A stretch of 37,403 bases of DNA from an uncultured cyanobacterium (GCA_963807635.1 CAWEDJ010000006.1:1-37403); one strand, 5' to 3'. Positions 1 through 37,403 are shown, counted from the stretch's first letter. Numbers and translations are program-made. Notes: generated by a model from the letters alone, not told the origin.

Positions 1-218
1 TAATTAGTTTTCGACATAAATTCAGCCAAAATTGAGGCAATCGTACTCGTTCGATCAAAGGAGCCGAACTTACTTTCTAGCCCTTCGGCCCGTAGGCAAT
101 CACGGAACCGACCCCTATAATTCACCAGCTTTAAAGCAATATTCTGGGCGGTAAGTTATTGATGCAAACGAATAAAGCATTGCAAAAAATCTTCAGCTTT
201 GAGATGGAATAAGACGAA

Positions 219-1136
219 CTAAGGCAACTCAACGGAAGTCGGTTTGGCAATATGGGGTAAACCCCAACCCAGCTTTTCCCGTAAAATTCTAAAAAATTCG
301 GGCGATTGGAGACGGATAAATTTCGCTGTGTAGGGAGAGCGGTGCAGATGAACGCGGTCTTCGGGCAAGACATAACATCCTCCATTTCCATCTACTACCA
401 TCACCATCCGATTGGGGGTAGCAGGAAAAACATTCACGGGTTCTGCATCGGAAAACACCAGAGCGCGGGAGGCAAGGGAGTGGGGACAAATGGGGGCAAG
501 TTGCAGGACGGGAACATCAGGCGTAACAACGGGGCCGCCCGAACTCAGGGAATAGGCCGTTGAACCAGTGGGTGTGGAAATAATAATGCCATCGGCGGCA
601 ATATCGACGGGAGCGTGTTTGCCGATTTGAATTTCAAAATGACACATACTCGTGAGGGGTTCCCGATGCAAGACCATTTCATTGAGAGAAAGAGCTTCCC
701 AAAGGATGGTTTCTTCCCGATATAACCTCACTGTCAACATGGAACGGTTCTCAATGCAATAGTCTCCAGCAATAATCTGCTCGATCGCCTGGGAGAGTTG
801 ATTGAGATAAATTTCTGTTAAAAACCCCATGTGGCCCGTATTAACGGTTAACAAGGGAATACCAATGGGAGCTAACTGCCGAAATGCCGATAAAACCGTG
901 CCATCTCCCCCCAAAGAGATCGCAAAGGTCATATCAGCGTTAAAATGGGGCGGTGTCAGTTGTTCAATACGGGTATGACAAATGGGGCGATCGGGTTGAG
1001 AATAGCCCAGCAGTCCGCCGCATCCTGTTTCGAGTAAGACTTCCCAGCCAGACGCTTCAAATTTTGCCTGTAAGTCTAGAGCGACTTTACAAGCGATCGG
1101 TTTGATATCGTTGTAAATAATGCCTACTTTGGGCAT
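219..1136 (-). CDS. nadK: NAD(+) kinase
   Basis: GGDGT motif (LGGDGTVL), NE motif (LNEMVL) and [20 protein letters not shown]; lies downstream of ycf39 as in Synechocystis slr0399-slr0400. Confidence 0.95.
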
Positions 1137-1172
1137 TGATGGCTGATCCTCGATTGGGGTGAATAGGAAGAT

Positions 1173-2147
1173 TTAAAAGAAGAAATCTTTCTTTTTTTTC
1201 GATTTTTTGGCTTTGTTTTGCTGGTAATCTAGTTCCTTGAGCTTTTTCATGATTCGCCCAAAGTATTCCTGTAAATAGGATTCTAAAGTGGTTGTTTCCT
1301 TCGGATCAAGTCCAAAGGTTTCATAGACTTCTTTCATGGGTGCATCTAAGGGTTTTCCACTGGCGAGAACTTCCGCAAAGGCAAGCCGATCAGAGATATT
1401 ATAAGTCCATTGGAAAACACGGGTAAAGCGTCTCATAAAACGCAACAATCCGAGGGGAACTCTGGAAATTTTGGACTCTCGGCTGGATAATTGTTCACAA
1501 AGTTTAATAATTTCCTCGGCTCTCCAGGCACGGGTTCCAACGATGGGTAGGGTTTGTTTCTCGGTAGCGGGAACTTCTAAGGCTCGAACCGCAAATTTAG
1601 CAACATCCTGGGTATCGATATAGGCGATCGGTGCGCTTTCTCCCGTAATCCAAATGGGCTGGTTGTCGAGAATGGGGATGGCGTACTGGCCAATAAGACC
1701 CTGCATAAACCCACAAAGTTGCAAGATAGTATAGTTTAGTCCAGATTCTGCTAAAAAAAGTTCTGTATAGTGTTTGATTTGCATTAACGGTACGTTGGGA
1801 TATTCCTCTGCCCGCAGAATGGAGAAGAAAATATAGCGTTCGATGCCTGCCGATTTCACTGCCTGAATGAGGTTCACTTTCCCCGTCCAATCTACTTTCG
1901 CGATCGAGAGGGAATCCGTTGCCCGTGCGGTCGCCGCATCAATTACCGCATCAATGTCTACCAAGGCCGAAGGCAGGGTTTCGGGTTTACAAATATTCCC
2001 ATAAACAACCTCTGCTCCCCATTCCTTAAGAAAGGTTGCCCTTTGCAGGTTTCTCACCAAACAGCGCACGGAATGACCTTGATCGAGGGCGCGACGAACT
2101 ATTTGCCGCCCCAGAGTCCCTGTTCCACCAACAACGAGTACTCGCAT
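1173..2147 (-). CDS. ycf39: Ycf39, atypical SDR/NAD(P)H-binding PSII assembly factor
   Basis: N-terminal Rossmann motif VVGGTGTLGRQIVRRAL, YAIPILDNQPIW, YIDTQDVAKF and C-terminal LESYLQEYFGRIMKKLKEL typical of Ycf39. Confidence 0.9.
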   Translation of the reverse strand: MRVLVVGGTGTLGRQIVRRALDQGHSVRCLVRNLQRATFLKEWGAEVVYGNICKPETLPSALVDIDAVIDAATARATDSLSIAKVDWTGKVNLIQAVKSAGIERYIFFSILRAEEYPNVPLMQIKHYTELFLAESGLNYTILQLCGFMQGLIGQYAIPILDNQPIWITGESAPIAYIDTQDVAKFAVRALEVPATEKQTLPIVGTRAWRAEEIIKLCEQLSSRESKISRVPLGLLRFMRRFTRVFQWTYNISDRLAFAEVLASGKPLDAPMKEVYETFGLDPKETTTLESYLQEYFGRIMKKLKELDYQQNKAKKSKKKKDFFF

Positions 2148-2509
2148 TTAATATCGTTTCGTAAAGTTTTTTTAAGTTTCTCTAAGATTTTATCAGAAAC
2201 CGTTCATCAAGGGTGATCTCTTTTGTTTTTTTTCGGGAAGTTGACGGGAAACTGCGTTGAGAACTTGAGCAAGCGATCGCATTACTAGATTTCAGTCAAT
2301 GATAATCAACTTGAGAAACTTCAAAATCATTCGATCCTGCAAAAGATTTCCCGTTGACCAGGCAAGTCTCTCCTCGCATTTAAGGAAATGGCATAGATAG
2401 TATTGTCAAAATTTATGAATTTACAACCTTGTGGAATTAAAATCTAAATTTTTGGAAATGATTCCACGATTTTCGCTATGATTACCCTAGTAATGCTGAA
2501 TGATTAGGT

Positions 2510-3016
2510 ATGCCAAAATTCGACATCCGAGATGCCCTCAAACAAGACTTAGTACCCATTGTTGAGATCTACAACTCCAATATTCCCACGCATTTAGCCA
2601 CCGCAGATACCAAACCCATTACTATTGAAAGTCGTCTCCAGTGGTTTGCCGATCACTCTCCTCAAAAATATCCCCTCTGGGTGGTTGAAAATGAAGATCA
2701 ACAAATTGTTGGTTGGCTAGGATTTCAGTGTTTTTATGGTCGTATTGCTTACCAAAAAACCGCAGAGTTAAGTATTTATATTCATTTGGATTATCAACAC
2801 CAAGGAATTGGCAAAAAACTTCTAGAAAAAGCCATTGAAGAGGGGTCAAAATTAGGATTAAAAGTTCTATTAGGTTTTATTTTTGCCCATAACAAAGCAA
2901 GCTTAAAATTATTTACTAAGTATGATTTTATAGAATGGGGCTATTTACCTCAAGTCGCTGAATTAGGAGGAGTAGAAAGAGATTTAGTGATTATGGGCAG
3001 AAAAATTTCTTCCTAA
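2510..3016 (+). CDS. GNAT N-acetyltransferase (phosphinothricin/methionine sulfoximine acetyltransferase-like)
   Basis: IVEIYN...ATAD, TAELSIYIH, acetyl-CoA motif QHQGIGKKLL, HNKASLKLF. Confidence 0.85.
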   Translation: MPKFDIRDALKQDLVPIVEIYNSNIPTHLATADTKPITIESRLQWFADHSPQKYPLWVVENEDQQIVGWLGFQCFYGRIAYQKTAELSIYIHLDYQHQGIGKKLLEKAIEEGSKLGLKVLLGFIFAHNKASLKLFTKYDFIEWGYLPQVAELGGVERDLVIMGRKISS

Positions 3017-3053
3017 TGATTAGTTAAATTTTTATCTACCCTAAAGCCGATTA

Positions 3054-3448
3054 TTAGTCTGGCAAAATCGCAATACAGTCAATTTCAACTAATACATCCT
3101 TGGGTAAACGGGCAACTTCCACACAGGCACGAGCGGGTGCTGTCGCTTCATCAAAATAGGAGGCATAAACTTGATTCATCGCGACAAAATTATTTAAATC
3201 ACTCAAAAAAACCGATGTTTTAACGATATTTTCCCAACTCGTTCCTGCTTCCTTGAGAATCGCGCCTAAATTTGCCATAACTTGCTGGGTTTGTTGAGTA
3301 ATATCATTTCCGCCGACAATTTCACCTGTTTCAGGATTGAGGGGAATTTGTCCTGCAACAAATAACATGGTTCCTTTGGCGCAATCGCCTGATTATAGGG
3401 GCCAACGGGAGCAGGGGCTTGGTTAGTACGGATAATTTTTAGAGTCAT
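3054..3448 (-). CDS. ridA: RidA/YjgF family enamine deaminase (one frameshift near 3380)
   Basis: ORF 3266-3448 gives the N-terminus ([12 protein letters not shown]); ORF 3054-3368 gives the rest (LFVAGQI...[23 protein letters not shown]). One missing base near 3380 joins them. Confidence 0.9.
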
Positions 3449-3506
3449 AGCACAAAAATAAGAATTATTTCACTAAAATACCTTGAAAGGGATTCTGAAA
3501 AATCAT

Positions 3507-4262
3507 TTAAACTAAATTTTCTGATAATTCATTGTCTAACTGGAAAAAATCTGAATTCAAAATATTTTGCCATTCTGTTTCAGATAAGGGCTGATTGATG
3601 AGTTTAACGCCAAAACAAGCTTCGGCGGAGATAATTAAGGCTTCTATAATCGTTTCATTAGATAAATCAATCTGATGGGCAGAAAAACGTCCAAAAACCT
3701 GAGAAAACAGTTCGGGATTGGGATTTAATAACATTGAGCCATGTTGCAAAATCGTTTTGCCCTGACGTAATTGCGCTCCACCGATAATTTTATGTCCGTC
3801 TTTATCGATTAAATCTGCTTGGGTTGCTGTGCCAAAACAATTGGGATTGTGGATATAACCCCTGCCTGTTGTGCCGTAGTGTAATTCGATTCCTCGCGAT
3901 CGCCAACCTGTTAATAAAAACTGAGAAATTTGTTCATAGGAAGTCACCACATTGGAACTAAAACCAGAAGTAACGACCATATAAGTCAAATCTCCCTGAT
4001 GTAAAACTGCCCTTCCTCCCGATAGACGGCGTACAATTTCAATGGGTTTATTTTGCCAACTTAAATGATTCCAAGTTTCGGGATAACTCCGTTGAAAATG
4101 TCCCAAGGAAATCGCAATCGGTGACCAGGTATAAAATCGTAAAATTGGAGGAGAATTTCCTAAATGATGTTGTTGTAAAAGCCAATAATCGATCGCCATC
4201 TGGATTTTTCCCGATATTTCTAAGGGGGGAATCAAACGCCAGGTCGATGATTGATGGAACAT
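3507..4262 (-). CDS. Lipoate-protein ligase A / octanoyltransferase family protein
   Basis: QMAIDYWLL, LRFYTW, SLG, VRRLSGGRAVLH, KIIGGAQ, LQHGS motifs. Confidence 0.88.
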   Translation of the reverse strand: MFHQSSTWRLIPPLEISGKIQMAIDYWLLQQHHLGNSPPILRFYTWSPIAISLGHFQRSYPETWNHLSWQNKPIEIVRRLSGGRAVLHQGDLTYMVVTSGFSSNVVTSYEQISQFLLTGWRSRGIELHYGTTGRGYIHNPNCFGTATQADLIDKDGHKIIGGAQLRQGKTILQHGSMLLNPNPELFSQVFGRFSAHQIDLSNETIIEALIISAEACFGVKLINQPLSETEWQNILNSDFFQLDNELSENLV

Positions 4263-4305
4263 AAAATAGTCTATAGAATAAATTTATTAAGTCGGGTCAA
4301 AAATC

Positions 4306-4725
4306 ATGCACCACGCTTCCATTCGTACTGCGGATATTCACAGGGCGATTGCCTTTTATGAGCAACTAGGATTTACCGTCAATGAGCGTTTTACGACAGG
4401 TTATACCCTCGCCTGCTGGATGGAAGGATTAGGCGGCAGAATTGAGCTAATTCAAATTCCTGAACCGAAACCTGCTCCCGATGCCTTTGGAGATGAACAT
4501 TATGTGGGTTATTATCATTTATCCTTCGATTTAACGGATTTAACCCCCGATTTGCCCACCTGGTTACAAGCATTGCAAACAGTGTTCAATCAATCTGAAC
4601 AGCTAGATTCTCTAAAAGTTTTATTGGAACCTTGCCAACAAATGATCGGCGATCGCGTTTATGAAGTACTTTTTCTCGCGGATAGCGATGGTTTACCCCT
4701 AGAGTTTATTCGGATTTTGCGTTAA
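4306..4725 (+). CDS. VOC (glyoxalase/bleomycin-resistance) family protein
   Basis: [25 protein letters not shown] and DSDGLPLEF metal-binding pattern. Confidence 0.85.
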
Positions 4726-5619
4726 TACTCAGCACGACGAATCTGAAAACAACACCATTCTCCCCGTTTCCAGAGAGCCGCCACCACCCAACCATTTTGT
4801 TCTAGGGTATCGGCGAATGGCCTGGGTTTGGTCTAACAAAATACCACTGAGAATCGCCCAACCCTGAGGTTTAATCAGCTTAGAGAACTGAGGAATTAAT
4901 TCCGCGATCACTTCTGCCAAAATATTACAGACAATGCCATCCACCCCATCGGGAGCTAATTCTAACAATTCGGCAATACTGCCCTGATTAATCACCAAAT
5001 AGGACGGATTAATTTGATTCAGATGGCGATTGCTACGGGCTGACTGGATTGCCAGGGGATCATTGTCAACCGCATAGACTTTTTTCGCTCCTAATAAAAC
5101 CGCACCAATGGCCAGGATACCCGAACCACAGCCCACATCAGCCAGCACCATTTCACTAGCCCCCGTTGTTAGACGCATTTCCAAGGACTCTAAACATAAT
5201 TGGGTCGTGGCATGGGTTCCTGTCCCAAAAGCAACCCCTGGATCAATCCGAAGCAGTAAGCGATCGGGTTTTTCAGGAAGGGGTAACCAGGCAGGATAAA
5301 TCAAAAAGCGATCGCCAATTTCTGTCGGTTGCCAGTGTTGTTTCCAGCTACTCGACCAATCTTCCTCCTCAATTAATTTCCAACGCAACAAAGGTTGGGG
5401 TAAACCCGCAAGGAGAGAATCCTGATGGAGCCAGAGGGACAAAGCGGCCAGATCCAATAATTGGACTTTAGATTGGGGAATATAGGCACGCATCAAAGCA
5501 GACTGCCCCTTAGATTCGGTGACAGTCCCAGAACAGCCAAACTTATCTAGTCGCCAATAGATCGACTCTTCCAAACTCGGATGCGCGAGAATCTTAATTT
5601 CCCACCAGCTATTAGCCAT
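4722..5619 (-). CDS. prmA: Ribosomal protein L11 methyltransferase (frameshift near 4817; corrected stop at 4722-4724)
   Basis: [50 protein letters not shown]. Removing one base near 4817 restores a normal C-terminus ([32 protein letters not shown]). Confidence 0.93.
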
Positions 5620-5644
5620 AAATTGTCACCTAAAAAGACAATAA

Positions 5645-7225
5645 CTATAGCTTAACGGTGTAAGCGTCCCGAATCCCATCCACTTTAGTGATTTCTCCAA
5701 AAGTGCCTTCGGGCAAGGGATCATCTAAGCTCAGAGCCATGACAGCATCTCCGCGCACAATTTTGCGTCCGACCTGCATACTCGCAATATTGACATTAAA
5801 ACTGCCCAATAGGGAACCAATTTTACCGATAATACCTGGCATATCACGGTGGAGCGTGAACACCATGTAGTTACTGGGGGGGACATTAATCGGAAATTCG
5901 TCCACGTCGGTTAATGTGAATTTCGCTTATCAGCTAATCAAAGCTCCCGTTGACCGAATGTGTACCCAAAGAACCGTAGCCTTGAGATGGAAGATCCGGA
6001 ATAATCGCGAACAGAAGCATCACGGGTTTCAATAATGCGAATACCCCGTTCCTTGGCTTCAATGGCAGCGTTAACATAATTGACCCGTTCCCGTAGAGCT
6101 TGGGAAAGTAATCCTTTAATCGCCGCAACCACAATCGGTTGACTTCTATTGGTTGCCAATTCACCTTGTAAAGCAACAGTTAATTGTCTCAATCTGACCT
6201 CCAGCGAGTTGACCAACCAGAGTTCCCAAGGTTTCAGCCAATTGCAGATAGGGACGTAATTTTTCCATGACATCGGGGGTGAGTCCAGGAATATTCACCG
6301 CAGAACGGGCGGGTAGACCCAATAACACATCCCGAATTTGTTCGGCCACGTCAATGGCGACATTGACCTGGGCTTCTGCTGTCGAGGCACCCAGGTGAGG
6401 GGTAAGAATGACATTTTTACCCTCCCGTAGCATTCGGATTCTCCCAAGGGTTCTCAATCAAATACATCGAAGGCGGCTCCAGCTAATTGTCCATTTTAAT
6501 CGCCACCACTAAAGCATCTTCGTCAATAATGCCACCACGAGCGCAGTTAATAATGCGGGTGGTGGGCTTCATTTTTGCGAAGGTATTTGGCGTTAATTAA
6601 ATTCGCGGTTTCGGTCGTTTTAGGAATATGCAGGGTAATATAATCGGATTCGGAAGAGCAGATTTAAATCCACTAGTTTACAACCCAATTGTTCCGCCCT
6701 TTCCTTGGAAATAAACGGATCATAGGCTAATAATTTCATGCCCATCGATTTGGCAACCGTCGCAACATGAGAACCAATTTTCCCTAAGCCCACAACGCCC
6801 AGGGTCTTTTTATAAACTTCTGTCCCGACGTAACTTTTTCTATCCCACTTCTTCTGTTTGACAGATTGGTTGGCATCGGGAATATGGCGAGCCAGGGCCA
6901 TCATCATTGCTAAAGCGTGTTCGGCGGCGGCAATCGTATTTCCTTCGGGAGAATTAACGACAACGATTCCTTGACGAGTGGCAGCTTGGACATCAATATT
7001 ATCGACACCGACTCCTGCTCGACCAATAATTTTAAGCTGCGTTCCCGCTTCAATAATGGCTTTGGTGACTTTTGTTCCCGATCGCAACATCAAAGCGTCG
7101 TAATCACCGATAATTTTAACCAGTTCCTCTTCGGGCAGTCCTGTTTTAATATCAACTTGGGCAACTTGCTTGAGGATATCGATCCCAACTTGATCAATGG
7201 GGTCAGATACAAGAATTTTTGACAT
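5645..7225 (-). CDS. serA: D-3-phosphoglycerate dehydrogenase with C-terminal ACT domain (several frameshifts at about 5900-6660)
   Basis: Collinear fragments: IIGRAGVGVDNIDV...GVVGLGKIGSHV (6620-7225), LTPHLGASTAEAQVNVA (6161-6457), RERVNYVNAAIEAKERGI (5938-6273) and ACT domain HRDMPGIIGKIGSLLG (5645-5905). Confidence 0.93.
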
Positions 7226-7888
7226 AATTTTTAAGTTTAAGAAAGAAAACCGTAGCTCAGGGGATAATTAAGAGAATTAAGTATAGACGACGAATTCTGA
7301 CTATTTTGCTGAAATGCTGAAAAACCAGAGATGTTCAACGTGAACCATTGTAACGGTAATGGGTCACTCCTTTGGCAATTTTCTCAAAGTTCTAAGGGGT
7401 TTGGGACAGGGACACCTTTAGTTTGACTCAATGGGCAATTTCGGCGATCGCGTCTCCTAGAATCATGTCATCAGAGAATATATTTGACCCTTTATACCTT
7501 GGAGCATAGGAAGCTATTAAAGATTACAGAAGAAAAACTGACGTTTTTAGGGGGAAATAAGTCAATATATTTTCTTTTTGTTTTAAAAAATGGAAAGAAT
7601 CTATTTAAAAATCTTTCTAATGAGATTAATCTCAGATTAACTAGTTAAGATCTATATATGGCTTGAGTCAATCACTAATTTCAAATCTGAGAACTTCACC
7701 ACGGAACTTTACAGATTATCACCAGTCTGATATGTTTGTTGGAAAATTAAGTTTATTTTAGAAGATTGTTCTAATTACAAACTACTTTCTTTATGAAGAT
7801 AACTTAAATAATCGTCCTTAATTAGACACAATTCTTAATCGAAAATATCTAATAAACAATTATTAATTCTTGGACTACATATCAAAAC

Positions 7889-8825
7889 TTGACTCAGACT
7901 TTTTTCATGAAAACCCCCGTTGTTTTAATCATTTTTCGTCGTCCTGATAAAACTCTTCAAGTATTAGAAAAAATTCGTCAAGTTAAGCCGTCTAAATTAT
8001 TCGTGATATGTGACGCTCCACGACCAGAGAAACCAGATGAATATGAAAAATGTGAAAAATCTCGCGCTGTTATTGACACGGTTGATTGGAATTGTGAAGT
8101 CATTAAAAATTATGCGGATACCAACTTAGGATCATTTCGGCGCATTCCTACTGGATTAGATTGGGTCTTTAAACAGGTAGAAGAAGCCATTATTCTAGAA
8201 GACGACTGTTTACCTGATATTACGTTTTTTCGATTTTGCGAAGAGTTATTAGAGTATTATAAAAATGATCAGAGAATTATGGCGATCTCTGGTGATAATT
8301 TTCAATTAGGGAAGCAAAGAACCAAAGATAGTTACTATTTTTCTCGCTATACTCACTCTTGGGGATGGGAACCTGGAAAAGAGCTTGGAAACACTTTGAT
8401 ATGGAGATGAATGCTTGGCGAGAAGTTCGAGATAAACAGTTACTGAGATCAATCCTAAGATAATGATAGAGACGTTAAATATTGGACATCTATCTTACAA
8501 GATACCTATGAATCAAAAATCCAAGCATGGGATTACCGATGGACATTTTCAACTTGGCTACAGAATGGTTTAACTATTTTGCCTAATGTGAATTTAATTA
8601 GTAATATTGGGTTTGGTGAAGGGGCAACCCATACGGCTGAGCACTAAAAATCCCTGGCTTAACTTACTCACTCAAACCATGAGCTTTCCTTTACAACATC
8701 CTAAATTTATTATTCGAGATAGTATAGCAGACCAATTTACTCAAAATAGTGTTTTCAATGCTAATCTTAAGTTTCGATTAGGACGTAAAATTAAAAAAGT
8801 TTTCAAGAATTATCAATTTCAGTAG
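7889..8825 (+). CDS. Glycosyltransferase (GT-A fold, HlpA-like); frameshifts near 8370, 8460 and 8635; start may be the ATG at 7907
   Basis: TPVVLIIFRRP, IILEDDC (DxD-like), YTHSWGW, then AWDYRWTFSTWLQNGLTILPNVNLISNIGFGEGATH in another frame and FPLQHP near the end. Confidence 0.8.
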
Positions 8826-8924
8826 TTTTTCTATGGGAGTTAATCAAAGTATTAACGAATAAGAAAAAATCTTTTCACACAATATTATTCTGTTTAAATT
8901 TTTATAGAAAAATTATTTCGTTTT

Positions 8925-9749
8925 ATGAAGCTTGTTAATATTGGTTGTGGCAGTGTTTTTCATCCTGATTGGATTAATCTAGATGTGCTTCCCCTAGCGA
9001 AGAACGTTCAATCCTATGATATTCGAGAGACTCTTCCTTTTTTATCTCAGGAAATTGATGTTTGCTATAGTTCCCATGTGTTGGAACATCTCTCTAGAGA
9101 ACAAGCGAAATCTTTCTTGATAGACTGCGATCGCGTGTTGAAACCTGGGGGCATTATTAGGATTGTCGTTCCCGATTTAGAAATGATTGCTAGAAACTAT
9201 TTGCAGTGTTTAGAAAAGGTCACATCAGGAAATTCATCAACAGAAAGTAACTATGACTGGATGATCTTGGAACTGTTGGATCAAGGAATACGGGAGTTTC
9301 CTGGTGGCGAAATGGGAAATTTTCTGCTCAATCCCCAGCTATCCAATCAAGAATTTATCTTTTCCCGTATCGGGGATGAAGCAAAAAACTATTGGAAACA
9401 TTCTTCGATAGAACGTTCTTTTCGAGAAAAATTAAAGAACAAAACTATCGTTCAATTATTAAAAAAAATCAGAGTCAAGATCGCTGAAGGTTTTGTGGAA
9501 GTCATTGCAGGGAAAGAAGCTAAAGTTGCTTTTCAACAAGGAATTTTCCGTCGTTCGGGGGAAGTTCATCGTTGGATGTATGACCGTTTTTCCTTAGAAC
9601 GTCTATTAATAGAAATTGGATTTATCGATATTCATTGCTGTCGAGCAGATGAAAGCCGAATTCCCAACTTTAATAGTTATAAACTGGACACTATTAATGG
9701 TGCAGTACGTAAGCCAGATTCTCTGTTTATGGAAGGTATAAAGCGATGA
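8925..9749 (+). CDS. Class I SAM-dependent methyltransferase (glycan-cluster type)
   Basis: LVNIGCG motif I, SSHVLEHL, RVLKPGGIIRIVVPD, HRWMYD. Confidence 0.85.
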   Translation: MKLVNIGCGSVFHPDWINLDVLPLAKNVQSYDIRETLPFLSQEIDVCYSSHVLEHLSREQAKSFLIDCDRVLKPGGIIRIVVPDLEMIARNYLQCLEKVTSGNSSTESNYDWMILELLDQGIREFPGGEMGNFLLNPQLSNQEFIFSRIGDEAKNYWKHSSIERSFREKLKNKTIVQLLKKIRVKIAEGFVEVIAGKEAKVAFQQGIFRRSGEVHRWMYDRFSLERLLIEIGFIDIHCCRADESRIPNFNSYKLDTINGAVRKPDSLFMEGIKR

Positions 9750-9876
9750 AGGCTATGTCCTTGTTTAATGATGTTTAGAAATCATTAATTTATATGGCAT
9801 CATATTGAGTATTATTTCATTAAATAAAGTCCTTATCTGTATCTCATTTAAATACAAAAAATAATAGAATAAGTCC

Positions 9877-10752
9877 ATGAATAAATCGCGTGTCGTCATA
9901 GCCAGCAAGTCTGGACAACTTGGAAATCGAATTATTGTGTTTGCTCATTTTATTGCCAATGCAATTGAGTATGATTATGAATTATATAATCCTAATTTTG
10001 ATGAATATTGTTCTTATTTTAATTCAACTGCAAGAAATGATTTCCATGATTATCCAATTACCGTTACAGATAAAGCTTTTATCGATTTGAAGCAAAAGAA
10101 GATATCGGAAAGAGTTGGATTTAATACACTTAAATATTTATTTTCACCATCTTGTAAAATCCTGAAAATAAAAAAAATATATGAACTGTCTCATGAAGAT
10201 TTTTTAGGTTTACTCGAAAAAAAACAAACAATTATTGCCTACGGATGGCTTTTTCGCGATCGAAATAATTTTAATAAACACCTTGATATACTCAAAAAAA
10301 TTTTTTCCCCAATTGAAATTCATGCAAGAAATGTCGATACATTAATGCAGAATTGTCGCTCTGATAAGAAAAAAAATAAGCTTCTTATTGGTGTTCATAT
10401 TCGGCGTGGGGATTATCAAACTTTTCAGGGCGGTAAATATTACTATGAAAATTCTGTTTATCTCAAATATATGACGCAAGTTTATGAAATATTTCAGCAA
10501 CAACAAAAATCTGTGGCTTTTTTATTATGTTCCAATGAAGCAATTAGTGAAATATTTAATCAATTTGAAGTTTATACAGGGACTGGTCATCTTATTGAAG
10601 ATTTATATTGTTTCGCAAAATGTGACTATCTGATGGGCCCCAGCAGTACCTACACTTCATGGGCTTCCATTTATGGTGATGTGCCTTTGTGCCATTTTCA
10701 AACACGAGATCAAGTTTTACAGTTGAGTGATTTTAAAGTTTTTCGTGAATAA
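9877..10752 (+). CDS. GT11-like (alpha-1,2-fucosyltransferase-like) glycosyltransferase
   Basis: GQLGN N-terminal motif, GVHIRRGDY donor-binding motif, DLY...CDYLMGPSSTYTSWAS. Confidence 0.78.
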   Translation: MNKSRVVIASKSGQLGNRIIVFAHFIANAIEYDYELYNPNFDEYCSYFNSTARNDFHDYPITVTDKAFIDLKQKKISERVGFNTLKYLFSPSCKILKIKKIYELSHEDFLGLLEKKQTIIAYGWLFRDRNNFNKHLDILKKIFSPIEIHARNVDTLMQNCRSDKKKNKLLIGVHIRRGDYQTFQGGKYYYENSVYLKYMTQVYEIFQQQQKSVAFLLCSNEAISEIFNQFEVYTGTGHLIEDLYCFAKCDYLMGPSSTYTSWASIYGDVPLCHFQTRDQVLQLSDFKVFRE

Positions 10753-10766
10753 GGATATTTTAAACT

Positions 10767-12014
10767 ATGAAAACTTTACTTTTGAGTAATGATGATTTGA
10801 AATGGGGGGCAGGACGGGCGGCCTATCGATTGCATCAAGGTCTGCGGAAACTTGAAGTTGATTCCCATTTATTGGTACAAACTAAATTAAGTGAAGATGA
10901 AACGGTCATTGCTCCCACCACGGCGATCGCCAAAACCTTAGCAAAAGTTAGACCAACGTTAAATTCTTTACCGCTAAAATTTTATCCCCAGTTTGATCAA
11001 GGAGTTTATTCGACTCAATGGATACCCAATCGCCTAGTGCATCAAGTCAAACAATTTTCGCCTCATATCATTAATTTACATGACATAACCTTAGGTTATA
11101 TTCAAATTGAAACCCTCGCAAAATTTAAGCAACCGTTGGTGTGGACACTCCATGATATGTGGGCTTTTACGGGGGGATGTCACTATAGTAATAGGTGCGA
11201 TCGCTATCAAGAATCCTGTGGTAATTGTCCCCAATTAAATAGTCATAAAGATCGAGATTTATCGCGATGGATATGGCAACGCAAAGCAAAAGCCTGGAAG
11301 GAGCTAAACCTTACCATTGTTACCCTAAGTCAGTGGATGACAGATTGTGTCAAAAAAAGTTCATTGCTTCAGGATTTTCCCGTTGAAATAATTGCCAATG
11401 GCTTAGATTTAGAACGGTTTAAACCGATTGATAAAACCTTAGCTAAAAAAATATTGGGCTTACCCCAGGATAAACAAATTATTCTTTTTGGGGCGATGAA
11501 TGCCACCAGCGATCGCCGTAAAGGTTTTCAGGCACTTTATCCCGCTCTAAAAATGCTCAATCAGGAACAATGGCAAGCTCGAATTCAATTGATTATTTTT
11601 GGTTCATCTCAACCCCAGAATCCTCCTGATTTTGGTTTTCCCACTCAGTATTTAGGAAAATTAAATGACGATATTGCTTTATCCTTAGTTTATTCGGCGG
11701 CAGATGTTTTTGTTGCTCCATCTCAGGAGGATAATTTACCGAATACTGTCCTAGAATCCCTCGCCTGTGGCACTCCCTGTGTCGCTTTTCACATTGGAGG
11801 AATGCCCGATCTGATTGAACATCAAAAAAATGGCTATCTAGCCCAACCTTTTGATACTGAAGATTTAGCGAATGGTATTCAGTGGATCTTAGACAATACT
11901 GAACAGGTTCATCAATTACGCGATCGAGCTAGAAAAAAAGTAGAAACAGAATTTAATCAAACAATTCAAACCCAACGATATTTATCTTTATTCAACAAAA
12001 TTATTAATCTTTAA
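10767..12014 (+). CDS. GT4 family glycosyltransferase
   Basis: GAGRAAYRLHQGL, WTLHDMWAFTGGCHY, PSQEDNLPNTVLESLACGTP (GT-B acidic motif). Confidence 0.9.
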   Translation: MKTLLLSNDDLKWGAGRAAYRLHQGLRKLEVDSHLLVQTKLSEDETVIAPTTAIAKTLAKVRPTLNSLPLKFYPQFDQGVYSTQWIPNRLVHQVKQFSPHIINLHDITLGYIQIETLAKFKQPLVWTLHDMWAFTGGCHYSNRCDRYQESCGNCPQLNSHKDRDLSRWIWQRKAKAWKELNLTIVTLSQWMTDCVKKSSLLQDFPVEIIANGLDLERFKPIDKTLAKKILGLPQDKQIILFGAMNATSDRRKGFQALYPALKMLNQEQWQARIQLIIFGSSQPQNPPDFGFPTQYLGKLNDDIALSLVYSAADVFVAPSQEDNLPNTVLESLACGTPCVAFHIGGMPDLIEHQKNGYLAQPFDTEDLANGIQWILDNTEQVHQLRDRARKKVETEFNQTIQTQRYLSLFNKIINL

Positions 12015-12123
12015 CATATTCAAGGTTCCAGCCGTTTATCTTCAGATTGTGTTTGGCATTCTTGAATTAATGCAATATTTTTGTCTTGTAGATAGGCTTA
12101 ATTTTGTGAGAATTTTATATTTT

Positions 12124-13311
12124 TTAACTGAATTCTGAGGAAGAACTCCTCAAGCTCAAAAATCTATGTTCTTCAAGCATAGACATAATAGAGACAATAA
12201 ATATTATGAAAGCACCGCTATATATGGAGTGCAAAAACAAACCAAAGATTAATATAGGAAAAAGATATTTAAAATTTTCAATGCGATAAAGACGTTTTAG
12301 GATAATACTGAATGCTAAAAAATAAAAACCAGAGAACAAAACTCCCCTGATAAAAATAAAATGAAAAACAGAATTGTGTGGAGGTACTCCGTGAGCAAAT
12401 AGATTATTGTAATTCTCTGTTTCATTGTCTGTCTTTATTTTTGCCAGTTCAGAAGATGGGGCTCCTAGTAACATTATTTTCTGGTCATTTTCCAACAATT
12501 CAAAAAATTCTTTGTTAGCATTGAATCGGTACCAGTTACTATCATCCTGAAGTGCAAGAAAGCGATTAGGGTCATTTCTTGAAATTCCGAGTGATACAGG
12601 CGAATTAATTTTTTCAGTATAATAAAGGCTATAAAAAAGAATGCTCAAATTTAAAACAATAAATACTAAAATTATTTTTATAATATTAGCTTTCTGATAA
12701 AAATTTTTAAAAAAAATAGGAGCAAATTTTTCTAGACAAAGCAAGATTGCAAACACGATTAATGCTAATAAATAGTTACGGCTCCATAATAAAAAAATAC
12801 AACTTAAACAAATCAAGATTCCTAATAAGTATTTATTTCTGTAACAAAATAAAAACAGTAAAAGCGCAAGAAATCCAGAAAAATTTGGATCGGGACTATT
12901 AAGAATAATAGTAGTTTTATCCCCACTATATCTGCTAAATAATATATGATAGACCGTTGAAATCAAGCTCAACCAGTATATTGTCTTTAAAAAAAAATTA
13001 TTAATTATTATTAACTCTTTATATTTAAAAAGAAGAACAATGATAGTAATAGCATCCGAAAATCGATTCAAGCTCAATTCAGGAATAATATTGGTAAGAA
13101 TAATGCCAATACTTAGCAAAATATCTGTCAGAGTAATTGTGATTTTTCCATCTATCAACTCTAAACCAAAAACTGCAAGGATCATTGGAATAAATATTTT
13201 CGCATAGGGAAAAGTTCCGTAGGGAATAATAAACAATGAAATAAAGGCGTATGTTAATAATACATAGATTAAAAAAGTAGCTCTTGGAATAGGAGAAAGA
13301 TTGGTACTCAT
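12124..13311 (-). CDS. Polytopic membrane protein, probable O-antigen polymerase/ligase (Wzy/WaaL-like)
   Basis: About 10 hydrophobic segments, DPNFSG, SRN and PHNS motifs with a large loop; very AT-rich; convergent on the glycosyltransferase genes. Confidence 0.6.
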   Translation of the reverse strand: MSTNLSPIPRATFLIYVLLTYAFISLFIIPYGTFPYAKIFIPMILAVFGLELIDGKITITLTDILLSIGIILTNIIPELSLNRFSDAITIIVLLFKYKELIIINNFFLKTIYWLSLISTVYHILFSRYSGDKTTIILNSPDPNFSGFLALLLFLFCYRNKYLLGILICLSCIFLLWSRNYLLALIVFAILLCLEKFAPIFFKNFYQKANIIKIILVFIVLNLSILFYSLYYTEKINSPVSLGISRNDPNRFLALQDDSNWYRFNANKEFFELLENDQKIMLLGAPSSELAKIKTDNETENYNNLFAHGVPPHNSVFHFIFIRGVLFSGFYFLAFSIILKRLYRIENFKYLFPILIFGLFLHSIYSGAFIIFIVSIMSMLEEHRFLSLRSSSSEFS

Positions 13312-13325
13312 TATTTCAATGATTT

Positions 13326-13356
13326 AAACTAAGTAGAAACTAAGTAGAAACTAAGT
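13326..13356. repeat. Tandem repeat AAACTAAGTAG x2.8
   Basis: Exact copies at 13326-13336 and 13337-13347, partial copy at 13348-13356. Confidence 0.9.
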
Positions 13357-13512
13357 GTTAGAAAAGAGATGCAAAGGATATTGATATTCCTTTTGTTGGG
13401 ACAATTCTTGGTCTGCGATAGATCCAAGTCAATAAATAGTTGTGACAAGTTTAGAATTGAGAGATATTTACGAAATTTTTGTCAAATAGTTTTAGAAATA
13501 TATTTAAAGATT

Positions 13513-14400
13513 TCAAACGAGAAGCGGTAAAAATAACGTAACAAAATAGTAAACCAAAGGGGCGGTAAAAACATAACTGTCAGTTCGGTCTAGGATACCG
13601 CCATGACCAGGAATAAGTTGCCCTGAATCTTTTACGCCAGCATCTCGTTTCATCATAGATTCGGTGAGGTCTCCCAAAAGACTAACAATTCCAATCAAGA
13701 TACCTAATAAAGCCCCTGTGATTTGCCAGTACGGCCAATTTAGGCACCAGGCTCCTAGAATCCCGACAAGCACACTTCCCAAAACCCCCCAGACCGAGCC
13801 TTCGACGGTTTTTTTGGGGCTGATTTCTGATAAACGAGTTCTGCCCAGCCATTTGCCCATGATATAAGCTCCGATATCGGCTGCCCAAATGCAACAAAAG
13901 GCAAGAAACGTAACCATTAAGGTCATGGAGAAAAAGCTAGGGATTGTCCAATCTGGGGGCAGGTAATCGAGTAAGAAAAAATGACGGCTAGTTGCTTCCA
14001 GAGCATCGGGTAGCTTAGACAAACCGACCCTGAGTCTAACCCAATAACTGGGTAAATAGCCTCCATAAAATAGTCCTAATAAGGAAGTGGAAATATCCGC
14101 GATGGAGGCAAATTTGGGTTGAAAGAGAAGATAAAAACAGATGAGGGTTCCTGTCAAAGGAAAAAGTGCGTCGGTGAGATCGGGGGAAAGGGTGGCGCAA
14201 ATCAGCAGCATTAAGGATAAAACAATGGTTGTTTTTGCTGCGGGTTCGATGCCTTTGGCCCGAACGAGTTGAAAATATTCCTTTTGTCCCTGAAAAATAA
14301 TTAGTCCGATGGCAACGGTGAAGTACCATCCGCCTAAAATGAGCATTGCTAAAGCGATCGCGATCGCCACAATCGTACTAATAATTCGAGTCCAGGGCAT
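13513..14400 (-). CDS. cdsA: Phosphatidate cytidylyltransferase
   Basis: WAADIGAY, ISPKKTVEG and GDLTESMMKRDAGVKDSGQLIPGHGGILDRTDS signature. Confidence 0.96.
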   Translation of the reverse strand: MPWTRIISTIVAIAIALAMLILGGWYFTVAIGLIIFQGQKEYFQLVRAKGIEPAAKTTIVLSLMLLICATLSPDLTDALFPLTGTLICFYLLFQPKFASIADISTSLLGLFYGGYLPSYWVRLRVGLSKLPDALEATSRHFFLLDYLPPDWTIPSFFSMTLMVTFLAFCCIWAADIGAYIMGKWLGRTRLSEISPKKTVEGSVWGVLGSVLVGILGAWCLNWPYWQITGALLGILIGIVSLLGDLTESMMKRDAGVKDSGQLIPGHGGILDRTDSYVFTAPLVYYFVTLFLPLLV

Positions 14401-14581
14401 AGAACCGATGGGGTAAGTTAGGGCAGGAGAAAGGGAGATCCCCGATAAAAAAAGTTAACCAATTCTTATCCTTACCTATTTTAGATACTTTATCTGGATT
14501 TTAGGGAGAACTTAACGTTTCCAAGAGACAAAAATGGAGAATGATGAGCGCGATCGCGTCTTTAAGAATTTTGAAATTAGC

Positions 14582-16225
14582 CTAAAAAGTAAAGGTTGTA
14601 CGAATAGTGCCAATGACTAAGGGGGAATTGCGGTCATCGTTATTGGGGGAGGTAATCACTAAAATCCCTGGGGTAATGGAAATATTATTGTTTATCGCAT
14701 ACTGATAAAACGCTTCCAAGTGCATGGAGGTATTACTATCTTTTGCGCTAAAACCATCGGCGATCGCGACGGTAGAATTGGTGACCCAGGGCTGCATTCC
14801 GACGATAATTCCTGCTAAAGTCCCTTCTTTGAAAGCATCGGGAAAGGCCAAAGTGACTGCCCAATTCCAAATATCTAGGGTTCCACGAGGTAAGATTTCT
14901 TCTTCACTCAGGGCAATGGGATTCAGGGTAGAAGATTTAGTAAAACCGCTCCAACCACCGAGAACAAAACCATCGGTCACTTTCCAAGAAAATTCAAGCC
15001 CATAGGAGTTATTCGCGGTTTTTACGGCTTGTCCTAAGCTATCTTCAGCAAAAAACTGGAAATTGGATTTTAAACTACCTGTTTCGGTATCGAGATTGTT
15101 ATAACCATTGACATAGGTTAACGCGACCCCAAAATTTTCGCTAGGATTGTAACCAAATTGGGCGATCGCCCCATAGGGGCCATTGAAGAATCCCTGACCC
15201 TGACTAGGATTATTGCCTTCCAGGGCGAGATACCCTAAACCCCACTGAAAATCTCCCCAGGTTCCCTGAAAACCGACTCCAGACCCCACCGAAGTATAGT
15301 AAATTGGATTGCGAGTTCCAAAAGCGGTCAATGCACCAGACCCTCCGTCCCCATCTAGGAAATTAAAAGTCGTCAGAAAGTCGTCATGGGTTCCCCCTGC
15401 CCCTAAAATCCAAGCCTGTACATTGCTGGCTAAGGGAAAAACGTAATGAACGGTTTCGATAAACACTTGATTGTCGTCGGGCTGGGCAAATCCAAGGTAC
15501 GATTGAAAAGTTCCACTTTCTTCCTCAAAGGTGGGCATATTTCCCGTCGCTAAACGAATATAAAGATTGTCTTCTCCCGTAAAGCTTGTATTGAGACTTA
15601 AACGAGTCCGATGTCCTAAAACGGTATTGCGAGAATCAGCTTCTCCTCCATTTTTTTCTCCTGTGGCGATTCCTGCTAATCCCAGAATTACCTCGCCTTC
15701 TAATTTGGTTGTCGTAGAAAAAACATGATCTTCCAAAAAGGCGGTTCTTTGTTCTAAGTTATCTACCCGAACGCCCAAACTTGTTAATTCTTGCCTAAAT
15801 TCTTCTGTTAGTCGCTTAATTTTATCTAAATCGGTTCTTAAAACAGTAACATTTTCCTGTAATAATCGCTCCATTGTATTCAGACAGGCATTTAAGCCCG
15901 CCGCAAATTCCCAACGACTTAGAGCGCGATCTCCTCTAAACGTTCTGTCAGGATAACCGACAATGCAACCGTATCTTTCGATTAAACTTTTTAAGGCTTC
16001 ATAGGCCCAATCATTGGGTTGAATATCCCGCAACTCAGAGACATTGGTAATTTGAGATAAGGTATTCTGCTGATTGTTGGGACTATTAATCATGCCATCT
16101 ATCGATCGCGGGAGTATTTTTCTATCCTGAAGATCGGGAAGAGCTTGAGCCGATTGGGGAGCCGAAAGCATAGCACCAGTGAGGGCAAATATTAAAGAAA
16201 ATCCCAGCAAAGAGTGGTTGATCAT
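14582..16225 (-). CDS. Cyanobacterial outer-membrane porin (SLH + OprB-type beta-barrel)
   Basis: Signal peptide, SLH domain (ELRDIQPNDWAYEALKSLIERYGCIVGYPD), FSTTTKLEGE, C-terminal GTIRTTFTF. Confidence 0.93.
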   Translation of the reverse strand: MINHSLLGFSLIFALTGAMLSAPQSAQALPDLQDRKILPRSIDGMINSPNNQQNTLSQITNVSELRDIQPNDWAYEALKSLIERYGCIVGYPDRTFRGDRALSRWEFAAGLNACLNTMERLLQENVTVLRTDLDKIKRLTEEFRQELTSLGVRVDNLEQRTAFLEDHVFSTTTKLEGEVILGLAGIATGEKNGGEADSRNTVLGHRTRLSLNTSFTGEDNLYIRLATGNMPTFEEESGTFQSYLGFAQPDDNQVFIETVHYVFPLASNVQAWILGAGGTHDDFLTTFNFLDGDGGSGALTAFGTRNPIYYTSVGSGVGFQGTWGDFQWGLGYLALEGNNPSQGQGFFNGPYGAIAQFGYNPSENFGVALTYVNGYNNLDTETGSLKSNFQFFAEDSLGQAVKTANNSYGLEFSWKVTDGFVLGGWSGFTKSSTLNPIALSEEEILPRGTLDIWNWAVTLAFPDAFKEGTLAGIIVGMQPWVTNSTVAIADGFSAKDSNTSMHLEAFYQYAINNNISITPGILVITSPNNDDRNSPLVIGTIRTTFTF

Positions 16226-16242
16226 AATTTATCAAAAAAACG

Positions 16243-16259
16243 AGAATGATTATCATTCT
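16243..16259. promoter_or_regulatory. Fur-family operator (Zur-like) overlapping the putative -10 of the porin gene
   Basis: Perfect 8-1-8 palindrome AGAATGAT-T-ATCATTCT 18-34 bp upstream of the porin start; overlaps TAGAAT (minus strand, 16255-16260). Confidence 0.7.
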
Positions 16260-16326
16260 ACTTTAACTGGGAACCATTGAACAAAACCCATTTTTATCAA
16301 TCCAACACTTCTAAAAAGATTGATTG

Positions 16327-17082
16327 TTAGCTTGAGAGCGCATGAGAAAGCATCGTCAGGGCGGTATGGTTTGTCGGTACTGACAATGAAACCCAGAAAT
16401 CTTCAATCTGTTCCATCAACAAATCAGGATAGTCATGGTGAAAAAAATGTTTGCCCTGATGACATAACCAATGGCGATCGCCTTCTTTTAACCAATTTTG
16501 CCAACCATAAAAGAGATTTGGGCTAATAACAGGATCATTCCCACCACAACCGATAAAGAGGGGAACAGTCACTCCTCCACCAGGAATAGAGACCTGTTTA
16601 AGGAGAGTATGAAGGGAAAGAGATGTCAGTAAATCCTGCTCTAGAATCTTAACCATTGCTTGAATATGATGATAAGAACGACAATTCAGCAGATCATAGG
16701 CAATTTGAGTCATTAACATTGAGCGACAACATTTTAAGTGATAAATTTGCTCATAATAATAGGTTTGCCAGTCAATTGAAGGATCGACTCCCACCGAAAG
16801 TAAGGTCAGAGATTTAACATTTTCTGGATGTTGGCGAGCGTAGAGTAGCCCTAACAATCCACTGGCTCCATGACCGATCAGATGAATCGGATGATCACAG
16901 GATTGTAAGTAGTGATCAAGAAGAGCTAACGCTATTGTGAAAGAATTAGGCTCATCTAGGGTTTGGGAATATTCCCACTGCCCTATCCTTGTTTTTTGAG
17001 AAAGTCTGACGGCTAGACGAGAATTAAAGCGTTTTAAAGCAGGACTGACATTTAACCAAAGGACATCAGGAATAATAGGCAT
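16327..17082 (-). CDS. Alpha/beta hydrolase-fold protein, IsiC-like
   Basis: PIHLIGHGASGLLGLLYARQHPENVKSLTLL elbow region, NDPVI, GKHFFH; resembles the cyanobacterial iron-stress IsiC family from memory; Fur-like box upstream. Confidence 0.7.
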   Translation of the reverse strand: MPIIPDVLWLNVSPALKRFNSRLAVRLSQKTRIGQWEYSQTLDEPNSFTIALALLDHYLQSCDHPIHLIGHGASGLLGLLYARQHPENVKSLTLLSVGVDPSIDWQTYYYEQIYHLKCCRSMLMTQIAYDLLNCRSYHHIQAMVKILEQDLLTSLSLHTLLKQVSIPGGGVTVPLFIGCGGNDPVISPNLFYGWQNWLKEGDRHWLCHQGKHFFHHDYPDLLMEQIEDFWVSLSVPTNHTALTMLSHALSS

Positions 17083-17142
17083 AGATAATCTTGGGTTGTG
17101 TTTGATTGAATGATGGATTGAATTTATTTTCTAGAGCAACTT

Positions 17143-17161
17143 ATTCATAATTATTATCAAT
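17143..17161. promoter_or_regulatory. Putative FurA box upstream of the IsiC-like gene
   Basis: ATTCATAATTATTATCAAT, a near-palindromic 9-1-9 box of the ATTGA-N9-TCAAT type, 61-79 bp upstream of the start. Confidence 0.65.
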
Positions 17162-17267
17162 AAGCTAATAAAAAATAAAACTGACTTAAGGGAAAAATGA
17201 AACAATGGACTCGTTCCTTTCTCAAGGTCTGACTCGGATAAGACGCATTTGCCCAGGCTGAGACTCC

Positions 17268-17297
17268 ATATTTAACGAAAAAATATTTAACGAAAAA
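17268..17297. repeat. Exact 15-bp tandem duplication ATATTTAACGAAAAA x2
   Basis: Copies at 17268-17282 and 17283-17297. Confidence 0.85.
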
Positions 17298-17405
17298 AAA
17301 CAAAAGTCTTCTTCGCTAGATACTCCAAAATATGAGACTTATCACCACTTAATTGGAAAAATCTCTAAGAACGATTCCTTCGTTAGTTACTTTTTAGAGA
17401 CGATC

Positions 17406-17476
17406 AAAAAAGTGGGCGATTATGAACTTCCCTAGAAGGTGATCGCCTCAATTAACCCTTGAGAGTAGAACACCGT
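17406..17476 (-). ncRNA. isaR1: IsaR1-like iron-stress sRNA
   Basis: Minus strand reads ACGGTGTTCTACTCTCAAGGGTT..., like the IsaR1 5' seed as I recall it, followed by a GGCGAT...ATCGCC hairpin and U6 tail; about 70 nt; preceded by a canonical promoter overlapped by Fur boxes. Confidence 0.75.
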
Positions 17477-17484
17477 ATTTTTTT

Positions 17485-17537
17485 AGCATAGAACTATTGA
17501 TAATTAATGTCAATAGTTTTTGAGAATAATTTTCAAT
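17485..17537 (-). promoter_or_regulatory. Sigma70-type promoter with two tandem FurA boxes
   Basis: Minus strand -35 TTGACA (17508-17513), 17-bp spacer, -10 TATGCT (17485-17490). Boxes ATTGATAATTAATGTCAAT (17496-17514) and TTTGAGAATAATTTTCAAT (17519-17537). Confidence 0.8.
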
Positions 17538-17764
17538 AAAATTTTCAAAGGACAAGAGTTTGATGGCAATAGGCTAATGAAATTAGTTATAAATAGTCAT
17601 GAAAATATTTTTAAACCGCGATCGCTAATTGCGCAGGGACTGGGGAATCGTAAAGCAATTTTCCATCATAAATTAGAGTGACTATACTATAGGAATATCA
17701 AGAACTAAATATAAAAACTGTTTTTCTAATTTGCTTAATATTCTCTTATTTACTTTATATCTTT

Positions 17765-18169
17765 GTGCGCTCTGAAAAGCCTATTAAGCTAGATTCTAAT
17801 CACGATTACCCCTGTCCTTGTCGGCGGAAGGGTCGTCTTTTACCCATTACTTTGACAGAAGCCTTTGGTTGCGATCGCTGTCAACAAATCTTTGCGATCG
17901 ATGAAAAACGTCAAGAAATTGAACTATTATCGTCTGCCTATCCTTACAAAAGAATCTGGCGTTGGACGGGACATCGTTGGCGAGCTTTACAACAGGGAAA
18001 TAATGGTTCTTTTCCGCTTTTCCTTGGGTTGATGTTGATGATTTTAATAGGATGGTTATTCCTAGCATTGCATTCTCTCCCATCCCTGAGTATGATTTTG
18101 GGGATAATGGTTGGCACAACGCTGGTTTCGTTTTTTGTCTATACCATTTGGCTTGCCTATCGGCGATAA
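17765..18169 (+). CDS. Hypothetical membrane protein with N-terminal CxC...CxxC motif
   Basis: GTG start, YPCPCRR...FGCDRCQQIF, two C-terminal hydrophobic helices; ends 7 bp before the proA-like start. Confidence 0.7.
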   Translation: MRSEKPIKLDSNHDYPCPCRRKGRLLPITLTEAFGCDRCQQIFAIDEKRQEIELLSSAYPYKRIWRWTGHRWRALQQGNNGSFPLFLGLMLMILIGWLFLALHSLPSLSMILGIMVGTTLVSFFVYTIWLAYRR

Positions 18170-18176
18170 TAGCATT

Positions 18177-19439
18177 ATGACTCAAGATAATCCGCCAAAT
18201 CTCCTGCTGACAACGCTACAACGAGCGCATTCAGCCTTTTTATCCCTTAAAAACGTTAATGGAACGGAAAGAAGTCGGGGCATATCGGCGATGGCTAAGG
18301 CCTTAGCCCAATCCTTTGATCGGATTTTAAAGGCCAATACCCTTGATTTAGAAGTCAGTCGGGAAATGGCAGTCTCTGAGGATCTACTAGATAGGCTGAA
18401 ATTAACCCCAGAGCGATTGGCAACAACGGTTGAGCTATTAGAACAATTGGTGGAATTGCCCGATCCTATTCAACGGGTGATGAATGCTCCCTATCAACTC
18501 AATCCTTCTCAGACCTATTGCCAATTGATGCCCCTTGGTGTGGTTGCCCTGATCTATGAGGTCTTTCCAGAATTAGGCGCGATCGCGGCAGGATTTTGTT
18601 TAAAAACAGGAAATAGTTTAGTTTTGCGGGGATGTGGAGCCTCTAGTCATTCTAATTTCGTGATTGCCCAGATTCTTCAGGATGCTTTGGAGTCGGTCGA
18701 TTTGCCGAGGGGATGTTTAGAAATTTTATCTAGCGATGATGTTCCTTCGATTCAGGCATTAGTAACCCAGGATCAATATATTAATCTGATTATTCCCTAC
18801 GGTCGTCCGAGTTTGATCGAACAGGTTAATCATCTGGCAACGGCTCCCGTACTGAAGTCTGCGATGGGAAACTGCGCCCTCTACTGGTCGGCTAAAGGGG
18901 ATTTAGAATTAGCTCGTTGGATGATATTGGATAGCCATGCTAGTGAACCTGACCCTGTGAATGCGATTGAAAAAGTGTTGCTGAGTCCATCCCAAAATAG
19001 TTCTCTGGTCATGCGCTTATTTAGCAATCTTCAGGAAAAGGGATTTAATTTGCGGGGAGATGAAATACTTTGCCAAGAATTCCCTAATTATTTGACTCTT
19101 GCCAAGGAAGTAGAGTGGGGACGACCCTATTTAAATAAGACCATTGCTTTTAAGGTGATTCCCAATTTATCCGACGCGATCGCCTGGATTAACCGTTACA
19201 GCAGTGGTCATGCCGATTGTATTGCCACCGAATCCTATCAAGAAAGCCGTCAGTTTGCGATGGGTATCGATAGTGCTTTGGTTTATGTTAATACTTCCCC
19301 TCGCTTTACCCGTAACCCTAAACAGGGGGAATCGTTATTTTTAGGGATTTCTAATCAAAAAGGTCATAGACGGGGTTTAATTGGTCTAGAAACCTTTACT
19401 ACTCTCAAGCAAGTCGTACAGGGCAACGGTAAGATCTAG
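18177..19439 (+). CDS. Gamma-glutamyl phosphate reductase-like protein (cyanobacterial ProA2 type)
   Basis: ILKANTLDLE, LDRLKLTPERL, PLGVVALIYE, LKTGNSLVLRG, SGHADCI, VYVNTSPRF; ATG at 18177 preferred to the ORF-track start at 18111. Confidence 0.88.
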   Translation: MTQDNPPNLLLTTLQRAHSAFLSLKNVNGTERSRGISAMAKALAQSFDRILKANTLDLEVSREMAVSEDLLDRLKLTPERLATTVELLEQLVELPDPIQRVMNAPYQLNPSQTYCQLMPLGVVALIYEVFPELGAIAAGFCLKTGNSLVLRGCGASSHSNFVIAQILQDALESVDLPRGCLEILSSDDVPSIQALVTQDQYINLIIPYGRPSLIEQVNHLATAPVLKSAMGNCALYWSAKGDLELARWMILDSHASEPDPVNAIEKVLLSPSQNSSLVMRLFSNLQEKGFNLRGDEILCQEFPNYLTLAKEVEWGRPYLNKTIAFKVIPNLSDAIAWINRYSSGHADCIATESYQESRQFAMGIDSALVYVNTSPRFTRNPKQGESLFLGISNQKGHRRGLIGLETFTTLKQVVQGNGKI

Positions 19440-19499
19440 AACTCCTCTCTTTAGTTTCTATTGTCCTTTTTTCTGTCACTCAAGTAGGAGAAATTGACC

Positions 19500-19631
19500 A
19501 TGACTGTTACTTTAAATCCGCTAATTACGTTATTTGAACACTCACTGAAACGGCGATATGTGTCTTTACCAGATTGTTATCGCGGTTGGGAAGTGACCTT
19601 AAAACGGACTCTGCAAAATATGCGTGTGTAA
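19500..19631 (+). CDS. Putative 43-aa small protein (MTVTLNPLITLFEHSLKRRYVSLPDCYRGWEVTLKRTLQNMRV)
   Basis: ATG at 19500, TAA at 19629-19631, AGGAG Shine-Dalgarno at 19486-19490; too short to appear in the ORF track. Confidence 0.5.
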   Translation: MTVTLNPLITLFEHSLKRRYVSLPDCYRGWEVTLKRTLQNMRV

Positions 19632-19785
19632 TATGATGCGATTTTTCCCGATCGCCTACCGTTTAGCGAAAACATTGATCAATTATTAACGGAGGAATTT
19701 TGGAATTAAGATGCAACCGTAGGGGCAAATTGCGATCGCTCAAAAATCTAAACATTCCAATCGAAAACAAACCATCATTGATACC

Positions 19786-20685
19786 ATGCGCTATCACATC
19801 CATCACAAAACGAGTTATACCTACAATCAACCCGTATTCCTCAAACCCCATCTTGTTAGGCTCCGACCCCGCTCTAATAGTTGGCAAACCCTAGATAACT
19901 TTTTCATTAAAATCACGCCTCAACCCGTCGGTATTTCAGACATTAATGACTTAGACGGTAATAGCGTACAAAAAATTTGGTTTACTGCTCCCACAGAACA
20001 ATTCACCCTTGAAATCGATTCAGAGATTGAAACCCATATCGATAATCCTTTTAATTTTCTCCTAGAACCCTGGGCATTGAAGTTGCCGATGGACTATTCG
20101 ACCTCTTTATTTCATCAACTTCAACCCTATTTACGAACCTATAGTGCCATCCCCGATGCGATCGCCTTAGCTTTAGCCCAGGACATTCTTCACCAAGAAA
20201 AACAAGATGCTTTAGCCTTTCTCAATGCTTTAAATCAACATATTTATAAAAGCTGTAGTTATGTCGTGAGGGAAACGGGAGATCCCTGGGAAGCGGGCAT
20301 CACTTGGCGGAATAAAACAGGTTCCTGTCGGGATTTAACGGTTTTATTTATGGAAGCCTGTCGGGCAGTTGGATTAGCCACTCGATTTGTCAGTGGTTAT
20401 CAAGAAGGGGATCTTTCAACCGATGATTGGGAATTGCACGCCTGGGCAGAAGTCTATTTACCTGGCGGTGGTTGGCGCGGTTACGATCCGACTCATGGAT
20501 TAGTGGTCAGCGATCGGCATATTGCCCTGGTTGCCAGTGCAAACCCCCTCTATACGGCTCCTGTGGTGGGAGAAGTTATGCCAGTCAGTCCATTTATTAC
20601 AACAGGAAAAGCGGTGCAATCAGCAATGCAGACTCAAGTTTTGGTTCGTTTACAAAATTCAGGAATGTCCATGTCCCAATCTTAA
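19786..20685 (+). CDS. Transglutaminase-like family protein (bacterial N-terminal domain + catalytic core)
   Basis: YHIHHKTSYTY...RLRPR N-terminus; Cys-His-Asp triad in GSCRDL, LHAWAEVY, GYDPT. Confidence 0.92.
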   Translation: MRYHIHHKTSYTYNQPVFLKPHLVRLRPRSNSWQTLDNFFIKITPQPVGISDINDLDGNSVQKIWFTAPTEQFTLEIDSEIETHIDNPFNFLLEPWALKLPMDYSTSLFHQLQPYLRTYSAIPDAIALALAQDILHQEKQDALAFLNALNQHIYKSCSYVVRETGDPWEAGITWRNKTGSCRDLTVLFMEACRAVGLATRFVSGYQEGDLSTDDWELHAWAEVYLPGGGWRGYDPTHGLVVSDRHIALVASANPLYTAPVVGEVMPVSPFITTGKAVQSAMQTQVLVRLQNSGMSMSQS

Positions 20686-20771
20686 AAAAACCTTGAAATT
20701 AACTTAAAAGTCACCCAAATGGGTGAAGTAAATAGGGATTTAAAATGGGATTGTAAGAACAGATAGAAGAA

Positions 20772-20851
20772 ATCGTTCATCTCTTCACACGATAGAAAGT
20801 AGTTCGCAAGAGACGGAAGTAAGGACAATAATTTTACCTGAAGGAACGCGC
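20772..20851 (+). promoter_or_regulatory. Glutamine riboswitch (glnA RNA motif, glutamine-I class)
   Basis: ATCGTTCA-TCTCTT...AAGAGA-CGGAAGTA-AGG...CCT-GAAGGAACGCGC: P1 CGTTC/GAACG, P2 TCTCTT/AAGAGA, E-loop AGTA/GAA and P3 AGG/CCT; ends about 31 nt before an ATG with an AGGAG RBS. Confidence 0.88.
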
Positions 20852-20882
20852 TACAAATCCCATTCAAACAGGAGAATTTTTA

Positions 20883-21308
20883 ATGATTCGTAAGACTTTT
20901 TTAACGTTAGCGGTTGTATTTTTTGCGGTTTTAACGCTGGTGACAATGCCCGTAAATGCAGGTGAATTTTCTACCCAAGGAACGGAACAACAATCTAGTC
21001 AATATACTCAAGAAGGTCAAGGGTTTCATCCATCCGATGCGGTTCAATATGCTCAGATAAGCTGGCCTTTCCAAAAAGACCAAAATCAAGGAGAACAGAC
21101 TCAACAGCAATCACAAGAGCCTCAAAATAATAATCAATCCCAAAGCCAAGGGGAACAAACTCAGCAGTATGCTCAGAAGCAACAACCCCAAAATAGTAAT
21201 CAGGGAACTCAGAGCCAACAGGAGCAATCGGAGCAACAACAACAGTCGCCTAACCAAAATGATTCCCAGAGCAATCAAGTAAACCAAGAAGCTCAGAAAG
21301 CGTCTTAA
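20883..21308 (+). CDS. Secreted Gln-rich low-complexity protein of unknown function
   Basis: AGGAG RBS at 20870-20874; Sec-type signal peptide ending VNA; about 41 Gln in about 115 mature residues; repeated QGEQTQQ. Confidence 0.8.
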   Translation: MIRKTFLTLAVVFFAVLTLVTMPVNAGEFSTQGTEQQSSQYTQEGQGFHPSDAVQYAQISWPFQKDQNQGEQTQQQSQEPQNNNQSQSQGEQTQQYAQKQQPQNSNQGTQSQQEQSEQQQQSPNQNDSQSNQVNQEAQKAS

Positions 21309-21347
21309 TCATGTTTTTAGAACGAGTTTAGACTCAATCCTATAACG

Positions 21348-21390
21348 AAAAAACGTGGCCTTTTAATCCATCAAAGGAGCCACGTTTTTT
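21348..21390. terminator. Bidirectional intrinsic terminator
   Basis: AAAAAACGTGGC...GCCACGTTTTTT inverted repeat between two convergent genes. Confidence 0.8.
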
Positions 21391-21434
21391 GATAAGTAAT
21401 TCAATTCCAACTTAAAGTTACTTCTGGAATTCGA

Positions 21435-22868
21435 TTAACCAAAGCGGATCGTCATAAAGATAATACGAGCAACAAAAACTCCTGCTAAAATCCAAGTAAC
21501 GACAGGCACTTCATGGGCTTTACCTTGCATCGATTTGATGATGGGGTAGGTAATCATCCCAACAGATAAACCTGCCGCGATCGAGTAAGTCAGAGGAATG
21601 AGAAAGATGGTTAAAAAAGCAGGAATAGCTTCTCCCATATCGCCCCAACGGATACCCGTTACACTGCCCGTCATTAAAACCCCCGTAATCACCAAGGCAG
21701 GGGTGGTAGCAAAAGCAGGAATGGCTTCAAAAATAGGAATGAAAAACATTGCGAGCAGAAATAAGATACCTGCAACGAGCGCGGTAAATCCACTACGTCC
21801 GCCTTCTGCAATTCCAGATGCTGATTCAACAGCCGTTACTACAGTAGAAGATCCCATGATTGCCCCTGCCGTTGTTGCGATCGCGTCAGACATTAAGACT
21901 TCATTAGCACGGGGAATTTGTCCTTCTTCATCCAGATACCCTGCTTGAGAAGCTAGTCCAGAAAGTGTTCCAATAGTGTCAAAAATATCCACAAACAGGA
22001 ACACCAGCAAGACAGCTAGAAAATCGACCCAATTGCTGGCATTTATGCCACTAACCCCTTTAATTGCTTCTCCAAATAGATGAACCGGTAGGGGAGGTAT
22101 TTGAACTATCCCTTTTGGCCAAGCGGCTGCACCCACAATCCAACCCAAAAAGGCTGTGGCCATAATGCCCCAGAGTAAAGCCCCTTTAATACGTCTCACA
22201 ATAAATGCGGAGGCAATTAAAATCCCTAGAAAAGCCATAACAGTTGGCCATTGACGGAAACTCCCAAAAGCGGTTTTAGTGGCAGGATTGGCCACAATCA
22301 ATCCAGCTCCCCCAAATTTGGGATCACCCGCTAAACCAATATAGGCAATAAATAGACCAATCCCCGCAGTTGTGGCAATTTTAATTGAAGAAGGAATCGC
22401 GACAATGAGATGGCGACGGATATCGGTAACTGTCATGGCAATGAAAATTAATCCTTCCACAAAAACAGCCGCCAAGGCCAACCGCCAGCTAAATCCTAAA
22501 CCAATGACAACAGAGTAGGCAAAATAAGCATTCAATCCCATTCCAGGCATCGTCACAAAAGGATATTTCGCATACAATGCCATGATTAAAGTTCCAACGG
22601 CAGCAGATACCGATGTAGCAATAACCAACTCTGGAAATAAATCTTTGGGTTGCTCTAGAAAAATGGCATCAGACAGAATAATCGGATTTACGACCAGGAT
22701 GTAAGCCATAGTCATAAAAGTCGTAATTCCAGCCACTATCTCCGTGCGAAAGTTGGTTTTATAGAACTCAAATTCAAAGTAGTTAGCTATCTTCGCTTGC
22801 CAGCCCGAATAAGGCGGCGGTGGAGATTGCCCAGATTCAACAAGTTCTAAATTAATGTCATTACTCAT
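21435..22868 (-). CDS. NCS2/AzgA-family guanine/hypoxanthine permease
   Basis: EIVAGITTFMTMAYILVVNP, PGMGLNAYF, DIFDTIGTL, ESASGIAEGGRSG, PLTYSIAAG. Confidence 0.92.
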   Translation of the reverse strand: MSNDINLELVESGQSPPPPYSGWQAKIANYFEFEFYKTNFRTEIVAGITTFMTMAYILVVNPIILSDAIFLEQPKDLFPELVIATSVSAAVGTLIMALYAKYPFVTMPGMGLNAYFAYSVVIGLGFSWRLALAAVFVEGLIFIAMTVTDIRRHLIVAIPSSIKIATTAGIGLFIAYIGLAGDPKFGGAGLIVANPATKTAFGSFRQWPTVMAFLGILIASAFIVRRIKGALLWGIMATAFLGWIVGAAAWPKGIVQIPPLPVHLFGEAIKGVSGINASNWVDFLAVLLVFLFVDIFDTIGTLSGLASQAGYLDEEGQIPRANEVLMSDAIATTAGAIMGSSTVVTAVESASGIAEGGRSGFTALVAGILFLLAMFFIPIFEAIPAFATTPALVITGVLMTGSVTGIRWGDMGEAIPAFLTIFLIPLTYSIAAGLSVGMITYPIIKSMQGKAHEVPVVTWILAGVFVARIIFMTIRFG

Positions 22869-22923
22869 TTACTGTAGCTCCATAATAATTCCCGTCAATA
22901 AAATCATTTCTAACAGACAGCCT

Positions 22924-22966
22924 ATACTAATCCGTTGAGATAGGAGGTTTTGTAGTTTTAGGTACA
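22924..22966 (-). promoter_or_regulatory. NtcA-activated (class II) promoter of the purine permease
   Basis: Perfect TGTA-N8-TACA at 22951-22966; minus-strand -10 TAGTAT (22924-22929) exactly 22 bp from the GTA-N8-TAC core. Confidence 0.8.
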
Positions 22967-23245
22967 AATTAACGAGTCTCCATCTGGTAAATTTTCACAA
23001 GTGTTATAAGTTTTGCTTTTTGATTTAAAGTCTTTTTAATGCAATTAATGTTTAGCGTTAAGTCTATTCTTCTAAGCGGTATTACCCATTTTTTATCTCA
23101 ATACCGTCAATTCGTCTAATTGTTTTTGCATTAATTGAAAGCGATCGCAGTCAAAAGATTTGATCGTTTTTTCAGCTTAAGTTAACCCTTAGATCACATA
23201 CAAGCTTAAGCTTTTTTTCGTAAAATATTACCATTCTAATCTCTA

Positions 23246-24562
23246 ATGCTTAAAGTAATTCGTAGTTCCTTCTTAGATTTTATTGATGATCCTTTTTACA
23301 CCTCAGAAGAAAAGAGTGTTCGTTACCTAGAAGACGGATTATTAGTCCTTGAAAATGGAAAAATTAAAGATTTTGGAACCTACGAACAACTCCATGAAAA
23401 ATATGCGGTTATAGATGCGATCGCCTATCCCGACAAACTCATCATGCCAGGGTTCATTGATACCCATATTCACTATCCCCAAACCGCAATGGTGGCAGCC
23501 TACGGAGAGCAATTATTGGAATGGTTGAGTAAATATACTTTTCCCACCGAAGCAAAATTTAAAGATAAAAATTACGCTCAGGAAATTGCCACCGTCTTTT
23601 TAGATGAACTGCTCAAAAATGGAACCACGACAGCTTTAGTTTTTGCCGCCGTTTTTCCTGAATCCGTCGATGCCTTTTTTGAAGAAGCCGAACGTCGCAA
23701 CCTGCGAATGATTGCGGGGAAAGTGATGATGAACCGCAATGCCCCTGATTTTCTGCTGGATACCGCCCAATCTTCCTATGACGAAACTAAAGCTTTGATT
23801 GAAAAATGGCATCAGAAAGGACGCTTACTCTACGCCGTAACGCCCCGTTTTGCCATCACCTCTACCGATGAGCAATTGGAGCTCGCGGGTAAACTGTTAT
23901 CAGAATTTCCTGACGTTTATTTGCATACCCATTTGTCAGAAAATGTTAACGAAGTCCAGTTTATCGCCGAACTTTTCCCCAACAGTAAAGGCTATCTAGA
24001 TGTCTATGACCAAGCAGGTTTAGTCAAAGAAAAATCCATCTTTGCTCATGGAGTTCAACTCACCGATCAAGAATTTAAACGCTTATCAGAAACCAAGTCT
24101 GCCATTTCTTTTTGTCCCACTTCTAATTTGTTTTTAGGTAGTGGTTTATTCAAACTCCATCAGGCCAAATCTATCGAAACTCCTGTGAAAGTCGGCTTAG
24201 GAACGGATATTGGGGCAGGAACTAGTTTTTCCTTATTACAAACTGCCAATGAAGCCTATAAAGTCGTACAATTACAAGGTGAAAAATTATCTTCCTTCAA
24301 AGCGTTATTTTTAGCGACTTTAGGAGGGGCAAGGGCATTGTCTTTAGAAGATAAATTAGGAAATTTTGAGATCGGAAAAGAAGCTGATTTTATCGTACTC
24401 GATCCCAAGGCAACCCCTGCAATGGCATTACGGAATGCAGACTTCCCTGTAAAAACCCTAGAAGACATAGCAGATAAAGCTTTTGCGATCATGATTATGG
24501 GAGACGATCGCACCATCGAAGCCACTTATATTATGGGAGAAATTGCCTATCAATCTGTTTAG
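23246..24562 (+). CDS. guaD: Guanine deaminase
   Basis: PGFIDTHIHYPQ, GEQLLEWLSKYTFPTE, AVTPRFA, HTHLSEN, GLGTDIGAGTS. Confidence 0.95.
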   Translation: MLKVIRSSFLDFIDDPFYTSEEKSVRYLEDGLLVLENGKIKDFGTYEQLHEKYAVIDAIAYPDKLIMPGFIDTHIHYPQTAMVAAYGEQLLEWLSKYTFPTEAKFKDKNYAQEIATVFLDELLKNGTTTALVFAAVFPESVDAFFEEAERRNLRMIAGKVMMNRNAPDFLLDTAQSSYDETKALIEKWHQKGRLLYAVTPRFAITSTDEQLELAGKLLSEFPDVYLHTHLSENVNEVQFIAELFPNSKGYLDVYDQAGLVKEKSIFAHGVQLTDQEFKRLSETKSAISFCPTSNLFLGSGLFKLHQAKSIETPVKVGLGTDIGAGTSFSLLQTANEAYKVVQLQGEKLSSFKALFLATLGGARALSLEDKLGNFEIGKEADFIVLDPKATPAMALRNADFPVKTLEDIADKAFAIMIMGDDRTIEATYIMGEIAYQSV

Positions 24563-24766
24563 ATCTGTTGTTTTAACCAAGCTAAATTATCTAATCAATT
24601 TCAATCACTTTTTGAAATATTTGAGTCGCAAAAAAACTTATCTGGAATGTTTTTCGATTTAAATAAAATTTAGAGAAAGATCAACTTATTCCTTGACAAA
24701 ACTTCAGTCGTTGAATTTTTAACTAATCCAATCATTGATTTCAATGGTCGTACAATTATGGGGCGT

Positions 24767-24868
24767 TAAGCTGTTGTCCATTTAGATTGTATAGCGATTT
24801 TTCTGAAAGCTCTGTAACAAGGGGCTTAAACCCCTTGCCTTTATGCAATTTAGATGATTAACAGCTTA
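24767..24868. mobile_element. MITE-like small dispersed repeat with an internal REP-like hairpin
   Basis: Imperfect 27-bp terminal inverted repeats (TAAGCTGTTgtcCATTTAGATTGTATA; right end reads TAAGCTGTTaatCATCTAAATTGCATA on the minus strand); internal CAAGGGG-cttaaa-CCCCTTG at 24818-24837. Confidence 0.7.
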
Positions 24869-25001
24869 GAATTTAGCACCTATTTCGACACTTTATATTG
24901 GGTAATTCATTCATAAAATGTAGTTTAAAAAACAAATTCCCCTTAAAAATAATGATATTTGTATCGAAATCTTGTTTTGTTAATTTATCGGGTGTGAGAC
25001 A

Positions 25002-26859
25002 GTGAACAATTTTTCTAATTTTGTATTGCGAAAACTAGTATTACGGCGATTTTCCTTGGGATTGATGGCCGCCTCTGTGGGAATGTTTTGGGCAGTAGAG
25101 AATGCTTCTCGTACTGCCCAGGCTCAATCTTTATCGGGAGATATTCCCAAGGTCTCGGAGTTGGCAAACCCTGCCTCAACCGACCTGTCTGACATAAAAT
25201 CCTTCAAAAGTAATCAGCCCCAACGTTATCAACTCAACTCCAAATCTACCTCTACCTCGGATTCTCTTTCCCAGGTCACGTCTGTTTCGGAATTACGAGA
25301 TGTGCAACCCACTGAGTGGGCCTATGAGGCGTTGAAAAGCTTAGTTGAACGTTATGGTTGTATCGTTGGCTATCCCGATCGCACCTTTCGGGGGAATCGC
25401 GCTCTCAGTCGTTGGGAATTTGCCGCAGGTTTGAATGCCTGTATGAACGTCATGGAACGTTTACTCCAGGAAAATGTGACCGTCTTGAGAGAAGATATCG
25501 ATAAGCTCAAGACCCTAGCCCAGCAATTTGAACAGGAATTAGCCCAACTCGGTGCAAGAGTCGATAATCTAGAAACTCGTACCGCTTATTTGGAAGATCA
25601 TCAATTCTCGACCACCACGAAACTATCAGGTCAAACCTTTATTTACCTGAGTGGGGCTGGAAGTGGCGGAAACATTCGGGCAGAAGGAGCCAATGTCTTT
25701 ACTCCCTTCAATCCAGCACGGAATCCTGATGACAACATTCCCATTTCCCGTGTCATCACAGACCAACCAGGGATAACGATGAGTTATTTAAGTTGGATTA
25801 ACTTTGAAACCTCCTTTACAGGGAAAGATAATTTAACCGTCCAATTGGTCCGTCGGTAACGGGGACGCTCCTGCGAACCAATTCCTCTCGGCAGGTTTTT
25901 ATAACTCAACGGGAACGCCTTTCCCCCTACAAACGGGTGCAGATACGGGAAATAAGGTCGTTATCCGAGACCTGTTTTATAGTTTCCCCGCCGCTGATAA
26001 TCTCCAGTTAGTGGTCGGGCCACGGATTAATCTCTATCGTTATTTTGATGGCAACCGTTTCACCTATTTCATCAATGGGCCAGAAAGCTTTAACAGTAGT
26101 GGTTCAACCCAGTTTGCGACCGTTGACCGAGGTTCGGGAGCCGTAGCAGATTGGAAAATTAACGATACGTTTCGTTTTACAGCCGCTTATGTCGGTGCCA
26201 GTAATGAATTTTTACCCCAAGACTTTTCAACCGCGAATGATCCTAAGTTTGGTTGGTTTGGTGGCTCCTGGACGGCGATCGCGCAATTGAGTATTGCCGC
26301 CACCGATAACCTCAATCTACGATTCCTCTATGCCCGTTCCCGCATGGAACCCGATCCCTTTAATGGTTTTGTCGGTGGTGCTATTGGCGAACCTCTACCC
26401 TATGGCTTTGCCGATGATGGCTTTGGGGGAACCTTACGCCATGCCTTTGCCGATACCTACCTCTTTAATATGGATTGGTTAGTCACCGAAGGCTTTGGAT
26501 TATTTGGGCGATATAGTTACGGCAGCACTAGTCTTACCCCGACCAATGCAGCCCGCTCAGGTGGTACCGTTAACTCCCAATCGGTACAGGTCGGTTTTGC
26601 CTTGCCTGACTTAGGGAAACAAGGGGCCCAAGCAAATGTTTCTTATCTAATCCCCATGTCTGTCACCAGTGGACGGGAATTCCTCGTTTCAGGTGGTGGA
26701 GATGGCGGTGTCCAGTCTGAGATCGAAGTGAATTATTATTACCCAATCAACAATAATATTTCCATCGTTCCATCTTTTTATCTGATCATGAAACCCAACA
26801 ACTTTACGAGTAATGGGCCCATTTATGTCGGAAATTTGCGGACTCAGTTCTCTTTCTAG
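25002..26859 (+). CDS. Cyanobacterial outer-membrane porin (SLH + OprB-type); frameshift near 25850
   Basis: SLH domain ELRDVQPTEWAYEALKSLVERYGC, FSTTTKLSG, C-terminal GNLRTQFSF; removing one C near 25850 joins ORFs 25002-25859 and 26011-26859. Confidence 0.9.
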
Positions 26860-26896
26860 GTGCTTTGTCTCATCACTAATCCATAAACTAAATGCT

Positions 26897-26930
26897 GTTA
26901 GGGGTTGAGCGATCGCCCCTAGCTTTTTTT
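26897..26930 (+). terminator. Intrinsic terminator after the second porin
   Basis: GTTAGGGG...CCCCTAGC stem followed by T7. Confidence 0.7.
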
Positions 26931-27038
26931 GAATTATTTTGTCCGAAACTCAAATCTAGCGAATGTTTTTAAGTTGCTTTCCTTGCCCATCTAAACTACC
27001 ATAACAGTCGTTAGAAAGTATTCTTATTAAGGGGTCTT

Positions 27039-28031
27039 ATGGGTAAGAAGTATCACGTTTATGGTGTGGGCAATGCTCTCGTTGACATGGAATTTGAAGT
27101 CACACCAGAACAGTTGCAAGAACTCAAAGTGGATAAAGGGGTCATGACCCTAGTAGATGAGGAACGACAAAATCATCTTGTTGCTGAACTTCAAGAACAT
27201 CTCTGCAAACAAAGCGGAGGAGGCTCTGCGGCGAATACAATGGTGGCGATTAGTCAATTGGGGGGAAAAGGTTTTTATTCTTGCAAAGTTGCTAATGATG
27301 AAGCAGGAACTTTTTATCTTAAGGATTTAGCCGCTTGTGGGCTAGAGACTAATCTCCACAGGGGCGATCGCGAACAAGGGATTACGGGAAAGTGTCTGGT
27401 TTTAGTGACCCCTGATGCCGATCGCACCATGAACACCTTTTTAGGCATCACAGGCAGTCTTTCGGAACAAGAATTAGTGCCAGAATTGATCCAAGAGTCT
27501 GAGTATGTTTATCTAGAGGGTTATTTGGTCACCTCTCCGACAGGAAAGGCCGCCGCGATCAAGGCTAGAAAAATTGCCGAAAGTGCGGGAGTCAAAACCA
27601 GCTTTTCCTTATCTGATCCCAACATGGCCAACTTTTTTAAAGACGGTTTATTAGAAATTATTGGCGATGGTTTGGATTTTATTTTTGCTAATGAAACAGA
27701 AGCCACCACGATGGCGGGCAATGATGACCTGAACTCCGCGATCGCCTACCTAAAAACCTTGAGCAAAGGATTTGCTATCACCAGGGGCGCAGAAGGTTCC
27801 TTGGTTTTTGATGGCGAAAACCTCCTCACCATTCCCACCACTCCCGTCAAGGCGATCGACACCGTTGGCGCAGGAGATATGTATGCAGGAGCCTTTCTCT
27901 ATGGCATCACCCAGGGCATGAGTTATGAACGAGCTGGAAAATTAGCTTCTATTAGTGCCGCCCGAATTGTGACTTGCTTTGGAGCGCGGCTAGAAACGGC
28001 TGAACTCCAAGCCCTAGTGAATCAAATTTAG
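27039..28031 (+). CDS. PfkB-family kinase (adenosine/nucleoside kinase-like)
   Basis: [43 protein letters not shown]fkB signature. Confidence 0.88.
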
Positions 28032-28086
28032 TTAATCGTCAAAAACGGTTTCTCTTAATCAATTGATACCTCGTGATTCCTCTATG

Positions 28087-28114
28087 CCCCTCTTTTTAAG
28101 GGGTGTTAGGGGGA
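28087..28114. repeat. Degenerate cyanobacterial REP-like repeat
   Basis: CCCCTCTTTTTAAGGGGTGTTAGGGGGA resembles the common CCCCCTTTTTAAGGGGGG...GGGGGATC intergenic repeat (recalled, not searched). Confidence 0.5.
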
Positions 28115-28600
28115 TTGGCGCAAAATATGAATAATTAACTTTTTCAAGTAAAACGCGATCGCGACTTTTTAGGATAATAGATTAAAAAATAATCGTTTCA
28201 TTTAGCATAATCTTGCACAACCTAACTCTTAAGTAAAAATTCTTATCACTCTACCTGTTTATAAGTTTTATTAACACTCAAACTCCAATAAGACTCAGTA
28301 TTTTTTCGGAGATTGGTAGAGAGACTTTCTCAAAAAAACTGGTTTCTACGGTGATTAACGACCACAATAATCCCTAGAATGACTCCTCAGAATAAAGATT
28401 AAAATTAATTTTAATAAAGAATTAAGATTTATGACAACCTCTCCATTAATTCCATTCCATTCTGGAAAATCATAGTAAAATCCGATACAGATAAACATAA
28501 ATTCCCTTGGTAAAAATATCCTTATCGTAGTACTCTAAGGCTTTTTGCAGAAAACACTTTCCTGCACCAAGCGTTCCCTTATCAGGATCAGCCGCATACT

Positions 28601-29481
28601 ATGAAGATTAATGATTTTCTTCGATCTTACGAAAAAGGTCTGCGAGATTTCCCGAAAATAAACCTTCAAGGTTCGGACTTGTCCCAGGTCATGTTGATCT
28701 CAGTGAATCTAGCAGACTCGAATCTCATTGGCACCAATTTGAGTCGAGCTTTTTTAACGAAATCTAACCTAAGTCGGGTTCAGCTCAATTGGGCCGACCT
28801 CACCTACGCCAAATTAAATCAAGCTTGTTTAGATGAGTCCGATTTAACGAGGGCGGATTTGACGGGAGCTTTTTTAGTCAAATCAAGTTTGGTGGGTACT
28901 CGTCTCAGTGGCGCGAATGTGTCCTACACCAATCTACGGGGGCCGATTTACGGCAAGCGAATCTGAGTGGTGCGAATTTGCTTGGGGTCAACCTACGGGA
29001 TGCAAACCTACACAAAGCTAATTTTAATTGGGCGAATTTGCAAGAGGCTCGCTTAAGTGGCGCGATTCTGACGGAAACTTCTTTCTGGGAGACGAATTTT
29101 AGTCGGGCGTTGATGAGAGAGGTGAATCTCCAGAAAGCTAATTTAGAAGGGGTGAATCTCAGTGATGCTCGGCTCGTGAGGGGTCAGTTACAGGGCGCGA
29201 ATCTCCAAGAGGCAAATCTACAAAGGACTAATCTGAGAAATGCGAATCTAACAGGGGCCAATTTGGCGGGCGCGAATCTTACGGAAGCTAATTTAGAAGG
29301 AGCAAACTTTACCCATGCAATTTTAGATGACGCAATTTTGCAGGGAACTAATCTAAATGAAGCTATTATCTTTGAAAATCAACTCGGTAGTTTGCCGAAA
29401 GAAGATTATTCAGAGAAGGCACGAAGTTTGACTGAGCAAATGTCTGCCCTGGCTCTGTTTAAACCTGGCTTTGCGATGTAA
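28601..29481 (+). CDS. Pentapeptide repeat protein (frameshift in the G run near 28940)
   Basis: YEKGLRDF N-cap and continuous A(N/D)Lxx repeats across ORFs 28601-28966 and 28978-29481. Confidence 0.9.
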
Positions 29482-29491
29482 GGATCTTTCT

Positions 29492-29821
29492 ATGGATGCG
29501 CTCAATCCTACGGGCTATGGTGTGGTACTCGTAACCGCCGCTTCTCAAGCTGAAGCAACGGCGATCGCGACGATGTTGATTGAGGAAAAATTAGCCGCCT
29601 GTGTCAATGTTTTTCCTGTACAGTCCATTTATCAATGGCAAGGCCGCATTCAGCAGGAATCCGAATTTCAGTTAATCATCAAAACAAATCTCGCTAAATT
29701 TTCAGAATTATCCAGCAGAATTCAAGAAATTCATTCCTACGAAGTCCCTGAAATTATCGCCCTACCGATTGTGTCGGGTTCTGAATCTTATTTAGCTTGG
29801 CTGAGTGATGTTTTGAATTAA
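29492..29821 (+). CDS. cutA: Divalent-cation tolerance protein CutA
   Basis: LIEEKLAACVN, SIYQWQG, HSYEVPEIIALPI, YLAWL; ATG at 29492. Confidence 0.93.
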   Translation: MDALNPTGYGVVLVTAASQAEATAIATMLIEEKLAACVNVFPVQSIYQWQGRIQQESEFQLIIKTNLAKFSELSSRIQEIHSYEVPEIIALPIVSGSESYLAWLSDVLN

Positions 29822-29863
29822 AATTGACGCTTAGGCATTAATTCAACATTAATTCAATGTTTT

Positions 29864-31084
29864 TTAAGATATTATTTCTGTTTTTACGGCTCCCTCGGTA
29901 TTGATCCAGGCTAATTGTTTAATTTGGGCATTACGGGCATAGGCACGAATTTCATCCATAGCGCGATCGCCTAACTCTAATTCCACCCGTAAAGTGGGCT
30001 GGGCATCCCGTAAAGACTGGGCATAACGAAACGCCTGGCTACGGTCTTCCGTAGAAAGGGGAATCACCAAACAGTCAATTAGAGGTGTAGTTTTGGGCAG
30101 ATGTTCCGTTGGGAGTAAACAGGCGTGTAAATCCTCAATATTGAGAGAAAATCCAATCCCCGGTAAGGATTTTTTCTGGGGATGATAAAGCCCTAATAAT
30201 TGGTCATAACGCCCCCCCTGTCCCAAAATATGGGATTGGTTGCCCGCAACACTAACCGCTTGAAAAACAATGCCTGTGTAGTAGTCAAAGGGTTGTAACC
30301 AACTGAGATCTAAAATTAGGGAAATTTGTGATTGATCGCTCTGGCGGATGATTTCGACTAAAGATTTTAGATTTTTAATTCTTTCCTGACTTGCAGAATC
30401 TAAGTTTAACTGGGAAACCGTTTCTAGAACTGTTTCGGCTTCTCCTCGTAAATCAAATAATTGTAAAGCCCAATCTTTTAATTCGACGGTCGGATAGTCT
30501 AAATTGCTGAGTTTGACGTAATCTAGGTCGATCAGACATTCCCGAACTTCTGTTTGTAAAGGCTCGGTCAATCGAGACAACAGCGATCGCGTCAGACCCG
30601 CTTCTCCCACAATGACTTGCCACTGGGGAATGCCTAGAGCTTTTAATCCATCGGCCATCAAGAGCAACATTTCCGCATCGGCCATCACCCCACCGACAAA
30701 TAGCAACTCTACCCCTGCTTGATAAAATTCCAATTGGCGACCGTGATAACCCACAGGGGGGTTGCGAAAGACATTCGCCCGATAACAAAGGCGTTGGGGA
30801 TAAATGCTATCGGACATACGAGTGACTGCGGCCCGTGCAATGGAAGCCGTTAATTCAGGACGCAATCCCAAATTTCCCGCCGAACTATCCTGGAGTTGGA
30901 TCACCGTTGACGGTTCAATCGCGCCCCCTGCAATCAGGGTATCCAGCCATTCCAAAGTAGATGTCACAATGCGCTGATAGCCCCAACCTTGAAAAATATC
31001 CTGTAGGCGGTTATTAATCCACGCTTTTTGAGCGACTTCGACGGGCAGTAGATCCCTAGCTCCTGCGGGTGGTTGATGAATCAT
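29864..31084 (-). CDS. hisZ: ATP phosphoribosyltransferase regulatory subunit
   Basis: MIHQPPAGARDLLP start, LRPELTASIAR, EFYQAGVELL, DYYTGIVF, GGRYDQLL. Confidence 0.93.
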   Translation of the reverse strand: MIHQPPAGARDLLPVEVAQKAWINNRLQDIFQGWGYQRIVTSTLEWLDTLIAGGAIEPSTVIQLQDSSAGNLGLRPELTASIARAAVTRMSDSIYPQRLCYRANVFRNPPVGYHGRQLEFYQAGVELLFVGGVMADAEMLLLMADGLKALGIPQWQVIVGEAGLTRSLLSRLTEPLQTEVRECLIDLDYVKLSNLDYPTVELKDWALQLFDLRGEAETVLETVSQLNLDSASQERIKNLKSLVEIIRQSDQSQISLILDLSWLQPFDYYTGIVFQAVSVAGNQSHILGQGGRYDQLLGLYHPQKKSLPGIGFSLNIEDLHACLLPTEHLPKTTPLIDCLVIPLSTEDRSQAFRYAQSLRDAQPTLRVELELGDRAMDEIRAYARNAQIKQLAWINTEGAVKTEIIS

Positions 31085-31140
31085 AGAGGAGGTCACAATA
31101 GTAAGCCAAAAATTTTTAATCAGGGGCAAGTTACCCTATT

Positions 31141-32082
31141 CTACTTTTTCTTGCCCCCAAAAAATCCCCCAAACAATCGCGACTTCGTAGATTTACTATC
31201 TTTCTTATCATCGGGGAGAAGAACCTTCTCCAGTTCTTTTTTTGCCAGAATATTCAATGGATCGCTCGGATTAATCTCTAAAGCCATCGTAATGTGGACT
31301 TTTGCCATTGTGGCCATTTTGCTTTTTAGATAACATAAGCCCAATAAACAATGGGATTTACTATCCCTGGGATCAATTTTTAAGACTTCTCTCAATTCCG
31401 CGATCGCCTCAGAATAACTGTTCTGATCATACTTTTCCTTCGCTCGTCGGTAATAAATTTCCTGGGGCGGAATTTTAGGGGTTTCTTTTTTCGGCTCTTC
31501 CTTCCCAGGAGACGTTTCGATGACAATCGTTGCATCCACTCTCGGACGGAGAGACGCAGAAACCATCGTTGGGGATGAGGATTTAGACGAAATCGGTTGT
31601 TCCGACTTCATCATCAGATAAATTAGATTTAACTCACTAATATAGGCGACTCTTTGAAAAATATTGTCTAAATCCTTATAAAGATCCGTAATCAAAGGAT
31701 GGAGTAGTTGACGATAAACTAAATCTAGATTATTCGTTGCTTTCAAAAGTTTTTGAGAATCTTCAGTCGCCAACGTAATTTTATCTTTTTCTGGAGCCAG
31801 CCCTCTGGCAATTTCGGAAATGATTAAAACTTGCTCCGTTCGAGTATTTTCCCGTGACAAGACTTCGTAGGCAGGATTAACTAATTTAGAAAAAAGCTTA
31901 ATGGCTCGTTTTTTATCGGCGGTACTTTCTAATTTACAGGTATCAGGGTGAAGAAAATAGGCAATTTTCAAATAGCGTTGACGAATCTCTGGAGCCCCCA
32001 TATCTAAAGGTGTTCCCAAAATGGCGTGATAGTCCATCACATTATATTTAAATAGTCCTTGCTGAATTGGAAACTCTACCAT
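31141..32082 (-). CDS. J-domain (HPD) protein with C-terminal TPR
   Basis: DYHAILG...YLKIAYFLHPD...LVNPAYEVLS; TPR-like AIAELREVLKIDP...HCLLGLCY. Confidence 0.88.
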   Translation of the reverse strand: MVEFPIQQGLFKYNVMDYHAILGTPLDMGAPEIRQRYLKIAYFLHPDTCKLESTADKKRAIKLFSKLVNPAYEVLSRENTRTEQVLIISEIARGLAPEKDKITLATEDSQKLLKATNNLDLVYRQLLHPLITDLYKDLDNIFQRVAYISELNLIYLMMKSEQPISSKSSSPTMVSASLRPRVDATIVIETSPGKEEPKKETPKIPPQEIYYRRAKEKYDQNSYSEAIAELREVLKIDPRDSKSHCLLGLCYLKSKMATMAKVHITMALEINPSDPLNILAKKELEKVLLPDDKKDSKSTKSRLFGGFFGGKKK

Positions 32083-32177
32083 TATTCCTCGTACTTAATT
32101 CCGAACCCCTATTTCATTGTTTACTACATTTCAAAAAATGCCTAACTTTTTTGATTAAAAATTATATTTTCAGTAGG

Positions 32178-33021
32178 TTAATTAAGTTTTTTATCTAAGA
32201 AATCAGTAAACCAATCGACAGAATAGAGTAAAGACTGACTTAATTCCTGATGAATTAAACCATTGGTCGCTAAAATTCGTCCTGATTGAATGTCTAACGA
32301 ATGATTGTCATAACTGGTGACCATTCCGCCTGCTTCTTCTAGGATAACAACGCCCGCCACAATGTCCCAAGCTTTGATCCCCCGTTCCCAGTATCCCTCC
32401 AATCGTCCACAGGCCACGTCCGCCAAATCCAGTGCCGCAGAACCACTACGGCGAACGCCCTGGGTTAAATGGGTCAAATGACAAAATTCTGCATAATTAT
32501 TATCGAGGGTTTCTCGACGGTCATAGGCAAAGCCCGACACTAAAAGACTTTTCTCCAAGCTTGTTGTCTGGGAAACGCGAATCGAACGACGATTAAGGGT
32601 TGCCCCAAGCCCCTTCGCTCCGCGAAATAACTCTTGACGAAAGGGATTGTAGATCGCACCGACCTGGGGGATTCCTTCAATCATCAACCCGACGGAGACA
32701 CAGGCGACAGGATAACCATGAGCATAATTAGTGGTTCCATCCAGGGGATCGATCGCCCAGAGATAGGGATTGGCGGTTTGCTCCCCTAAATAACCCGATT
32801 CTTCGGCTAAAATCGCATGATCGGGATAATGACGAGCAATGATATCTAGAATGATCGATTCTGCTTTTTTATCTGCCTCTGTGACCAAATCCCCTGCCCG
32901 ACCTTTTTCGGCGATCGCCTTTAAGTTTCCATAGAGATCTTCGAGTACCGCCCCCTGCCGCCAAAACGGATTCAGTCGCAACATCTAAAAAATTTTGTAA
33001 ATTCTGTTGATCAAGGGTCAT
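32178..33021 (-). CDS. suhB: Inositol monophosphatase family protein (frameshift in the C run near 32953)
   Basis: DLVTEAD, LAEESG, WAIDPLDGTTNYAHG, RRSGSAALDL, WDIVAG; probable true start MTLDQQNLQNFLDVATES at 33021. Confidence 0.9.
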
Positions 33022-33112
33022 GGGGCAGATTTTAGGTTAAAAGTAAAAAAAACAAGGGAAAATTAGTCAACGGAATTTAAACAACGAATACTAGAGGACA
33101 GTGGCGAACAGA

Positions 33113-33483
33113 CTAATCTTCATCTAAGGGTAAGCCAAAACGTACCTTGCCACGGCCAAAATAGCGACCAAATTGTAATTCATAAACCTCATCCTCATCC
33201 TGGGTTTCCACTTCCAGATCAGAGCAGGGATAACTTACACACAAAAGCGCGTAGCCTTTTTTTTGTAATTCGGGAGAAAGTCCCATCGCTTCGGGTTGAT
33301 CCACCTCTCCCGACAGATACCCGCACGGCACAAGCTCGTACAAGCTCCATTGCGGCAGGAAAAAGGTAATTTATAGCCCTGGGCTTCTACACTGTGAAGA
33401 ATATAGCGATCTTCAGGCACATATAGGGTGTAGGATTCTTCGGTTTGGCGGTGATGAATCCGAATTTGATAGGAGCGAGTCAT
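33113..33483 (-). CDS. fed2: 2Fe-2S ferredoxin Fed2/FdC2 (indels near 33320-33335)
   Basis: VPEDRYIL...[16 protein letters not shown] and the C-terminal extension [17 protein letters not shown]; same order as Synechocystis sll1382-sll1384. Confidence 0.85.
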
Positions 33484-33558
33484 AGTTTTTTGAATTATTT
33501 GAATTAAATTGAGTGATCGGCCATTATCTATTGTATGATGTAAAGCTGTGACCCACCA

Positions 33559-33645
33559 GGAGAGGTGGCCGAGTGGTTGAAGGCGCAGCACTGGAAATGC
33601 TGTTTAGGGGTAACTTTAACGAGGGTTCGAATCCCTCCCTCTCCG
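33559..33645 (+). tRNA. trnS: tRNA-Ser (anticodon GGA), CCA not encoded
   Basis: GGAGAGG/CCTCTCC acceptor stem, anticodon arm CAGCA-CTGGAAA-TGCTG, long variable arm, GGTTCGAATCC T-loop. Confidence 0.97.
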
Positions 33646-33751
33646 TACAAAGTCTGATAGTTAAGGCTTAAACAAATTCAGTATTCGATCTTGAAGGGGA
33701 GTTAGCTTAAGTCCCATCAAGATTTTTCAGGTTATTCAATAATCCCCCTCC

Positions 33752-36700
33752 CTACAATTTAATCCCCAAAACCTGGGTATGCGCTCCCCTAGCTTGAGTG
33801 ACCCCAATTGTCCGCTCAGACGCTTCAATCATAGGGCGACGCAGACTAACGACAATAAATTGGGCTAGTTTTGCTTGTTTTTGAACCATTCGCGATAATT
33901 TTTCCACATTAGCCCCATCTAGAAACATATCCACCTCATCAAAGCCATAGAAAGGGGAAGGACGATACCGTTGCAGGGCGAAAATAAAGCTCAAGGCTGT
34001 TAACGATTTTTCTCCTCCTGACATAGAGCTTAAGCGTTGCACAGGTTTCCCTTTGGGATGGGCGACTAGGTTTAATCCGCCACTGAAAGGATCTTCCTCA
34101 TTATCTAATTGCAAATAACCATCCCCCTCGGAAAGTTCAGCAAAAATAGCTTGGAAATTCGTATTCACCGCATCAAAAGCATCTTTGAAGGAACGCTGTC
34201 TGAGGGTGGTGAAATTTTCTACCCGTAATAATAATTCGGTTCTTTCGGCTTCAATGGTTGCTAATTTTTCCGACAATTCTAATAATCTGGCTTGAGTTTT
34301 TTCATGTTCTTCGAGGGCCAACATATTGACAGGTTCCATTGCCTCTAAACGCTTTTGTCCATTACGAATTTCCTTTTGTAAATTTTCTAATAAAACTGAA
34401 TAATCTCCTGTTTCGAGATCAAAATTTTCTAATAAGGGAATGGTCGGTAACGGATTCGGTAACTCAGATTGTTGAGCCGTCATTTTTTCCTGTAAAGCCT
34501 GCAAACTTACTTGACGCTCCGTTTGACTAGTCGCAATTTTTTCTAATTGCCAAATAATTTGTTGGTGTTGATGTTGTTGAGATTGCAATAATTGTTCTAA
34601 GCGATCGCGTTCTTTTTTGGTTTCTCCTAAGCGATTAGAGAGTTGAGCTAACAGAGTTTCAGTTTCGCTAATTTTTGCATTAATAGCATTTAATTCACTC
34701 GTTAAGGTTTGCTGTTGAGTTGTAACTTCAGCCGTTTGGGTTTGATTCAGTTCAATGCGTTTTTGGGATTCGGCAATTTTTTCCTCAAAGCGATGGGTCT
34801 GATTTTGCAACTCCGTTAAGCGAATTTCTCCCTCTCGCAAGGACTGTTCTTTCGTTTGTAATTGAACTTCTTGGGTTTTAATCACTGCCTGAATTTCTTG
34901 CCATTCTCGATGGGTTTGGGAGCTTTCTAAATCCGTTAATTTTTGTTGTTCCTGTTGTAACTCGGTTTCTAATTGGGGAATTTGAGCCGTTAAAATGGCT
35001 AATCGTTGTTGAACCGTCCCTAAATCTTGACGACTTTGATTGAGTTGCTGAGTCAATTCATTTTTTTGTTTAGAGAGACGTTGAATGTCTTTTTCGAGTT
35101 GTTGTAACTCTAATTGATCTTCCCTTGCTCTTTGACGAACTTCGGTTAATTCTTGAGACAACGTTTTAATCCGAGCCGCTTTCATGACCAGCCCTTCATC
35201 GTTCCGTCCTTGCACCCGTTCAATATCACTTAATCGTTGTTTCAGCGATCGCAGTTCTGCCGATTCTTCTAACTTAGTCACTCCAAAGCGAATGGAAGGC
35301 CGCGAAGGTTTACTGCCTCCTGTCAAGGCTCCACTACTTTCTAAAATATCGCCATCTAGGGTCACTAAACGCTGTTTTCCTAAATGGGGACGGGCGGTTT
35401 CAATACTTTCAAAAATGAGGGTATTACCGTAAATAAACAGAAAAATATCCTGATATTTGGGTTCACAATCAATCAAATTAACTGCCAAATCAATATAACC
35501 CTTGGCATAGCTTAAATTAACGCTTCCGTGACGGGGGGGACGAATTTTAGTGAGGGGTAAAAACGTAGCACGTCCTGCTTTGGCGTGTCTTAATAATTCA
35601 ATTCCTGCTGCCGCAATACCATCATCCTCTACTACCACATAACCTAATCTTGCTCCCGCAGAAATTTCTAAAGCGAGTTGGTAACGCGGATCTACCTGTC
35701 CCAATTGGGCGACGAGTCCACAAATCCCTGGTAAATCAGACTGTAAAATCATTTGGGTTGCATAGGTTCCTTGGATTTCGCTCTGAGCCTGTTTTGTGGC
35801 TTCTAATTTATCTAGTTGCCGTTGTTTTTCCCGTTGTTCTGTTAATAAACGATTCTGGGTTTCTTGCAATAAACTGCGATCGGTTTCGCTATGACTGAGT
35901 TGTTGGGCTAGGGTTTGAATGTGTTGTGTAATGCCCCCCATTTGACCCGATAACCGGGCGGCTTCGGTTTCTTTTTGGCTTAATTCCTGCTCGTTGGGTT
36001 AATCGTTGAGTTGTTTCACTAATAATTTTTGCTAATTGTTCTTCCCGTTCCCGTAGTTGAGCTTGTTCCGTGCGTTGGGGCGTTAGGTTTTCTTGTAAAT
36101 TAGTAATTTTACAACTGAGGGCCGTTTGTTCTTGCACCCAGGTTTCGGACGCAGAGGCGATCGCGTTGGACTGTTCCCGTAACGTTTCAATCTTAGCTTT
36201 AAGCTGATTTCGATCGCGTTGTAATTGGGGTAAAAGATTGCTTTCAAATGGGATTTTTCCTGGGTGAATCGTAAAAATTCCTGTTGATAGTGGTTTAATG
36301 TTTCACGGGTTTGCGCTAAACATCCTTGATGTTGTTGGGCAGATTAGTTAATTCTTGATAGCGTTGTTCTAACTGTTGTCGTTTAGCTTTTTGAGTGCCA
36401 ATTGGGAAGCAACAGATAATTGTTCTTCTTCTCCCAATGCCTTAACTTGAGCGTTTAACTATTCAAATTCCTGGCGGTATTTTAATCTGTATGGCAATTG
36501 TTGACTAATTCCGCATGCGATTGTTTTCCTGTTCTCCCTGCAGTAATTGACCGCTGACACGGGCAAATTGCTGTTGAACGGACTGCCATTTTAAAACAAT
36601 CTCCCACTGTTGTTTTTGCTGAACTGTTGCCCGTAATTTTTGATATTTTTCTGCCTTAACCCAATCCCTGTTAAACGAGACAGCGATCGCACTAATTCCG

Positions 36701-37377
36701 TTTCAATAATGCGACAGCGATCTTCCCGTTCCCTCACCTCTTCTAGGGTTTCCTTGGTCTTCGTAATTTTGCGATCAAATTCTGTTCCCCCGCCATTTCA
36801 TCAATAATTTCCCTCAGTCCCTTAGCATTCATACTAATAATACGGGTCACATCGCCTTGTAGAACAATGTTGTAACCTTCGGGATAGACACGAAGACGGC
36901 TCAATTGTTCATGGAGTTGGGTCGCTGGGAACGTCCCATTAATGTAGTAGGTGGAGGAATAGTTGCCGCCCTTGGTAATTTTGAGACGACGGGTGACAGT
37001 CCACTCTTCCCGATTGAGAATAATAGTGGGATTTTCTTTGCCCTCGGTTTTATTTTGTTCCTCTAAGCTTTCATTGGCTGCCATCACCATCGACAAAAAA
37101 GCCTCATCATCTAAATCCGAAATGTAAAGGTGACAGACACACTGGCTTCAGGCTGTCCTTCTTACCGCTCTGATTATTATTGACTAAATCCGGCAGGCGA
37201 TGGCCCCATTCCCTTGGAGGTTGCTAATCCGAGACAAAACAGTAGAGCGTCTAGAATATTAGATTTACCTGAGCCATTGGGGCCAGAGACGACCATAAAG
37301 CCAGGCAAAAAAGGGATGGCTGTCGTACCACCAAAGGATTTAAAGTTGGTCAGTTCGATGCGTTTGATATGAACCAT
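33752..37377 (-). CDS. smc: Chromosome segregation protein SMC (many frameshifts in the 5' third, about 35940-37200)
   Basis: FKSF, Walker [19 protein letters not shown], hinge GRATFLPL...GALTGG, signature MSGGEKS, Walker [10 protein letters not shown]. Confidence 0.95.
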
Positions 37378-37403
37378 GCACCGCCAAAAAAGATGAAATA
37401 TTT

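Follow-up and report, generated by a model that had tools for sequence, protein, structure and literature searches.

A type-1 glutamine riboswitch upstream of a putatively exported glutamine-rich protein in Snowella

In the cyanobacterial genus Snowella, a type-1 glutamine riboswitch lies directly upstream of a gene for a small, putatively exported protein in which more than a quarter of the residues are glutamine. The pair was analyzed in a 37,403-nt stretch of DNA from an uncultured cyanobacterium (GCA_963807635.1 CAWEDJ010000006.1:1-37403; hereafter the window). In cyanobacteria, this riboswitch is usually described as a feedback device that acts on glutamine synthetase through gifB. Snowella has kept the sensor, lacks gifB, and carries behind the sensor an orphan target whose composition mirrors the ligand. 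The sensor was already known. What is new, within the literature searched, is the gene behind it, and that the same genus has lost the canonical target. It is moderately probable, in our judgement, that the riboswitch controls translation of a Snowella-specific exported pre-protein, a supply-gated component of the envelope or matrix of nitrogen-replete cells.

The riboswitch and the gene downstream

The following features were located, from the upstream region to the terminator:

20711..20726, no strand assigned: palindrome TCACCC-N4-GGGTGA, possible operator or promoter-associated element (alignment of 5 loci)
20741..20746, plus strand: putative -10 hexamer TAAAAT (read from the sequence; AT-rich position in both clades)
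20772..20852, plus strand: type-1 glutamine riboswitch aptamer with a long P2 insert (RF01739, 55 bits against a cut-off of 35)
20837..20840, plus strand: CCUG, the P3 3' strand plus one base, candidate anti-Shine-Dalgarno (RNAalifold, single-sequence folds)
20870..20874, plus strand: Shine-Dalgarno AGGAG (sequence; GGAG invariant in 7 loci)
20883..20960, plus strand: signal-peptide-like N-terminus, residues 1-26 (MIRK, 18 hydrophobic residues, PVNA)
20961..21308, plus strand: mature region of 115 aa and stop codon (composition, alignments of 5 and 25 sequences)
21348..21390, no strand assigned: intrinsic terminator hairpin with A6 and U6 flanks, bidirectional (folding against shuffles)

A search of the whole window with Infernal and Rfam matched RF01739 (Glutamine, type-1, glnA RNA) at 20772-20852 (+) with 55.0 bits (E 1.4e-9), the gathering score being 35 bits, and the alignment spans model positions 1-53 of 53. 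The segments AUCGUUCA, ACGGAAGUA and GAAGGAACGC are those of the Rfam consensus, with identity at all strongly conserved stretches. The cmscan alignment contains all three stems and the junction/E-loop sequences ACGGAAGUA and GAAGGAACGC; read from alignment and sequence, the stems are P1 (20774-20778/20844-20848), P2 (20780-20784/20809-20813) and P3 (20822-20824/20837-20839). An extra-long hairpin inserted in P2 brings the aptamer to 81 nt, compared with 57-66 nt in many relatives. The covariance model thus confirms the complete glnA-motif aptamer of the original prediction. By its sequence, the element is a genuine type-1 glutamine riboswitch, and glutamine binding is predicted. The window has two Rfam matches above the gathering score, the other being a tRNA (33559-33645), and RF01739 has a single match in the genome assembly from which the window comes (4.03 Mb, 93.7% complete, 107 contigs). 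The predicted AGGAG ribosome-binding site is also present (20870-20874), at a spacing of 17 nt past the end of the Rfam match and not the predicted 19 nt or so. It is followed after 8 nt by the ATG at 20883, which places the start codon 30 nt from the end of the aptamer.

The ORF (20883-21308, +) encodes 141 aa, of which 41 are Gln. Among the same genome's 3,716 six-frame ORFs that start with Met and are 100 aa or longer, it has the highest Gln fraction (0.29, against a mean of 0.049). The 115 residues after VNA26/G27 comprise 41 Gln, 10 Asn, 15 Ser, 12 Asp+Glu and 3 Lys+Arg, making the mature region net acidic with 36% Gln, 9% Asn and 13% Ser; the length and the Gln and Asn counts agree with the original prediction. 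The motif VQYAQ[IV]SWPFQ and repeats of the type NQGEQTxQYxQ are conserved in the mature region in alignments of 5 and 25 sequences, the first of them being the best-conserved part of the protein. Low-complexity repeats, the copy number of which differs between strains, make up 75 of the 115 mature residues. AlphaFold, run on the 25-sequence alignment, returned a helix at residues 2-21 only (mean pLDDT 49.9, with values below 50 at 88 of 141 residues), and past this N-terminal helix the protein is predicted to be a disordered, low-complexity, Q/N-rich chain. No family in Pfam (E <= 0.01) or NCBIfam matched the ORF, IF17 and IF7 included, as expected from the earlier remark that it is unlike IF17-type proteins.

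Read manually, the N-terminus has a positively charged n-region, a hydrophobic core, and V-N-A before G27. The homologues form two clades, A and B, and clade B keeps the n/h/c layout with AIA or ANA in place of VNA. Maximum 12-residue hydropathy reaches 2.7-3.2 in the sister-species homologues, a scoring that covered these relatives and not the product of the window itself, and is at most 1.3 in the DUF4278-like, IF7-like and FxFxxW products found behind other aptamers. Export by Sec with cleavage after VNA26 would release a 115-residue, acidic, disordered protein, and its destination would be the periplasm, the thylakoid lumen or the colony mucilage. The N-terminus could instead serve as a membrane anchor. 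Since basic residues precede the hydrophobic core in both clades, the Gln-rich part should lie outside the cytoplasm, cleaved or not.

Distribution and the usual targets of the riboswitch

A protein profile detected the gene in 5 of 6 Snowella species genomes and in none of 83 genomes from 18 sister genera of the same family. Every locus with the gene has the aptamer directly upstream, at the same spacing from the start codon (7 of 7 independent loci: the window, G002-G005 and two metagenome contigs), and the two are strictly coupled. In the six other loci the aptamer measures 81-82 nt and scores 50.3-55.4 bits; a C to U change in ACGG of the relative L032 still leaves a score of 50.3 bits. 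The remaining Snowella genome (G001, 99% complete) has neither aptamer nor gene. It is also without the neighboring permease, which makes an empty-site comparison impossible.

A word-seeded search of 5.8 billion proteins gave 30 clusters, all within the two clades of this family, between which identity is about 45-54%. When 1.84 billion representative proteins were scanned with HMMER in filter-only mode, 5 hits resulted, of which four belong to the Snowella Gln-rich family. The fifth (P0031, E 1.5e-5), a 1551-aa repetitive adhesin-like protein with a short DAVNFAQL-type repeat, was judged spurious. Structural look-alikes in the ESM Atlas were also set aside, the best score (0.80) being below the level at which shuffled proteins score as well. 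The JGI label "Ca-activated chloride channel family protein" or "homolog" on 4 of the 30 clusters has no Pfam support and is regarded as an annotation artefact. On the evidence of these sequence searches, the Gln-rich protein is an orphan restricted to Snowella, its relatives lying within the Gln-rich clades of this genus and in no characterized family. The pairing had been proposed as undescribed, and the literature searched yielded no description of a glutamine riboswitch with a Gln-rich exported protein.

The usual targets of this riboswitch were surveyed with 75 aptamers, 51 of them, scoring above the cut-off, from 27 of 41 related genomes and 24 from 151 genomes drawn evenly from the phylum. 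The first plausible ORF behind each aptamer was assigned to a class from its sequence motifs and by visual inspection; Pfam confirmation was obtained for a single DUF4278 example, and the same library gave 1.8e-25 for the IF17-type protein of a relative. The classes were:

DUF4278/IF17-like: 36 of 75 aptamers
Membrane protein of ~74 aa with two transmembrane segments (2-TM): 15 of 75
IF7-like: 11 of 75
Snowella Gln-rich protein: 5 of 75
Small proteins with an FxFxxW motif: 3 of 75
Proteins with a QWQTYQxLE motif: 2 of 75
Class unclear: 3 of 75

Such a survey had been suggested with the original prediction, and within these 75 aptamers it found the Gln-rich exported type in Snowella and behind no aptamer of another genus. 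Outside Snowella the highest Gln fraction was 0.18, in a 49-aa IF7-like protein. PMC6212724 gives the aptamer in 28 of 60 genomes, before DUF4278 in 25 of these 28; in the passages of that paper covered here, other targets appear only as proteins without Pfam matches. Our survey points to at least five further classes of small proteins driven by the switch, with neither a DUF4278-like nor an IF7-like motif, among them the widespread 2-TM membrane protein; the cyanobacterial glutamine regulon may therefore be broader than gifB. The Snowella pairing gains in interest as part of this wider, undescribed set of non-gifB targets.

No gifB/DUF4278 (PF14105) gene was found above the cut-off in any of the six Snowella genomes. 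IF7 was detected as a gene in G001 and G005 and as a weak hit in G002; G000, G003 and G004 gave no significant match. In the genome of the window, tblastn searches for IF7 and IF17 with the proteins of relatives returned only matches with E >= 0.012, the two best of which are interrupted by stop codons, and they were discarded. The same genome has a copy of the 2-TM protein (C55:11012-11221), without a riboswitch. The one aptamer that Snowella retains precedes a gene other than gifB.

The Snowella protein resembles IF7 (gifA) and IF17 (gifB) in its small size and its apparent link to the glutamine level, and IF7-type proteins are largely unstructured as well. IF7 and IF17 are, however, basic and cytoplasmic, with a ...RQQSML.RAA.EIG motif, whereas acidity, a signal-peptide-like N-terminus and the absence of any DUF4278 match characterize the Snowella protein. 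The 2-TM family found behind glutamine riboswitches in other unicellular cyanobacteria, often mislabelled "riboflavin synthase subunit alpha", is likewise non-cytoplasmic, not a glutamine synthetase factor, and preceded by a type-1 aptamer with a long P2. Descent of the Gln-rich protein from this family was considered and rejected, the two not being homologous (hhalign probability 3.5%).

Possible roles of the protein

The role is the weakest step of the explanation that we consider best. Supply gating is the role we favor, in preference to a dedicated nitrogen store: a protein of the envelope or matrix, outside the cytoplasm, would be made only when glutamine is available, and its heavy demand for this amino acid would be the reason why its synthesis follows the glutamine pool. 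Snowella is a freshwater, colonial genus embedded in mucilage. A functional coupling would tie the envelope or the colony matrix to the glutamine status inside the cell, and would offer a natural test case for riboswitch gating of proteins that are costly in the metabolite sensed.

The likeness between ligand and product may also be taken more literally. With IF17 lost, the cell would export a glutamine surplus in this protein, to act outside as a buffer of amide nitrogen or as Q-rich hydrogel or matrix for the colony, perhaps one that attached bacteria share. We hold this to be unlikely; if true, the surplus would be handled by export instead of inhibition of glutamine synthetase. The composition recalls that of Q/N-rich prion-like or hydrogel domains and of curli-type repeats, in Gln, Asn, Ser and Tyr content, repeats and predicted disorder only. 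No beta-structure is predicted in the Snowella protein, and no curli-like secretion partners were found near its gene.

A nitrogen store or overflow sink had been put forward in the original prediction, and the claim is weakened by our results. According to this explanation, surplus glutamine would be built into the exported protein as an amide-nitrogen reserve or overflow valve, perhaps in place of the IF17 feedback on glutamine synthetase that has been lost. It agrees with a mature part more than a third Gln, with the top Gln fraction of the genome, with a position behind a Gln-sensing aptamer, with the failure to find either a DUF4278 or an IF7-like gene in the genome of the window, and with the selection that keeps Gln in place. 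Against it, the usual cyanobacterial nitrogen store is available in the same genome, where cyanophycin synthetase (cphA) scores 1231 bits against a cut-off of 850. Cyanophycin holds far more nitrogen per residue, and ribosomal synthesis followed by export is costly, both of which also count against a protein store. The gain in side-chain nitrogen is modest: at 0.50 per residue, the mature protein lies about two standard deviations above the genome average (0.35, sd 0.07). No protease or re-uptake gene is conserved alongside, the neighbors varying by clade. For a nitrogen-storage polymer, the nitrogen density is thus modest and no partner genes for synthesis or degradation are conserved. We consider the sink rather unlikely.

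Another explanation makes the protein an extracytoplasmic regulator, anchored or periplasmic, that would damp transporters of ammonium, nitrate, urea or amino acids at high glutamine, as an outside-membrane counterpart of the factors that inactivate glutamine synthetase. All other classes behind the glutamine riboswitch are small proteins, the 2-TM protein behind 15 of 75 aptamers indicates that membrane-side targets are common, and VQYAQ[IV]SWPFQ could be a binding epitope. On the other side, neither a partner, a conserved neighbor nor a structure was found for it, and most of the mature region consists of low-complexity repeats in variable number. This regulator seems improbable to us.

The his, trp and leu attenuator leader peptides share with this ORF a coding sequence rich in the amino acid that governs expression. 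Attenuators sense by ribosome stalling, whereas the Snowella leader would sense through an RNA aptamer. No downstream gene is controlled here, the ORF being followed by a strong terminator that faces a convergent gene. With 141 aa and a putative export signal, this ORF is a product and not a sensor, unlike the attenuator peptides.

Leader, direction of switching and expression

The 30-nt gap to the ATG is too short for a hairpin terminator, so that translational control is the simplest reading. In the four sister-species loci measured, the P1 3' strand (GGAACG) ends 33-34 nt before the ATG, a distance inside the 27-54 nt found in DUF4278-like leaders. The best comparison is the gifB switch of Synechocystis sp. 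PCC 6803 (Klahn 2018, PMC6212724), which has an aptamer of the same family, also placed in the 5' leader about 30 nt from the start codon, with the Shine-Dalgarno (SD) sequence in between. There, glutamine enhances translation; a helix blocking the ribosome-binding site was postulated beside the aptamer 3' end, and glutamine binding was proposed to reorient P3 and melt this inhibitory helix (PMC6212724). The translational ON logic is probably the same in Snowella, but the target is an exported, acidic, Gln-rich, disordered protein and not gifB/DUF4278.

In the Snowella model, CCUG of the P3 3' strand (20837-20840) would pair, without glutamine, with CAGG at the start of the SD region (20869-20872). 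With glutamine bound, P3 would be locked into the aptamer, freeing AGGAG and turning translation on. The RNAalifold consensus of 7 loci contains this CCUG:CAGG helix, in which two pairs (CC:GG) are invariant, none is compensatory, and one pair is broken by one clade-B sequence. It is also returned by single-sequence folds. The minimum-energy fold of clade A (5 sequences) extends it, AAUUUU-A-CCUG from the P3 loop and 3' strand pairing with CAGG-A-GAAUU around the SD. When the aptamer was enforced, the modelled unpaired probability of the SD rose from 0.05 to 0.31 in the window, and that of the first two G of GGAG from 0.01-0.18 to 0.23-0.39 across the 5 clade-A sequences. For the 2 clade-B sequences it went from 0.13 to 0.06 and from 0.30 to 0.30, and neither of these models releases the SD. 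The leader as a whole folds no more stably than shuffled sequences (z +1.81). The modelled exchange between P3 and SD fits the published gifB proposal, and the switch would thus be ON; because clade B is without the effect, no pair covaries and the leader is not unusually stable, we only infer this direction, with modest support, from the folding models and the analogy with gifB.

The opposite direction, repression of the gene by glutamine with the protein made when nitrogen is limiting, draws on the failure of the SD-release model in clade B. We judge it very unlikely: the one characterized cyanobacterial type-1 switch is ON (PMC6212724), in clade A it is the alternative fold, without the aptamer, that sequesters the SD, and a protein with 36% Gln made while glutamine is scarce would be paradoxical.

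The reading frame is, by sequence comparison, under purifying selection that keeps glutamine. Whole-gene dN/dS is 0.09-0.36 (8 pairs, Nei-Gojobori), and the Gln-rich tail gives 0.04-0.17 for 7 pairs, the eighth being saturated; numerous CAA/CAG exchanges leave Gln unchanged. An untranslated ORF had been named as an outcome that would overturn the original prediction, and these values with the conserved frame argue for a coding sequence. Indels are multiples of three, comprising whole codons and whole repeats, and the ATG, SD and signal-peptide layout are kept across the two divergent clades. An in-frame stop occurs within the Gln-rich tail in 2 of 7 loci, after residue 99 in G004 and after residue 120 in L053, both of which were cut at this stop for the dN/dS analysis. 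Gln codons are one step from TAA/TAG, and premature-stop alleles are therefore expected; these alleles also imply that some strains can do without the tail or the gene. That the ORF is incidental, with the riboswitch transcript acting as RNA or the Gln-rich frame an untranslated CAA/CAG-rich by-product, is extremely unlikely, since the openness of other frames and of the opposite strand over the repeat region, and the premature stops, are outweighed by low in-frame dN/dS with synonymous CAA/CAG turnover, by start, SD and signal-peptide layout shared between clades, and by length changes in multiples of three.

Contigs from RNA libraries of 4 freshwater studies carry leader and ORF together (X3, 20779-20995; X5, 20803-21216; X2, 20775-20867 and 20883-21191), which is consistent with co-transcription, such contigs possibly containing DNA and giving no ends, strand or expression level. 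In the contigs of the four runs, none covered 20441-20769 or 21381-21700. Contigs from two studies start at 20775 and 20779, positions that cannot place the 5' end. Word depth in run X5 was 218 for the leader and ORF contig and 2-5 for contigs of the upstream gene, figures that cannot rank expression.

The terminator predicted to close the ORF was found as the hairpin at 21348-21390 (-23.2 kcal/mol for a 96-nt stretch, z -4.46, none of 200 shuffles as stable). A consensus terminator scan missed it, the loop exceeding 8 nt. It is shared with the convergent permease gene (21435-22868, -), which one clade-B genome lacks. The upstream gene (19786-20685) is transglutaminase-like and borders the Gln-rich gene in clade A alone (G000, G003, G004); clade B has in its place an M48 peptidase on the other strand or a DUF697 protein. 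Cross-linking of the Gln-rich protein by the transglutaminase was rejected as a conserved link, the two being neighbors in clade A only. By eye, the transglutaminase-like enzyme has no export signal. Since the neighboring genes vary between clades, the conserved unit is the upstream region, riboswitch, ORF and terminator, and it is monocistronic. The word "system", used when the pairing was first proposed, overstates what is one monocistronic gene in a single genus.

Within the upstream region, with TAAAAT at 20741-20746 as the -10 hexamer, transcription would start about 19 nt ahead of the aptamer; a promoter scan of the window made no call at this hexamer. A possible NtcA box (GTA-N8-TAG, 20754-20767, one mismatch to GTA-N8-TAC by eye) was dismissed, as it is not kept in clade B. 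The palindrome at 20711-20726, which a motif scan also flagged as a minus-strand hairpin, has only 4 loose matches to CACCC-N3-6-GGGTG across the 4.03-Mb genome, and is thus not a dispersed repeat; a regulon for it was rejected on the same count. It lies 45 nt 5' of the aptamer, both arms are invariant in the 5-locus alignment of both clades, and it is kept in each clade despite the different upstream genes.

Small proteins encoded behind glutamine riboswitches

A survey of 75 glutamine riboswitch aptamers (RF01739 matches) in two genome samples showed that 15 of them, with a long P2, precede a conserved membrane protein of about 74 aa with two transmembrane segments (consensus MLVxSLITLAIASVSAFLSxN..EEV.KVA...LTL.FAPW.LKL...IP). 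Two further classes of small proteins lie directly behind the riboswitches of relatives and are named here by their motifs.

Loci L071:1109-1330, L061:1117-1338 and 13 further loci: two-TM protein, riboswitch-preceded
Own genome, contig C55:11012-11221 (locus L074:1513-1722): two-TM protein, Snowella copy
Loci L004, L006 and L009: FxFxxW class
Loci L056:1103-1384 and L075: QWQTYQxLE class

The FxFxxW and QWQTYQxLE classes received no family assignment, and no family was given by Pfam and NCBIfam for the two-TM protein. The riboswitch is absent before the Snowella copy of the latter. The protein database yielded 118 clusters of the two-TM protein (E <= 1e-5), from Crocosphaera, Cyanothece, Rippkaea, Gloeothece, UCYN-A, Phormidium and others. 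In many of these clusters the protein goes under the name 'riboflavin synthase subunit alpha', apparently an annotation error that has spread from record to record.

Glutamine-related genes and natural alleles in Snowella

The glutamine synthetase inactivating factors IF17 (DUF4278) and IF7 were both undetected in all three clade-A Snowella genomes (G000, which is the own genome, G003 and G004), although G000 does have a type-I glutamine synthetase. There is another signal-peptide-bearing, Gln-rich ORF in this genome.

C56:27739-28116, +: Gln-rich ORF, 126 aa

It contains 22% Gln, has QxxQG-type repeats and differs in kind from the riboswitch-controlled Gln-rich protein; its genome has no second RF01739 match. 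Two natural alleles of the riboswitch-controlled gene carry in-frame stops, after residue 99 in G004 (locus L031:3001-3297) and after residue 120 in a metagenome locus (L053:1501-1860), the frame beyond these stops being otherwise conserved.

Surroundings of the Gln-rich gene

A palindrome and several neighbouring genes were found in the window.

20711-20726: palindrome TCACCC-N4-GGGTGA, 16 bp, 45 nt upstream of the aptamer
21435-22868, -: xanthine/uracil-family permease
23246-24562, +: amidohydrolase, possibly a purine deaminase
25002-25859, +: ORF matching the N-terminal part of a porin (SLH and OprB positions 1-79)
26011-26859, +: ORF matching the C-terminal part of a porin (OprB positions 148-372)

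The palindrome, a candidate operator, is kept in both Snowella clades though the upstream genes differ, and no second site was found in the genome. Clade A and another Snowella genome, G002, have the permease and the amidohydrolase beside the Gln-rich gene, whereas G005 does not. The pair may link the Gln-rich gene to nitrogen scavenging, but such a link is not conserved. The last two ORFs are adjacent and match two parts of one carbohydrate-selective porin, probably representing a split or frameshifted OprB gene.
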